Made by a program: the position numbers and the translations under genes
Source of the DNA: an uncultured Pelagibacteraceae bacterium
Lineage (GTDB): Bacteria; Pseudomonadota; Alphaproteobacteria; Pelagibacterales; AG-422-B15
Direction: 5' to 3'
Length of the DNA: 64,000 bases
Assembly: GCA_902544065.1 (NCBI GenBank)
Contig: CACCAS010000002.1
Coordinates: 1,517 to 65,516 of the forward strand
In this document: piece by piece, positions 1 to 64,000 of the stretch
How the letters are laid out: every line of letters begins with the position of its first letter
Position numbering within the stretch: the first letter of the stretch is position 1
Notes under the pieces: model-generated
What the model was told of the DNA's origin: nothing
The model's database searches: none
The model's input: the letters and a program-made list of their open reading frames with translations, nothing else

Positions 1-98
1 CAGCGATGCAATTTGTAACGGCATTTTAAAGTTAAGTTTGAGTGATTGCACTTTTATAAAATCAATAAATAACACAGTAAGACAAATCTGATATATTT

Positions 99-1115
99 CT
101 AGGGCCGATAGAAAGAAGTCGTCAGAGCAATTTTACCAGTAGCTTTACGTGCAAGAATTGTTTCAAGAGCTTCTTGCCCTCTTTCAAGTGGGAGTACTTC
201 TGTAACTGGTGCTTTCAATTTACCCTCTTCATACCAGCTCGTCAGTTGGTTCATATTATCCAAATGATTTTGTGGCTCTAATGCAGTAAATTGGCCCCAA
301 AAGACGCCTACAGCGGAACATCCTTTGATCAAATAAAGATTCATAGGGATCTTAGGTATATGACCAGCTGCCCAACCGATAACTAAGAAACGTCCATTCC
401 ATGCAATACTTCTTAACGCAGGCTCTGTAAAATCAGCACCAACAGGATCATAAATAACATCTGGTCCTTTGCCACCAGTTGCTTTAGCGATTTCACTTCT
501 AAATTGTTTAACTTGATCACGATCTGTTAAATCATAACCACCATAATTAATGACTTCATCTGCACCATACTGTTTGCATACTTCTAATTTTTCATCAGAT
601 GATGCGGCTGCTACGACCTTAGCACCAAGAGCTTTGCCAATTTCAACAGCTGATATACCAACACCTCCAGCCGCTCCAAGAACCAATAACGTTTCACCTG
701 CTTTGAGTTGGCCACGATTTTTTAATGCGTATTGTGACGTTCCATAAGTTAATGTAAAGCAAGAGGCCGTCGTAAAATCCATACTGCTTGGCTTTTTATA
801 AATTTGAGCAGCACTGACAATCACTTGTTCTCTGAAGCCTCCAAAACCCGTCATGGCAACAACCTCGTCACCAACTTTCCAATCAGTAATGCTTTCACCA
901 ACTGCACTAATGGTTCCTGATATTTCACCACCCGGTGAAAAAGGAAGTGGTGGCTTTACTTGATACTTATCTTGTATAATTAAGGTGTCTGGAAAATTAA
1001 CACCAGCAGCATGCACATCAACCAGTATTTGACTTTTTTTTAATTCAGGAACTTCAACATCCTCATAAACCAATGAACTTGGAGGTCCGAATTCTTTACA
1101 AACAATTGCTTTCAT
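99..1115 (-). CDS. NADPH:quinone oxidoreductase-like medium-chain dehydrogenase/reductase
   Basis: 338-aa ORF; GroES-like N-terminal part (HAAGVNFPD) and Rossmann motif LVLGAAGGVGISAV typical of zeta-crystallin/quinone reductase MDRs. Confidence 0.8.
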   Translation of the reverse strand: MKAIVCKEFGPPSSLVYEDVEVPELKKSQILVDVHAAGVNFPDTLIIQDKYQVKPPLPFSPGGEISGTISAVGESITDWKVGDEVVAMTGFGGFREQVIVSAAQIYKKPSSMDFTTASCFTLTYGTSQYALKNRGQLKAGETLLVLGAAGGVGISAVEIGKALGAKVVAAASSDEKLEVCKQYGADEVINYGGYDLTDRDQVKQFRSEIAKATGGKGPDVIYDPVGADFTEPALRSIAWNGRFLVIGWAAGHIPKIPMNLYLIKGCSAVGVFWGQFTALEPQNHLDNMNQLTSWYEEGKLKAPVTEVLPLERGQEALETILARKATGKIALTTSFYRP

Positions 1116-1145
1116 AATTATGAATCTCGATATAAATTACAATCT

Positions 1146-1664
1146 ATGAAATTTATAAATTTCAAACTTATTCTATCAATATTACTGCTGAGTTCAATAA
1201 ATGCTTTTGCGGTCATGGATGTTGTGCATCTTGGTTCTTTTGGCAAAAGTGGAGCATGGCAAGCGAAAGAATTTAAAGATGGTACGTCCAAGATTTGCTA
1301 CATCATTTCAAAACCGATTGCGACCAATCCCTCAGATCTAAATCGCGGTGAGCATGCTTTAATGATTACAAATTTCCAGGAAGATGGGACTTCGCATGAA
1401 GCTAGTGTAGATACAGGGTTCACCTTTAAACCGAAAAGCATGGTTGAAGTCAGTATCAATAACAGCAACTACAAATTTTTCACAGTTGAATCAAGAGCCT
1501 GGCTAGCAGATGGCGAAAATGATAAGAAACTCATAAAAGATATGAAGAACGGAGCACGTGTCAAAGTCAAAAGCATATCAAGCAGAGGAACCAAAATAAC
1601 AGATACATATTCACTCATTGGATTTACAAAAGCATTAGCTGCGATAGACGAAGCCTGCTCATAA
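1146..1664 (+). CDS. secreted protein, possibly invasion-associated locus B (IalB)-like
   Basis: 172 aa with N-terminal signal peptide (LLLSSINAFA); C-terminal SxRGTxxTDTYSLIGFTKALAAIDEAC resembles remembered IalB-family tail; family call is tentative. Confidence 0.45.
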   Translation: MKFINFKLILSILLLSSINAFAVMDVVHLGSFGKSGAWQAKEFKDGTSKICYIISKPIATNPSDLNRGEHALMITNFQEDGTSHEASVDTGFTFKPKSMVEVSINNSNYKFFTVESRAWLADGENDKKLIKDMKNGARVKVKSISSRGTKITDTYSLIGFTKALAAIDEACS

Positions 1665-1670
1665 ACATAC

Positions 1671-2768
1671 ATGATAAATGAAAAATCAGACTTAATTGGA
1701 CTAAGTCAATCAGAGATATACGAATCTTTGATCACGAATGATCTCATCGAAGCAAAAGATAAATTTCGCGCTAAGCAAATATGGCACTGGCTTTATAATA
1801 AAGGTGAGACTGATTTTGAGAAAATGAGTTCGATCTCTAAAGAGTTGAGGTCAGCACTCCCTCAGTTTTATAAAATTAAAAGGCCAAAAATACAAACGCA
1901 TGAAAAATCTATTGATGGAACACAAAAGTGGTTATTCAAACTCAATGATGGAAATCTCATAGAGACAGTTTTTATTCCCGAAGATAATCGAGGAACTTTG
2001 TGTGTGTCATCACAAGTAGGCTGTACATTGAATTGTACATTTTGTTATACAGGTACACAAAAGTTAGTCCGTAATTTAACCAGTGAAGAAATTGTTTCAC
2101 AATTACTCGTGGCTAAGGATGAATTATCTGATTGGTCCAATAAACATGGAAGAAAGATTTCAAATGTTGTTTTCATGGGCATGGGGGAGCCTCTCTATAA
2201 TTATAAAAATGTCAAACAAGCTGCAGAAATTATGGGTGATAAGGAAGGAATTCAGTTATCAACAAAGAGAATAACGCTTAGTACATCAGGGATTGTCCCT
2301 GAAATAATGAAATGGGGAGAAGAAGTGGATTCAAGACTTGCGATATCATTGCATGCAACAAACGATGAATTACGCAATGAGATCGTACCAATTAATAAAA
2401 AATTTCCCTTAAAAGAATTGATTAAATCTTGCCGAGAATATCCAAGAGCTAAAAATGCAAAGCGCATCACGTTCGAGTATGTGATGCTCAAGGGGGTCAA
2501 TGACGACGTAGCCGATGCACGTAAACTGGTTAAATTAATTTCAGGAATTCCAGCGAAAATTAATCTTATTCCCTTTAACCCGTGGCCTAATTCGCCCTAT
2601 GAATGCTCTGATAAAGAGCAAATTAAGAAATTTAGTGACATCATTAAAAATGCAGGTTATGCAAGCCCTGTTAGAAAAACAAGAGGACAAGACATTATGG
2701 CTGCATGCGGTCAACTCAAGTCCTCAAGTATAAAAGTAAGAAAAAGTGAACTAAGAAATCATGGATAA
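1671..2768 (+). CDS. rlmN: 23S rRNA/tRNA adenine-C2 methyltransferase, radical SAM
   Basis: 365 aa; radical-SAM [15 protein letters not shown]-terminal catalytic Cys context MAACGQL. Confidence 0.9.
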
Positions 2769-3954
2769 AGTAAATAAAGTTGTTCTTGCTTACTCAGGTG
2801 GGCTTGATACATCAGTTATATTAAGATGGCTTAAAGAAACCTACTCGTGCGAAGTAGTTACGTTTACTGCGAATTTAGGTCAAGATGAAGATTATGATTT
2901 GGTTGAGAAAAAAGCAGCTCAGCAAGGTGTTAAAGAAATATTCATTGAAGACCTTAAAGAAGAATTTGTCCGAGATTATGTTTTTCCTATGTTCAGAGCA
3001 AATCCACTTTATGAAGGCTACTATCTTTTAGGCACATCTATTGCGAGACCTTTGATTGCAAAAAAACAAATTGAAATTGCAAATAAAGTAGGTGCCGATG
3101 CTGTATCACATGGTGCAACAGGGAAAGGTAATGATCAAATTAGATTTGAATTGGGTTATTATTATCATAAACCTGATATTAAAATTATCAGTCCATGGAG
3201 AGAATGGGATCTTACATCCAGAACATCTTTAGTTGAGTATGCTGATCAACACGGCATTGAGATTGCCAAAGACAAAAGAGGGGAACAACCTTTCAGTATT
3301 GATGAAAATATTTTGCACTCTTCTGCTGAAGGCAAAGTCCTTGAAGATCCTTGGGAAGAAGCTCCCGATTATGTATATACAAGATCTGTATCACCAGAAA
3401 ATGCTCCTGATACTCCAGAAGAGATCACCATTGAGTTCAAACACGGCGATGCCTGCACGTTAAATGGGCAAAACATGACGCCCTTTGAATTGTTAAAAGC
3501 CTTGAATGAGATGGGCGGAAAACATGGCATAGGTAGAGTAGATTTGGTGGAAAATAGGTATATCGGTATGAAATCTAGAGGCATATACGAAACGCCAGGT
3601 GGAACAATCCTATATCACGCTCACAGAGCCATAGAAAGCATCACATTAGACAAAGAAGCAGCTCACATGAAAGACGAACTCTCTCCCAAGTATGCAGAAT
3701 TAGTCTACAACGGCTACTGGTTTTCACCAGAAAGAGAAATGATGCAATCCATGATTGATAAATCTCAAGCGAATGTAGAAGGTAAAGTGAGACTAAAACT
3801 CTATAAAGGCAATACCAAAATTACAGGACGTGAGAGTTCAATGAGTCTATACAATCCTAATCTGGCAACTTTTGAGTCAGATAATATTTATTCTCAAAAA
3901 GATGCTGAAGGCTTCATCAAACTGAACGCTTTGAGATTAAGAGAGAAAAAATAA
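2761..3954 (+). CDS. argG: argininosuccinate synthase
   Basis: 397 aa; [12 protein letters not shown]-PPase motif, [13 protein letters not shown]; overlaps rlmN by 8 nt. Confidence 0.95.
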
Positions 3955-4842
3955 TTATTGTTGCTGCCGTATTGCAGCATCAACTGTGTTCTTCAATAAA
4001 CATGCGATTGTCATAGGTCCAACACCTCCTGGGACAGGAGTAATTGCTGAAGCTACACTCAACACTTCATCAAAATCAACATCGCCAACGAGTTTTGTTT
4101 TGCCTGGATTTTCTGGATGATCAACACGATTGATACCAACATCAATAACAATTGCTCCTTCTTTAATCCAATCTTTTTTTACCATCAGCGGTTTGCCCAC
4201 TGCTGCAACAACAATATCAGCTTGCCTAGTGAGTTCTTCAATATTTCTTGTCTTCGAATGCGCAATGGTCACAGTACAAGATTCCTCTAAAAGTAATTGT
4301 GCCATTGGCTTACCAACAATGTTTGATCTACCAATAATTACAGCGTGCATCCCTTTGAGATCTTCAACAGATTTCTTTAACATTAAATAACATCCAAGAG
4401 GAGTGCACGGGGTAAATGTTTTATTTAAGAGTTCACCGCCAATTGAGTTTCTGCCAACGTTTACTGCATGAAATCCATCTGCATCTTTAATAGGATCAAT
4501 TGAATCAATGATTGCTCTAGAGTCTATATGTAATGGCAGTGGTAATTGAACCAGTATACCATTCACTTTATTGTCTTTGTTAAGATCATCAATAAGCTTC
4601 AATAAGTCGTTCTCAGTAACGGTTGTATCTAAAAAATGGTCTTCTACATCCATACCAATTTCTTTAGCCATTTTCGTTTTAGTCTTTACGTAAACTTGGC
4701 TAGCTGGATCTTCACCCACTAAGACCACTGCAAGGGTTGGAACTTTGTTAAAATCTTTTTTAAAAGTCTCAACTTTTATCGCAGTTTCTGCACGCAAATC
4801 AGCAGCAATTTTTTTTCCGTCAATTAACTTATTTTTGTCCAT
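3955..4842 (-). CDS. folD: bifunctional methylenetetrahydrofolate dehydrogenase/methenyl-THF cyclohydrolase
   Basis: 295 aa; [33 protein letters not shown]. Confidence 0.95.
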
Positions 4843-4845
4843 GAT

Positions 4846-5139
4846 TTACAATGCAATCGTCATATAAAAATATTCATAAAGCAGATTTCTTATAAAGTAT
4901 AAAATCAAAATCAAGACCACAGGAGAAATATCAATCCCGCTAAGATTTGGCAAAAAATTTCTTATGGGGTTAAGCAGTGGATCAGTTAATCTTTTAGTGC
5001 CATAATATACGGCAATAATAATTCTATTCTGTGTATTGAAGATATTCATAGCTATCAACCAGCTAAAAATAACATTGATAATCAGCACCCATGTGTAGAG
5101 ATTTATAATCTGGTCAAAGAGAATGATGAGCGAATTCAT
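4846..5139 (-). CDS. YggT family membrane protein
   Basis: 97 aa, two hydrophobic segments, TDPLLNPIR motif typical of YggT/Ycf19. Confidence 0.7.
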   Translation of the reverse strand: MNSLIILFDQIINLYTWVLIINVIFSWLIAMNIFNTQNRIIIAVYYGTKRLTDPLLNPIRNFLPNLSGIDISPVVLILILYFIRNLLYEYFYMTIAL

Positions 5140-5834
5140 TTATTAATATCCTTCAATAAATAATTATCCAAAAAGGAGTCTAACCATAAATTTATTTTTT
5201 TACCATGTTTAAGTCGATGAGTAAGTTGTTCACGTCGATTTTGTGCACCTTTTTCTTTTAACATGTAGCCAGCGTAGTACAGCCATCGAAGATGCATCTT
5301 TAAATTAACCTCTGGATGAAATTGAATAGCTAAAGCATTTTTATATCGGAATGCTTGCTCTCTAAATAGATCACCATTAGCGAGAATTTCACATGATTTA
5401 GGCACAGTAAAACCTTCTCGATGCCACTGGAAAAACTTTTTCTGCCTTTGGAACATCTTATGGCCATCTCCTGTAGGGTTGATATCAAAAAAACCAATTT
5501 CAAGTGTAAGATCATGAGATTTTTGAACTGACCCACCAAGGTTCTTGGCCAGCATTTGAGCACCTAAACATATGCCCAGAAATGGCTTATTGGACTCAAG
5601 TACTTTGGAAATCCATTCTATCTCGTATTTTATATAATCGAGATCATCATTGGCACTCGGCGGACCACCATAGATGACGGCTAAGTCATGCTCATCCATG
5701 TTTTCTGGTAGTTTTTCGCCCATCACTGGCCTTCTGACATCCAGTGTGTAGCCCCGCTTTCTTAATTTGATGCCAACATCTCCTGTGCTCGATCTCGGTT
5801 GGTGGACGACCATAAGTGCAGTTTTTTTATTCAT
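5136..5834 (-). CDS. class I glutamine amidotransferase-like protein
   Basis: 232 aa; nucleophile elbow FLGICLGAQ and QFHPE catalytic His-Glu motif. Confidence 0.75.
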   Translation of the reverse strand: MNKKTALMVVHQPRSSTGDVGIKLRKRGYTLDVRRPVMGEKLPENMDEHDLAVIYGGPPSANDDLDYIKYEIEWISKVLESNKPFLGICLGAQMLAKNLGGSVQKSHDLTLEIGFFDINPTGDGHKMFQRQKKFFQWHREGFTVPKSCEILANGDLFREQAFRYKNALAIQFHPEVNLKMHLRWLYYAGYMLKEKGAQNRREQLTHRLKHGKKINLWLDSFLDNYLLKDINK

Positions 5835-5850
5835 AGTTTAAACTATGAAA

Positions 5851-6621
5851 TTACATGGCGCTAAGGCCACCATCAAGAACAATTTCTGTTCCAGTCATAA
5901 ATTTTGACTCATCGGATGCTAAGTACAAAATCGCATATGATACGTCGTCCGTATCGCCAATTTTATTCATTGGAATTTGTCTTGCAAGCTTTGCAACAGC
6001 TTCATCTGCTCCGAAGGCTTGCTTGATAGGGTCTAGGATCGGAGTGTTAACAAACGCTGGGTGTATTGAGTTACATCTAACATCATAACCTTTTTTTGCG
6101 CAATATAATGCTACTGATTTAGAGAGTAATCGTACGCCTGCTTTTGACGAATTATAGGCAGCTGTATTCCACCCAGCAACAATACCTGAAATAGAAGATA
6201 TATTAATAATGGATCCATTTTCATATTTGCTCATTACCGGGATGACATATTTACAGCCCAAAAAAACACTGTCTAAGTTTACTTCATGAACTTTTTTCCA
6301 GATCTCAAAATCAGTTGAAACAACATCTGATCCAAGACTAATTCCTGCACTGTTCACTAAAATATTAATTTTGCCAAAATAGCTATTTGTTTGATCAATA
6401 ATATCAATCCAAGATTGTTCTTTTGTAACATCGTGTATACAGGTTGAGAATTGGCTTTGGCTAAATTTACTTAATCGGTCTGGCATTGATTCAATCACCT
6501 CACGATTAATATCTGTAAGCATAACCTTAGCACCTTCCTCAAGAAGTTTCTGTGCTGCTGCAAAACCCAGTCCTGAAGCAGCACCGGTGACAATTGCAAC
6601 CTTATCTTTTACTCGAGACAT
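5851..6621 (-). CDS. short-chain dehydrogenase/reductase (hydroxysteroid/3-oxoacyl reductase-like)
   Basis: 256 aa; VTGAASGLG, NSAG, YNSSKAG (YxxxK); starts 2 nt after the stop of the upstream BNR gene. Confidence 0.85.
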   Translation of the reverse strand: MSRVKDKVAIVTGAASGLGFAAAQKLLEEGAKVMLTDINREVIESMPDRLSKFSQSQFSTCIHDVTKEQSWIDIIDQTNSYFGKINILVNSAGISLGSDVVSTDFEIWKKVHEVNLDSVFLGCKYVIPVMSKYENGSIINISSISGIVAGWNTAAYNSSKAGVRLLSKSVALYCAKKGYDVRCNSIHPAFVNTPILDPIKQAFGADEAVAKLARQIPMNKIGDTDDVSYAILYLASDESKFMTGTEIVLDGGLSAM

Positions 6622-6623
6622 AA

Positions 6624-7760
6624 TTAAAAATCGACTTCAATGAATGAGTCCTGACTAGAGGTATTTTCCGAAACAGCATTTTCATAGCATTCATTCATGT
6701 CATGTTTGCGTATTCCATTTTCACCTGACAAAAGTAATTTACCATCTTTCAATTGAACTAGTGATGTATTGCTCAGGCGATCAGATCTAACACATGTTGC
6801 AATGGTTCTCTTGCTATTGATATCTAAGGTTGAAATTGCACCACCGTTACCTGTCATAGCAACACCAGCATTTGCTAACATAATTGCGTGCGTTAAACTA
6901 TTTTTAACGCCAATATTTATATAATCAAATAGGAATATTTTACAATTGCCGTCAAATCTTCCACCCTCATAGCAGGCAAAACCTGTTTTCGCATCTTCGA
7001 CGGGCTCATCATTTAATTCTGTATCTAATTCCTCAACCACGACAATATTCCCAGACATTCCTAAAAGAAAAAATAAACCAGGTCTTGCCATTATTCCAGA
7101 CCACAAAGATCCTTCATACCCAGTGTCAACTGTCATCCACGTCAATCCCTTATCAGGGGATAGATAAAATTTTCCTAATTCACCTACTGCATAACCACTT
7201 TGACTGGCATTAGCACTACCCATTAGTGGCCCATGGCTAAAAGCATAATTAATATGTGGCTGATAATCATCTTCTGATATAAATAAAAATCCCCAAGACT
7301 TACCACCATTAGTTGTTCTTAATGATAGAGCAAACGCGCCAACTGCAACACCATGCAGTTCGTCAAACATATGTATGGATAATAATGGTGCATCGAAATC
7401 AAAATCTTCGTACTGTATTACCCAATTTTCCCCTCCATCGTTGCTGTGTAATATCGTTGCGTCATGTCCAGTGGCCCAGCAAAGATTTACAACAGGGCAA
7501 CTGATGTCAGTAATGGTATTGGTGTATGGAACAGACTCTGCTTGTGTCCAACTATCTCCCTCATCATCTGAGTAAATCACTATACCATGTACACCTACAG
7601 CATAAATTCTATTACCAGATATTTCCATTGCTGTAATTAATGCGTCCTTTGCGTTTTCAGACTTTGCTGCTTGTCCAGAGCCAAAGTTAAAGTCAGTAGC
7701 AAGTGTTATTTGCGAAAAGCACATTAGAGTCGTAAACACTAGAGAAAAAATTAAAGCCAT
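6624..7760 (-). CDS. secreted BNR/Asp-box beta-propeller protein (Ycf48/PSII_BNR-like)
   Basis: 378 aa, signal peptide; four Asp-box repeats SDDEGDSW, SNDGGENW, TTNGGKSW, SPDKGLTW. Confidence 0.7.
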   Translation of the reverse strand: MALIFSLVFTTLMCFSQITLATDFNFGSGQAAKSENAKDALITAMEISGNRIYAVGVHGIVIYSDDEGDSWTQAESVPYTNTITDISCPVVNLCWATGHDATILHSNDGGENWVIQYEDFDFDAPLLSIHMFDELHGVAVGAFALSLRTTNGGKSWGFLFISEDDYQPHINYAFSHGPLMGSANASQSGYAVGELGKFYLSPDKGLTWMTVDTGYEGSLWSGIMARPGLFFLLGMSGNIVVVEELDTELNDEPVEDAKTGFACYEGGRFDGNCKIFLFDYINIGVKNSLTHAIMLANAGVAMTGNGGAISTLDINSKRTIATCVRSDRLSNTSLVQLKDGKLLLSGENGIRKHDMNECYENAVSENTSSQDSFIEVDF

Positions 7761-7778
7761 AATCTTGTTGTTTAAATT

Positions 7779-7811
7779 AAAGCCCGACTTGTATAAATCA
7801 AGTCGGGCTTT
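7779..7811 (-). terminator. intrinsic terminator/attenuator hairpin between the DUF1329 and BNR genes
   Basis: perfect 13-bp inverted repeat AAAGCCCGACTTG / CAAGTCGGGCTTT with 7-nt loop, T-rich flank on both strands; lies in the 78-nt spacer. Confidence 0.6.
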
Positions 7812-7838
7812 TAATTCGTTTAAAATGAGATAGAAGAT

Positions 7839-9062
7839 CTATCTAGCGTAACGTCTCAAACCGTCAGGTGTATAGAAACTTGGTGGCTTTTCCGCTCCAT
7901 TGTATGTTGGAATTTCCGGATAAACTGCTTCACCAAAAACGTTATTGCCACTGTATGATCTCGTAGCAAAATCAAAGGTAAATTCGCCATTTGTGAAACA
8001 CTCCGTAGCCGATGAAGCTCCCCATTTTCCCATAACAGCTGTGCCTAGATATGTTCTTAATAGATCACCTGCACCATCATACATATCGTGAAGACCTAAG
8101 TGATAATAATCATCATCAACAAAGTAAAACGTTCTTGAAGCGTATAAATGTCTTTGACCTGGCTTAAGTTGAGCGTGAACAACGTGAACATCTTTCTCTT
8201 CAAAACGAACATAATCAGGATTTAAATGATTTACCGAGTGCGTTAACTCAACAGGGTTATCACTGATTGCATTATTTGACATTGGAACTAGTGCAGTTCT
8301 CTTTCCTTCATAAGTCCAATCATATTTATCTTGTGCACCGTTAAACCCACCATATTGATCAACAGTAATGAGACCACCACCAGCATTCACTACTGTATCA
8401 TAGTTAATATTTGGAGTTCTTCTTACTCTACGTGTAGCAGGGCTATATTGCCAAGCTTTACGAGGTTGCACATAACTATCAACAAAGTCATGGACAAGAG
8501 TAACAACCCCAGCAGCTCTTGGTGGTCCTATATTTTTCTGCATAAACATCGCATGGATATTATTATCAGCATATTGCGACTGTGTGTCAGGATTTTGTGG
8601 GAACACAATATCCGTAATTTGTTGTCCAATTATAATTGATCCATCAGCTGCGACATTGGTAGAAGTTCCTACTCTTTGAGCATTTGAAATATAACTTCCA
8701 GTCATTCTGAAGTTCCAAACAAAATGTTGAGGATGTGTTGGATTTGGGAAAGGTATTTGTCCAACGTTAGGAACCTCGAAGCCTTCGTTATCATTGACCA
8801 TCGTGCCATTTGTTTCTGTCAAGGCAAGTACATCATCCGGCGCAGTACACGCAGGAGAACTTTCGTAAACATCAATCCTAAACGTATCTGGATAAGCACT
8901 AAACATAGCCTTTTGGCCAGGTGTTAGCACGTCATCATATTCAGCAATATTTCCTGCAGTCACTGAGTATTTTAAGTGACCATCAGCCAGAACAGCTGAA
9001 ACAGAAAACACTACTGCAGCAAAAGTTGCTGTTAGTAAGTTTTTTATATTCATTTTATTCAT
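7839..9062 (-). CDS. DUF1329 family protein (LolA-like outer-membrane lipoprotein-sorting fold)
   Basis: 407 aa, signal peptide; WQYSPATRRVRRTP and YDWTYEGKRTALVPMSNN match remembered DUF1329 signatures (RRVRR.P, DWK..GK.E..PYN). Confidence 0.7.
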   Translation of the reverse strand: MNKMNIKNLLTATFAAVVFSVSAVLADGHLKYSVTAGNIAEYDDVLTPGQKAMFSAYPDTFRIDVYESSPACTAPDDVLALTETNGTMVNDNEGFEVPNVGQIPFPNPTHPQHFVWNFRMTGSYISNAQRVGTSTNVAADGSIIIGQQITDIVFPQNPDTQSQYADNNIHAMFMQKNIGPPRAAGVVTLVHDFVDSYVQPRKAWQYSPATRRVRRTPNINYDTVVNAGGGLITVDQYGGFNGAQDKYDWTYEGKRTALVPMSNNAISDNPVELTHSVNHLNPDYVRFEEKDVHVVHAQLKPGQRHLYASRTFYFVDDDYYHLGLHDMYDGAGDLLRTYLGTAVMGKWGASSATECFTNGEFTFDFATRSYSGNNVFGEAVYPEIPTYNGAEKPPSFYTPDGLRRYAR

Positions 9063-9080
9063 CGTATTCCCTTCCCTAAA

Positions 9081-12000
9081 TTAAAATGAGTGAGAAACTG
9101 ACGCTGAAACAAAGTCCATGTCGTTTCTAAGGTTAATATCGTCGTCACCCATATTGTCGATATAGTTAAGATCAACTGAGGTGTCACCATTTACCAAAGA
9201 CACACCAACTCTCATTGACATGCTACCTTCAGTAATTCCAAGTGCCGATGCCGGTCCATAACCGCTAAAGTCGTGAGACCATGCAAAGCTTGGGTTTAAT
9301 GACCATGCTGAATTGAGATAGTTATTATAAGCCGCACCACCAACGATTCTGTAAGTAAATGCTTTATCATCTGCCCCCATTCTGCCTTCACAGTATGATC
9401 CATTACCGAAAACTCCATCTGTAATACTTGATCCAAGAGCCGTATGAGTACCATCAGACATGTTATAGTCAATCTGTGACGCAGTAGTATCAGAAAGTGA
9501 AGTAGTGATCTCATAGGATGCTAGTTTTGCATTAAGAGCTGTAAGTTCATCTGCAGGCAAGTCTTTAAACATACCTAAGCACAAGTACTCACCATTACCC
9601 TCATTAAAACCACTTCGAGCAATATAACCATCTCTCATGTTATCCATGTCTGAAATGAAACCACCAGCAAGCTCTGTTAACAAGAATGCGCTGTCAGCTC
9701 CCAATGTAGTCACAATTGGATCAGAGGCCGTGAATGTAGTTGTCGTACCAATATCAAAAGATAAGATATCCTTTTTGATATAAGGAGTTGTGTAGAAATC
9801 AACGCCTGGAGAACCAGCATTAGCTAGTTGAGGTAGTGAGGATCTTGTGTTGTTCAATATTGCTGTATTGTAAGATCCCGCACCGTAAATTGACTCATAG
9901 GCAGTTTTCATTTGAGCAATTCTGCCTGCTTTTACACCTGATGCGTCAAGTAATGCACCATCGTAACCGGCTAGTGTCAACGCCGTGGTAACGCCTGTAA
10001 CATCCTGAAGTTGAGCTGCTTGTTCACCAAGTGAATAAGCTAGAGGAAAATCAGGTCTGTAGGAAACTTCACCATTTACCATTGTGCCATTAACATTTGT
10101 ACTGAAACTTGCACCATAAATTTCGTTATCCTCAGGATAAACAAATTGATATTTTGCATAGTTCAAAGGTGTAACTGCTGCTGCCAAGGCTGGCGTAAAT
10201 GAAATATATAGTCCAGCGTTCGTAGCAGTATCCCACTGTTTTGTAGGATCGTTATACATCACTCCGTTGCTCATAAGGATACGATTGTTGATATTACTGA
10301 AAATTTCTTTCTCATACTCAGAGCAACCACTTTCAAGTTTTGCATAACCGCCAGAGTAAGTACAGCCGAGAGACTCGGATGCACCTTCACCAACATCCAC
10401 TGAAGCATTTAATAATGCATAAAGCATCATTTGCTGTGCAGAACCAACAGTGTAACCAAGTGATTCTGTGCCAGTTAAAGCTCCAATACCAGTAGCAGCT
10501 CCCATATCAGTACCTCTTGCAGTAGTTAACATTGCACCATTAACTGACGTGGCAGTTGCCGCACCTAATGGGTACATACTAATTGCAACACCTGCGGCTT
10601 GTTGTGCGTCAGCAACATGAGCCGTGTACGCACCTACGATGTCACCAGCAAGCATACCACCTTTACCTACTAATCTTATGTAAGGAACTTTTGAGTGGTA
10701 GTTTGCATAATAGAACTGTGCATCAACGCCAGTACCAATGTCATCAAAATATTTACCAAATTTGATACCGAATTGTCCGTCATCATCTGGCAATACATGT
10801 TTTTCTGAATGCGCTCTGAAATGAACAGTAGCAGCTTGATCAAATTCCCATGCGTCAATGTTAGCGTCAGCCCAAACAGCAGCTGCATCAGCAGCAGTGT
10901 TCAATTTACCAGCTGTTTCCAGTCCGCCTGTGATCACCAGGTTTTGGAATTCATAACCACCAGCTTCCAATGTAGACTGAGCCGCTGAAGCAGCTGCGGC
11001 CTGTGTACCAACCGCTAAGGCTGCAAAATCTGCAGCTGCAGTTTCTGACAATGGATTAATACCTGCATTTGCATACATTGTCCCAACATAAGTTGTTAAA
11101 CCGTTATCACCAGTAGTTGGGTGAATTGGAATACTGTACAAACCAGAACTTGGAGGTGCATTTGTTGCATTTGATGCGCCTGCAATCCACTTATCAATGT
11201 CAGTTGTATCACCCGCAGCATAAGCAGTAGCCGCAGTTGTCCAAGCTGTTCTATTTAAATAACCAAAATCATGAGTATTTGGAGTTGCAAGCGAAGCTGT
11301 TGATTCTCCTGCAGCCCACGTAGTATCATTACACGCTGCACCAACTAAAAGAGTTTCAGAAGTGTTACACTTACCTACAGGGTATTGTGAGTTTAAGTAA
11401 CCACCGCTTGCAAGGATATCATCACCACCTGTAGCAGCAACTTGAGAACCGAAGAAAGTTCCTGATGGATCAATCTTTATCGCATCATGGCCAAACTGAT
11501 AGTAAGCCTCCATTGACCATCCTTCGAGATCCGTTGCGAATGTAATTTGTTCAGTTGGTAAAATTGCTTCACGAATACTTGATCCTGGAGCTCTTAATTT
11601 CGATAAGTCAAATGAGTTAGCCACTAAACCGTTGAAGCCTACAGGAATAAATGTTGCTTCACCCCAGTTTGTTGCTTGTTTTCCAATTGTAATGTCCACA
11701 ATGCTATCACCCACATCAAGAGAGGTTGTTACATAAGCATCAAGTAATTGAAAATCGTTTTCATATTCATTCTCAGCTTCGTTTGTAAGTTGCTTAAAGA
11801 TTGGGGAGCTTATATCTAAAGCAGGGTTTACGTTAGCTGTGAATGATAAATCAAAACGAAGGCCGGCATCTGTTTCGCCATCGATGGCTGTGAAAAGTTT
11901 TTGTGTTGCGTCAATCACATCACCTCGATCGAAGTTTAAGTTTCCAAGATCAGAGTTGACATTTCCATACTCGACTGGTTTCGTTGCTGTGTTGCCATAG

Positions 12001-12353
12001 TCATCAGTTAAATACTGTGAACATGTATCGCTATATAAATAGTTTTTGTTACCACCTGAAAGAACACTGGTTAATTCTGCAGCAGTATCAATTTCCGTAT
12101 CACCCATTAATGCAAGTATCTTAGCATCAGAATCAATTGAAGTACCAAGATCAGAAGATTGTAGGTTGTAAGAATATCCATCCTGGAGCATACAGTTTCT
12201 CTCACTTGCTCTCAGACTGAATCCAGATGTAATTGTAGAATTTATATTACCAGTCATACCTGGTAAGTTTATTTCAGCTGCATAAGACATATGTGTAGAA
12301 GCAAATAGTAATCCTCCTACGAGCCATGCAACTGGTTTATAAAAATTATTCAT
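9081..12353 (-). CDS. large outer-membrane beta-barrel protein, DUF1302-like
   Basis: start moved to ATG at 12353 (AAGGGGAG Shine-Dalgarno 7 nt upstream; signal peptide ...THMSYA/AE); C-terminal ...SHSF terminal Phe; YPEDNEIYGASF...GEVSYRPDFPL resembles the DUF1302 core; Ala/Gly/Thr-rich central region. Confidence 0.6.
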   Translation of the reverse strand: MNNFYKPVAWLVGGLLFASTHMSYAAEINLPGMTGNINSTITSGFSLRASERNCMLQDGYSYNLQSSDLGTSIDSDAKILALMGDTEIDTAAELTSVLSGGNKNYLYSDTCSQYLTDDYGNTATKPVEYGNVNSDLGNLNFDRGDVIDATQKLFTAIDGETDAGLRFDLSFTANVNPALDISSPIFKQLTNEAENEYENDFQLLDAYVTTSLDVGDSIVDITIGKQATNWGEATFIPVGFNGLVANSFDLSKLRAPGSSIREAILPTEQITFATDLEGWSMEAYYQFGHDAIKIDPSGTFFGSQVAATGGDDILASGGYLNSQYPVGKCNTSETLLVGAACNDTTWAAGESTASLATPNTHDFGYLNRTAWTTAATAYAAGDTTDIDKWIAGASNATNAPPSSGLYSIPIHPTTGDNGLTTYVGTMYANAGINPLSETAAADFAALAVGTQAAAASAAQSTLEAGGYEFQNLVITGGLETAGKLNTAADAAAVWADANIDAWEFDQAATVHFRAHSEKHVLPDDDGQFGIKFGKYFDDIGTGVDAQFYYANYHSKVPYIRLVGKGGMLAGDIVGAYTAHVADAQQAAGVAISMYPLGAATATSVNGAMLTTARGTDMGAATGIGALTGTESLGYTVGSAQQMMLYALLNASVDVGEGASESLGCTYSGGYAKLESGCSEYEKEIFSNINNRILMSNGVMYNDPTKQWDTATNAGLYISFTPALAAAVTPLNYAKYQFVYPEDNEIYGASFSTNVNGTMVNGEVSYRPDFPLAYSLGEQAAQLQDVTGVTTALTLAGYDGALLDASGVKAGRIAQMKTAYESIYGAGSYNTAILNNTRSSLPQLANAGSPGVDFYTTPYIKKDILSFDIGTTTTFTASDPIVTTLGADSAFLLTELAGGFISDMDNMRDGYIARSGFNEGNGEYLCLGMFKDLPADELTALNAKLASYEITTSLSDTTASQIDYNMSDGTHTALGSSITDGVFGNGSYCEGRMGADDKAFTYRIVGGAAYNNYLNSAWSLNPSFAWSHDFSGYGPASALGITEGSMSMRVGVSLVNGDTSVDLNYIDNMGDDDINLRNDMDFVSASVSHSF

Positions 12354-12553
12354 GAAATTCTCCCCTTCATTGTAAACTTTAATAAATAAATTTAAGCTGA
12401 TCGAACACAGCATGATCAGAAATTAAATATATTAGGGCTATTCAACAAGAATCTGCCAAATTGTCAATGTCTTAAAAGCCACAATTTTTATATATATTGT
12501 TTTTATGTCACACTCGAATATATGATTGTTAAGTAATTGATAAATAATGATTT

Positions 12554-13255
12554 CTATTTTTTTAGCAAATTTATTAGGGATTCTTGATTAGGCCTGCTGC
12601 TGACCTGACACTCAATTAGACTATTTTTTTGAAGCTCTCGAGCTATTCGCTCACTCAAACAATAATAAGTCATTTGTTTGGCCTGCTTAAGTAAATTGTG
12701 TTTGTGCACAAGTTTTATGAAAGTGATTGCTGTGAACTTTGAATAAATTAGGACTGCATGTATCTTATCTTTATCTAACAATTCTAGTGTTGCATCGCTA
12801 AGATTTTCAACTGGAATTGTTTTATAAAAAATTACTTTTCTTAATCTACCTTGATCCACCAATTGTTGAGCTTCATCTGAAATTATATCACTGCACAAAT
12901 AATCTATTTTTTGGAAAATATTTTGATCATCCATAAATTTTTTAAAATTACCAAAATCTTGAAAAATTTTATTAATGCTGAAAATACCTAATTCATTCAA
13001 CAGCGATGCGGCTTGATCACCTATAACATTAATTGAAACATCATTAAGCATTTTATTCTTAATAATATTATTTATTTTCATTGAGTGAACGGTTTCAACA
13101 CTGCTGATCAGAATAAATTTATTTAATAACTCAAACTTATCTTTTACCTCATGCTTGAATTCAATAAGTGAATCTATGTGGTGGGGAATGTCTTTCTTAT
13201 TAAGAATTTCTGAAAGTCGCTTTGCTCTTTCTTTAGGGCGTGTAATCAAAATCAT
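12554..13255 (-). CDS. hemD: uroporphyrinogen-III synthase (divergent)
   Basis: 233 aa starting MILITRPKERA (typical HemD N-terminus); overlaps hemC by 23 nt; otherwise weak similarity. Confidence 0.6.
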   Translation of the reverse strand: MILITRPKERAKRLSEILNKKDIPHHIDSLIEFKHEVKDKFELLNKFILISSVETVHSMKINNIIKNKMLNDVSINVIGDQAASLLNELGIFSINKIFQDFGNFKKFMDDQNIFQKIDYLCSDIISDEAQQLVDQGRLRKVIFYKTIPVENLSDATLELLDKDKIHAVLIYSKFTAITFIKLVHKHNLLKQAKQMTYYCLSERIARELQKNSLIECQVSSRPNQESLINLLKK

Positions 13256-14198
13256 TTTTTAATTCATCCAATTCATTTATTTTTTTTTGACCCACAGCTT
13301 TTATAACTTCTAAGCCCAAGTGATTACTTAATTCAAAATAATTGTTTTTGTTGCCTGTTAATTCTTTGCGTAAAATTTTCTGCCCATCATGATCGTATAG
13401 TTCAAATCTAATGTTAATTTGTTCATTGTCTATTTTTGCATAAACTGAAACAGGACTATTGCAGTTTGCGTTAATTATTTTTAGAACACGTCGTTCGGAC
13501 AAACACTCTGTTTGAGTTTTGTAATCATTTATGAGTGAAAATATTTTTTTCACTCTACTAGAGCGCATAGCTTGCACCCCAACCGAGCCCTGGCAGGCAG
13601 CAGGCAAAAAAAGTTGGAAATCTAAAACTTCCGTAACCAAATGTTCCATGCCTAATCTTTCCAATCCAGCAAGGCTTAAAATGATAGCGTCATATTCCTT
13701 ATTTTTTAATTTCTGAATACGTGTATCGACGTTGCCTCTCAATAATTTTATAGATAAGTCCTTTCTTAAATTTAGAACTTGTGACCTTCGACGAACAGAA
13801 CTGGTCCCAATTACACTCCCAGGTGGTAAATCCATGAAACTTTTACCTGAATTGCTTAATAACGCATCATTGGCTTTGTGTCTTTTCGTCCAACAAATAA
13901 TGTCTAGATCTGGAAATGCTTCCTGCACCGGTACGTCCTTCATTGAATGTACCCCGACATCGACTTTACCTGATATTATTTGTTCCTCTATCTCTTTGAT
14001 AAATAGCCCTTTACCTCCGATGCGATCCAGACGATGCGTACTTTGAACATCACCGGTCGTTTTGATTGTTCTTATATCAAATAAATCTCTCTTTATTTTT
14101 GGATCTAAACTCAGAATCTCCTGAATTAAGAGATTAGTCTGAGATTTTGATAAATTACTGCTTCGAATTCCCACTACAATTTTTTCAAATTCAAACAT
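13233..14198 (-). CDS. hemC: hydroxymethylbilane synthase (porphobilinogen deaminase)
   Basis: 321 aa; IGTSSVRRRSQ, LRGNVDTRIQKL, PAACQG cofactor Cys context. Confidence 0.9.
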   Translation of the reverse strand: MFEFEKIVVGIRSSNLSKSQTNLLIQEILSLDPKIKRDLFDIRTIKTTGDVQSTHRLDRIGGKGLFIKEIEEQIISGKVDVGVHSMKDVPVQEAFPDLDIICWTKRHKANDALLSNSGKSFMDLPPGSVIGTSSVRRRSQVLNLRKDLSIKLLRGNVDTRIQKLKNKEYDAIILSLAGLERLGMEHLVTEVLDFQLFLPAACQGSVGVQAMRSSRVKKIFSLINDYKTQTECLSERRVLKIINANCNSPVSVYAKIDNEQINIRFELYDHDGQKILRKELTGNKNNYFELSNHLGLEVIKAVGQKKINELDELKNDFDYTP

Positions 14199-14287
14199 AC
14201 ATTATAATATCGAACATTTTTACGTTAGGTTTATAATTAAAGAAATAATACTTAAAGTATACTGAATTTAATCGGTTTTTAGAAAAT

Positions 14288-15370
14288 ATGGGTATGAGAA
14301 AAATTAGGGTACTAGGCATCGAATCTAGTTGTGATGAAACATCAGTGTCAGTTGTAGAAAAATACGGAGAGAGGATTAAAGTCCTCTCAAATATTGTTAA
14401 ATCTCAGCTTGATGTTCATAAAGATTATGGAGGAGTTGTTCCAGAACTTGCCGCAAGAGCTCATTCAGATGTCATTCATAAGTTAATTCAAATGGCTCTG
14501 GATAAGGCCAAGATTACATTCCGTAGCATTCATGCCATCGCCTCAACAGCAGGCCCTGGTTTACTCGGCGGACTATTAGTGGGCGTTGTCGCTGGAAAGA
14601 CACTGGCTTCTTCACTAAAGAAGCCCTTCATCGCGATTAACCATTTAGAAGGTCACGCTCTATCCATTAAACTTGAACAAAAAATTGAGTTTCCATATTT
14701 ATTATTATTGGTATCCGGTGGACACACTGAATTTACAGTAATAAAAAAATTTAATACTTATAAACGTATTGGCACAACCATTGATGACGCACTGGGTGAG
14801 GCGTTTGATAAAACTGCACGTCTTTTAAAAATGGAATATCCAGGTGGACCAGAGATCGAAAAATACGCCAAAGAAGGTAATGAAAATAAATACAAGTTAC
14901 CCTTACCTCTTATCAATGAAAACAATTGTCACTTTTCTTTTGCGGGTCTCAAGTCAGCAGTCGCTAATGTGGTTGCTCAAAATAAATGTACCGAGAAATT
15001 TAAAAAAGACATGTCAGCCTCTTTTCAAAAAACCATCAACCAAATTTTATATGCCAAGGCTAAAAATGCTATTGAGCATTTTCAAAATATTAATACATCA
15101 AAAGAAATTACAAGAATTGTAGTTGCTGGAGGAGTAGCTGCAAATAAAAGTCTACGCGGCGCACTTACAGAATTAGAGTCAACTCATCGATGCGAATTTC
15201 TGTTTCCCTCAATAAAATATTGTACTGATAATGGAGCTATGATTGCACTGGCTGGCATAGAAAGATTTGAACGCAATATGTTTAACAAACTTGATTTCAA
15301 ACCAAAACCAAGATGGCCCCTTGATAAAGATGCTTTATTTATGAAAGGAAAAAGAGTCGTTGGCGGATAA
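14288..15370 (+). CDS. tsaD: tRNA N6-adenosine threonylcarbamoyltransferase
   Basis: 360 aa; LGIESSCDETS, INHLEGHAL, VAGGVAAN. Confidence 0.9.
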   Translation: MGMRKIRVLGIESSCDETSVSVVEKYGERIKVLSNIVKSQLDVHKDYGGVVPELAARAHSDVIHKLIQMALDKAKITFRSIHAIASTAGPGLLGGLLVGVVAGKTLASSLKKPFIAINHLEGHALSIKLEQKIEFPYLLLLVSGGHTEFTVIKKFNTYKRIGTTIDDALGEAFDKTARLLKMEYPGGPEIEKYAKEGNENKYKLPLPLINENNCHFSFAGLKSAVANVVAQNKCTEKFKKDMSASFQKTINQILYAKAKNAIEHFQNINTSKEITRIVVAGGVAANKSLRGALTELESTHRCEFLFPSIKYCTDNGAMIALAGIERFERNMFNKLDFKPKPRWPLDKDALFMKGKRVVGG

Positions 15371-16358
15371 AAAAAATTTTAAAATTGGGGTCATCGGAGC
15401 TGGTGCCTGGGGTACGGCACTTGCCAATATTTTAGCACAAAAACAGAAAGTAAGACTCTGGGCCAAAGAAAAAAGTGTTAGTGAAAATATTGAAAAGTAT
15501 AGAGAAAACAAAAGATTTCTTCCTAAAGTTAAATTAAGCAAAAAAATAAATTGTACGACAGAAATCAATAATGTTTCTGAATGTGAGATATTATTTTTAG
15601 TGATTCCAGTTCAATATCTCTTTGGAGTTTTAAACAAATTAAAAAATTTTTTAGATGAAAAAACAATTTTTGTTTGTTGTTCAAAAGGACTTGAAATGAA
15701 CAGCTTAAAATTACCAAGCCAGATCGTATCATCGATATTCCCAAAAAATAAAATTGCAGTCATATCAGGTCCAAACTTTGCAGCTGAAATTGCAAAAGGA
15801 TTACCCGCTGCAACAACCGTTGCATCTAAACATGAAGAAGTAGCAAAAAAAATTGCATCACTTATTAAATCGCCAACACTGAGACCTTATTTATCCAATG
15901 ATATTATTGGATCACAAATTGCAGGTGCACTAAAAAATATATACGCCATTGCCAGTGGAATTGTGGTTGGAAAAAAATACGGAGAGAATGCAGTCGCCTC
16001 AATCATCGCAAGAAGCTTTGCAGAAATAACAACGGTTGCTAAATCAATGAATGCAAAAAAAAGTACGCTCGCTGGTCTTTCAGGTATGGGCGATTTATTT
16101 CTCACATGTTCTTCTAAAGAATCCAGAAATTTTTCTCTTGGAATTGATTTAGCAAAAGGAAAAACATTAAATGAGATTATTCAAAAGAAATTTTCAATTG
16201 CTGAAGGTGTTTTTACTGTTCGGGCATTAAAAAAACTTGCATCTAGAGAAAAATTAGATTTACCCATTAACGAAGCTGTCTATAGAGTCTTGTACCGAAA
16301 AAAAAACATTGATGTTGCCATTCAAGAACTTTTAACTAGGCCAATAACAAGAGAATAA
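15360..16358 (+). CDS. gpsA: NAD(P)H-dependent glycerol-3-phosphate dehydrogenase
   Basis: 332 aa; IGVIGAGAWGTALA, GLSGMGDLFLTC; overlaps tsaD by 11 nt. Confidence 0.9.
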   Translation: MADKKNFKIGVIGAGAWGTALANILAQKQKVRLWAKEKSVSENIEKYRENKRFLPKVKLSKKINCTTEINNVSECEILFLVIPVQYLFGVLNKLKNFLDEKTIFVCCSKGLEMNSLKLPSQIVSSIFPKNKIAVISGPNFAAEIAKGLPAATTVASKHEEVAKKIASLIKSPTLRPYLSNDIIGSQIAGALKNIYAIASGIVVGKKYGENAVASIIARSFAEITTVAKSMNAKKSTLAGLSGMGDLFLTCSSKESRNFSLGIDLAKGKTLNEIIQKKFSIAEGVFTVRALKKLASREKLDLPINEAVYRVLYRKKNIDVAIQELLTRPITRE

Positions 16359-16359
16359 G

Positions 16360-16941
16360 ATGAAAAAATTAATATTACTGATATTAATTCTGTTTTGTTC
16401 CCAGTCTTCTATTGCAAACGAAAGGTTTATTCCTCTCGAATTATTTACAGGTGGGGAAGTTCGAAATGATACTGAAATTAAATTCACAAAAGCTGATTTA
16501 GTTTTTGGTGAGAAAAAAACGAAAAAAATTACAGGCCCTGAAAATTGGAAGAACCCCAATACGCAAGAAGTGATCAAAGTCTATAAAAGGACAAGAAAAG
16601 ATCAAACTGAATTAAAAACTCAATTATTTACCATCACGAATAATGGCCAATGCATTGGCAGAGTTTGGGATAGTAGGCGGGGTGGAAGTGTGATTAAAAA
16701 TGGCTGTAAGTTTCCTTTAGGTTTTTGGAAAGAAAAGGAGACAAGAATATTTGAAGGCTCTTCTAATGGCAAACCAAGGAAAATTGAATTAACAATTTTA
16801 AAATTAGGAAACAAACCTAACAGTGAAATTAGTTTTAATTGGAAACTATATGATCTAAAATCTGGTGAGTTGATGGATGACAATGATTATACTTTTTCAC
16901 CTGCTAAAGCAATGACTAAACTTAATGATAAAAAATTATAG
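16360..16941 (+). CDS. hypothetical secreted protein
   Basis: 193 aa, signal peptide (LILFCSQSSIA/NE); no family recognised; starts 1 nt after gpsA stop. Confidence 0.55.
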   Translation: MKKLILLILILFCSQSSIANERFIPLELFTGGEVRNDTEIKFTKADLVFGEKKTKKITGPENWKNPNTQEVIKVYKRTRKDQTELKTQLFTITNNGQCIGRVWDSRRGGSVIKNGCKFPLGFWKEKETRIFEGSSNGKPRKIELTILKLGNKPNSEISFNWKLYDLKSGELMDDNDYTFSPAKAMTKLNDKKL

Positions 16942-16960
16942 AAAAATTATTCAATAAAAT

Positions 16961-17383
16961 ATGACAAGATCTTATTATTTAATGAAGTCTGAACCAGAAA
17001 CCTGGTCTTGGGAACAACAAGTAAAGGTTGGCGCAAAGGGTGAAGGCTGGGATGGAGTGAGAAATTATCAAGCCTCAAATAATATGAAAAAAATGAAGAA
17101 GGGGGATCTTTGTTTTTTTTATCACTCAGTGAAAGAACGTGATGTTGTGGGGATTGTCAAAGTTGTTAAAGAGTATCACCCTGATCCTACCGATAAGTCC
17201 AAACGCTTTGGTATGGTGAGTGTAAGCGCAGTTAAAGCACTAAAAAAAAGAGTGAATCTCAATCAAATAAAAAGCGACAAAAGACTAAATCATCTTGCTT
17301 TAGTGAAACAATCGAGACTATCTGTAATGCCCATCGATAAGAAGTCCTGGACTATTATTTGCAATCTAGGTGGTATCAAATAA
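16961..17383 (+). CDS. EVE (PUA-like, DUF55) domain protein
   Basis: 140 aa; YYLMKSEPETWSW start and GDLCFFYHS motif typical of EVE/Thy28-like proteins. Confidence 0.75.
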   Translation: MTRSYYLMKSEPETWSWEQQVKVGAKGEGWDGVRNYQASNNMKKMKKGDLCFFYHSVKERDVVGIVKVVKEYHPDPTDKSKRFGMVSVSAVKALKKRVNLNQIKSDKRLNHLALVKQSRLSVMPIDKKSWTIICNLGGIK

Positions 17384-17395
17384 GATATTTGGTCT

Positions 17396-19336
17396 ATGAG
17401 TGATAATGAAAAATTTAACGTCAGTGCCGATTGGTCGGCCAACGCACAAATTAACCAAGATAAATATAATGAGTGGTATGAAACATCCTTCAACAACAAT
17501 GAAGATTTTTGGAACGAGCACGGCAAACGTATAGAATGGATAAAGCCGTATACAAAAGTGAAAGATGTATCATTCAACAAAGATAATTTTTCAATCAAGT
17601 GGTACGAAGATGGTGCTCTTAATGCGTCCGCTAATTGCATCGATCGACATTTAAAAGATAAAGGGGATCAGACAGCCATCATTTGGGAAGGCGATGATCC
17701 AAAAGATTCAAAGCACATTACTTATCATGAACTTCATAAAGAAGTTTCAAAATTATCTAATGGCATGAAATCCCTTGGGGTAAAAAAAGGTGACCGTGTA
17801 ACCATTTATATGCCAATGATTCCTGAAGCAGCATACGCTATGCTTGCGTGCACACGCATTGGCGCTATTCACTCAGTCGTGTTCGGTGGCTTTTCACCTG
17901 ACTCACTTGCAGGACGCATCAGTGATTGTAAATCAGATATTGTGATAACGGCTGATGAAGGGTTAAGAGGCGGCAAACCAATTCCATTAAAAAAGAATAC
18001 TGACGATGCCATCAACATCTCAGGTGGTGTGAGACATTGTATTGTTGTCAAGCGAACAGGTGGGGCAATCGATTGGCATGATGACCGTGATGTTTGGTAT
18101 CATGAATTAATAAGTGATGCATCAGATGACTGTCCGCCAGAAGAAATGAATGCGGAAGATCCATTATTCATTCTCTATACATCAGGATCTACAGGAAAAC
18201 CAAAAGGCGTGATGCATACATCTGGTGGTTATATGGTGTACGCCTCCATGACACATCAATATGTATTTGATTACAAACCAGGTGATGTTTACTGGTGCAC
18301 GGCTGATGTTGGCTGGGTCACGGGACACAGTTACATTGTATATGGACCACTCGCTAATGGTGCAATTACAGTCATGTTTGAAGGGGTGCCTAATTATCCA
18401 AGCGCATCTCGTTTCTGGGAAGTAGTTGATAAACACAAAGTAAATATTTTCTACACAGCGCCGACAGCTATTCGTGCACTCATGCGTGAAGGTGAAGGAC
18501 CAGTAACAAAAACAAGTCGATCCTCTCTAAAATTACTCGGCACTGTGGGCGAGCCAATCAATCCGGAAGCCTGGATGTGGTATTATAATGTCGTCGGTGA
18601 AAAAAAATGTCCCATCGTCGATACATGGTGGCAAACTGAAACGGGGGGCATCTTAATTTCACCTCTTCCTGGAGCTATTGCTCAAAAACCAGGCTCAGCA
18701 ACAAAACCTTTCTTTGGTATCCAACCAGAGATCATGGATGCTGAAGGAAATATATTAGAAGGAGCCTGTGAAGGATCATTGTGTCTTGCAGATTCTTGGC
18801 CAGGACAAATGAGAACCGTATACGGCGATCACAAAAGATTTATTGAAACTTATTTTTCTCAATTTGATGGAAAGTATTTCACCGGTGATGGATGCAAGCG
18901 TGATGAAGATGGTTACTATTGGATCACGGGACGTGTTGATGATGTCATTAATGTTTCTGGTCACCGTATGGGAACCGCCGAAGTTGAATCGGCTTTAGTT
19001 GCACATCCAAAAGTCAGTGAAGCTGCTGTTGTTGGTTATCCTCATGACATTAAAGGTCAGGGAATTTACGCTTACGTAACCTTAAACGCAGGCGAAGCAA
19101 CATCTGACGAATTATATAAAGAGTTGGTTGCTTGGGTTCGAAAAGAGATTGGACCCATTGCATCTCCTGATCTTATTCAATGGGCACCCGGTCTTCCAAA
19201 GACACGGTCTGGTAAAATCATGCGAAGAATTTTAAGAAAGATTGCTGAAAATGAATATAGCAATCTTGGCGATACATCTACTTTGGCCGAACCAGCAGTA
19301 GTCGATGATCTGATCGACAATCGAATGAACAAGTGA
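17396..19336 (+). CDS. acs: acetyl-CoA synthetase
   Basis: 646 aa; AMP-binding [38 protein letters not shown]. Confidence 0.95.
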
Positions 19337-20370
19337 TCAATTTTCATAAAAAATATCTATTAAAAATACAAAATAAGTTTGCATTATCTAATTACGCCTA
19401 TCTTTGGTTGTCATTTATAAAAGGGATCATTGTTACTTTAATCATAATTTGGATTCTTAACATTGCATCTCTGTTGGGGAAATCTGACTTAAACTTTAAA
19501 GAAGTATACATACCAAGTGATATAGATCTGGATAACTATCTTAAAAACTCTGAGATAAGTCTCGGAGATGTTCCTGAAGAAGCACAAAAAAAAATAATAT
19601 GGTCGAATGAGGAAAAAAATAAGACCGAAATTGCTATCGCTTTTTTGCCTGGCTTTAGCACAACTAATTTTCAACAAAAAGAATTTTTCGATAAGTTATC
19701 GAAGGATCTCAATGCAAATATTTTTTTATCAAGGTTGTCGGGCCATGGTCGTGAACATCCTGGTTCAAAGCAGATGAGTGCAGAGAATTATTTAAACGAT
19801 ACATCGGAAGCAATAGAAATTGCTAAAAGAATAGGTAATAAAGTTATTTTGATTGGCTTTTCTCTTGGCGGTGCACTTACCACAGCGGCTTCTTTTGATG
19901 AGGAGCTATCTAAGGATCTACATGGGGTAGTTCTTTTTGCCCCAGCATACGTCGGAACATTAAGAAATATCAGCCTATGGCTTTATGCAGGGTCTTTCCT
20001 TGATATAATAAATTTGGATTGCAATGATTATATCAATGATCAAAAGAAATATGATTGTACTAAGTACTCTACAAATGTATTTGAGACATCTGATGGAGTA
20101 GAAGGAGGTCACATCATGAGTGCAGTAGCAGAAAAAAACTTTTCGGAGAATAAAATTCCAGCATTAACATTTTTTGACTACGATGATGATGTTTTGAACT
20201 CTTATGAAACAAAAAAAAGACTGGATAACTGGGGTAACAAAAAAAGTAAAATAGTAATTATTGAGTCAGGCGAGAAAGATATCACCCAACATTTTATTGT
20301 TGGATTTCTTAATCCTGAACTTGATGAATTTTATATTAAGGAAATAAGCAATTGGATAAACAACTTATAA
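19333..20370 (+). CDS. membrane-anchored alpha/beta hydrolase
   Basis: 345 aa; GTG start overlapping acs stop (GTGA); N-terminal TM helix; nucleophile elbow GFSLGG. Confidence 0.7.
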
Positions 20371-20765
20371 AAAATTTAATAGAAAAGCATAATATGGAAC
20401 CACATCCTGAGGGCGGACATTATGTTGAGATTTTTAGAAATGACGATGTCACGCATATATATTTTTTATTAGAAGAACATGAAAATTCTCATTGGCACAG
20501 AATAACCAAAACGGAAACATTACACTTTTACTCTGGCAGTCCCCTTAACGTATACACCTCAAAAGATGGAGTAGAATTTCAGATTGATGAAATAGGGTCC
20601 AACAATAATTTTATGTATACTGTTAAAAAAGGTACTTGGTTTGCTCTAAAGTCTACTGGTTCTTATAGCTTGATTGGTTGTACGGTCGCGCCTGCCTTTC
20701 AATTTGAAGATTTAGAACTCGCACCTAAAGACTGGAAGCCGTCTACATTTGATCAGCAGCTTTAA
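20352..20765 (+). CDS. cupin superfamily protein (DUF985-like)
   Basis: 137 aa; PHPEGGHY near N-terminus, SHWHR, GCTVAPAFQFEDLEL; TTG start inferred from track, exact start uncertain. Confidence 0.7.
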   Translation: MDKQLIKNLIEKHNMEPHPEGGHYVEIFRNDDVTHIYFLLEEHENSHWHRITKTETLHFYSGSPLNVYTSKDGVEFQIDEIGSNNNFMYTVKKGTWFALKSTGSYSLIGCTVAPAFQFEDLELAPKDWKPSTFDQQL

Positions 20766-20820
20766 ATAGCCCTTAAAAAATCTTCTTGATGTTGATTTTT
20801 ATCAAATTATTTAATCTGAT

Positions 20821-21276
20821 GTGATTAGAAAGAATTCGCTCTACATACTGATTACGGGAATAATCATCATTGGCTTATATTTTATGATGATGCCCGACAA
20901 CAACAATACACAGAGTAGAATTGATATGGTTAATGCGCAGACATCTCCTGCTGTAGTGTCTCTTTATCAAAATAATTGTGCGTCCTGTCATGGTAAAAAT
21001 TTACAAGGTCAAGTTGGATGGCAAAATCAACTTGATGACGACGGACATCGACTTGCGCCTCCATTAAATGGCACGGCTCATACATGGCATCATTCACCAG
21101 AATATTTATACAGGGTCATAAAATATGGCTTCACAAGTTTTGATCCGAATTATGAGGGAAAGATGCTCGGCAACTCAGGTCTTTCTGATGAGGAAGTTTG
21201 GGAATTGGTATCGTATATGAAAGAAGTATGGCCTAACGAAATTAAAGAAGTTTATGAAAATAGATTTGGGTCATAG
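20821..21276 (+). CDS. membrane-anchored monohaem c-type cytochrome
   Basis: 151 aa; N-terminal TM segment, haem-binding CASCHG; GTG start. Confidence 0.75.
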   Translation: MIRKNSLYILITGIIIIGLYFMMMPDNNNTQSRIDMVNAQTSPAVVSLYQNNCASCHGKNLQGQVGWQNQLDDDGHRLAPPLNGTAHTWHHSPEYLYRVIKYGFTSFDPNYEGKMLGNSGLSDEEVWELVSYMKEVWPNEIKEVYENRFGS

Positions 21277-21288
21277 AAGGCTCCACTT

Positions 21289-21444
21289 TTAGAAATCTGA
21301 GGTGATTCCCTTTTTCTCCCAGTCGCCAAAGCGGGTTGGTTCAGGTCCATCAGTACCACCTATTTCCTTTTTCTTTTTAATTAGTTTTGAGGCAGATTTC
21401 TTGTCTTCTGTATCCTCAATAACTTCAGTTTTTTTATCGCTCAT
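21289..21444 (-). CDS. DUF1674 / succinate dehydrogenase assembly factor 4 (SDHAF4)-like small protein
   Basis: hand-translated 51-aa ORF MSDKKTEVIEDTEDKKSASKLIKKKKEIGGTDGPEPTRFGDWEKKGITSDF; C-terminal GPEPTRFGDWEKKG..DF matches the SDHAF4/DUF1674 signature; below the ORF-track length cut-off. Confidence 0.8.
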   Translation of the reverse strand: MSDKKTEVIEDTEDKKSASKLIKKKKEIGGTDGPEPTRFGDWEKKGITSDF

Positions 21445-21543
21445 AGTACTTAATTTAATCTTAAATTTTGCGTTATCAAAGCATGAAAAATAGTGGGAAA
21501 CAAATGGGGTTTCTGTTATACAGAGAAATAATGCTTCTTACAC

Positions 21544-22200
21544 ATGTCGGTTAAAATATCACCTTCGATACTAGCATCTGATTTTTCATCATTGGGCGAG
21601 GAAGTCGTTAACATCACCAAAGCAGGCGCTGACTATATTCATGTTGATGTCATGGATGGACACTTTGTGCCGAACTTAACCATTGGACCTGACATAGTAA
21701 AATCGATCAGAGATAAATCATCACTGCCTTTTGATGTTCATTTAATGATAGATCCTGTTCAACCATACATTGAAAAGTTTGTCGAAGCGGGAGCTGATAT
21801 TGTATCAGTTCACCCTGAAGCCAATGACGATACACAAGCCTGTATTGACAAAATAAAATCATTAAACGTGAAAGCAGGACTTGCAATTAATCCTGATACA
21901 GAATGGGAAGTAGTTAAACCATTTATGGATCAGTTAGATCTTATTTTGGTCATGAGTGTGCATCCAGGTTTTGGCGGACAAAAATTTATTCCAACTGCAC
22001 TGGATAAGCTTGAGAAGCTTCGAAATGAAATCGATCAATCGGGTAGGGAAATTGATTTAGAAATTGATGGAGGGATCAATTTTGAAAATATTCAATCAGT
22101 TATTGATGCTGGAGCAAACATGATTGTGGCTGGCACCACGACATTCAAAGGTGGTCCGGATGAATACGCAAATAACATTGAAAAATTAAGAGGCCATTAA
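21544..22200 (+). CDS. rpe: ribulose-phosphate 3-epimerase
   Basis: 218 aa; SILASDF, HVDVMDGHFVPN, MSVHPGFGGQ. Confidence 0.95.
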   Translation: MSVKISPSILASDFSSLGEEVVNITKAGADYIHVDVMDGHFVPNLTIGPDIVKSIRDKSSLPFDVHLMIDPVQPYIEKFVEAGADIVSVHPEANDDTQACIDKIKSLNVKAGLAINPDTEWEVVKPFMDQLDLILVMSVHPGFGGQKFIPTALDKLEKLRNEIDQSGREIDLEIDGGINFENIQSVIDAGANMIVAGTTTFKGGPDEYANNIEKLRGH

Positions 22201-22201
22201 A

Positions 22202-23767
22202 TTGGACGTCAAAATAAAAACTGCGCTGATATCTGTTTCAGATAAATCAGGTTTAAAAAACATTGTTCGCTCACTACAAGAACATGACGTGAAAATCGTT
22301 TCAACTGGTGGTACTGCAAAAGCCATTGCTGATATGGGGGTTGATGTCATGGACGTCTCCACACTAACTAATTTTCCAGAAATGATGGATGGACGTGTAA
22401 AGACATTGCATCCCAATGTGCATGGAGGTTTGCTTGCTAAGAGAGATAATAAAGATCATGTTCAGTCTCAAATTGAGCATGATATTGAAGATATTGATTT
22501 GATCATTGTTAATCTTTATCCCTTTGAAGAGACCATAAATACTCAAGAAAATGAGGAAATCTGCATTGAAAACATTGATATTGGCGGACCAGCAATGTTG
22601 CGCTCAGCGGCTAAGAACCACAAATTTGTGACGGTGGTTACTGATGCAAACGACTACTCAGATGTGATTAATGAGATGAAGAAAAATAAAGGATCAACAA
22701 CTTTGAGTTTTAGAAAAAAGTTAGCCGCTAAGACATTTTCAATGACAGCTTATTACGACTCAATGATAAGCAATTGGTTTCATCGAGATCAAAGTAATCA
22801 CATTAATAATTTTTCATCAGCAGGTAAATTATCATCAACACTTCGCTACGGTGAAAACCCTCATCAATCAGCCGGACTTTATAAATCATCACAAAACCGA
22901 TCGGGTATTCCTTATGCAACTTTGCTGCAAGGAAAAGAGCTTAGTTACAATAATATTAACGACTCTGATGCAGCGCTGCAATTGATCAAAGAGTTTGATG
23001 AGGATGTTCCAACTGTTGCGATCATCAAGCATGCAAATCCTTGCGGTGTTGCTAGTGCAAGTTCATTAAGCGATGCATACGTAAAAGCATTTTCATGTGA
23101 TACCACAAGTGCATTTGGGGGAATTATCGCTACCAATCAAATTATTGATGAAGATACTGCAAAAGAAATTATCAAAATATTTACAGAAGTTATCATTGCT
23201 CCTGGGATCAGTGATGGAGCAGAAAAAATTTTTAAAACAAAAAATAATTTACGTATTTTAGTTTTGCCTTCTTTACATGAGAAATATATTTCACAGAACT
23301 TTAAAAGTATCGAAGGTGGCATTCTTGTACAGTCAGGTGATATTAAACAAACCGAAAAGTCCGATTTAAAAATTGTTACTCAGAAAGAACCAACGAGTGG
23401 TCAGATGGATGATATGCTGTTTGCATTCAAAGTATGTAAGCATGTAAAATCAAATGCAATCATTTATGTAAAAAATCAAAAAACCATTGGTATCGGCGCA
23501 GGTCAAATGAGCAGAGTTGATAGTGCCAAAATTGCTTCTCAAAAAAATAGTGAGATGGAAAGCAGTGATGAAAATTCTCTCAAAGACTCAGTTGTTGCCT
23601 CAGATGCTTTTTTTCCTTTTGCTGACGGTCTCTTAGTCACGATATCATCAGGGGCTACAGCGGTTATTCAACCAGGGGGCTCTGTTAAAGATGATGAGGT
23701 TATCAAAGCTGCAGACGATGCTGGTATATCAATGGTATTTACTGGAATAAGACATTTTAGACATTAA
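22202..23767 (+). CDS. purH: bifunctional AICAR transformylase / IMP cyclohydrolase
   Basis: 521 aa; ALISVSDKSG (upstream of first ATG, so TTG start at 22202), RYGENPHQ, IQPGGSVKD. Confidence 0.95.
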   Translation: MDVKIKTALISVSDKSGLKNIVRSLQEHDVKIVSTGGTAKAIADMGVDVMDVSTLTNFPEMMDGRVKTLHPNVHGGLLAKRDNKDHVQSQIEHDIEDIDLIIVNLYPFEETINTQENEEICIENIDIGGPAMLRSAAKNHKFVTVVTDANDYSDVINEMKKNKGSTTLSFRKKLAAKTFSMTAYYDSMISNWFHRDQSNHINNFSSAGKLSSTLRYGENPHQSAGLYKSSQNRSGIPYATLLQGKELSYNNINDSDAALQLIKEFDEDVPTVAIIKHANPCGVASASSLSDAYVKAFSCDTTSAFGGIIATNQIIDEDTAKEIIKIFTEVIIAPGISDGAEKIFKTKNNLRILVLPSLHEKYISQNFKSIEGGILVQSGDIKQTEKSDLKIVTQKEPTSGQMDDMLFAFKVCKHVKSNAIIYVKNQKTIGIGAGQMSRVDSAKIASQKNSEMESSDENSLKDSVVASDAFFPFADGLLVTISSGATAVIQPGGSVKDDEVIKAADDAGISMVFTGIRHFRH

Positions 23768-23771
23768 AAAC

Positions 23772-25133
23772 TTATTCTCTAGTTTCCTTGACATACATTA
23801 AGGCTATTAAGCCGATTATAGTAAAAACAATTATTGCACCCATCCCAATTCTTAAACTTTCATAGTAAGCAGTTAAAAAGGCAATTATCGCTGGCGCCAA
23901 CCACGAGGTAGCCTTGCCTGCGAAAGCAAACAACCCAAAAAATTCAGTAATATATTTTCTTGGCGCTATATTAGACATTAAGGCTCTTGAGGCAGCTTGA
24001 GCAGGACCTGAAAATGTTCCAAGAAAAATAACAACTAGGACATAAACAACCTCTCCAATAGACTCGTAAAGACCAAATGTGTATTCATTGACTGTATAAG
24101 AATAAGCATCGACTGGAATAACAAAAAATAGTGTATCTCGAGTTATAGATACTGCCATAACAGCTGTGACCATGAGTCCAACAACAGAAATCATAACAAC
24201 GCGCTTGGCACCAATTTTATCATTAAACCATCCTCCCAGAATAGCGCCAGGGGCAGCAAAAATATTTACAATAATCCCAAGTATAAGTAGCTCCTGAAAA
24301 CCCCAATCTAAAACTTGGGCTGCATAAATTCCCCCAAAAATAAACATGGCATTGAGAGCATCTTGATAAAACATCCGAGCAAATAAGAAAGTGATTACAT
24401 TCCTAAATTCTCTTACTTTACGAATTGTATTAAAAAAATTCTGTAAGCCCTGTCTTATAGAATTTAAAATTGATATTTGAATAGATTTTACGTCAGGAGT
24501 AAATAAAAAGAATGGTATAATAAATAATACATACCAAAATGCACCTATCGGACCAACTATTCTTATATTTTCAAAAGTGTCTACATTTAATGCAAAGGGT
24601 GGTACCTCAGCATTTACAAAGATTATTAAAAAGAGAATTAGTGCTACAAGTCCTCCAAAATAACCGAGTCCATACCCTAATCCACTTAAATAACCAACCC
24701 TATCCTCAGTTTCAATTGAGGGAAGCATGGCATTGTTAAATACTTCAGCAAAGGCAATTGCTGCAGTTGCAGCAGTCATGGCTATCATTATTAACCAAAC
24801 GCCGTTGGGAGCCCCAGGAAGGGCATACCACAAAAAACACATAGAAATAACAAATACAATTGAAAAAAACATGATCCAAGGTTTTCGATTACCCCTTAAA
24901 TCTGCAATAGAACCTAATATGGGACTTAGTAGAGCTACAGATAATCCAGCAATAGTTTGTGTATATCCCCATAATTCTGGACCACGAACATCGTCAGCTA
25001 TAAATACTTGAGAAAAATAATAAGAAAAAACAAAAGTTGTAATCAGTGTATAGAAAGGTTGATTTGCCCAATCAAACATGGTCCATGAATATCTACCTAA
25101 TCGAGATGCTCTCATAAATATTAGTCTATACAA
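23772..25133 (-). CDS. MFS transporter, UMF1/Atg22-like family
   Basis: 453 aa, about 12 TM segments; N-terminal WTMFDWANQPFYTLI typical of UMF1; true start may be the Met 6 codons downstream. Confidence 0.7.
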   Translation of the reverse strand: MYRLIFMRASRLGRYSWTMFDWANQPFYTLITTFVFSYYFSQVFIADDVRGPELWGYTQTIAGLSVALLSPILGSIADLRGNRKPWIMFFSIVFVISMCFLWYALPGAPNGVWLIMIAMTAATAAIAFAEVFNNAMLPSIETEDRVGYLSGLGYGLGYFGGLVALILFLIIFVNAEVPPFALNVDTFENIRIVGPIGAFWYVLFIIPFFLFTPDVKSIQISILNSIRQGLQNFFNTIRKVREFRNVITFLFARMFYQDALNAMFIFGGIYAAQVLDWGFQELLILGIIVNIFAAPGAILGGWFNDKIGAKRVVMISVVGLMVTAVMAVSITRDTLFFVIPVDAYSYTVNEYTFGLYESIGEVVYVLVVIFLGTFSGPAQAASRALMSNIAPRKYITEFFGLFAFAGKATSWLAPAIIAFLTAYYESLRIGMGAIIVFTIIGLIALMYVKETRE

Positions 25134-25241
25134 TAACTATTAATTTGTATGTTAAATATTTTTTTGAGATAGAATCAAAGTTAATTGTAAAAAAGTTTTT
25201 TTATTAATGATCTAGCTACAGGATTTGAAAATAATATCAAA

Positions 25242-26075
25242 ATGGGAATTAGAAATAGAATTGCTGAACTGATTATTTTAATTTCTCAAAATCTTTTTTT
25301 TGTAAGAGGAAACATTAGAAATTTGATATGGAAATTAATAGAAAAAATTATTAATTACAACCCAGAAAATAATCCGAGGCAGTCCCGAGTTAAAGCTATA
25401 GTTAATGGCATCCCGTTTTACTTTTATTTTGACTATATGAGCGATGTAAAAATTGCTTTTGGTAATTACAATAAAAAAGAAATTGATTTTTTAATTCGAA
25501 ATATGAAGGCAAATTCAACCTTTGTCGATATAGGTTCTAATATTGGTTTTTATTCAATGAATATTGCGAATATTTTTCCTGAAATTAATTTCTTACAAAT
25601 TATATCTATAGAGCCAAACCCTCTAATGATCACCAGGCAAAGAGAAAATATTGAATTGTTGGATAAGATTAAAAATGGAATAAAAGAAAAAATGATATTA
25701 GAAAATTATGCGGTATCTGATGATACAGGAAATTTTCAGCTAGATCTTGCGAAAGGATATGGATCAGCATATCTTACAGAAAAAGCTTCTAAAAATTCTA
25801 TTGCTATAAAAACAACTTCATTGAATGCTATTTTATCAAGACTTCAGGTTAAAAGTGTTAGCTGTTTAAAAATTGATATTGAAGGACATGAAGACAGAGC
25901 ACTTATTCCATTTTTTGAAAGCGCTCCTAGATCATTATATCCTCTAAACATGGTCATAGAATTTACAAGCATGTCAGAATGGAAGAATTCCAACTTGCTC
26001 GACTTTCTAACAAAGGTTGGTTATGAACTGCAGTTTAAAACCAGAGCAAATATTTGTTTAAGTTTAAAAACATAA
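25242..26075 (+). CDS. FkbM family SAM-dependent methyltransferase
   Basis: 277 aa; FVDIGSNIGFYS SAM-binding motif and LKIDIEGHE FkbM signature. Confidence 0.75.
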   Translation: MGIRNRIAELIILISQNLFFVRGNIRNLIWKLIEKIINYNPENNPRQSRVKAIVNGIPFYFYFDYMSDVKIAFGNYNKKEIDFLIRNMKANSTFVDIGSNIGFYSMNIANIFPEINFLQIISIEPNPLMITRQRENIELLDKIKNGIKEKMILENYAVSDDTGNFQLDLAKGYGSAYLTEKASKNSIAIKTTSLNAILSRLQVKSVSCLKIDIEGHEDRALIPFFESAPRSLYPLNMVIEFTSMSEWKNSNLLDFLTKVGYELQFKTRANICLSLKT

Positions 26076-26091
26076 AGCAACAAAATAATCA

Positions 26092-26166
26092 TGGAGCGAG
26101 TGAAGGGAGTCGAACCCTCGACCTAAACGTTGGCAACGTTTCGCTCTACCACTGAGCTACACTCGC
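26092..26166 (-). tRNA. tRNA-Gly (anticodon GCC), CCA encoded
   Basis: reverse complement folds by hand into a 75-nt cloverleaf: acceptor GCGAGTG/CACTCGC, D arm GCTC/GAGC, anticodon stem AAACG/CGTTT with loop TTGCCAA, T arm GAGGG-TTCGACT-CCCTT, 3' TCCA. Confidence 0.9.
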
Positions 26167-26256
26167 ACTAGTAAGGAGGTTCTATCTGAAAAAGCCTTGT
26201 TTTTCAAGATAAGCGGATTATTTAATATAGGAGTGATTTAGTGTAAGGTTTTATAA

Positions 26257-26904
26257 ATGATCAAAACAAAAAATATTGAACTTCTCCCAAAAAAAATAGC
26301 AATTTTTCCTCTTACCGGTGCGGTGCTATTTCCTGGAACACAGCTACCACTGAATATTTTTGAACCAAGATATGTTGAAATGATTGATAATGCCTTGGCC
26401 TCCCCCGGGCGTGTCATAGGAATGATACAACCAAGTAAGCCTGGAGAAAAAACTTTAAAGAAAGTTGGATGTTTGGGAAGAATATCAACATTTAACGAGG
26501 CAGAAGATAATCGATATTTAATTACCTTATCAGGGACAATTAGATTTGAAATTGAGGAAGAATTAAACACAACCACAGCTTATAGACAAATTATACCCGA
26601 TTATAGTAAATACAATTCAGATTTAGAACATCAAAATGTTGATACCATCGATCGTTCAAAGCTTTTAGCTCTTGTGAAAAGGTATCTCGAAAATAGGAAA
26701 ATTTTAGCTGATTGGGAAATTATAAAAGAAACGCCTACTGAACAGTTAATCAACTATTCAGGTATCCTTGTGCCATTTACATCAGAAGAAAAACAACTAC
26801 TGCTGGAGTCGAAGACAATAATTACTAGAAGTCATGTTCTTGAAGCACTTTATCAATCATATATATTTGATGGTCCAAACAAAAAGAGTGATCAGCTTCA
26901 CTAA
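26257..26904 (+). CDS. LON N-terminal (substrate-binding) domain protein
   Basis: 215 aa; IFPLTGAVLFPGTQLPLNIFEPRYVEMI is the LON/PUA-like N-domain signature; no ATPase or protease domain. Confidence 0.8.
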   Translation: MIKTKNIELLPKKIAIFPLTGAVLFPGTQLPLNIFEPRYVEMIDNALASPGRVIGMIQPSKPGEKTLKKVGCLGRISTFNEAEDNRYLITLSGTIRFEIEEELNTTTAYRQIIPDYSKYNSDLEHQNVDTIDRSKLLALVKRYLENRKILADWEIIKETPTEQLINYSGILVPFTSEEKQLLLESKTIITRSHVLEALYQSYIFDGPNKKSDQLH

Positions 26905-28064
26905 AGTGATTTAAAATGACTGGTTCCAGTTGCACTATTAATAATTTTTTCTTTTGCAAAATTATTTTTTTCTAAAATTTTTATTCCAAGACCAGTAATC
27001 ATACTTATAAACCTATTTTTACTTGATAAAACTCTATCCAAAGCAAGTGTACCAAAAGAATAGGCGGCATTATCTATTTTTCTATACTGATTAAATTCAT
27101 CAAGTAGCATTTTATTATTTATTTCATAACCAATAGAAGTGTACTTTAATGCTGTTGCCACCAATAAAGAAATATCTTTGATACTAAGATTCAACCCCTG
27201 TCCAGCTATTGGATGAATGTTATGAGCAATATTACCAATAATAATATTGTTTCGATCATATAATTTTTTTGCATAATTAAAATTCAACTCATGAGCTTCA
27301 ATATTATCAATCCTAAGCTTGCCTATATCTTCTTCGAGATACTGATTCACTATAATAGCTAATTTACTTATATCTTCATTTAGTTCACCAGCATTATTTT
27401 TTAAAGACCAAACTAAAGATGCATGATTTTTAGATGAAGGCAAAAAAGCGAGAGGTCCACGACTAGTAAAAATTTGAAATGCCTGACCTTGTTTTTTAAA
27501 TTCACCAATAACATTCATTGATAGTGCTGTTTGGTTAAGGTTATGTGAAATAAATCGAAAGTTTAAATTATTTAACATATTTTGATCTGCAGCTGATGAT
27601 AAAACAAATAATTTTGCTTTTATTTCTTTTCTCTCATCTAGTATGATAGAAACTTTGTTGTCATAAGTTTTATTAACAATAGATTTTGTTTTGATTAAGA
27701 TTTCAATATTTTCACTTTTATTTAGACTTGAGTTCAATAATTTTTTTATAATTTTATTGGGGATAATCTTTCCAAGTTTTCCTTCTTGATTATCAGCAAA
27801 AGTAATATTTGAATTTTGACTGGCCTTATCTAATTTACATGTAATTTTTTTTATATCGATATACTCATTTAATGCCGAGGGATCATGCAAAATATTAGAT
27901 AAATAATTTACTGAGCCAGAGGATAGAAAAGTGACTAAATTACTCTCATTCTTATTATGGGCGCCATTTTTGATAAAACATACTTTAAAATTATTTTGGG
28001 CAAGTGACAAAGCGGCAATTTCAGCAGATATACCCTCACCATATATAATAAAATCGAAGTGCAT
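26901..28064 (-). CDS. FAD-dependent ubiquinone-biosynthesis hydroxylase (UbiH/UbiF/Coq6 family)
   Basis: 387 aa; N-terminal dinucleotide fold FIIYGEGISAEIAA, IGNIAHNIHPIAGQGLNLSIKD signature. Confidence 0.75.
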   Translation of the reverse strand: MHFDFIIYGEGISAEIAALSLAQNNFKVCFIKNGAHNKNESNLVTFLSSGSVNYLSNILHDPSALNEYIDIKKITCKLDKASQNSNITFADNQEGKLGKIIPNKIIKKLLNSSLNKSENIEILIKTKSIVNKTYDNKVSIILDERKEIKAKLFVLSSAADQNMLNNLNFRFISHNLNQTALSMNVIGEFKKQGQAFQIFTSRGPLAFLPSSKNHASLVWSLKNNAGELNEDISKLAIIVNQYLEEDIGKLRIDNIEAHELNFNYAKKLYDRNNIIIGNIAHNIHPIAGQGLNLSIKDISLLVATALKYTSIGYEINNKMLLDEFNQYRKIDNAAYSFGTLALDRVLSSKNRFISMITGLGIKILEKNNFAKEKIINSATGTSHFKSL

Positions 28065-28170
28065 TTTTTATAAAAATTTTTTTATCCTTATATTATTTAA
28101 GAAGTTATATAATGAGTAGGTGAATCAATTGCCAACAGAATATAATAAATATTTTTGGAAGGTGTAAAAT

Positions 28171-30447
28171 ATGAAGCTTTTGCCTGACTCAGCTAGAATA
28201 TTTATAATTAATCGTGTATTAGAATTAACTGGATTGTCCATAGCAATAGTAAGTATTTTTGTTTTTACATCAATATTAAGTTACTCTCAATTTGATCCTA
28301 ACATCAATAATTTGAATGGCTCTAAAGTAAGAAATTTGACAGGATTATTAGGAGCCAATATTTCAGACGTTCTTATTCAGTTGTTTGGGTATTTTAGTTT
28401 ATTGATTTGTCCGGTTCTTATCAGCTGGTCTTATAAAATTTTCTTCACAAAAAAAATGAAATTTTTTGCTCTTAATTTACTTTTACTTCCAATAATGATG
28501 GTTACATTATCAATTTTTTCAGAATTGATTCAACTATCAAGCACCAATGGATTCATCGCAAATCAAGTTGCTATATATATAGCTAATACAAATATAATCG
28601 AAAATAATTACTTATTTTATATTTTTGTATCAGCTTTATTCATTATGTTTATACTTTTTTTTTATGGAGCAATGGGTTTAGATGTAAATGAATGGGGAAA
28701 TATTTATATCTTTTTCAAAACTGTTGTTAGTTTTTTGATTAAACCGGCTAAGAAACTTGCTTTTCTTAAAAGGTATATGATAATTAATCACCCATTCAAA
28801 AACAAAGTTGATAACTCAATAATTAACAATCAAAAAATTGAACCAAAAATTAATTTCGATGAAATTAAAAATCAACCTGTGAACGATTTTATGGACCAGC
28901 AGAAAAAAGATGTTCTAATTGACGAGCAAAATGAGATATTTTTAGATGATTTAAACTATAAAGCTCCTGGAATTGATATTCTTACCCAACCTGATTCAAA
29001 AATAGAAACTTCAGCTAATCAGGAAGAACTCAATCTGAATGCGGAGAAACTTAAAAATGTATTAATTGATTTTAAAATAGAGGGAGAGATAATAAAAGTG
29101 TCGCCTGGACCAATAGTAACTATGTACGAATTACAGCCAGCTCCAGGAATTAAAGCCTCTAAAATTATTTCACTATCAGATGATATTGCAAGAAATATGA
29201 GTGCAATGTCTGCAAGAGTCGCCATTATTCCGGGGAAAAATGTCATTGGTATAGAAATACCTAACTCAATTAAAAATCCAGTGTATTTAAGTGAACTATT
29301 TAAGAATGAAAAGTTTGTATCAAATGAAAAAAATTTAATTTTAGCATTAGGTAAAGACATAAGTGGGAACGCTGTATTTACAAATCTTGAAAATATGCCT
29401 CACCTCTTAATAGCTGGCACAACTGGTTCAGGTAAATCTGTCGGCATCAATGTTATGATTACATCAATTTTATATAAGCACTCGCCTGACGACTGTAAAT
29501 TTATATTGATTGACCCTAAGATGCTTGAGTTATCAGTTTATGAAGGTGTACCACATTTAATTACTCCAGTTGTAACAGACCCTAAAAAGGCAATTACTGC
29601 GCTCAAATGGGTTGTTAGAGAAATGGAGTCCCGATATAAAAAAATGTCTCTTTTAGGAGTCAGAAACATAGAAAATTATAACATTAGAATTGCTGACGCT
29701 ATCAATAAATCTGAGAAGATAGTTAGATCAATTCAATCAGGAATAAATCCTAACACAGGACAGCCTGAAACAAGTAAGATTGAAATCGAGAATAAAAAAA
29801 TGCCTTTCATTGTAGTAGTCGTTGATGAAATGGCAGATTTGATGATGGTAGCTGGAAAAGAAATAGAACATACAATCCAGCGATTATCACAAATGGCACG
29901 TGCTGCAGGTATTCATTTAATTATGGCAACACAAAGACCAAGTGTTGATGTAATTACTGGTACGATTAAAGCAAATTTTCCAAGCAGAATAAGTTTTCAG
30001 GTCAGTTCAAAGTTTGACAGTCGTACAATTCTTGGTGAAGAGGGTGCTGAAAGATTGCTTGGGAAAGGTGATATGCTGATGATGACTGCAGGAGGACAAA
30101 CAACTCGAATTCATGGGCCATTCATCTCAGATCATGAGATAGAAAATATTGTAAACTCACTTCAAAAACAGGGCCAACCTGAATATGATGAAGAAATTAT
30201 TAAAGAAGAAGATGATGAAAATATTGATAATGATCTATCAGAGAATGATAAAGATGCACTCTTTAAAGATTCAATTGCTATTATTTCTAAGGAAGGCAAA
30301 GCATCAACAAGCTTACTTCAACGTAAACTTCAAATAGGCTATAATCGAGCTGCAAGAATAATAGACCAGTTAGAAGAACAGGGATACATTAGCTCAGCTA
30401 ATCATGTAGGAAAAAGAGAAATCAATTATGATAAATTTACAGATTGA
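28171..30447 (+). CDS. ftsK: DNA translocase FtsK
   Basis: 758 aa; N-terminal TM helices, Walker A GTTGSGKS, Walker B VVVVDEMADLM, gamma winged helix LQRKLQIGYNRAARIIDQLE. Confidence 0.95.
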   Translation: MKLLPDSARIFIINRVLELTGLSIAIVSIFVFTSILSYSQFDPNINNLNGSKVRNLTGLLGANISDVLIQLFGYFSLLICPVLISWSYKIFFTKKMKFFALNLLLLPIMMVTLSIFSELIQLSSTNGFIANQVAIYIANTNIIENNYLFYIFVSALFIMFILFFYGAMGLDVNEWGNIYIFFKTVVSFLIKPAKKLAFLKRYMIINHPFKNKVDNSIINNQKIEPKINFDEIKNQPVNDFMDQQKKDVLIDEQNEIFLDDLNYKAPGIDILTQPDSKIETSANQEELNLNAEKLKNVLIDFKIEGEIIKVSPGPIVTMYELQPAPGIKASKIISLSDDIARNMSAMSARVAIIPGKNVIGIEIPNSIKNPVYLSELFKNEKFVSNEKNLILALGKDISGNAVFTNLENMPHLLIAGTTGSGKSVGINVMITSILYKHSPDDCKFILIDPKMLELSVYEGVPHLITPVVTDPKKAITALKWVVREMESRYKKMSLLGVRNIENYNIRIADAINKSEKIVRSIQSGINPNTGQPETSKIEIENKKMPFIVVVVDEMADLMMVAGKEIEHTIQRLSQMARAAGIHLIMATQRPSVDVITGTIKANFPSRISFQVSSKFDSRTILGEEGAERLLGKGDMLMMTAGGQTTRIHGPFISDHEIENIVNSLQKQGQPEYDEEIIKEEDDENIDNDLSENDKDALFKDSIAIISKEGKASTSLLQRKLQIGYNRAARIIDQLEEQGYISSANHVGKREINYDKFTD

Positions 30448-31028
30448 TGATCCGATCAACTATTTTAATTGTTTTGGTTTTTTTTCCTTGTCATTTTTTA
30501 GCAGCTAATACTGAATCAATTATTTCTAAAATTCAAAACAATTGGAATGAAATCCAGACGATGTCAGGTGAGTTCTCACAATTAGACTCAAATGGTAATC
30601 TAGAAACAGGAAAGTTTTTCTTTTCTAAACCGTATCTATCAAAGTTTATTTATAAAAATAAAAAAGAAGATATTGTTACAAATGAGAGTTTATTGCGTAT
30701 TGTAGATAAAGAGGGTTTTCAAATTGATAGTTATGCAATTGGAGGAAATATTATCAAAAAACTTCTTTCAAATAATCTCGATATAAAAAAAGAGTTTGAG
30801 ATCAATTTTATTGAAGAGAACGAAAAGAGCTATAAAATTGGAGTTATTTCTAAAAATAGTAACTCCATGAGTGAAATTGTACTCACTTTTAATAAGACTA
30901 CTACAGAGCTTAAAAAGTGGGAGATTTCAGACGAAATGGGTAATAAAACTGTTTTAGAGTTTACAAAGATAAAAAAGAATATATTTATAAGCGAAAATTT
31001 ATTCGATGTTCGTTATCAAAATAACTGA
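30444..31028 (+). CDS. lolA: outer-membrane lipoprotein carrier LolA-like protein
   Basis: 194 aa with signal peptide; 4-nt overlap with ftsK, the classical ftsK-lolA arrangement; sequence signature itself weak. Confidence 0.6.
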   Translation: MMIRSTILIVLVFFPCHFLAANTESIISKIQNNWNEIQTMSGEFSQLDSNGNLETGKFFFSKPYLSKFIYKNKKEDIVTNESLLRIVDKEGFQIDSYAIGGNIIKKLLSNNLDIKKEFEINFIEENEKSYKIGVISKNSNSMSEIVLTFNKTTTELKKWEISDEMGNKTVLEFTKIKKNIFISENLFDVRYQNN

Positions 31029-31066
31029 ACTACAGGCAGGTTGAAAAACAAAAATTTTCATTATTT

Positions 31067-32425
31067 ATGACTGTTAACTCCATTAGTGAACTCAAGCAAT
31101 GGCTTGAGTCAAACAAAATTTCAGAGGTGGAATGTATTTTCCCAGATATGGCAGGATCGTCTAAGGGAAAAATTTTACCTGTAGAAAGGTTTATTAAATC
31201 TTTTGAAGAGCAAAGTTTAAAGTTAGCTGACTCTGTTTTTGGACAAACAGTATCGGGAAAATGGGTTTATGATAGTGAAGTCATTGATTATGTTGAGGAA
31301 GATCTTTTTATGGCTCCTGATCTTTCAACGATCAGAAAAATCCCCTGGAATAAAGAGCCTACAGCACAAATAATCTGTGACCTCAATTATGCATCGAATG
31401 AGCCATCAAAGTTAGCTCCGCGACAAGTTTTAAAGAATATCATAAAACAATTAAGTGATGAAAATTTTAAGGCGGTGATTGCTCCCGAACTAGAATTTTA
31501 TCTTTGTGAACAAAATTTAGATCCTGATTTACCTTTAAAAACACCAATTGGAAAATCAGGAAGAAGAGAGACCGGTAGCCGAGTCTTTGGCATTGACGCT
31601 GTCAATGAGTTTGATGCGTTAACAGATGATATCTACGATTACTGTGAATTAATGAATATTGGAGTAGATACTTTAGTTCATGAGTCAGGACCTTCACAAA
31701 TTGAAATAAATTTGAACCATGGTGATCCGCTTGCTTTAGCCGATCAGGCTTTTATGTTCAAAAGAGCTGTGAGGCAAGTTGCTTTAAAACACAATATTCA
31801 CGCCACATTTATGGCTAAGCCTTATCAAGGTCAACCAGGAAGTTCCATGCACATTCACCAAAACCTAGTTTCGTCAGCAACAGGTCAAAATCTTTTTTCT
31901 GATAAAGAAGGTAATAATTCAAAAGAATTTTTTCATTTTATTGGAGGATTACAATCATATTTACCTGATGCTATGCTTTTGTTCGCTCCCTATGTTAATT
32001 CTTATAGACGGTTCGTAATAGATGCTTCGGCTCCTATCAATACTCACTGGGGTATTGAGAATAGAACTGTTGCCTTCAGGGTCCCAACTTCCAAGAATAA
32101 ATCGCGTCGAGTGGAGAATAGAATACCAGGAGCTGACACTAATCCTTACCTTGCTATTGCTGCTTCACTGGCTTGTGGCTTGCTAGGCCTTAAAGAAAAG
32201 ATTGATCCTGAAAAACCTATTGCAGGAGATGCATTTGAAAGAAGACACAACATACCAAAATACCTTCCAGACGCACTAAAAAGACTAAAAGTGAGCAATG
32301 AATTATCTGAAAGTCTTGGTAAAGAGTTCGTTACTTTATATACAGAACTCAAGCAAACAGAACATGATGCTTACCAAAATGTCATTAGCGCGTGGGAAAG
32401 AGAGCATCTTCTATTAAACGTATAA
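31067..32425 (+). CDS. glutamine synthetase family protein (gamma-glutamylpolyamine synthetase/PuuA-like)
   Basis: 452 aa; GS catalytic-domain motifs (KPYQGQPGSSMHIHQ, NRIPGADTNPYL); lacks the features I associate with GlnA type I adenylylation loop. Confidence 0.8.
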   Translation: MTVNSISELKQWLESNKISEVECIFPDMAGSSKGKILPVERFIKSFEEQSLKLADSVFGQTVSGKWVYDSEVIDYVEEDLFMAPDLSTIRKIPWNKEPTAQIICDLNYASNEPSKLAPRQVLKNIIKQLSDENFKAVIAPELEFYLCEQNLDPDLPLKTPIGKSGRRETGSRVFGIDAVNEFDALTDDIYDYCELMNIGVDTLVHESGPSQIEINLNHGDPLALADQAFMFKRAVRQVALKHNIHATFMAKPYQGQPGSSMHIHQNLVSSATGQNLFSDKEGNNSKEFFHFIGGLQSYLPDAMLLFAPYVNSYRRFVIDASAPINTHWGIENRTVAFRVPTSKNKSRRVENRIPGADTNPYLAIAASLACGLLGLKEKIDPEKPIAGDAFERRHNIPKYLPDALKRLKVSNELSESLGKEFVTLYTELKQTEHDAYQNVISAWEREHLLLNV

Positions 32426-32428
32426 TAT

Positions 32429-33088
32429 TTATAAAAGCGATTTATTAAGTTTGTAGCCTTTTTTTTCTTCAAACATGATTAGATTCTTGATGTTAAGTTT
32501 GTCTTCTATTTTTTTTCTTAGAGCATAAACATGAGTTTCTAACGTATGGGTATCGATATCATCACCATACATCCATACTTTTTTGAGAAGTTCTTTTTTT
32601 GAAATAAATGCACTATAATTTTGGGCTAGATGAATGAATATTTGACTTTCTTTTTCGGTTAACCTTAGTGAAGATATTTTATCTGACAAAGTTCTTGTGG
32701 ATGGATCATAAACAAAAGTATTATATTTATGCAATCTTACCTTTTGGGCATTAATTAGATTAAGATTATTTTCTATTCTATGACAAATATCTATCATTTT
32801 GAATGGAAGATTTATATTCACAATTTCAGAATCCACTTTTATATCGATAAAAAAATTGTTTTTATCGTTAATTAGAAATATTTTATTGCAACTCATATTC
32901 AGTTCTAGAAACTTTTTTAAAGAAGAGATATCTGTAATAATTATTTTTATTTTTTTTTTCGAAGAAGTTGTTTGGTCAAACAGGTGAAAATTAAATATGG
33001 ATGATAAATCATTATTGTTTGAAGCATCGATAAAAATGTTCCTGAGATAAGGATTTTCTATAAAAAAAGGAATAATACTTTTGCCCAT
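32429..33088 (-). CDS. OmpR/PhoB-type winged-helix regulator with degenerate receiver-like N-terminus
   Basis: 219 aa; C-terminal LTEKESQIF...LLKKVWMYGDDIDTHTLETHVYALRKKIE...GYKL is Trans_reg_C; N-terminal half keeps IKIIITD (D53) but lacks the DD pair and has LPF instead of KPF. Confidence 0.65.
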   Translation of the reverse strand: MGKSIIPFFIENPYLRNIFIDASNNNDLSSIFNFHLFDQTTSSKKKIKIIITDISSLKKFLELNMSCNKIFLINDKNNFFIDIKVDSEIVNINLPFKMIDICHRIENNLNLINAQKVRLHKYNTFVYDPSTRTLSDKISSLRLTEKESQIFIHLAQNYSAFISKKELLKKVWMYGDDIDTHTLETHVYALRKKIEDKLNIKNLIMFEEKKGYKLNKSLL

Positions 33089-33113
33089 AAAAATATTACA
33101 TATAATACATTGA

Positions 33114-33608
33114 ATGAATTTATTAGTAAAAAATAATCATTTATCTATAAAAAATAGAATGTATCGGTGCGCTATTGGAAGAAATGGCCTTACAGATGAT
33201 AAACTCGAAGGTGACTTGTGCACTCCGATAGGATCGTTCTATTTTAACAAAATCTATTATAGAGCTGACCGCTTAGGTGAAATTAATTTTCTAATCGACT
33301 CAGCCACCATTAAAGAAAATGATGGGTGGTGCGATGATAAACAAAACTCTCTATACAATCAGTATATCCGATTTCCTTTTGCAGGGAGTGCAGAACATTT
33401 GTACAGGAAAGATAATATTTACGATATTATCTGTGTAATAAACTACAATACGTCTCCAGTTATAGCCGGTAAAGGAAGTGCAATTTTTTTACACGTAGCT
33501 CAACCTAAATTTACTGGCACTGAAGGGTGTGTTGCTGTTGAAAAAAATATATTGTTAGAGATAGCGACTAACATCTCAAAAAATTCAACGATTACTATAG
33601 AAGGCTAG
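33114..33608 (+). CDS. L,D-transpeptidase catalytic-domain (YkuD) family protein
   Basis: 164 aa; RCAIGRNG, EGDLCTPIG, GWCDD, GSAIFLHVA...GTEGCVAV (His/Cys active-site pattern); no signal peptide visible. Confidence 0.7.
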   Translation: MNLLVKNNHLSIKNRMYRCAIGRNGLTDDKLEGDLCTPIGSFYFNKIYYRADRLGEINFLIDSATIKENDGWCDDKQNSLYNQYIRFPFAGSAEHLYRKDNIYDIICVINYNTSPVIAGKGSAIFLHVAQPKFTGTEGCVAVEKNILLEIATNISKNSTITIEG

Positions 33609-34258
33609 TTGCGTTCACCAAATATTTTGGTTCCTATTCGAATATGAGATGCTCCACATTCTAAAGCAATTTTATAATCGTTGGACATGCCCATACTTAA
33701 CGATTTTAAATTAAAATTTTTTGCTAAATCGGCCAATGTTAAAAAGTGTTTTTTAGGATTTTCATCAAATGGGGGAATACACATTAATCCCTTGATGCTT
33801 AAATTGTAACTATTTAGGCAAGTAGATATAAATTTTTCAGATTCAGCCAGAGTCACCCCTGATTTTTGTGGTTCGTCTCCAGTATTGATTTGAATAAAAT
33901 ATTCCTTAACCACTCCATGAGATAATTCGAGTTCATTGAATAGTTTCACAATTTTTAATCGATCAATTGAATGAATCACATCACACTGATGATAAATTGA
34001 GGAAACCTTCCTGCTTTGTATACCTCCAATAAAATGCAGCCTTGTATCTGGAAAACTGACTTTAAGATCTGACCATTTTTTTTCAATTTCTTGTATTTGA
34101 TTCTCGCCATAAGATAAGTGATTTTCAAGACACACTTGCTTTATATCATCTGCAGATTTTTTTTTACTAACAGCAATCAATTCGATTTCAGAAATATCTC
34201 TTTTTGAAGATTGAACTGTTTTGTTAAATTCTTTTAGAAAATTTTGATAGAGGCTCAT
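33605..34258 (-). CDS. yggS: YggS family pyridoxal-phosphate homeostasis protein
   Basis: 217 aa; LIAVSKKK (PLP Lys), HFIGGIQSRK, LSMGMSNDY...IRIGTKIFGERN. Confidence 0.85.
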   Translation of the reverse strand: MSLYQNFLKEFNKTVQSSKRDISEIELIAVSKKKSADDIKQVCLENHLSYGENQIQEIEKKWSDLKVSFPDTRLHFIGGIQSRKVSSIYHQCDVIHSIDRLKIVKLFNELELSHGVVKEYFIQINTGDEPQKSGVTLAESEKFISTCLNSYNLSIKGLMCIPPFDENPKKHFLTLADLAKNFNLKSLSMGMSNDYKIALECGASHIRIGTKIFGERN

Positions 34259-34267
34259 GCACTAAAT

Positions 34268-34306
34268 AAAAAAGCATCTTGCAAGTTAATGCAAGATGCT
34301 TTTTTT
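34268..34306 (-). terminator. rho-independent terminator downstream of the porin gene
   Basis: A6-GCATCTTGCA / TGCAAGATGC-T7 perfect hairpin with 6-nt loop, 21 nt after the porin stop; A/T tracts on both sides (bidirectional). Confidence 0.75.
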
Positions 34307-34326
34307 AAAGTCTAAACTTTGACTTA

Positions 34327-35334
34327 TTAGAAGCCAACTACATACATGAAGTTCCACTCATCAGCGTCTCCAGTATCAGTTCCAGAAACGTCAGTCTCAG
34401 TATAGTCTAAACCAAATGAAGCAGCGCCCATACCTTTAGATACAGATACTCTCATTTTTTCAGAGTCAGTAGTAGCGTCTAAGTCATAAAAACCTACACC
34501 TACGTCATAACCCATCATAGATCCACCAACACCCATTTGTGTTTCTTCGTTACCGTTGTCGCCGTCATACATAGCATAACCTAGGTTAAAGCCAGCTAAT
34601 GGATAGCTGACAGTTACAAAGCTAGGATCTGTATCGGCTGTTGCGCCATTCATATCAATTGAAGATAAACCGGCAGCAATAGTTGCTCCCATGAATGAAC
34701 CTTTAGTTGCATATGACATTACAGCGTCATGACCTTCTACCGCAGCAGTACCAGACAATCTAACTGTAGTTACCACATCGTCGGCATCAGTAGTTAGATC
34801 AGCACCAGCAGCTAAAGTAGTTATAGTACCATCATCGATGTCCATTTGCATACCATCAGTACCTGCTGCTGAAGCAACAGACTCACCTCTAGATACTTTT
34901 ACAGTCCAACCCATGAATGAGTTAGTGTACATGACTGAGTCACCTGATTTGGTATCACCATCATCAAATTGACCCATTTCTGCACCACCACAAACGTTTA
35001 GTGAGAAACAAGCAGGAGATCCATCAAGTTTATCAACTGATGAGTCCTGACCGTTACCTAAACCAATGACACCCATACCTGTGTCGAAGTTAACGTCAGT
35101 TAGTAATCCTTCAGCAGTCAAAGACATTGCTACAGATACTCCCATACCGTTATCCATTGAGTCACTGTACGATACATAGATAGAGTTAGAAGAGAAGCCC
35201 GAAGCCAATCCACCACCATCTGCGTCCGTCAGTGTACCAGCATATAAACCGCTTATAGACATTTCAGCGTTTGCTGCAGATGCAGCCATCACTGAAGCCA
35301 AAGCAGAAGATGCTATTATTTTTGATCTATTCAT
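34327..35334 (-). CDS. putative outer-membrane porin (beta-barrel)
   Basis: 335 aa; signal peptide ...ASAANA/EM, alternating Gly/Asp/Thr/Ser-rich acidic composition, C-terminal ...FMYVVGF terminal Phe; AAGGA Shine-Dalgarno; family not identified. Confidence 0.55.
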   Translation of the reverse strand: MNRSKIIASSALASVMAASAANAEMSISGLYAGTLTDADGGGLASGFSSNSIYVSYSDSMDNGMGVSVAMSLTAEGLLTDVNFDTGMGVIGLGNGQDSSVDKLDGSPACFSLNVCGGAEMGQFDDGDTKSGDSVMYTNSFMGWTVKVSRGESVASAAGTDGMQMDIDDGTITTLAAGADLTTDADDVVTTVRLSGTAAVEGHDAVMSYATKGSFMGATIAAGLSSIDMNGATADTDPSFVTVSYPLAGFNLGYAMYDGDNGNEETQMGVGGSMMGYDVGVGFYDLDATTDSEKMRVSVSKGMGAASFGLDYTETDVSGTDTGDADEWNFMYVVGF

Positions 35335-35563
35335 AATAATTTCCTTTCATATTAGAGTTGATCATAGTTAAATTTAACTAAGACAACATTTATCAAAAAT
35401 TCAGCCAAATTTAATTAAAAAAATAAATATGCAACGATTTAATATTTATATGTTGTATATTTGCAACATCTTAAAAATGTTGAAAAATAAAGAAAAAAAG
35501 AGTATTTCCTCTTAATATATAATATAAAAGAACTAATATATTGAGACAAAATACTCTAAATCT

Positions 35564-36094
35564 ATGAAAAAATTATATTTTATCGCATTTTTACCACTGT
35601 TAATATCCTGTGAACAACTTAGAAGTGGCGACCTCCTCAATACCTCCAGAGAAGATGTTATGGAAGATAAGCTAGAAGATAGAGACATCAATCTCCCTAC
35701 TGGAAGTACCATATTGGACGAAGGTGGTGGTTTTAAACTCCAAAATTTGTTTTCAGGATCATCAGGGAGCTCCACCGATTTCAATACTAATTCACTCGCT
35801 TTCAACGTTGCGCTCGATAAACTTAGTTTTATTCCATTAATCTCTGCAGATATAAATTCAGGTGTCATCATTACTGACTGGTATAGTTTAGGTGATGGCA
35901 ATCAAAGAATAAAAATAAATATTAGAATTATTGATCAAGAACTTAACGATACAAGTATAAGTGTTTCTTTATTTAAACAAAATTACGACGGGTCTCGTTG
36001 GGTAGATGAAGGTCAAGATCAGAACCAAGCCAGAAAAATACGTGACAGTATTCTTCAACAGGCTCGGGCTTTACAAATTGCCTCTGAATTGTAA
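35564..36094 (+). CDS. DUF3576 lipoprotein
   Basis: 176 aa; lipobox LLISC; ALDKLSFIPLISADINSGVIITDWYS matches remembered DUF3576 core; located upstream of leuS as in other alphaproteobacteria. Confidence 0.65.
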   Translation: MKKLYFIAFLPLLISCEQLRSGDLLNTSREDVMEDKLEDRDINLPTGSTILDEGGGFKLQNLFSGSSGSSTDFNTNSLAFNVALDKLSFIPLISADINSGVIITDWYSLGDGNQRIKINIRIIDQELNDTSISVSLFKQNYDGSRWVDEGQDQNQARKIRDSILQQARALQIASEL

Positions 36095-36122
36095 ATTAAA
36101 AAAAATTAATCTTATTTAATTA

Positions 36123-38687
36123 ATGTCTGCTAAATATAATCCAAGAGCGATTGAACCAAAATGGCAAAAGTTTTGGAAGGACCAGAATACTTTTCGAAGT
36201 GAAATCAAATCAGACAAAAAAAAGTATTATGTTTTAGAAATGTTTCCTTACCCTTCAGGAAAAATTCATATGGGACATGTAAGAAACTATACCCTAGGGG
36301 ACGTACTGGCACGCTTTAAAAGAGCCCAGGGATATAATGTTTTGCATCCTATGGGTTGGGATGCTTTTGGCCTACCCGCAGAAAATGCAGCATTAGAAAA
36401 TAATATTTCACCAAAGAAGTGGACTTATGAAAATATATCGACAATGCGAAATCAACTTAAATCTATGGGATTATCAATTGACTGGGACAGAGAATTCGCA
36501 ACCTGCGACAAGAGTTACTACCATCAACAACAAAAGTTATTTTTAAAATTTTTTCGCGATAAACTAATTTATAAAAAAGAATCTCTAGTTAATTGGGATC
36601 CAGTTGAAAATACGGTACTTGCGAATGAGCAAGTAATTGATGGCAAAGGATGGCGCTCAGGTGCTGATGTTGAGCAAAAAAAACTTTCACAATGGTTTTT
36701 TAAAATTACAGAATACGGAGATAAACTACTCGGCAGTCTTGAAGAGATGAACGGCTGGCCAGAAAAAGTAAAGGCTATGCAAAAAAACTGGATTGGTAAA
36801 TCTTATGGATGTGAAGTTGATTTTGAGATTGTTTCTGATCATGACGATCTTAATCAAGAAAAAATTAGTATTTTTACAACTCGTCCAGATACAATTTTTG
36901 GCGCAACTTTCTGCGCTTTGTCTCCCTTTCACCCACTTGTAGATAGGTTGATTGAAAAAAATATATCTATGAAAAACGATATTAAAAAAATGCGTTCACA
37001 AAAAATTAGTGAGGAGTCCATTTCTAAAAATGAAAAGCAAGGTTTAAATACACAATTGTTCATCAAACATCCATTCATTGAGGGAAAAAATTTACCTGTA
37101 TATGTAGCTAATTTTATCCTTATGGATTATGGGTCTGGAGCCATTTATGGCTGTCCGGCTCATGATCAACGAGATTTTGATTTTGCAATTAAATATAATA
37201 TTGAAATCATACCTGTTATAGAAGCACCAAATAAATCAAAATTTAAGTTTGATGAAGCTTATGTCGGAAGCGGAAAGCTTATTAATTCACAATTTTTAAA
37301 TGGACTAAGTATAGAAGATGCAAAAAATGAAGTTATTAGTAAATTGGAAGGTATTAAAATTGGGAGAAGAACAACCAACTACAGATTAAGAGATTGGGGA
37401 ATTTCTCGACAGCGGTATTGGGGTTGTCCAATTCCTATAATGTATAGAGAAGATGGCAAAGTCATTGAGGTTCCCGAAAATGAATTGCCTTTAGAATTAC
37501 CTGAAGATATTGATTTAAGCTTACCTGGAAATCCTCTTGATAATCATCCCACATGGAAACATACAAATTGTCCTGAGACTGGCATGAAAGCAACAAGAGA
37601 GACAGATACGCTCGATACATTTGTCGATTCCGCATGGTATTTTTTAAGATTTTGCTCACCAGAATGTAACGAGCCGTTTGGTCAAACTGAAATTGATTAT
37701 TGGATGCCTGTAGATCAATACATAGGCGGTGTCGAACATGCAATATTGCATTTGCTTTATTCAAGATTTTTGACCAAAGCTCTCAAGATAAATAAAATTA
37801 ATGAACCATTTGAAAGTCTTTTTACTCAAGGAATGGTATGTCATCACACATTTCAAAATCAATCTGGGTCATGGGTATATCCAGACGATGTTAAAGAAGA
37901 AAAAACAAAATTAATTCAAATATCAACTGATGAATTGGTTACCCAGGGCCCAATTGAGTCAATGTCAAAGTCTAAGAAAAATGTTGTTGATCCTGAGTCC
38001 ATTATTAAAAGTTATGGTGCAGATGCAGCTCGATGGTTTATGCTTTCTGATAGTCCGCCTGAAAAAGATATAAACTGGTCAGATTCGGGAATTAAGGGTG
38101 CGTGGAAAATTTGTCAAAAGATTTCAGGAATTATAAACGAAAATCAGTCTTTGATACAAAATGAAGAAGTCGAAAATATTAAAGATCTGTCTAGTAATGC
38201 AAATGAATTTTTAAGATCTGTCCATCAATGCCTCGATGGAATTACCAAGAGTATTGACAGATTTCAAATGAATGTCGCAATAGCAAAAATCTATGAGATG
38301 GTTAATTCAATTTTAAGATTTAAAATAACTGAGGAATCTGACAAATCGGCCTTAATTCAATCTTTAAAAATTTTAATAAGAGTAATGGAACCGATGATAC
38401 CTCATTTGGCTGAAGAATGCTGGGCAATGACTTGTGGAGATGGTTTATTATCAAATCAACCTTGGCCAACAGTAAATGATAAATTTCTTATTAATGAGTC
38501 AGTTATTATTGTTGTTCAGGTCAATGGAAAGAAGCGAGGAGAGTTAAAGGTTGAAAAAGATATAAATAAAAAGGAAGTATTAATGATGATTAAAAATATC
38601 GAGAACGTAAAAAAAATTTTAGTTGAAAGCAAAATAATTAAAGAAATTTTTGTTCCTAATAAAATAATTAATATCGTTGTCAAATAA
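36123..38687 (+). CDS. leuS: leucine--tRNA ligase
   Basis: 854 aa; HIGH-type [16 protein letters not shown]-type SMSKSKKN. Confidence 0.95.
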
Positions 38688-40393
38688 TGAATAGACAAGA
38701 TAGAAGGAGACAAAAAAATAATTCTTCACTTAGTCTATCCAACCAAAATTATCTTCTTGAAGCAATAAAACTTCATACACAAAAAGACTACCCAGCTGCA
38801 GAAAAAATTTATAAAAAACTGCTTGTGAACAATTCTAAAAACTATGATGTACTTAGACATTTGGGAATTTTAAAGCAAGATATTAAGAACTTCGAAGAAG
38901 CGTTCAAGTATTATATGAAGGCACTTAAGATTAATCCAAATGGATTTGAGGTACTTAACAACCTTGGTGTGATACATCAAACAAATAAAAACTACCGCAT
39001 GGCTCTAAATTGCTTTAATAAATCCATTTCCCTAAAACCAGATTATCTTCCAACTATAAATAACTTAGCAAATTATTTTCACAAAAAACAATTAAAGAAA
39101 CAGGCTCTTGAATATGCTGAAAGAGGAATATCACTTCAACCAAATAATCTTTTGGCTCAAAATCAATATGCCAAAGCTTTAATTATCAACGGTAAGATGA
39201 AGGATGCGATTAATATTTTAGAAAATTTATGTGAAGCAAGACCTGATTTCGATGATTTTAAAATAAATTTAGCCTCAGCCTACAAAGAAGCTGGGGAATT
39301 TATCAAGTCAAAAAAAATTATTGACGAAGGGTTCAATAAAAATTTTAGGGAAGTTGGTTTTTTTGTTTCATATGCTTCAGACAAAAAAAATAAATTAACA
39401 CAAGAACAGATTGAACACTATAATACTGCTATTGACAAAAACGATACAAATAATGAGCATAAAATTGCAATTGCTCATTCACTGTTTACTTATTTTAAAA
39501 ACAAAGAAAATTTTGATACATCTGGAAAATACTTAATTAAAGCAAACGATCTTCAATACGAACTCAACGAATTCAATATAGATCAAGAACAAAAATATTT
39601 TGAAAATATTAAATCTACCTTCTCAAAAAATTTAGAATATTCCGTAAAAGAAAAACCTATTATTACCCCTATTTTTATTTGTGGAATGCCAAGATCTGGC
39701 ACAACTTTGTGTGAGCAGATTTTATCCACACATTCGCATGTTGACGGTGCAGGTGAACTTAGTTATTTAGCTGATTTATCTTTAATCGAAAAATACATTG
39801 CTCCTGACACGAATAATTGGAATGATTTTATTAATACCTTACAGGATGAGGAAAAGTTAACTCATGTAAGAAATACTTATTTGGAACAGCTGTCATCTCA
39901 CAAGACAAAATCTAAAACGTCGCATATCTGTGATAAAATGCCTCATAATTTTATCTTGATAGGTTTAATAAAATTAATTTTTCCCGAAGCAAAAATTATT
40001 TATTGCAAAAGGGATCCTATCGATAACTGTTTTTCACTATATTCTCATAAGTTTATAGAGATGTCGCATCAATACTCATATGATCAAACTATCCTCGCTA
40101 AGTATTATAAAATGCATGAAAAGCTGATGAATTTTTGGATTGAGAAGTTTGGTGACAGTATATTTGTTTTAGATAACGAAACCTTAGTAAATAAGCAAGA
40201 GAAACTATCTAGAGAAGTTATCAAATTTTGTTCTTTGGAATGGGAAAAAGAATGTTTAAACTTTTATGAAAATAAACGACAAGTAAGAACAGCAAGTATT
40301 GAACAAGTAAGACAGCCAATGAATAATAAATCTATAGGTGCGTGGAAAAAATATGAAAATTATTTATCAAAATTGTTATCAGGTCTAAGGTAA
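38687..40393 (+). CDS. TPR-repeat protein with C-terminal sulfotransferase domain
   Basis: 568 aa; at least four 34-aa TPR units in residues about 30-180; C-terminal half has PAPS 5'-phosphosulfate loop CGMPRSGTTL and 3'-phosphate motif CKRDPIDNCFS; TAATG overlaps with both neighbours. Confidence 0.75.
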   Translation: MNRQDRRRQKNNSSLSLSNQNYLLEAIKLHTQKDYPAAEKIYKKLLVNNSKNYDVLRHLGILKQDIKNFEEAFKYYMKALKINPNGFEVLNNLGVIHQTNKNYRMALNCFNKSISLKPDYLPTINNLANYFHKKQLKKQALEYAERGISLQPNNLLAQNQYAKALIINGKMKDAINILENLCEARPDFDDFKINLASAYKEAGEFIKSKKIIDEGFNKNFREVGFFVSYASDKKNKLTQEQIEHYNTAIDKNDTNNEHKIAIAHSLFTYFKNKENFDTSGKYLIKANDLQYELNEFNIDQEQKYFENIKSTFSKNLEYSVKEKPIITPIFICGMPRSGTTLCEQILSTHSHVDGAGELSYLADLSLIEKYIAPDTNNWNDFINTLQDEEKLTHVRNTYLEQLSSHKTKSKTSHICDKMPHNFILIGLIKLIFPEAKIIYCKRDPIDNCFSLYSHKFIEMSHQYSYDQTILAKYYKMHEKLMNFWIEKFGDSIFVLDNETLVNKQEKLSREVIKFCSLEWEKECLNFYENKRQVRTASIEQVRQPMNNKSIGAWKKYENYLSKLLSGLR

Positions 40394-40893
40394 TGAATAA
40401 CGTTACTAAATTATTTTTAGTGATATTTTCACTTTTTTATTTAAGCAACTGCGGCTTTAAGCCTATCTATAAGCTGTCGGAAAACGACATTGATTTTAGG
40501 AACTACTCGATAAACATACTTAATGAAAGTAATACCTCTAGAGAAATTAGAGAAGAAATAGAGAAATCCTTTCCATCAAATTCTGAAACAGAAAAAGGTT
40601 ATATTATTGAAATTAGTTCAGTTGAAAATTTAGATCCTCTTATAACCAATACTGATGGCACTGTTGCAAAATATAGAATTGAAATCATAATGAATTTCAA
40701 GGTGAAAGATAAAAATGACGACGTATATTTAATAGAAGATTTTGTTAGAGGTTTTGCCCAATATACGGTTGAAACATCAGAAATTGAAAGTGAAGATAAA
40801 AAGAAGAGAATGATACGCATGGCCACTAGTAGTGCAATTCAAATGATGATTTCTAAAATTCAAAGTGATACTCCAGTCAGTAATGGTAATTAA
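40393..40893 (+). CDS. lptE: LPS-assembly lipoprotein LptE
   Basis: 166 aa; lipobox YLSNCGFKP, size and position between leuS and holA. Confidence 0.65.
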   Translation: MNNVTKLFLVIFSLFYLSNCGFKPIYKLSENDIDFRNYSINILNESNTSREIREEIEKSFPSNSETEKGYIIEISSVENLDPLITNTDGTVAKYRIEIIMNFKVKDKNDDVYLIEDFVRGFAQYTVETSEIESEDKKKRMIRMATSSAIQMMISKIQSDTPVSNGN

Positions 40894-41908
40894 AGAATTT
40901 CAAATTAGAACAATAATAAATGAGAACGGGGGGTTTTTACCTTTTTTATTTTATGGACCTAATGAAGGATTAATTAGAGATCATATAAAAAAAATTAAAA
41001 ATAACTATTTAAACAACATCGATTTTGAAGAAGTATCCCTAACTGGTAAAGGTTTAGACCTGAACCCAGGTATTCTTGAAACTTCAGCAAATTCCATTTC
41101 AATGTTTAATGATTATAAACTTATTATTATAGAATCGTTAAAAGATAATCACGTTCTAGAAATTGAGAATTTATTACTCTCAGCCCCAAATCAAACAATA
41201 TTAATTATCAAAGCTGATAATCTCAAAAAAGCCTCCAAACTCAGGAAATTATTTGAGAGTAATTCGAAGTGTTATGCATTGGCGTGTTATGAAGATGACG
41301 CTAAATCAATGATGAGGTTAATTGATAATTTCATGAAAGAAAATAATATTTTAATTGATCAAGACATAAAAAACTATCTCATGCAGACATTGAGTAGTGA
41401 TCGAATGATCAGCTTTAATGAGCTAGAAAAAGTAAGCTTATTTTATTATAATGCTGATACCACTCCAAATCTTGAAGAAATAAAAAACCTTCTTAATGAT
41501 ACAAGCTCTAATAATCTTCAAAAAATGAACGAGTCAGTGATGTATGGAAATACCGTAAAAAGCTCAAACATCATTAGCAAACTTTTATCTGAGGGAAATA
41601 ATCCAATTTCCATATTACGCAGTCTTATCAACTACCTCAAAAGATTACAGAAAGTAAAAGTAGAAATTAAAAAAGGAAGTAATTTTGATACCGCAATTAA
41701 ATTTTTAAGACCTCCCTTATTTTGGAAAGATAAGGATAATTTTCAGCAGCATTGTCATCGTTGGCCTTTAAGTAAAATTGAAGAAAATCTCTCAAAGCTT
41801 CTTGATGCTGAAATTGAATGTAAAACGAATAGTAAATTATCCAGCATACTTTGTGAACGTTCAATACTAACGATTTGCCACGAGGGCAAGCAGCACTTTC
41901 AAAATTAG
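40883..41908 (+). CDS. holA: DNA polymerase III delta subunit
   Basis: about 341 aa from ATG at 40883 (track gives GTG at 40865); FLFYGPNEGL N-terminal motif; conserved leuS-lptE-holA order. Confidence 0.7.
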   Translation: MVIKEFQIRTIINENGGFLPFLFYGPNEGLIRDHIKKIKNNYLNNIDFEEVSLTGKGLDLNPGILETSANSISMFNDYKLIIIESLKDNHVLEIENLLLSAPNQTILIIKADNLKKASKLRKLFESNSKCYALACYEDDAKSMMRLIDNFMKENNILIDQDIKNYLMQTLSSDRMISFNELEKVSLFYYNADTTPNLEEIKNLLNDTSSNNLQKMNESVMYGNTVKSSNIISKLLSEGNNPISILRSLINYLKRLQKVKVEIKKGSNFDTAIKFLRPPLFWKDKDNFQQHCHRWPLSKIEENLSKLLDAEIECKTNSKLSSILCERSILTICHEGKQHFQN

Positions 41909-42765
41909 TTTTTAAGCTTTTGTGTAATCATTTCTAATTGATCAAGCGTTTTATAGTCGATTTTTATACTGCCGCCTTTTTTACCTTTATGATTTATATT
42001 GATGGTCAAACCAAGTTTTTCTGAGATTTTATTTTCAAGATCAATTGTATCAGGATCTTTTAGTCGTAATTTTTTAATAATACCTTTTTTTTCTTTTGCT
42101 AAATTTTCTGCATCCCTTACGCTTAAATTTTCGTTAATAATTTTTTCAGCTAATTGCTCTGGAAATGCGCTGTTCATAATAGCTCGCGCATGACCTGATG
42201 ATATTTTTCCTTCAGTTATCATGTCTTGGATGGATTGCGGCAAGGATAATAATCGGATGATATTTGCTATATGACTCCTGCTTTTCCCCACAATTCCTGA
42301 CAAATTTTCTTGCGTATGACCATGATTTTCAATCAATCTTTTATAACCTGCTGCTTCTTCAATTGGTGAAAGATCTGATCGTTGAACGTTTTCAATGATA
42401 GCAATTTCAAGTGCTTCAGTATCATTAAAGTTTCTTATAACAACAGGTACCTCGTGCAGTTGTGCAATTTGCGCGGCGCGCCATCTTCTTTCTCCTGCAA
42501 TAATTTCATAACTATTGGTATCAGACGGCGAAGGCCTGACGACCAATGGCTGAACTAGACCTTTTGCTTTTATAGAGTCAGCTAATTCATTAATACTATT
42601 TTTATTAAATAATCTTCTTGGTTGAGAAGGACTTGGTTTTAGATTCGCAATTGGTATTTTAGTTTCTTGACCAATATTAGTATTTTTTGTTTGTACAGTT
42701 TCTGTATCCCCCATTAAAGATGAAAGACCACGACCTAAACCTTTTTTTGTTGTATTTGTAACCAC
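41905..42765 (-). CDS. parB: chromosome partitioning protein ParB
   Basis: 286 aa; ParB box GERRWRAA, HTH region SGIVGKSRSHIAN. Confidence 0.95.
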   Translation of the reverse strand: MVTNTTKKGLGRGLSSLMGDTETVQTKNTNIGQETKIPIANLKPSPSQPRRLFNKNSINELADSIKAKGLVQPLVVRPSPSDTNSYEIIAGERRWRAAQIAQLHEVPVVIRNFNDTEALEIAIIENVQRSDLSPIEEAAGYKRLIENHGHTQENLSGIVGKSRSHIANIIRLLSLPQSIQDMITEGKISSGHARAIMNSAFPEQLAEKIINENLSVRDAENLAKEKKGIIKKLRLKDPDTIDLENKISEKLGLTININHKGKKGGSIKIDYKTLDQLEMITQKLKN

Positions 42766-43553
42766 TACGCTGCTTCTTGTTCTTTATTTTGTTTAATGAC
42801 TTCGTTTGCAAGACTTAAATAAGCCTGACTGCCAGATGCTCTTTGGTCATAAATTAAAGCAGGCATGCCGAATGATGGAGCTTCTGAAACTCTCACATTA
42901 CGAGGTATAATAGTTTCATACACTTGTTCCCTTAAATGATTTCTAACATCTGTTGCAACTTGCGAAGATAATTTGTTTCTGCTGTCGTACATCGTTAACA
43001 CAATGCCATCAATAGATAAACCAGGATTTAGATTCTGTCTTACACGTTCAATTGTTTTGATTAATTGACTAAGACCTTCGAGTGCGAAGAATTCACATTG
43101 CAATGGAACGATAATTGCATTAGCTGTTGTCATTGCCATCACCGTCAACAAACTTAACGCTGGTGGACAATCAATAAAAATAAAATCAAACTCATTTAAT
43201 TTTTCATTTGCGTTAAAAATATTTTTTAATGTGAAAGCACGATCATTAACGTCAGCGAGTTCAGGTTCAATTCCAGATAAATCAACTGTTGAAGGAATTA
43301 AAAAAAGATTATCTATCTCAGTTTTTCTTATGGAATCTGAAATGTTTGCCTGTCCTGCTAATACTTCATAAATAGAATTTTGCCTCTCGCTATAATCTAC
43401 CCCTAAACCAGTGCTTGCATTGCCCTGAGGATCTAGATCAATGATTAATACTTTTTGGCCAGTCGCAGCGAGGGCTGTGGATAAGTTTATAGCTGTGGTT
43501 GTTTTTCCGACCCCCCCTTTTTGGTTTGAAATGGCAATTATTTTTCTTTTCAT
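42765..43553 (-). CDS. parA: chromosome partitioning ATPase ParA
   Basis: 262 aa; deviant Walker A NQKGGVGKTTT. Confidence 0.95.
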   Translation of the reverse strand: MKRKIIAISNQKGGVGKTTTAINLSTALAATGQKVLIIDLDPQGNASTGLGVDYSERQNSIYEVLAGQANISDSIRKTEIDNLFLIPSTVDLSGIEPELADVNDRAFTLKNIFNANEKLNEFDFIFIDCPPALSLLTVMAMTTANAIIVPLQCEFFALEGLSQLIKTIERVRQNLNPGLSIDGIVLTMYDSRNKLSSQVATDVRNHLREQVYETIIPRNVRVSEAPSFGMPALIYDQRASGSQAYLSLANEVIKQNKEQEAA

Positions 43554-43554
43554 G

Positions 43555-44178
43555 CTAAGATGTTGATTTTATTGCATTATTTAGTTCCAAAATATAAGAT
43601 CCCTTTTCAACACTGTTTTCATGAAGTTTATAATTAAATTTCCAACATTTAGTGGCTTCAGTAATCTCATCATCTATATGTATACCTTTATGGAACAGGA
43701 AAGTAGTACTTTTTTTGGATATATTGTAACTTATTGATAATAGGTCATTTAATCGCCCAACTGCTCTTGCTAAAATAACATCAAATTTTTGATTTGTTAC
43801 TTTCTCAGCTTTATGTGGAATCACATAAGTATTTTTTAGTTTTAAAGCATAAATACAATGCTCTAAAAATTCTGCCCTTTTTCTTCGATTTTCGCACAAA
43901 AATATTGAATTTTCACCATTATAAAACAATGATAATGGGATTCCAGGAAGACCTGATCCACTGCCAATGTCAATAATGTTTTGTTTGTTTTCACGAATCA
44001 AATCACTTATTCGCAACGAGTCATAAAAATGTCTGACCCAAAGAAGGTCTTTATCCTTTTTTGATATAAGGCTTTGTCTTTCAGCCAGTATTAGTGTTCT
44101 GTAAGCATCAAGTTTTTTGATTGTTTCACGTGAAACATTACTTTTAAGCTCCATAAGAGCTTCTGGCGAATCCTCCAT
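43555..44178 (-). CDS. rsmG: 16S rRNA (guanine527-N7)-methyltransferase
   Basis: 207 aa; VSRET N-terminal motif, SAM motif IDIGSGSGLPGIPL. Confidence 0.9.
   Translation of the reverse strand: MEDSPEALMELKSNVSRETIKKLDAYRTLILAERQSLISKKDKDLLWVRHFYDSLRISDLIRENKQNIIDIGSGSGLPGIPLSLFYNGENSIFLCENRRKRAEFLEHCIYALKLKNTYVIPHKAEKVTNQKFDVILARAVGRLNDLLSISYNISKKSTTFLFHKGIHIDDEITEATKCWKFNYKLHENSVEKGSYILELNNAIKSTS
44122..44137. promoter_or_regulatory. parS: parS centromere-like site (perfect 16-bp palindrome)
   Basis: TGTTTCACGTGAAACA matches the canonical parS consensus exactly; embedded in rsmG codons N-V-S-R-E-T, about 0.57 kb upstream of the parA start. Confidence 0.8.
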
Positions 44179-44188
44179 AATGAAGATA

Positions 44189-46057
44189 TTAAGCCAGTTT
44201 TTTTATTTTTGCTTGAGTTTTTATGTGAGCCAATATAACCCCTAAAGCTGCAGGAGTCACACCATCTATTCTTGAAGCCTGAGCAATGTTTTTTGGCTTA
44301 ATTCTTGACAATTTTTCCTTAATTTCATTGGATAAGCTCGATAGATCGTCATAATTCATGTTTGAAGGTATCTTTATTTTTTCCTCTTTATTTATTGAAA
44401 TAATCTCACTTTCTTGCTTTTTAAGGTACCCTTTATAGTGAGCTTCAATTGAGACTTGTTCTAATATTTCTTCTGAAAAATCATTTAAATTTATCTTAAA
44501 CATATCGCTTACCGAGTTGATGTCGATATCTGGGTAGGCCAATAGATCAAATGCAGACCTTTTTTTACCATCTTTATTAATCTTTACACCCATTTGTTCA
44601 GCCTTATTTGGTGTAACATATTGATTTTTAACAATATTTAATAAATCATTTAGATTAGTTTTTTTATTGGTAAAATGCTGATATCTATTTTTTGAAACTA
44701 GTCCTAATGTATTGGCAGTTTCTGTGAGCCTTAAATCAGCATTGTCAGCTCTTAATAATAACCTGTATTCTGCCCTAGATGTGAACATTCTATAGGGTTC
44801 TGTCACGCCTTTAAGAGTTAAGTCATCAATCATCACTCCAATATAAGAGTCATTTCTTGAAAAAATATGTTCTTTATTTTGAAGAGATATTGCAGCATTT
44901 AAACCTGCAACCAATCCTTGAGCTGCTGCTTCTTCATATCCAGTTGTGCCATTAATTTGTCCTGCAAGATAAAGGCCATTTATTCTTTTGGTCTCAAGAG
45001 TTTGATAAAGTTCTTGTGGATCAATAAAATCATATTCGATAGCATAACCATGTCTTATAATCTTTGCCTTCTCTAAACCATTGATTTTACTGATAAATTC
45101 GTCTTGTACTTCTGGAGGTAATGAGGTTGATATTCCGTTTGGATATATCAAATCACTATCTAAACCTTCGGGCTCAAGAAAAATCTGATGTCTTAATTTA
45201 TCAGCAAACTTTACAACTTTATCTTCAACAGAGGGGCAATATCGCGGACCTGTACCACTGATTTGACCTGAGTAAATAGCTGATTTTGCTATATTTTTTT
45301 GGATAATGTCATGTACTGATTCATTTGTATGAGTTATGTGACATGGCAATTGCTCGTTATAAGTTTTGTTCGTTAAGAATGAAAAATATGAATGCTTTTC
45401 ATCTGCGTCCTGTTTTTCAAGCCGATTAAAATCAATAGTATTTTTATCAATTCGTGCAGGAGTTCCTGTCTTTAATCTTCCAATATTAAAGCCTGTTTTA
45501 TATAAAGATTTTGCTAAGCCAATTGATGGGGCATCACCGTGCCTACCGGCGGGTATTGTTTTTTCACCCAGGTGAATAAGCCCATTTAAAAATGTGCCTG
45601 TCGTGATAATCACTTTTTTTGTTGAGATCTTTTTTCCACTTTCGCATAAGACGCCGGAAATTTGATTATCCTGATCGAAAATTAAATCTTCGACAGGATC
45701 AAATAAACATTCAAGATTTTCAGTTTGAAGAATCTCCTCTTGCATATATTTTTTATACAATTTCCGATCCGATTGTGCACGAGGCCCCCGTACAGCGGGG
45801 CCTTTTGTAAGGTTTAAGAGCCGATATTGAATACTTGAAAGATCTGCAATTCTTCCCATGATGCCGTCAAGCGCGTCAATTTCTCTTACTAAGTGACCTT
45901 TACCTAGTCCACCAATGGCCGGATTGCATGACATTTCACCAATAGTCTCAAATTTATGGCTGATTAAAAGGGTTTTAGCACCTACTCGTGCGGCAGTTGT
46001 CGCTGCTTCACAACCCGCATGACCACCGCCAATGACGACTACATCAAAGTTAGACAT
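44189..46057 (-). CDS. mnmG: tRNA uridine 5-carboxymethylaminomethyl modification enzyme MnmG
   Basis: 622 aa; FAD motif [11 protein letters not shown], long conserved GidA core. Confidence 0.95.
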
Positions 46058-46106
46058 GACTAAGTTAAATAAATTAACTCAGCTTAATTGCAATCAATAA
46101 TTTTCG

Positions 46107-47408
46107 TTATTTGCCGATGCAAAAATCTTTGAAAATGACTTCAAGATACTCTTCTACATCGACGTGACCTGTTATTTTTCCAATTTCCTGAATTGCTAAT
46201 CTCAACTCTTCGACCATCAGCTCCGAATTAATTGTCAAATCAATTGTTTTCGCATTCAATAAACTCTGAATAGAATTTTGAACACCTAATATATACCTTG
46301 TCTTCGTTGGAATAGTATCTGAATAACTTCCAAAATTATTTGAGACGTTATCAGAAATTTGTTTGATCAAGTGTTCGATACCATCCCCTGTTGAAACGGA
46401 AATGTTGATGGCTCTATCGTATATTTTATTATCTTTATTATGGAGATCACACTTGTTTAATATAGTTAAGCGTTCATCATGAAAATTTAATTTATTTGGA
46501 TCGTCAAATAATTCAATGACCAGATTTGCTTCGTCGATTTTTTTCTTTGTGATTTCTATTCCTTTTTTTTCAATCTCATCACTTGTCTGTCTCAAACCTG
46601 CTGTATCTGTAAAAACAACCGGAAATCCTGCAATATTCAGCCTTACCTCAAGCGCATCACGCGTAGTTCCTTCTCTGTCAGATACAATTGCGACGTCTCT
46701 GTTTGCTAATAAATTTATGAGACTTGATTTCCCTACATTTGGTGTACCCACAATAGCCACACGATATCCATCTCGCAAAATCTCTCCTTGATTACGTTGA
46801 TTAATATGCTCATTCATCTCAACTAAAAGTTTTTCAATTTTTTTATTTATATTTTTAAGAACATCGTCGGGAATATCTTCCTCAGCAAAATCAATGTCAG
46901 CTTCAAGATAGGCGACGAGTTCAATCAAAGATTTTCTCCAAGATAAATAAAGCTTATTCAATGAGCCGTCCATCTGACTTAAAGCCTGATTGTGTTGCAG
47001 CTCTGTTTGAGCATTGATTAAATCTCCCATAGCTTCGATAGCTGTAAGATCCATCTTATTATTTATAAATGCTCTTTTTGAAAACTCTCCAGGTTCCGCA
47101 AGTCGCAACTGCTTAATTCCTGACAAAGTTTTTAAGAGAAGATCAACTGTTGCTCTTCCACCATGTATATGAAATTCAACCACGTCCTCCCCTGTGAAAC
47201 TTTTTGGCTTAGCGAAGTAAACGGCTAATCCACGATCGATTAAGTTTCCATTTTCAGAATCATAAAAACTAGTCCTTGTTAATACATTGGGATCAAAGTG
47301 ACTCTTGCGAGAAATAGTTTTAAGTGAAGTTAGTGCCAGATGACCGGATACACGAACTACGGCCAGACCTGCAATGCCACTTGCAGTTGATAAAGCAAAA
47401 ATTGTCAT
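46107..47408 (-). CDS. mnmE: tRNA modification GTPase MnmE
   Basis: 433 aa; G1 GTPNVGKSSL, G3 DTAGLR, C-terminal CIGK. Confidence 0.95.
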   Translation of the reverse strand: MTIFALSTASGIAGLAVVRVSGHLALTSLKTISRKSHFDPNVLTRTSFYDSENGNLIDRGLAVYFAKPKSFTGEDVVEFHIHGGRATVDLLLKTLSGIKQLRLAEPGEFSKRAFINNKMDLTAIEAMGDLINAQTELQHNQALSQMDGSLNKLYLSWRKSLIELVAYLEADIDFAEEDIPDDVLKNINKKIEKLLVEMNEHINQRNQGEILRDGYRVAIVGTPNVGKSSLINLLANRDVAIVSDREGTTRDALEVRLNIAGFPVVFTDTAGLRQTSDEIEKKGIEITKKKIDEANLVIELFDDPNKLNFHDERLTILNKCDLHNKDNKIYDRAINISVSTGDGIEHLIKQISDNVSNNFGSYSDTIPTKTRYILGVQNSIQSLLNAKTIDLTINSELMVEELRLAIQEIGKITGHVDVEEYLEVIFKDFCIGK

Positions 47409-47725
47409 TTTTTTATTAATAGATTTTCTACAACTCGATCATTGATCAGATGTTCATTAATAACAAGATCAACATCGCTTTCGGAATTACACGTGTACCA
47501 GATATTATCTGGGTAAATAACCATTGTTGGACCAAACTCACAATGATCAAGGCAGCCCGATGAATTAATTCTAATTTTTTTTTCTGTTACTATTTCTTTT
47601 GTCTTTTTCTTCATGTAGGCCCTGAGTAAGACAGATTTTTTTGAAGCGCAGCAACCTTTTTTGTGACCATCTGGCCTCTGATTGGTGCAGAAAAAAACAT
47701 GTCTTTCAAAAAATTTGTTAGTCAT
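47405..47725 (-). CDS. thioredoxin-like [2Fe-2S] ferredoxin
   Basis: 106 aa; Cys ligand pattern FFCTNQR...GCC...SGCLDHCEFGP; stop overlaps mnmE start by 4 nt. Confidence 0.7.
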   Translation of the reverse strand: MTNKFFERHVFFCTNQRPDGHKKGCCASKKSVLLRAYMKKKTKEIVTEKKIRINSSGCLDHCEFGPTMVIYPDNIWYTCNSESDVDLVINEHLINDRVVENLLIKK

Positions 47726-47756
47726 ATGGAATAAAAATTATAATATTTAAATATAT

Positions 47757-48209
47757 ATGAGTTCTTATGTTTTCAAATCATTGATTGGCAATATAGAGGT
47801 TATCTCAGGTAATAATAAAATTACCGGCGTTAGCCGAACTCGAAAAGCCATTACAAAAACTAAAGATAAACTCTTACTTCGAGCAGCTTTTCAAATTAAC
47901 GCCTATCTAACGCGTAGGCGAAGGTCACTATCTTTTCCAACAAGACAGATGGGAACAAAGTTTCAGAATCGGGTTTGGAACCACTTGAGACAAGTCCCTT
48001 ATGGCCGAACGACAAGCTATGGTCAGATTGCCAAAAAATTAAAGACATCTCCGCGAGCAGTTGGCAGAGCATTGGGAAGAAATAATTTGATGATGACAGT
48101 ACCTTGTCATAGGGTAATTGGCAAAAATGGAGAATTAATTGGATTTACATCAGTTGGTGGCATTAGTACGAAAAAAAGGTTATTGAAACTTGAAAAAAAT
48201 AGTAAGTAA
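47757..48209 (+). CDS. ogt: methylated-DNA--protein-cysteine methyltransferase
   Basis: 150 aa; active site VPCHRVIG, YGQIA helix-turn-helix region. Confidence 0.85.
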   Translation: MSSYVFKSLIGNIEVISGNNKITGVSRTRKAITKTKDKLLLRAAFQINAYLTRRRRSLSFPTRQMGTKFQNRVWNHLRQVPYGRTTSYGQIAKKLKTSPRAVGRALGRNNLMMTVPCHRVIGKNGELIGFTSVGGISTKKRLLKLEKNSK

Positions 48210-48741
48210 AAAAATAAAAAATTCTATAAATACTGTCCCTGACTTTCCTAAAAAAGGAATCATGTTCAGAGATATAACATCCTTAATAAGTAATACGAGA
48301 GTATTTAAGATAGTTATTGACGAGATTATCCAGATAGCTAAAGCAAAGAAAATTAATAAAATTGTAGGCATAGACTCAAGAGGTTTTATTTTTGCTGCTC
48401 CTATTGCCTACAAGATGAACATCCCCCTTATTTTAGTTAGAAAAAAAGGTAAGTTGCCAAGTAGTTCATATAAAGTTAAATACGCTCTTGAGTATGGCTT
48501 CGATATTCTAGAAATTAATAAAGACTCAATAAATAAAACAGATCGAATTATGGTAATAGATGATTTGATTGCAACCGGTGGCACGGCTTTAGCAACTTCG
48601 AAACTTATCTCTAAATCTAGCTCAAAAAAAATTAATTTTGTTTTTGTGATAGAGTTAGAAGACTTACCTGGAGTAGCAAAGATTAAAAAATTAGGACATG
48701 CCGTAAAAACATTATGTAGTTTTAAGGAAGAAGAAAGATGA
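48190..48741 (+). CDS. apt: adenine phosphoribosyltransferase
   Basis: 183 aa; VPDFPKKGIMFRDIT (upstream of the first ATG, so TTG start) and PRPP motif VIDDLIATGGT; overlaps ogt by 20 nt. Confidence 0.9.
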   Translation: MKKIVSKKIKNSINTVPDFPKKGIMFRDITSLISNTRVFKIVIDEIIQIAKAKKINKIVGIDSRGFIFAAPIAYKMNIPLILVRKKGKLPSSSYKVKYALEYGFDILEINKDSINKTDRIMVIDDLIATGGTALATSKLISKSSSKKINFVFVIELEDLPGVAKIKKLGHAVKTLCSFKEEER

Positions 48742-49622
48742 CTGTTAAAATTGGGATCATAGGAGGAAGTGGCTTATATGACTTCGCAGAAATGCAAGAA
48801 AAGAAGTGGCTGCCACGTAATGAAGGGCCATTTGGATTGCCCTCCGATGAGATATTATTTGGAAAAATAAATGAAACTGAAGTGTTTTTCTTACCACGAC
48901 ATGGGAGAAATCATGTTTATTCTCCAACTACAGTCCCCTATAAAGCCAATATTGATGCTCTAAAAAGACTGGGATGCAATGTACTTATTTCAATTTCTGC
49001 AGCGGGATCGCTTCGTGAAGATCTTACTCCAGGAATGTTTGTGATAGTTGATCAATTTATAGATCGTACATTTGCGAGGGAGAAAACTTTTTTTGACAAA
49101 GAAGTAGTAGCTCACGTATCTATGGCTCAGCCTATTTGCACAAGTACTGCAAAAATAGTTATGAAAGCTGCTAAAAGCTTATCAATTAAAACTGTTCTTG
49201 GTGGAACTTACCTCGCGATGGAAGGTCCACAATTTTCTTCCTATGCTGAGTCTCAATTATATCGCAGTTGGGGATGTGATGTTATTGGAATGACAAATAT
49301 GCCTGAAGCAAAATTAGCAAGAGAAGCTGAGATGAGATACACATCTGTTGCTATGGTGACTGATTTTGATTGTTGGCATGAAGCTGAAGGAAATGTAGAG
49401 GTAACAGATATAATTAAAGTATTAAATGAAAACGCATCCAACGCTAAACTTCTCATAAAAGCATTTGTAGAAAATTATAAAAAAGATTACTCACAGGAGA
49501 TTATTGATGGAATTGATAATGTTCTCGACACCGCAATAATAACTCAAAATTTTTCAGAGGAAACTCTTAAAAAATATGGATTAGATGCAATAGCAAGTCG
49601 GATAATTAATGAGGGTAAATAA
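48738..49622 (+). CDS. mtnP: S-methyl-5'-thioadenosine phosphorylase
   Basis: 294 aa; IGIIGGSGLYD, FLPRHGRNH, GMTNMPEAKLAREAE. Confidence 0.85.
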   Translation: MTVKIGIIGGSGLYDFAEMQEKKWLPRNEGPFGLPSDEILFGKINETEVFFLPRHGRNHVYSPTTVPYKANIDALKRLGCNVLISISAAGSLREDLTPGMFVIVDQFIDRTFAREKTFFDKEVVAHVSMAQPICTSTAKIVMKAAKSLSIKTVLGGTYLAMEGPQFSSYAESQLYRSWGCDVIGMTNMPEAKLAREAEMRYTSVAMVTDFDCWHEAEGNVEVTDIIKVLNENASNAKLLIKAFVENYKKDYSQEIIDGIDNVLDTAIITQNFSEETLKKYGLDAIASRIINEGK

Positions 49623-50685
49623 TAAAAGTTATAAATCAATATGGATTGATGATAATGAAAAAATATTCATTATTGATCAAACGTTGCTTCCTTTTGATTT
49701 CAAAATAATAGAATTAAAATCACTTGAAGATGTTATAAATGCTATTGGCAATATGCAAGTTAGAGGGGCGCCTCTTATCGGAGTAACTGCTGCGTTTGGA
49801 ATATATTTAGCCATGCACCAAGGTAATTCTAATATAGATCTAGATAATGCAAAAAAGAAACTGATCGCAACAAGACCTACTGCTATAAACTTAAAATGGG
49901 CCATAAATCAAATTGAAGAAGTTTTATTAAATATTGATCCTAATCACAGGGCAGCAGCTGCATTAAAAATAGCGAAAAAGATGAGTCTTGAGGACGAGAA
50001 AAGTAATGTGAAGATTGGAGAATTTGGATACAAATTAATTGAAAATATTTACAAAAAAAAGAAAGGGACGATCAACATTTTGACTCATTGTAATGCTGGT
50101 TGGCTAGCTACAGTGGACTGGGGAACAGCTACCTCGCCTATATATAAGGCAAGAGACAACAAAATACCCATTCATGTCTGGGTTGATGAAACAAGACCAA
50201 GAAATCAGGGCTCACAATTGACTGCTTGGGAACTTCAGCACGAAGGAATTGATCATACAATAATTCCAGACAATACTGGTGGCCATTTGATGCAAAAGGG
50301 AATGGTTGATATTGTAATTGTTGGGAGCGATAGAACAACTTTTAAAGGAGATGTTTGCAACAAAATCGGTACATATCTTAAAGCATTGGCAGCTAAAGAT
50401 AACAATGTGCCTTTTTATGTTGCTCTTCCATCATCTACTATTGATTGGGAAACTGAAAATAGTGAAAAAATTATTATTGAAGAGAGAAGTGAAGATGAAA
50501 TTCATTATATTCGCGGAAAGGACTTAAATGAAAATATTGTCAATATTCGAATTACCCCTGATAAAAGTAGAGGATCTAACTTTGCATTCGATACTACACC
50601 ATCAAAATATATATCAGGACTAATTACCGAAAATGGAATTTGTTTAGCTACTGAGAATGATATAAGAGATAAGAATGCGAAATAA
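49609..50685 (+). CDS. mtnA: S-methyl-5-thioribose-1-phosphate isomerase
   Basis: 358 aa; MQVRGAPLIGVTAAFG, THCNAG, VGSDRTTFKGDVCNKIGTY (eIF-2B alpha/beta/delta-like family). Confidence 0.85.
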   Translation: MRVNNKSYKSIWIDDNEKIFIIDQTLLPFDFKIIELKSLEDVINAIGNMQVRGAPLIGVTAAFGIYLAMHQGNSNIDLDNAKKKLIATRPTAINLKWAINQIEEVLLNIDPNHRAAAALKIAKKMSLEDEKSNVKIGEFGYKLIENIYKKKKGTINILTHCNAGWLATVDWGTATSPIYKARDNKIPIHVWVDETRPRNQGSQLTAWELQHEGIDHTIIPDNTGGHLMQKGMVDIVIVGSDRTTFKGDVCNKIGTYLKALAAKDNNVPFYVALPSSTIDWETENSEKIIIEERSEDEIHYIRGKDLNENIVNIRITPDKSRGSNFAFDTTPSKYISGLITENGICLATENDIRDKNAK

Positions 50686-52699
50686 TTTTTCAGAAAAGCT
50701 ATTGAACATAACAAAGAAGAAATCAATGAAAACTGGAGCTTCTGAGGATTTAATAGATCGCATATATACGTCAAGGCTGCTAGGACAAAATCCTAATTTG
50801 GTACTTCATGGTGGTGGAAATACATCTGTAAAAAGTAAGAAAAGAGATTTAGATGGAATTTTTCACAACGTTATATTTGTAAAAGGAAGTGGCTCGGACC
50901 TGTCAACCATCCAGGAAAAAGATTTCCCAGCAGTTAAATTGGATCCTTTATATAAAATTATTAGAAGAAAATCTCTATCAGATGAACAAATGGTTAATTA
51001 CTTAAGGAAAAATTTGATTGATGTCACATCACCTAATCCCTCAGTGGAAACTTTAGTGCATGCATCCATCGATAAAAAGTTTGTAGATCATACTCATTCG
51101 AATGCAATTTTAGAAATTACGAATCGAAAAAATGGTTTGTCTTTATGTAAGGAAATTTTTGGAGACGAGATTTCAGTAGTTCCATACGTAATGCCTGGAT
51201 TTATTCTTGCAAAAAAAGTTGACGAAATTTACAAAGAAAATTCAAATGTAAAAGGTCTAATACTTTACAGGCACGGTATTTTTACATTTGGGGATACAGC
51301 CAAAGAATCTTATTCAAGAATGATAAGTTTAGTAACTAAAGCAGAAAAATTCTTAAAAAGCGAAAAGCAAAAAAATTTAAAAAAATTAAGACCCATTAAA
51401 AAACCAATTAAGCCTCATCTTTTATCACCAATAGTTCGTGGCTTGGTTTCAACCGAGACAAGCTACATAGTGAAATTTAGAAGTAATAAAAAAATTCTTG
51501 ATGTTATTAATTCTAAAAACGCAAAGAGTTTTCTTTCAAGGGGAGTGGTAACGCCTGACCACGTTCTGAGGATTAAACCAAAATTTTTGGTCGTTAACAT
51601 TGATGACTGCAAGGATTTATTGTTGATAAAAAAAAGAATTTCTAAAAAAGTTACTGAATTTAAAAATGACTACAAAAAATATTTTAAAAAATATAATAAT
51701 CCGAAACTTAAAAACCAAATGCTAGACCCCGTACCCCAAATCATCGTTGTTCAAAATGTAGGTATATTTTCTATCGGAAAAAGCTCAAAAAATGCATTAA
51801 TAAATGGTGATGTCGCTGAAATGGCAATCAAGACAATCGGCAATTTAGAAAAGAAAACTTCATTCGAAAGTATATCACACAAAGATATTTTTGATGTTGA
51901 ATATTGGAGTCTTGAACAAGCAAAATTAAACAAAACTTCATTACCACTATCAGGCAAAGTATCTTTAATTACGGGAGGAACGGGTACTCTTGGTCTAGCC
52001 ATTGCAGAAAAATTTAGGAATATGGGTTCTGAGGTGATCCTACTTGATGTTAACAAAAAACAACTTGAAGACCAAAATCTTAAGAAAAAGTTTAGCTTGT
52101 ACTTTTGTGATGTTACGAAAAGAGAAAATTTTAAAAAAGTCTTAAATCATGTTTGCTTAGATTATGGTGGACTTGATTTCGTTATCTCTAATGCTGGAAA
52201 CGCTCATCAAAGTGAAATTGCAAAACTAAATGACTCAGCGCTAAAGAAGAGTTTTGAATTAAATTTTTTTGCACACCAAATTGTTGCTTCAGAGAGTGTT
52301 GAACTAATGAGAATGCAAAATATTGGTGGTTGTCTTTTATTCAATATATCGAAGCAAGCAATTAATCCTGGAAAAGATTTTGGCGCATATGGCACATCCA
52401 AGGCAGCCTTGCTAGCCTTGTGCAAACAATATGCCTTAGAGTATGGAGGTATCAATATTCGATCTAACGGGGTAAACGCTGACAGAATAGAAAGTGGGCT
52501 ATTGACAAAAACTATGATTGACAAAAGATCTAAATCAAGAAAAATCACATCGGATGAATATTTACAAAGCAATTTGCTCAAAAAGAAGGTTCTGGCAGAG
52601 GACGTAGCAGAAGCTTTTTACAATTTATCAATTTCAAATAAAACAACTGCCGCTATTTTAACAGTTGATGGTGGCAATATTGAAGCCTCACTGAGATAG
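50675..52699 (+). CDS. bifunctional class II aldolase/adducin-domain protein fused to a short-chain dehydrogenase
   Basis: 674 aa; N-terminal aldolase-II metal motif VDHTHS; C-terminal SDR motifs ITGGTGTLGLAIA, SNAG, YGTSKAAL; overlaps mtnA by 11 nt. Confidence 0.8.
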   Translation: MRNNFSEKLLNITKKKSMKTGASEDLIDRIYTSRLLGQNPNLVLHGGGNTSVKSKKRDLDGIFHNVIFVKGSGSDLSTIQEKDFPAVKLDPLYKIIRRKSLSDEQMVNYLRKNLIDVTSPNPSVETLVHASIDKKFVDHTHSNAILEITNRKNGLSLCKEIFGDEISVVPYVMPGFILAKKVDEIYKENSNVKGLILYRHGIFTFGDTAKESYSRMISLVTKAEKFLKSEKQKNLKKLRPIKKPIKPHLLSPIVRGLVSTETSYIVKFRSNKKILDVINSKNAKSFLSRGVVTPDHVLRIKPKFLVVNIDDCKDLLLIKKRISKKVTEFKNDYKKYFKKYNNPKLKNQMLDPVPQIIVVQNVGIFSIGKSSKNALINGDVAEMAIKTIGNLEKKTSFESISHKDIFDVEYWSLEQAKLNKTSLPLSGKVSLITGGTGTLGLAIAEKFRNMGSEVILLDVNKKQLEDQNLKKKFSLYFCDVTKRENFKKVLNHVCLDYGGLDFVISNAGNAHQSEIAKLNDSALKKSFELNFFAHQIVASESVELMRMQNIGGCLLFNISKQAINPGKDFGAYGTSKAALLALCKQYALEYGGINIRSNGVNADRIESGLLTKTMIDKRSKSRKITSDEYLQSNLLKKKVLAEDVAEAFYNLSISNKTTAAILTVDGGNIEASLR

Positions 52700-52726
52700 C
52701 TAGTTATTATCGATCTTGTATAAAAG

Positions 52727-53866
52727 ATGAGAGGTAATTGGGTAAAATTGAAAAATAAAATTTGGATTCTCTTCCTCACATTGATATTTTTTATGATAAG
52801 CATTAGTTTTCAAGCCGCTGAAGAAGCAACACATGGGACTACGCGTGTTCCAGCCGAATGGGAGCCACAAGAGGCAATATGGATGCAATGGCCTGGTTTT
52901 TGGGAAAAAAGTTATGAACCAACTTTTGCAAAAATGGCTGACATCATTTCACGATACGAAAAATTACATATTCTCTATCATTCAGATCAGATTTATGAGG
53001 AGGCACAAAGATCAATTTTAGATATAGATTCAGACCCACTGCAAAAAAACATTTATTGGCACAAAGTACCCAATGATAATGCTTGGATGAGAGACAATGG
53101 ACCTGTTTATGTTTTTAATGATAATGAACTAAGAATTCAGAATTGGAATTTTGATGCATGGGGTGGTGCTTTTGGTTCAGATGTCTCTTTTAATTTAGAT
53201 AATGAAGTCCCAAATAAGATTGGTGAAATTTTAGATTTGCCTGTTGATCACATAGACATAGTACACGAACGAGGTAACCTGGAATTTAATGGATTAGATA
53301 CTGTTATGTTAAACTGGAGCACCATTGGTGACCCGAGCAGAAACTTGAATTACAGTAAACAGCAGGCAGAAATTGATCTAAAAAAATACTTCGGTGTATC
53401 TAAAGTTATCTTTATTGAGGGTATTCCAATTGGAGATCTTACCAAAGGACACATTGATGGCATTGCACGCTTTATAGAACAAAGAACTGTCGTAGTCGTT
53501 CAATGTACAACGCAGTCATTATGTCAACCAGGTAGTAATGATGCTGAAGTTTATGATGAGGCGGCTAAAGTTATTCAAGAGTCAGGGTTTAATGTAATAA
53601 GAGAACCTATCGAGGGTTTTGTTCAATTCAATGATCAAATGTTTGATACAAATTATATGAACTGGTTAGTAGGAAACGGATTTGTAATCGTACCTAGTTT
53701 TGGAAATCCAGATACAGACATTCCAGCGAAATCTCGTATAGAAAAATATTTCCCAAACCGTGATGTGCATTTAGTAGACATGTTGAGCTCTTGGGCGGCT
53801 GGAGGTGGGATACATTGTCATACAAACGATCAACCAGCTTTTTCAATTTTAAAAGACGAAGGGTAA
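52727..53866 (+). CDS. aguA: agmatine deiminase, possibly exported
   Basis: 379 aa; PAEWEPQEAIWMQWP, NAWMRDNGP, C-terminal catalytic GGGIHCHTNDQP; about 35-aa N-terminal extension looks like a signal peptide (alternative ATG at 52793 would remove it). Confidence 0.8.
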   Translation: MRGNWVKLKNKIWILFLTLIFFMISISFQAAEEATHGTTRVPAEWEPQEAIWMQWPGFWEKSYEPTFAKMADIISRYEKLHILYHSDQIYEEAQRSILDIDSDPLQKNIYWHKVPNDNAWMRDNGPVYVFNDNELRIQNWNFDAWGGAFGSDVSFNLDNEVPNKIGEILDLPVDHIDIVHERGNLEFNGLDTVMLNWSTIGDPSRNLNYSKQQAEIDLKKYFGVSKVIFIEGIPIGDLTKGHIDGIARFIEQRTVVVVQCTTQSLCQPGSNDAEVYDEAAKVIQESGFNVIREPIEGFVQFNDQMFDTNYMNWLVGNGFVIVPSFGNPDTDIPAKSRIEKYFPNRDVHLVDMLSSWAAGGGIHCHTNDQPAFSILKDEG

Positions 53867-53878
53867 TTGATATCTAAG

Positions 53879-55138
53879 CTACTTATTCATTGATTGGAAG
53901 AAGTCAGCATTGTCTTTTGTTTCTTTCAATTTGCCAAGTAAGAATTCAATAGAGTCCATTGTTCCCATTGGGTTAAGAATACGTCTCAGAACATACATTT
54001 TTTGTAGTTCGTCTTTATCAAGAAGAATCTCCTCTTTTCGAGTACCAGATTTGGTTATATCAATCGCAGGATAAATTCTTTTATCGGCGACTTTTCTATC
54101 CAATATAATTTCAGAGTTACCTGTGCCTTTAAATTCCTCAAAAATAACTTCATCCATTCTACTTCCTGTATCAATTAGGGCAGTGGATATAATTGTTAAA
54201 GAACCACCATCTTCAATGTTTCTTGCGGCTCCGAAGAATCTCTTTGGTCGTTGCAGTGCATTGGCATCAACACCACCAGTTAAAACTTTTCCTGAACTTG
54301 GAACAACTGTGTTGTATGCGCGGCCAAGCCTTGTGATTGAGTCGAGCAAGATCACAACATCTTTTTTATGCTCTACTAATCTTTTAGCTTTGTTAATTAC
54401 CATTTCAGCAACTTGTACGTGACGCGATGCTGGTTCATCAAATGTTGAACTGACTACTTCCCCCTTCACAGAACGTTGCATGTCTGTCACTTCCTCAGGT
54501 CGTTCATCAATTAACAATACCATCAAGTAACATTCAGGGTGGTTATCTGTAATGGAGTGTGCAATGTTTTGCAGTAATACAGTTTTACCCGTTCTTGGAG
54601 GTGAAACTATAAGGGCTCTTTGACCTTTACCAATTGGTGAAACCAAATCAATAACTCGTGCGCTTTGATCTTTGTCGGGCTTTTCTGTTTCAAGCTTAAT
54701 TTGTTCATCAGGATATAGGGGTGTTAAGTTGTCAAAGTTAATTTTATTTCTACTTTTGTCAGTAGCCTCATAATTGATTGTATCAATTTTTAATAAAGCA
54801 AAATAACGTTCACCTTCTTTAGGCGCTCTAATGGGTCCTTCAACTGTATCTCCTGATCTTAATCCAAATCTCTTGATCTGACTGGGACTAACATAAATGT
54901 CATCTGGACCAGGCAAATAATTTGCCTCCATTGATCTAAGAAAACCAAAACCATCTTGTAGGACCTCAAGAACACCTTCTCCATCTATATCCTTTTTGTT
55001 TGCCGCAAGAGACCTTAATATCTCAAACAACATATCCTGAGTACGCATAGAACTTGCGTTTTCAACGCCCGTTTCTTCAGCGTATTTTAGAAGATCTTGT
55101 GGAGTTTTTTTCTTAAGTTCTCTTAATTTTAAGCTCAT
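53879..55138 (-). CDS. rho: transcription termination factor Rho
   Basis: 419 aa; N-terminal RNA-binding domain, Walker [11 protein letters not shown], typical length. Confidence 0.95.
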
Positions 55139-55223
55139 ACTATTTTAAATTTTTTGGATAAGTTTTTTTCGGAAAGTGTAAAAGAGAGTGACTTCTAACT
55201 TTAATTTTTGAATCTGGCAAGTT

Positions 55224-55685
55224 TTAAATTGGTTTAAATATTACTAAAAATACAATAATTATCATCAAAACTGTGGGAAATTCGTTAATTATTCTATAAA
55301 AACGCTCTGATCTTGCACGCTTGTCTTGCTGGAATTCCCTCGTAATTTTAGCTAAATAACCATGCACTCCTGATAAAAGCAGTACAAAGAGGACTTTTAA
55401 TTGTAGCCAAAGTACACTTAATGACTCCACGCCCAATGTGGATATAAGAGCTATACCAAATAACCAAGAAAATATCATAGCAGGATTCATAATTATTCTG
55501 AGCAAACGTATTTCCATTAATTTAAAAGTCTCAGAAGTCTCAGAGCCTATTTCTTTTTTAAAGTGGTAAACAAACAGTCTTGGTAAGTATAAAAGTCCAG
55601 CCATCCATGCAATCACACTGATGATGTGCAAACTCAAAAATAAATTATATAAAAATATACTATTCACTATATTTTCTGGTAGCAC
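55224..55685 (-). CDS. hemJ: protoporphyrinogen IX oxidase HemJ
   Basis: 153 aa, 4 TM segments; LHIISVIAWMAGLLYLPRLFVYH signature; overlaps hemH by 19 nt. Confidence 0.7.
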   Translation of the reverse strand: MLPENIVNSIFLYNLFLSLHIISVIAWMAGLLYLPRLFVYHFKKEIGSETSETFKLMEIRLLRIIMNPAMIFSWLFGIALISTLGVESLSVLWLQLKVLFVLLLSGVHGYLAKITREFQQDKRARSERFYRIINEFPTVLMIIIVFLVIFKPI

Positions 55686-56683
55686 CGTTTAAATGTCGTT
55701 GGACAAATTTTTTCAGCAATATTTTCATTGTTCGTCTGCTCTGATTTGGTAACTATTTCAGCTAAACTGTCTATAAATACAGAATCAATGTTTAAAGACT
55801 CTGAACGAAAATAATGTTTGTAACCCATTTCATCTGCCATTTCTTTATATTCAATATCAAGCTCTACTAAAGTTTCAGAGTGATCTGAAACAAAAGCAAT
55901 CGGGACGATAATAATAGCTGCATCCTCTTTAATCGCTTTTTCAATCTCACTTGGTGTAGATGGTTCAAGCCACTTAACGGGCGTCACCTTGCTCTGATAA
56001 GCTAATACATGGTCATCATGCCCTTTAAGTCCTGTCATGACGGCACTTACAGTTTGTTCAACCTGCCATTGATACGGATCGCCGCCTTTAATAATTGAGA
56101 CAGGCAAGCTATGAGCAGAAAACAAGATCCTGATCTTTTTATCTTTGATTTCATCTATTTTCTTTTGTATTAAACGCTGATGAGACTCAATGAATTTCTT
56201 ATCCATTGGATAACAACAAGTGTATTTTGTTGGGGCTGATAAACTTTGTTTCCTTGCTTCTTTAAACCAAAGATCCAAAGAAGATTTAGTGGTTGTAGTT
56301 GAATATTGAGGATAAAGGGGAAGCAAGAAAATATTATCTGGATTGTAATCTTTCACCTCTTTAACGATTTCGGTTGTCATGGGGTGCCAGTATCGCATAC
56401 ACACAAACACCTTGGAGGGTATGCCTTGTATTGATAAGGCCCCTTCAAGTGCAGCGGCCTGATCGTTTGTGATGTCTAGAATTGGCGATTTACCACCAAT
56501 TTCAGAGTATATTTCGGTTGCCTCTTTTGTCCTCAGAATTGATATCAGTTTTGCTAATAAAAAGCGAAACGGATTGGGTAACTTAAATATATTCGGATCA
56601 TTAAAAAGATTGAATAGAAAAGGTCTCACACTTTCTTGTTTGTCGGGTCCACCTAAATTAAATAATACTACTGCTGTCTTCAT
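55667..56683 (-). CDS. hemH: ferrochelatase
   Basis: 338 aa; VLFNLGGPD, FSAHSLP, SDHSETLVELD. Confidence 0.9.
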   Translation of the reverse strand: MKTAVVLFNLGGPDKQESVRPFLFNLFNDPNIFKLPNPFRFLLAKLISILRTKEATEIYSEIGGKSPILDITNDQAAALEGALSIQGIPSKVFVCMRYWHPMTTEIVKEVKDYNPDNIFLLPLYPQYSTTTTKSSLDLWFKEARKQSLSAPTKYTCCYPMDKKFIESHQRLIQKKIDEIKDKKIRILFSAHSLPVSIIKGGDPYQWQVEQTVSAVMTGLKGHDDHVLAYQSKVTPVKWLEPSTPSEIEKAIKEDAAIIIVPIAFVSDHSETLVELDIEYKEMADEMGYKHYFRSESLNIDSVFIDSLAEIVTKSEQTNNENIAEKICPTTFKRCYQKI

Positions 56684-57663
56684 TTTGCTCTTATTGTGTT
56701 AACAAGTTCTTCTACTTTCTCAATTGAGGTGTTTGGTAACACACCATGCCCAAGATTAAAAATATGTGCTCTATCTTTAAAAGCAATTAATATTTTTTCC
56801 ACCTCTTCTTGCAATATATTATTCTCTGCCAATAAGGCTGCTGGGTTTAGGTTTCCTTGAAAAGCTACGTCTGGGTTTAGTTTATTGATATGATCCAAGT
56901 CAAAGTCGTGATCTAAGCTTATACAATCAAGTTTATCTATATTTGAATATTTCACATATCCTTCCTTACTCGTTTTTCTTGGGAATCCAATAACAGGTGT
57001 ATCTGTTTTACTTTTTATCGAGTGAATAATTTTTTGTGTAGGTTTTAGGCACCATCGATCAAAATATTCATCTTCAAGATCTTCAGCTGCAGACTCAAAT
57101 ATTTGAAATGCATCAATACCCGCATTTACCTGTTGTACTGCGTAATTAGAAATTATGTCAGTTAGAACTTCGATGTGATTGTTTATTCTTTTTTCGTTTC
57201 TATGAATGAGACCTTTGTTCATTTGTGATCTTTCTTCTTTATCAAATAAACAATACAACAACGTTGTCCATGGACCGCCTACAAACCCTATTAAGGGAAC
57301 TTCGGATACCTTTTTGATGTTTTCAATTCCTTTTAAAACTGGGTCCAGCTTATGTGATGTAAAATTAAATCTCTCATTAAATTTAACTTGGGGACCCACG
57401 CCTTCTTTAAAGCTAACATCGCATCCAGATGCATAGGGAATCATCAATATATCAGAAAACATTATGCATGCATCCAGCCCATATCGCTCTACAGGTTGAA
57501 GTGAGATTTTGGTTACCACCTCGGGGTCGAGGAACATTTCCATAAGATCTTTATATTTTTGTCTTATTTTAATATATTCTGGTAAGTGTCTTCCCGCCTG
57601 CCTCATTAACCAAATCGGTGTTTGTGTTTTTTTGCCTTTTAGTGTTTCTATAAGAATACTCAT
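56680..57663 (-). CDS. hemE: uroporphyrinogen decarboxylase
   Basis: 327 aa; PIWLMRQAGR N-terminal signature. Confidence 0.9.
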   Translation of the reverse strand: MSILIETLKGKKTQTPIWLMRQAGRHLPEYIKIRQKYKDLMEMFLDPEVVTKISLQPVERYGLDACIMFSDILMIPYASGCDVSFKEGVGPQVKFNERFNFTSHKLDPVLKGIENIKKVSEVPLIGFVGGPWTTLLYCLFDKEERSQMNKGLIHRNEKRINNHIEVLTDIISNYAVQQVNAGIDAFQIFESAAEDLEDEYFDRWCLKPTQKIIHSIKSKTDTPVIGFPRKTSKEGYVKYSNIDKLDCISLDHDFDLDHINKLNPDVAFQGNLNPAALLAENNILQEEVEKILIAFKDRAHIFNLGHGVLPNTSIEKVEELVNTIRAK

Positions 57664-57731
57664 ATAATATATATATAAGGTAGTATTAGTTTATGTACCT
57701 GTGATGATGTGTATATATAAAAACCTTTTAT

Positions 57732-57740
57732 TTGCCCACA
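57732..57740 (+). promoter_or_regulatory. DnaA-box-like 9-mer TTGCCCACA
   Basis: 7/9 match to TTATCCACA. Confidence 0.35.
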
Positions 57741-57785
57741 AATCAATACACGACTTTAACAAGGATGATCAGAGCATTTGTGATA

Positions 57786-57794
57786 TTACCCACA
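57786..57794 (+). promoter_or_regulatory. DnaA-box-like 9-mer TTACCCACA
   Basis: 8/9 match to TTATCCACA. Confidence 0.4.
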
Positions 57795-57903
57795 TGGTAG
57801 AATTATAGTTTACGCATTATCAACAGGTGAATGAAAAGTAAGAAAAAATAGGATAAAAAGGCCAAAATTTTGTAAATGTTTAAAAACAGTAAACATATAA
57901 TAT

Positions 57904-57912
57904 ATATCCACA
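57904..57912 (+). promoter_or_regulatory. DnaA-box-like 9-mer ATATCCACA
   Basis: 8/9 match to TTATCCACA, embedded in an ATATA-rich tract 27 nt before the maf start. Confidence 0.4.
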
Positions 57913-57938
57913 TTGATTACTCAGGTTGTTAATAGCTT

Positions 57939-58541
57939 ATGAACACACAGATAACACTAGCATCTAAAAGTCAAACACGCTCAAGACTGCTAACAAATGC
58001 CAAAATAAAATTTAAAACAGTTGATCATGGTGTTGATGAGGATGAAATTAAACTATCCATGTCTGAAAGTTCACCAGAAGATATTGTCACAAAGCTAGCT
58101 GAGATGAAGGCTTTAAAGGCATCCATATCAAATGAAGGTTTAGTGATTGGCTCTGATCAAGGATTGGAATTGAATGGAAAGCTGGTTAATAAAGCAAAAA
58201 ACTTCAATGAAGCACACGAGCAATTAAAAAGTATGAGTGGTCAGGAACACACGCTTATAACAACCACCGTTGTGGCTAAAGAAAATAATATAATATGGAA
58301 ATATGTTGATAGAGGGAAAATGAAAATGAGAACCCTTGACGAAAAAGTTATCAAAGAATATTTAGAAAGCGTTGAAGAAAAGATACTCGGGTTAGTTGGC
58401 GTTTATGCGATTGAAGAAGAAGGCATAAAATTATTTGAACATGTCGGTAGTGACTTATTTTCCATACAAGGAATATCAATGATACCATTAATACAATTTT
58501 TATGGGACAACGGCATGTTGTTTGAAAACAATGGTCATTGA
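57939..58541 (+). CDS. maf: Maf-like nucleoside triphosphate pyrophosphatase
   Basis: 200 aa; LASKSQTRSRLL N-terminal motif, GAYAIE-like GVYAIEEEG. Confidence 0.85.
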   Translation: MNTQITLASKSQTRSRLLTNAKIKFKTVDHGVDEDEIKLSMSESSPEDIVTKLAEMKALKASISNEGLVIGSDQGLELNGKLVNKAKNFNEAHEQLKSMSGQEHTLITTTVVAKENNIIWKYVDRGKMKMRTLDEKVIKEYLESVEEKILGLVGVYAIEEEGIKLFEHVGSDLFSIQGISMIPLIQFLWDNGMLFENNGH

Positions 58542-59358
58542 TAGAACGGCTGTTATAGGATTTCCGGTAGACCACAGTCTTTCACCAATTATTCACAATT
58601 ATTGGATTAAGGAATTAGGATTGGATATAAAACCTTATGATAAAATAAACGTAGATCCAAATAAGTTTGAAGAGCAGATCAAAAACCTAAAGATAGAAGG
58701 CTACGGAGGATTAAATGTTACAGTCCCACTCAAAGAACTTGCGTTTAATATAAGCGATAAAACATCTGATGTTTCTAAGAAACTCAAGTCAGTCAACACT
58801 CTTAGTTTAAGTTCTGATAAAATAAATGGTGACAATACCGACGCTTTTGGTTTTATTAATTCTTTGGATAAGAAAACGATAGAAGAAAATATTACCAACA
58901 AAAAAACGCTTGTTCTTGGCGCCGGGGGCTCTGCCAGGTCTATCGTTTATGCATTAAATGAATTGGGAAGTCAGGTGAGATTGTTTAATAGAACGCCTGA
59001 AAAAGCCAGGGTTTTGCTTAATGATCTATCAGTAAGTTCAAGTCTCGTTAGCACAGAAGAGCTCGATGATTACGCCAACTCTTCATCGTTCATCGTTAAC
59101 ACAACTAGCCTTGGGCAAAAGGGGGGAGAGCATAATAATATTTTGAGTTTTAAAAACATAGAAACGAAAACATTTATTTATGATTTAATTTATAACCCTA
59201 AGCGATCCAGTTTTATAGAACAAGCTGAAGCAAAAGGTTTAAAAGTTCAAAATGGATTACGCATGTTAATAGAACAAGCTGCTATCTCTTTTCAGATATG
59301 GCATGAAATTAAAGTGGACGTTAGTAACGAATTAATGTCACTGTTGGAGAGTGTGTAA
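58522..59358 (+). CDS. aroE: shikimate dehydrogenase
   Basis: 278 aa; VIGFPVDHSLSPIIHN, NVTVPLK, LGAGGSARS. Confidence 0.85.
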   Translation: MKTMVIDRTAVIGFPVDHSLSPIIHNYWIKELGLDIKPYDKINVDPNKFEEQIKNLKIEGYGGLNVTVPLKELAFNISDKTSDVSKKLKSVNTLSLSSDKINGDNTDAFGFINSLDKKTIEENITNKKTLVLGAGGSARSIVYALNELGSQVRLFNRTPEKARVLLNDLSVSSSLVSTEELDDYANSSSFIVNTTSLGQKGGEHNNILSFKNIETKTFIYDLIYNPKRSSFIEQAEAKGLKVQNGLRMLIEQAAISFQIWHEIKVDVSNELMSLLESV

Positions 59359-59981
59359 TGTTGTTGATAGGTGTAACTGGATCTATTGGCATGGGAAAGT
59401 CCACAGTAGCTAAGATGTTTACTGAATATGGTTATGGCCTCTACAATGCTGACGATACTGTTCACTATATTTATGAAAACGATGAAGAGGTAATTAACAA
59501 AATTGAAGAGTCTTTCCCTGGTACTAAATCAGAGGGAAAAGTAAATCGAATTGCTTTGAGAGATATTCTTAATAAAGAACCTGAGAAGTTTAGAGATCTT
59601 GAAAAAATTGTTCATCCAGCGACTAGACGCTATCAAATTGTGTATATTGAGAAATTAATAAGCGAGGGCAACCCCGGATGTATTTTAGATGTACCTTTAT
59701 TATTTGAAACAGGTGGTGAAAAATACATTGATGTTTCCGTTGTGGTTACAGCATCAGAAGACAAACAAAAAGACAGAGTTGTTTCAGAAAGAAAGGTGCC
59801 TATAGAAATTTTTAACTCTATTAAGAATCAGCAAATGCCAGACCGAGAAAAATTAAAGAAAGCAGACTACATAATTTCAACAGATCAAACTCTAGATGAG
59901 ACAAAACTTGAGGTAAAAGATGTTGTATCTAAAATAAAATTGATTAATCCTAAGGCATGGGGTGCCTTCTATAAGAAATGA
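59358..59981 (+). CDS. coaE: dephospho-CoA kinase
   Basis: 207 aa; P-loop IGVTGSIGMGKST, DVPLLFE. Confidence 0.85.
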   Translation: MLLIGVTGSIGMGKSTVAKMFTEYGYGLYNADDTVHYIYENDEEVINKIEESFPGTKSEGKVNRIALRDILNKEPEKFRDLEKIVHPATRRYQIVYIEKLISEGNPGCILDVPLLFETGGEKYIDVSVVVTASEDKQKDRVVSERKVPIEIFNSIKNQQMPDREKLKKADYIISTDQTLDETKLEVKDVVSKIKLINPKAWGAFYKK

Positions 59982-60676
59982 GAGAAATCATACTAGACAC
60001 AGAAACCACAGGATTGAGACCTTCTGAAGGTCATAGAGTGATCGAAATTGCAGCCATTGAGTTGGTTGATTTTCTGCCGACAGGAAAGGTTTATCAACAA
60101 TACATAAACCCAATGAGGGACGTTCCAGAAGCCTCTTTTAAGGTTCATGGACTGAGTTATGAGTTTTTAAAAGATAAGCCTCTGTTTGAAAAAATCGCTG
60201 ACGATTTTCTCGACTTTATTAGACAAGACACAATCATTGCGCACAATGTTGATTTTGATATCGGTTTTTTAAACCACGAACTTAGCGCATGCGGGAAAGA
60301 GAGTATTAAAAATAAAAAAGTGGACACCGTTTCTATTGCAAGAGAAAAGTTTCCTGGTCAAAGCGTGTCGCTAGATGCTTTGTGCAAGAGATTTTCTATC
60401 GACAATAAGGAGCGAGAAATGCATTCAGCTACTATTGATACTCAACTGCTTGCACGAGTTTATATAGAACTCATGGAAGCACGTGAGCTGAGTCTTGATC
60501 TGGACGTTATCAAACAAAATGATAATTCTGTGTCAAATTTTGATATTCAAAAGATTCAAAATAGAGAACTCGCAACACGGTTATCAGACGATGACAAAGA
60601 GTTGCACAAAGCTTTTGTTGAAACACTTGGTGAAAACGCTATTTGGAAGAAGAAAGAGCAATTTAATAATGAATGA
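59978..60676 (+). CDS. dnaQ: DNA polymerase III epsilon subunit (3'-5' exonuclease)
   Basis: 232 aa; Exo I ILDTETTG, Exo II AHNVDFDIGFL, Exo III HSATIDTQLLARVY. Confidence 0.9.
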   Translation: MREIILDTETTGLRPSEGHRVIEIAAIELVDFLPTGKVYQQYINPMRDVPEASFKVHGLSYEFLKDKPLFEKIADDFLDFIRQDTIIAHNVDFDIGFLNHELSACGKESIKNKKVDTVSIAREKFPGQSVSLDALCKRFSIDNKEREMHSATIDTQLLARVYIELMEARELSLDLDVIKQNDNSVSNFDIQKIQNRELATRLSDDDKELHKAFVETLGENAIWKKKEQFNNE

Positions 60677-61493
60677 ATATCAAAACTATAAAATAAACCA
60701 TACATTAGCAAATGCGAATGAAAGTAATCAACCATTAATACCAGCAGCAACTGTTTTATTGGTAAGAGATCATAATTCTACAATAGAAGTTTTTATGATT
60801 AAGCGTGCTATGAAAACAAACTTTGGGGGAGCGTGGGTATTTCCTGGAGGAAAAGTAGATAGCTCTGACGACATTAAAAATATTAGCAAGTACAGCCCAT
60901 TGTTAAATGATGAAGAGGCTTCTAGAAGACTCGGTATAAAATCTGGTGGATTAATTTATTGGACTGCTTGCATACGAGAATGTTTTGAAGAGAGCGGAAT
61001 ACTTCTAGCTGATGACGAAAAAAGAAAAATAAGCCTAGGCAGTCTTAATGAAACTGAAATAGATAATATAAATCACTACAAAAAGAAATTGCTCGATGGA
61101 AAAGATGTCTTTTTGGAATTAATTGACACATTTGATTTAACATTATCTACCAATGAAATAGCCTATATTTCTCACTGGATTACGCCAAAAATTGAAAAAA
61201 GAAGATACAGCACAAGATTTTTTATCGCCCGTTGTCCTAACCAACTAGCTAGTCATGATGGATTAGAGGGCGTTGAAAGTCGTTGGGTGGAACCCAAAGT
61301 TGCACTTGATTTATATGAGGCTGGAGAGTTTCCTATGATTATGCCAACAATAAAAAATCTTGAATTGATCAAAGAGTTTAAAAATACACAAACATTACTA
61401 GTTTTAATGAAAGACAAATCAATTACTGATATTCCAAAAGTTGAACCCGTATTTGATGTTGTAGATGGTAAACCAAAGCTTGTTAGTTATTAA
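60669..61493 (+). CDS. Nudix family hydrolase
   Basis: start set to ATG at 60669 (MNEYQNY..., 8-nt overlap with dnaQ) rather than the track's 60495 inside dnaQ; Nudix box ...IRECFEESGI. Confidence 0.7.
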   Translation: MNEYQNYKINHTLANANESNQPLIPAATVLLVRDHNSTIEVFMIKRAMKTNFGGAWVFPGGKVDSSDDIKNISKYSPLLNDEEASRRLGIKSGGLIYWTACIRECFEESGILLADDEKRKISLGSLNETEIDNINHYKKKLLDGKDVFLELIDTFDLTLSTNEIAYISHWITPKIEKRRYSTRFFIARCPNQLASHDGLEGVESRWVEPKVALDLYEAGEFPMIMPTIKNLELIKEFKNTQTLLVLMKDKSITDIPKVEPVFDVVDGKPKLVSY

Positions 61494-61912
61494 TTTGTCT
61501 TTTTTCTTTTTTCATAGAGATCGGCAAAATTAACAGGGTCAAGCATAAGAGGAGGCAAAGATCCATCTGCATGCATATCGTATATAATACGTCTTGCAAA
61601 AGGAAATAGTTGCCTTGGACACTCAACTAATAAATAAGCTTCCTTTACATCTTCTGTAAGATTTTTAATTTCAAATAAACCAACGTATTTTAAATCAATA
61701 ATATAAACATTTTTATCTTCACGCTTAGCACTTATATTAACGTTTAATTCAACTTCATAAATTTCAGTATCTTTTCGATTAGCGGCCTTTACATCCACAT
61801 TTGCATTGATGGCTGGTCTTTCACTTCCTTGCTGAAATGCACCAGGCCCCATAGGATTTTCAAACGATAAGTCTTTTACAAATTGTGTTATTATTTTTGC
61901 AGATACATCCAC
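61490..61912 (-). CDS. secB: protein-export chaperone SecB
   Basis: 140 aa; FVKDLSFENP N-terminal signature precedes any ATG, so GTG start (TAGTG overlap with fxsA stop). Confidence 0.85.
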   Translation of the reverse strand: MDVSAKIITQFVKDLSFENPMGPGAFQQGSERPAINANVDVKAANRKDTEIYEVELNVNISAKREDKNVYIIDLKYVGLFEIKNLTEDVKEAYLLVECPRQLFPFARRIIYDMHADGSLPPLMLDPVNFADLYEKRKKTN

Positions 61913-62355
61913 TATTTTATTTTATCCTCATCGTCATTAATTTCTTCAAAGTCTCCTTCGATGGATTCATCATCTGGACCTTGATTTTTCATACCATATC
62001 TAGAAAGAACAGAGTTTGCCACTATCTTTATGAAAATTACTCTTGTTAGGGGAATGAGTCCAAGAAACCCTAATGCGTCTGTGAAAAAGCCTGGAGTGAT
62101 TAGTAAGACCCCAGATATTAATATCACCAACCCTTCAAACATAGTTTGAATTGGGGCTTCTCGATTTTGGAGTTGGCTATATAGCTTATAATAGGTACTG
62201 ATGCCTTGTTGCCTTACAAAGTAAACTCCGATCAATGCAGTTGTAAAAATTAGCAATATTGTATTAAATGAACCAATAAAACTGCCGATTTCAATAAAAA
62301 GACTAATCTCTATGACTGGGATTACGATAAATATAATGAGTAATAATAGAAACAA
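61912..62355 (-). CDS. fxsA: FxsA family membrane protein
   Basis: 147 aa; PVIEISLFIEIG N-terminal motif, 3 TM segments, acidic tail. Confidence 0.7.
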   Translation of the reverse strand: MFLLLLIIFIVIPVIEISLFIEIGSFIGSFNTILLIFTTALIGVYFVRQQGISTYYKLYSQLQNREAPIQTMFEGLVILISGVLLITPGFFTDALGFLGLIPLTRVIFIKIVANSVLSRYGMKNQGPDDESIEGDFEEINDDEDKIK

Positions 62356-62420
62356 AATAGCTATAAATGTTGAAACTTTAGTTTAAATACCTAAATAAGA
62401 ACCTTATAATATTTGTACAT

Positions 62421-63035
62421 ATGAGTGAAGCATTTCAATACTTAGATATATTAATACTAGCAATCATAGCTGGTATAGTCTTATTGCGTTTAAGAAGTGT
62501 ATTGGGAAGACGAACAGGTCATGAAAAAACTGACAAGTCTTCATTTAATTACGAAACTCCGCAACAAACTCAAACTGAGAAGGTCATAGAAATCAAACCT
62601 GAAAGTGACACACCAAGCAGAGAAGACGGCTGGTTTGATAAGGATGACTTTCTTAAAGGCGCATCTAATGCTTATGAGACAATTGTAACTAATTTTGAAA
62701 ACGGTAATAAAGAAGCTTTAAAGCCTCTCTTATCAAAAGATGTAATGGATAGCTTTTCATCTGTCATTGATGAGCGTAACAGTAAAAGTGAATCAGTAGA
62801 ATTTAATTTTATCGGTATTGAAAAGTCTGAAATTGTTCATAAAGATTTAAAGAAAAATCCCATGGAAGTTAGTGTGAGATTTATTTCTGAAATGATTACA
62901 TGTATAAAAAACAGTAAAGATGAAGTTATTTCAGGAAGTTTGAATCAAGTCCAAAAAATAACTGATGTCTGGACTTTCGAAAAAAATCAAAAATCAAAAG
63001 GTTCTAACTGGCTTTTAGCAGCTACGACTGACTAA
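62421..63035 (+). CDS. Tim44-like domain protein
   Basis: 204 aa; one N-terminal TM helix then a Tim44-type C-terminal domain (F..GA..AYE.I...F..G); secB-adjacent as in other alphaproteobacteria. Confidence 0.65.
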   Translation: MSEAFQYLDILILAIIAGIVLLRLRSVLGRRTGHEKTDKSSFNYETPQQTQTEKVIEIKPESDTPSREDGWFDKDDFLKGASNAYETIVTNFENGNKEALKPLLSKDVMDSFSSVIDERNSKSESVEFNFIGIEKSEIVHKDLKKNPMEVSVRFISEMITCIKNSKDEVISGSLNQVQKITDVWTFEKNQKSKGSNWLLAATTD

Positions 63036-63460
63036 TCTAATATATACTTACCAAACTTATTTTTTAAGTCTTTCGGAATAGAGGCTGGCCTCATTTCATC
63101 TTGATTAGTGTTAACCCAAATAATTTCAGCTTCATTTATCAATTCATCAGACCCATCTCTATATATTTCTTGTGCAAATGTAATGCTTGAATTTCCAATT
63201 TTTTTAATTGCTGTATAAATGCTTATTTCATCATTTAGTCTTGCTGGATTTTTAAAATTTAATTGAGCCGCAACTGTATGAAACTCATTATTGGTTTCTT
63301 TAATATATTCTTCTTGATCAAATAAACTATCAAGCATCTCACTTAAGGAAATGTCATAGTAAGTTAGGTAGTGAGAGTTATAAACAATATTTTGTCTATC
63401 AACTTCTGAATAGCGTATTTTTAATTTACTGATATATGTTCTTTTTTCTTTTAAAGACAT
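63032..63460 (-). CDS. acyl-CoA thioesterase, 4HBT/YbgC-like hotdog fold
   Basis: 142 aa; IRYSEVDRQNIVYNSHY active-site region. Confidence 0.75.
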   Translation of the reverse strand: MSLKEKRTYISKLKIRYSEVDRQNIVYNSHYLTYYDISLSEMLDSLFDQEEYIKETNNEFHTVAAQLNFKNPARLNDEISIYTAIKKIGNSSITFAQEIYRDGSDELINEAEIIWVNTNQDEMRPASIPKDLKNKFGKYILD

Positions 63461-63463
63461 TGC

Positions 63464-64000
63464 TTAAAGAATGAATTTAGATAAATCTGCATCCTTAGAT
63501 AGTTCGCTAACATTACTTTTCACATACTCTGCATCTATTGTGATATTTTCTCCACCTTTGTCAGATGCAGAAAAACTAATATCTTCTAAAACTCGTTCAA
63601 GAATTGTATGAAGTCTTCGCGCCCCAATATTTTCAATTGTAGAATTTATATCAACAGCAAGAGTTGCAATGGCGTCAATTCCATCTTTGCTGAAGTTAAT
63701 TATGACATTCTCCGTTCCCATTAAGGCTTCATACTGTTTGATCAAACTATACTTCGGTTCAGTGAGTATGCGTTTAAAGTCCTCTTGCGTTAATGCTTTT
63801 AAGTTTACCCTTATCGGCAGTCTTCCTTGTAGTTCCGGTAGTAAATCTGATGGTTTTGATAATTGAAAAGCTCCAGAAGCGATAAATAGTATATGATCTG
63901 TTTTTATAGTTCCGTGTTTTGTATTCACGGTTGTGCCTTCAATTAGTGGAAGAAGATCTCTCTGAACACCCTCTCGAGATACATCACCACCTACTCTCTC
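63464..64000 (-). CDS. hslU: ATP-dependent protease ATPase subunit HslU (C-terminal part; N-terminus beyond window end)
   Basis: reading frame stays open to the window edge (…[21 protein letters not shown]…); [20 protein letters not shown]; the track Met at 63928 is internal. Confidence 0.9.

What the first reader, a model, noticed from the sequence alone, without database searches (positions are those of the whole stretch)
48190..52699. apt-mtnP-mtnA translationally coupled to a class II aldolase::SDR fusion: candidate single-polypeptide end of a DHAP-shunt-like SAM by-product salvage route
Seen: consecutive plus-strand genes overlap start/stop (ogt/apt 20 nt, apt/mtnP 4 nt, mtnP/mtnA 14 nt, mtnA/fusion 11 nt). 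The 674-aa product has an N-terminal class II aldolase/adducin domain (metal motif VDHTHS). Its C-terminal half is a short-chain dehydrogenase (ITGGTGTLG, NAG, YGTSKAAL). The window has no mtnB/mtnC/mtnD-type gene and no rhamnose isomerase, kinase or transporter. Known: MtnP yields adenine (recycled by Apt) plus methylthioribose-1-P, and MtnA converts that to methylthioribulose-1-P. In the described DHAP shunt a stand-alone class II aldolase cleaves that ketose-1-P (or 5-deoxyribulose-1-P) into DHAP plus an aldehyde, which a separate dehydrogenase handles. Aldolase::SDR fusions of this architecture are characterised as rhamnulose-1-P aldolase/lactaldehyde dehydrogenase (RhaEW). Inference: here the fusion has been recruited to MTA/5'-deoxyadenosine salvage. 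It would cleave the MtnA product and oxidise or reduce (methylthio)acetaldehyde on the same polypeptide, replacing the canonical methionine salvage steps. In a streamlined marine lineage the fate of that sulfur (methylthioethanol or methylthioacetate versus methionine) would be physiologically relevant.
Basis: partly seen in the sequence, partly recalled or inferred. Interest (0 to 1): 0.7.

Follow-up and report, generated by a model that had tools for sequence, protein, structure and literature searches.

The report
Fused aldolase-dehydrogenase for SAM by-product salvage
A SAR11-type marine bacterium places a fused aldolase-dehydrogenase gene directly after the genes that break down methylthioadenosine, and the same pairing in four other bacterial groups suggests this one protein finishes a known salvage route using an enzyme type not previously linked to it.

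Summary
Five plus-strand ORFs (ogt, apt, mtnP, mtnA and a 674-aa class II aldolase::SDR fusion) overlap by 20, 4, 14 and 11 nt, and every quoted motif is present. The overlaps are not special, because 21 of 45 same-strand gene pairs in the window overlap.

- The fusion passes NCBIfam NF006192 (generic "bifunctional aldolase/SDR") and fails the RhaEW model TIGR02632. A true RhaEW from a rha locus does the reverse.
- It is 31% identical to that RhaEW. It has only trace similarity to MtnB (24 bits) and to E. coli Ald2 (hhalign probability 1%).
- NF006192 members lie next to mtnA in 69 of 80 Pelagibacteraceae species loci, in gammaproteobacterial MAGs and in Ruegeria. They lie next to mtnK-mtnA in Brucella, Ensifer, Mariluticola and Gemmatirosa (a different phylum).
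- No rhamnose genes occur in the window or in any SAR11-type locus.

Most likely it cleaves 5-methylthio- or 5-deoxy-ribulose-1-P to DHAP. It then probably oxidises the aldehyde with NAD+.

Enzyme activity and genome-wide absence of MtnB/C/D are untested. I found no publication making this link. I rate it a new variant of the DHAP shunt.

The parts
47715..47744 (+). Promoter-like site (TTGTTA-18-TATAAT) in the 31-nt divergent spacer upstream of ogt. It is a possible start of a six-gene transcription unit.
   Evidence: This is weak evidence: the region holds 22 such sites against 28.5 expected by chance. No + strand terminator-like site lies between 47757 and 53866.
47757..48209 (+). ogt, methylated-DNA-protein-cysteine methyltransferase. 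It is the first gene of the run and has no functional relation to the salvage route.
   Evidence: PF01035 104.5 bits; TIGR00589 95.2 bits against cutoff 46.4.
48190..48741 (+). apt, adenine phosphoribosyltransferase. It recycles the adenine released by MtnP.
   Evidence: TIGR01090 204.5 bits against cutoff 185.85. It is linked to mtnP in the related loci.
48738..49622 (+). mtnP, 5'-methylthioadenosine phosphorylase.
   Evidence: TIGR01694 286.5 bits against cutoff 274.85; PF01048 147 bits.
49609..50685 (+). mtnA, 5-methylthioribose-1-phosphate isomerase. It produces the ketose-1-phosphate.
   Evidence: TIGR00512 403.8 bits against cutoff 279; NF004326 441.7 bits.
50675..52699 (+). Bifunctional class II aldolase::SDR protein, 674 aa, NCBIfam NF006192. 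It is the proposed 5-methylthio-/5-deoxy-ribulose-1-P aldolase plus aldehyde dehydrogenase.
   Evidence: NF006192 796 bits against cutoff 639; TIGR02632 458 bits, below its cutoff of 567.75. Synteny. AlphaFold model with pLDDT 80.9.
50765..51346 (+). Class II aldolase domain (aa 31-224). The putative acid/base and metal ligands are E125, H139, H141 and H200. The HGGGNTS loop lies at aa 45-51.
   Evidence: PF00596 83.7 bits. (PDB 3m4r, E = 1e-65). (3m4r, TM 0.88 over the target). The residues are invariant in alignment A1, and H139, H141 and H200 are invariant across the whole family.
51371..51934 (+). Middle region (aa 233-420). It is shared by the whole bifunctional family and by the SDR-less 413-aa homologue of Alloyangia. 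Its role is unknown.
   Evidence: the family models align through aa 420; weak similarity of aa 333-386 to the C-terminal part of ribulose-5-P 4-epimerase models..
51935..52699 (+). Classical SDR domain (aa 421-674). It has TGGTGTLG at 433-440, D458 at the end of beta-2 (indicating NAD preference), NAG at 506-508, and S559, Y572 and K576.
   Evidence: PF00106 104.6 bits. (residues invariant in A1). (S559, Y572, K576 and D458 invariant in all family members compared). (folds like NAD-dependent SDRs).
52727..53866 (+). PAD_porph (agmatine-deiminase-like) gene with a signal-peptide-like N-terminus, 27 nt downstream of the fusion. It may be the last gene of the unit and may link to polyamine metabolism.
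   Evidence: PF04371 235 bits; AguA models 164 and 162 bits, below their cutoffs. It is conserved only in the 96%-identical MAG and not in the other loci.

Best explanation

Proposed steps:
1. MtnP phosphorolyses the nucleoside, and Apt recaptures the adenine.
2. MtnA isomerises the 5-substituted ribose-1-P to the ribulose-1-P.
3. The N-terminal metal-dependent class II aldolase domain of the fusion cleaves C3-C4. This gives dihydroxyacetone phosphate plus 2-(methylthio)acetaldehyde or acetaldehyde.
4. The C-terminal NAD-type SDR domain converts the aldehyde on the same polypeptide. By analogy with the characterised homologue RhaEW, the conversion is most likely oxidation to 2-(methylthio)acetate or acetate, with NADH formed.

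Status of each claim:
- Shown here: gene identities, domain architecture, intact catalytic motifs, subfamily membership, and genomic linkage to mtnA in five lineages.
- Inferred: the substrate, the aldol cleavage and the redox direction.

The aldolase half is only remotely related to the known shunt aldolase Ald2/DrdA. This would therefore be a replacement of Ald2 by a distant homologue, and it would add a dedicated aldehyde-handling step.
For: 1. Subfamily identity. The window protein passes NF006192 (796 bits against cutoff 639) and fails the RhaEW equivalog TIGR02632 (458 bits against 567.75). As a control, RhaEW of Rhizobium johnstonii, which sits in a rhaI/rhaS/rhaM/kinase locus, scores 1195 on TIGR02632 and fails NF006192 at 435.

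2. Synteny with mtnA in independent arrangements.
- apt-mtnP-mtnA-fusion at 60% identity.
- Fusion convergent with mtnA-mtnP in 69 of 80 GTDB species loci of Pelagibacteraceae and in MAGs labelled Gammaproteobacteria. The median spacer is 41 nt.
- mtnA-fusion on the same strand in Ruegeria.
- mtnK-mtnA-fusion in Gemmatirosa, phylum Gemmatimonadota.
- A SorC regulator, the fusion, a ribose-type ABC transporter and mtnK-mtnA in Brucella anthropi, Ensifer and Mariluticola.
- All of these fusions pass NF006192.
- This layout mirrors the E. coli shunt cluster mtnK-mtnA-ald2 with its SorC-type regulator.

3. Sugar specificity. The characterised kinase DrdK, a relative of MtnK, acts on 5-deoxyribose and 5-methylthioribose but not on ribose (PMC6079011). 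This points to 5-substituted sugars.

4. Homology to a validated enzyme. The fusion is 31% identical end to end to RhaEW. RhaEW cleaves a deoxy-ketose-1-P to DHAP and oxidises the aldehyde with NAD+, and it showed no activity when NADH was supplied in place of NAD+ (PMC3870299).

5. Catalytic residues. E125, H139, H141 and H200 are conserved in the aldolase half. The SDR motifs are conserved too, including D458, which indicates NAD preference.

6. Fold. The model matches a class II aldolase (3m4r, TM 0.88) joined to an NAD-type SDR.

7. A gap in the known pathway. The enzyme that handles 2-methylthioacetaldehyde in the DHAP shunt is stated to be unknown (PMC13474568).
Against: - No biochemical data exist for any NF006192 member.
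- Stereochemistry, from my own knowledge of DHAP aldolases: L-rhamnulose-1-P is 3R,4S, whereas D-ribulose-1-P derivatives are 3R,4R, the FucA/Ald2 type. The homology to the RhaE domain of RhaEW therefore does not predict this substrate directly.
- A paralogous group in R. leguminosarum and S. meliloti also passes NF006192. It shares 41 of the 44 positions that separate the mtnA-linked group from RhaEW. Yet it lies in a glycerol-phosphate/sugar-transporter context with no mtnA. Subfamily membership alone therefore does not fix the substrate.
- Seven Pelagibacteraceae loci with full 8-kb flanks have no mtnA nearby.
- The Rhizobiales loci also carry a RuBisCO-like protein and a split transketolase. 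These could take the MtnA product down another route.
- A 2026 preprint scores a KEGG "methionine salvage" module as at least 98% complete in Pelagibacter but gives no gene list.
- The complete genome could not be examined.
Confidence: 0.68

Rival explanations
1. The N-terminal domain performs other chemistry on the MtnA product. It could be an MtnB-like dehydration or a 4-epimerisation, both of which occur in the class II aldolase fold. The SDR would then reduce or oxidise that product, giving a new methionine-salvage or deoxy-sugar route with no aldol cleavage.
For: The link to mtnA says only that the MtnA product is the likely substrate and says nothing about the reaction. MtnB, AraD and the aldolases share the same metal ligands. 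The best stand-alone matches of the N-domain are a ribulose-5-P 4-epimerase model and an archaeal FucA model, at about 35 bits each. The Rhizobiales loci carry a RuBisCO-like protein, and members of that family act as the DK-MTP-1-P enolase in Bacillus (PMC5893883).
Against: The MtnB model scores only 24 bits against a cutoff of 137. The closest characterised relative, at 31% identity over the full length, is an aldolase whose products DHAP and lactate were detected. No mtnC, mtnD, mtnW or mtnX lies in the window or in the SAR11-type loci.
Confidence: 0.12
2. The operon degrades ordinary purine nucleosides. MtnP would take adenosine or inosine, and MtnA would isomerise ribose-1-P to ribulose-1-P. 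The fusion would then give DHAP plus glycolaldehyde and oxidise the latter to glycolate. SAM by-products would be at most side substrates.
For: apt is linked to mtnP in nearly all loci. MTAP-family enzymes with broad nucleoside range are cited in a marine context (bioRxiv 10.1101/2024.02.09.579562). A ribulose-1-phosphate aldolase family exists within the class II aldolases (NF053831, seen).
Against: MtnP and MtnA both pass the equivalog cutoffs for the methylthio enzymes. In four lineages the partner is MtnK (TIGR01767, 491 bits), and the characterised relative DrdK rejects ribose. No ribose-1,5-bisphosphate enzymes are nearby.
Confidence: 0.1
3. It is an ordinary RhaEW, the rhamnulose-1-P aldolase/lactaldehyde dehydrogenase of rhamnose catabolism, as some automatic annotations of close homologues state.
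For: JGI names two homologues "rhamnose utilization protein RhaD". The architecture is the same, and identity to RhaEW is 31%. Rhamnose ABC transporters are reported in the related AEGEAN-169 clade (PMC10308909).
Against: It scores below the TIGR02632 and NF006189 cutoffs, while a true RhaEW passes them. Rhamnose isomerase, kinase, mutarotase and binding-protein queries hit nothing in the window or in 85 related loci. RhaEW forms the outgroup in the neighbour-joining tree. Forty-four positions, including E125 (Asp in RhaEW), separate the two groups.
Confidence: 0.03

Closest known systems
DHAP shunt for MTA and 5'-deoxyadenosine: MtnP (or MtnN plus MtnK), MtnA and Ald2/DrdA (EC 4.1.2.62). It is described in Rhodospirillum rubrum, Rhodopseudomonas palustris, Bacillus thuringiensis and ExPEC E. 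coli.
   Same: The first steps are the same and are encoded in one cluster: mtnP-mtnA here and mtnK-mtnA in relatives. A class II aldolase-fold enzyme is encoded next to mtnA. A SorC-type regulator accompanies both the Rhizobiales loci and the E. coli locus.
   Different: The aldolase half is not an Ald2/FucA-type protein (hhalign probability 1%). E. coli Ald2 classifies in the FucA subfamily NF005984. Here the aldolase is fused to an SDR, whereas the aldehyde-handling enzyme of the described shunt is separate and unidentified.
RhaEW (YuxG; TIGR02632), the bifunctional L-rhamnulose-1-P aldolase/L-lactaldehyde dehydrogenase of Chloroflexus, Bacillus and alphaproteobacteria.
   Same: The three-part architecture over about 680-700 aa is the same, with 31% identity end to end. 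The metal-binding histidines, the SDR Ser-Tyr-Lys residues and the Asp indicating NAD preference are conserved. The logic is also the same: cleave a terminal-deoxy ketose-1-P, then process the aldehyde on the same polypeptide.
   Different: It falls below the family cutoff and is never found in rha loci. It differs at 44 clade-specific positions, including the putative catalytic Glu125 (Asp in RhaEW) and the SDR substrate loop at aa 557-573. The predicted substrate has the opposite C4 configuration.
NCBIfam NF006192 (PRK08324.1-6), "bifunctional aldolase/short-chain dehydrogenase".
   Same: The window protein is a member at 796 bits against a cutoff of 639. So are the Pelagibacter, Ruegeria, Gemmatirosa, Ensifer and Brucella proteins.
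   Different: The model carries only a generic name and no assigned substrate. It also captures the paralogues in the glycerol-1-phosphate dehydrogenase (G1PDH) context, which additionally pass NF006195.
MtnB, the methylthioribulose-1-P dehydratase of canonical methionine salvage.
   Same: It has a class II aldolase fold, and its substrate is also the MtnA product.
   Different: The TIGR03328 score is 24 bits against a cutoff of 137. No MtnC, MtnD, MtnW or MtnX partner lies nearby.

Membership tests
RhaEW (TIGR02632 / NF006189) | Score at or above the curated equivalog cutoff | tested here: not met
   The window protein scores 458 bits against 567.75 and 436.5 against 634. The positive control, R. 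johnstonii RhaEW, scores 1195 and 1291.
RhaEW (TIGR02632 / NF006189) | [quoted passage not shown] | tested here: not met
   tblastn with RhaI, RhaK, RhaM and RhaS gave no hit in the window or in 85 SAR11-type loci. The Pfam survey of the window found none.
RhaEW (TIGR02632 / NF006189) | Architecture of class II aldolase, middle region and SDR on one chain | tested here: met
RhaEW (TIGR02632 / NF006189) | Rhamnulose-1-P aldolase and NAD+-dependent lactaldehyde dehydrogenase activities | not testable with these tools
   This needs an enzyme assay.
NCBIfam NF006192 bifunctional aldolase/SDR | Score at or above the curated cutoff of 639 bits | tested here: met
   796.2 bits over the full length, aa 6-674.
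Ald2/DrdA 5-(methylthio)- and 5-deoxy-ribulose-1-P aldolase (EC 4.1.2.62) | Sequence membership in the FucA-like stand-alone class II aldolase group | tested here: not met
   hhalign of A1 against E. coli Ald2 gave probability 1.1% and E = 0.049. The N-domain scores at most 35 bits on FucA, aldolase or epimerase models. Ald2 itself passes NF005984.
Ald2/DrdA 5-(methylthio)- and 5-deoxy-ribulose-1-P aldolase (EC 4.1.2.62) | Gene clustered with mtnA plus mtnP or mtnK | tested here: met
Ald2/DrdA 5-(methylthio)- and 5-deoxy-ribulose-1-P aldolase (EC 4.1.2.62) | Class II aldolase metal ligands (three His) and acid/base carboxylate | tested here: met
   H139, H141 and H200 are invariant in the family. 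E125 is invariant in the mtnA-linked clade. The assignment rests on motif position and not on a structure with bound metal.
Ald2/DrdA 5-(methylthio)- and 5-deoxy-ribulose-1-P aldolase (EC 4.1.2.62) | DHAP release from 5-methylthioribulose-1-P or 5-deoxyribulose-1-P | not testable with these tools
   This needs an enzyme assay.
MtnB dehydratase (TIGR03328) | Score at or above the cutoff of 137 bits | tested here: not met
   24 bits, over a 37-residue stretch only.
Classical NAD(P) short-chain dehydrogenase | TGxxxGxG, NAG and Ser-Tyr-Lys motifs with a Rossmann fold | tested here: met
   T433-G440, N506-G508, S559, Y572 and K576 are present, and D458 indicates NAD preference. Foldseek matches NAD-type SDRs with TM 0.75-0.84 over the target.
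DHAP shunt (pathway) | MtnP (or MtnN plus MtnK) and MtnA present and passing equivalog cutoffs | tested here: met
DHAP shunt (pathway) | Absence of, or independence from, MtnB-C-D in the same genome | not testable with these tools

The most novel reading that the evidence does not exclude
SAR11 and its relatives are the most abundant heterotrophs in the ocean. They, and scattered soil and marine bacteria from at least two phyla, would run an unrecognised form of the DHAP shunt. In it, one polypeptide unrelated to Ald2 both cleaves the MtnA product and oxidises the aldehyde. MTA would then be turned into AMP, DHAP, NADH and 2-(methylthio)acetate and would not be recycled to methionine. This would name the first dedicated aldehyde-handling enzyme of the shunt. 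It would predict a new dissolved organosulfur product. It would also allow SAR11 to use MTA and 5'-deoxyadenosine released by phytoplankton as a source of carbon, energy and purine.
Probability: 0.4. Interest if true: 0.75.

Novelty: new variant of a known kind. Interest (0 to 1): 0.62.

Why it matters
- The DHAP shunt is the main known alternative to canonical methionine salvage. Its aldolase has been recognised only as the FucA-like Ald2/DrdA, and its aldehyde-processing enzyme is still described as unknown in a 2026 review.
- If the NF006192 fusions do this job, surveys based on Ald2 homology have missed the pathway in Pelagibacterales, in some roseobacters, in Rhizobiales and in Gemmatimonadota.
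- SAR11 cannot reduce sulfate and depends on reduced organic sulfur. Whether MTA sulfur is kept or leaves the cell as methylthioacetate or methylthioethanol therefore bears on its sulfur budget and on marine dissolved organosulfur.
- MTA is released by Prochlorococcus cultures, so a catabolic role in cross-feeding is possible.
- The prediction can be tested directly with one recombinant protein and the established coupled assays.

Tried and rejected
- Literature. Ten full-text searches found no paper that links this fusion family to mtnA or reports a DHAP shunt in SAR11. They combined terms such as DHAP shunt, SAR11, Pelagibacter, "bifunctional aldolase", mtnA, Ald2, methylthioribulose, RuBisCO-like protein, transketolase and mtnK. 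The survey paper by North et al. 2020 is not held, so prior mention there cannot be excluded. The SAR11 Genome Atlas preprint has no relevant text.
- Whole-genome check for mtnB/C/D/K/N. This was not possible. The one genome-contig scan went to the synteny survey, and no tool gives whole genomes.
- Riboswitch or other RNA control. Rfam found only one tRNA in the window.
- Promoter and terminator scan. Counts were at or below chance, so the scan serves only as a weak hint of operon extent.
- Radical SAM/SPASM gene. One sits upstream of the fusion in one metagenomic lineage and looked like a thematic link to 5'-deoxyadenosine. It is present in only 3 of 80 loci, so I dropped it.
- Translational coupling as evidence. 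I rejected it because overlaps are the norm in this window.
- Specificity-determining residues. The 44 positions separate RhaEW from the whole sister clade. They do not separate the mtnA-linked proteins from the paralogues in the glycerol-1-phosphate dehydrogenase (G1PDH) context, so they cannot pin down the substrate.
- The neighbour-joining tree has no bootstrap support and few RhaEW sequences. I use it only to show that RhaEW falls outside the clade.

Full report
**Observation.** They overlap by 20, 4, 14 and 11 nt.
- Apt, MtnP and MtnA each pass a curated NCBIfam equivalog cutoff.
- The long ORF has Pfam Aldolase_II at aa 31-224 and adh_short at aa 428-611. It contains all the quoted motifs.
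- A sixth gene follows 27 nt later on the same strand: a PAD_porph/agmatine-deiminase-like protein with a signal-peptide-like N-terminus (52727-53866). No terminator-like site lies in between.
- A Pfam survey of 64 window ORFs found no second class II aldolase, no ARD, no enolase-phosphatase, no MtnK or MtnN, and no rhamnose gene.
- The window is 96% coding, and 21 of 45 same-strand neighbouring ORF pairs overlap. The overlaps are real but say little on their own.

**Source organism.** The closest protein (96% identity) comes from a MAG named Candidatus Pelagibacterales bacterium, GCA_045567295.1, with the same gene order. The window has the typical alphaproteobacterial origin-region layout: parB-parA-rsmG-mnmG-mnmE, then rho-hemH-hemE facing maf-aroE-coaE.

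**What the fusion is.**
- Among the eleven NCBIfam models of the bifunctional aldolase/SDR family, the protein passes only NF006192, which has a generic name (796 bits against cutoff 639). It fails both rhamnulose-1-P models (458 against 567.75; 436 against 634).
- The test discriminates. RhaEW of Rhizobium johnstonii 3841 sits between a rhamnose ABC transporter/mutarotase/kinase operon and rhaI. It scores 1195 and 1291 on the rhamnulose models and fails NF006192.
- The two proteins are 31% identical from end to end, so they are homologues with the same architecture but different subfamilies.
- The N-terminal 420 residues alone score 456 bits on NF006192 and 300 on TIGR02632. They score only 24 on MtnB, 35 on an archaeal FucA model and 23 on RhaD.
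- A profile of 13 homologues aligns to E. coli Ald2 with hhalign probability 1%. That Ald2 comes from an mtnK-mtnA-ald2 cluster and itself classifies in a FucA subfamily.
- The aldolase half is therefore neither MtnB nor Ald2-type. It belongs to the RhaE-type lineage, named after the aldolase domain of RhaEW.
- The only solved relative of that lineage is the uncharacterised Thermoplasma domain 3m4r.
- The AlphaFold model (pLDDT 80.9) shows a class II aldolase domain, a middle region and a classical SDR.
- The putative metal and acid/base residues E125, H139, H141 and H200 are conserved. So are the SDR residues S559, Y572 and K576, the glycine motif and D458, which indicates NAD preference.

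**Gene neighbourhoods.** This is the core evidence.
- A 60%-identical metagenomic homologue has the same apt-mtnP-mtnA-fusion order.
- A scan of one genome per GTDB species returned 80 loci, almost all Pelagibacteraceae at about 50% identity. In 69 of them mtnA lies just downstream of the fusion on the opposite strand. It is followed by mtnP, with apt divergent from mtnP. The median spacer is 41 nt (range 14 nt to 5.3 kb). Four of the remaining loci are truncated, and seven have no mtnA within 8 kb.
- MAGs labelled Gammaproteobacteria show the same arrangement.
- Outside this group, tblastn against plasmids and chromids found NF006192 members at 41-45% identity.
- In Ruegeria sp. AD91A, mtnA is immediately upstream on the same strand.
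- In Gemmatirosa kalamazoonensis (Gemmatimonadota) the order is mtnK-mtnA-fusion.
- In Brucella anthropi, Ensifer adhaerens and Mariluticola halotolerans the fusion sits beside a SorC-type regulator and a ribose-type ABC transporter. Next come mtnK, mtnA, a split transketolase-like pair and a RuBisCO-like protein.
- These layouts parallel the E. coli cluster mtnK-mtnA-ald2 with its SorC-type regulator.
- Rhamnose gene queries hit only the two true rha loci.
- One paralogous group, in R. leguminosarum and S. meliloti, lies among glycerol-phosphate dehydrogenases and a sugar transporter with no mtnA. I refer to this as the glycerol-1-phosphate dehydrogenase (G1PDH) context. The group passes both NF006192 and NF006195.
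- In a neighbour-joining tree RhaEW is the outgroup to all of these proteins.

**Mechanism.**
- The simplest reading is that the fusion takes the MtnA product.
- By homology with RhaEW, the aldolase half would split it into DHAP plus an aldehyde. RhaEW converts L-rhamnulose-1-P to DHAP and lactate with NAD+ and showed no activity when NADH was supplied instead of NAD+ (PMC3870299).
- The aldehyde would be 2-(methylthio)acetaldehyde from MTA or acetaldehyde from 5'-deoxyadenosine. The NAD-type SDR half would then oxidise it to the acid.
- The partner kinase in four lineages is an MtnK equivalog. The characterised relative DrdK accepts 5-deoxyribose and 5-methylthioribose but not ribose (PMC6079011). 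This favours 5-substituted sugars over ribose.
- Steps shown here: gene identities, subfamily, motifs and synteny. Steps inferred: substrate, bond cleaved and redox direction.
- One point against easy transfer from RhaEW rests on established stereochemistry of DHAP aldolases and not on a tool result. Rhamnulose-1-P is 3R,4S, and ribulose-1-P derivatives are 3R,4R.
- Forty-four positions are fixed in the mtnA-linked group and differ in RhaEW. They include E125 (Asp in RhaEW), H45, Y171 and much of the SDR loop at aa 557-573. The G1PDH-context paralogues share 41 of the 44, so these positions mark the clade and not the substrate.

**Comparison with the literature.**
- The DHAP shunt is described with a stand-alone Ald2/DrdA aldolase. 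A separate, still unidentified alcohol dehydrogenase is presumed for the aldehyde (PMC5893883; PMC13474568).
- Ten full-text searches found nothing that connects the bifunctional family with mtnA or that describes the shunt in SAR11. The main survey paper (North et al. 2020) is not in the library.
- A 2026 preprint reports a "methionine salvage" module as nearly complete in all Pelagibacter genomes but gives no gene list. This is the main unresolved caveat to the idea that the fusion replaces canonical salvage.

**Verdict.**
- I file the protein as a member of NF006192. It is not RhaEW, Ald2 or MtnB.
- The system is a new variant of the DHAP shunt: the aldolase is replaced by a distant homologue that is fused to the enzyme for the next step.
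- Confidence is about 0.68 that it is an aldolase/aldehyde dehydrogenase acting on MtnA products. It is higher, about 0.85, for the weaker claim that its substrate derives from MtnA. It is only slightly better than even for oxidation over reduction.

Noticed in passing
window 52727-53866 (+): A PAD_porph/agmatine-deiminase-like gene lies 27 nt after the fusion and is probably in the same transcript. It scores below the AguA cutoffs and has a signal-peptide-like N-terminus. It is kept in the 96%-identical MAG but absent from other related loci. It may link to polyamine metabolism, which is the source of MTA.
   Followed up: partly
window 57664-57938 (hemE|maf intergenic): Three one-mismatch DnaA-box-like 9-mers lie at 57786, 57817 and 57904 on one strand, in an AT-rich 275-nt spacer. 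The flanking gene order is the classic alphaproteobacterial origin layout. This is the probable oriC.
   Followed up: partly
L089 1707-13799; L086 7714-20040; L094 5749-18121: Plasmid or chromid loci of Brucella anthropi, Ensifer adhaerens and Mariluticola share one gene set. It comprises a SorC regulator, the aldolase::SDR fusion, a ribose-type ABC transporter, mtnK, mtnA, a split transketolase/DXS-like pair and a RuBisCO-like protein. This is an apparently uncharacterised locus for 5-deoxy- or 5-methylthio-ribose use, with two possible fates for the MtnA product.
   Followed up: partly
L087 8001-9242 (Alloyangia pacifica plasmid): A 413-aa homologue with the aldolase and middle regions but no SDR is the gene after lsrACDB, next to lsrK and the regulator. 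It may be a phospho-AI-2-processing enzyme of this family.
   Followed up: no
L091 and L092, fusion at about 9000-11050: A paralogous aldolase::SDR group in R. leguminosarum and S. meliloti passes both NF006192 and NF006195. It sits with an sn-glycerol-1-P dehydrogenase, a HAD hydrolase, glpD, a sugar ABC transporter and another SDR. Its substrate is unknown.
   Followed up: no
L006-L085, between the fusion stop and the convergent mtnA stop: The spacer varies from 14 nt to 5.3 kb among Pelagibacteraceae species, and seven loci have no mtnA within 8 kb. This suggests an insertion hot spot between the two convergent genes.
   Followed up: partly
window 7839-12413 (-): A DUF1329 gene and an unusually long (1110 aa) DUF1302 gene lie in a stretch of 40-42% GC. 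The rest of the window is 30-35% GC.
   Followed up: no
window 17396-19336 (+) and 99-1115 (-): An acetyl-CoA synthetase-type ligase and a zinc alcohol dehydrogenase are encoded in the same window. They could handle acetate or acetaldehyde-type products, but nothing links them to the operon.
   Followed up: no
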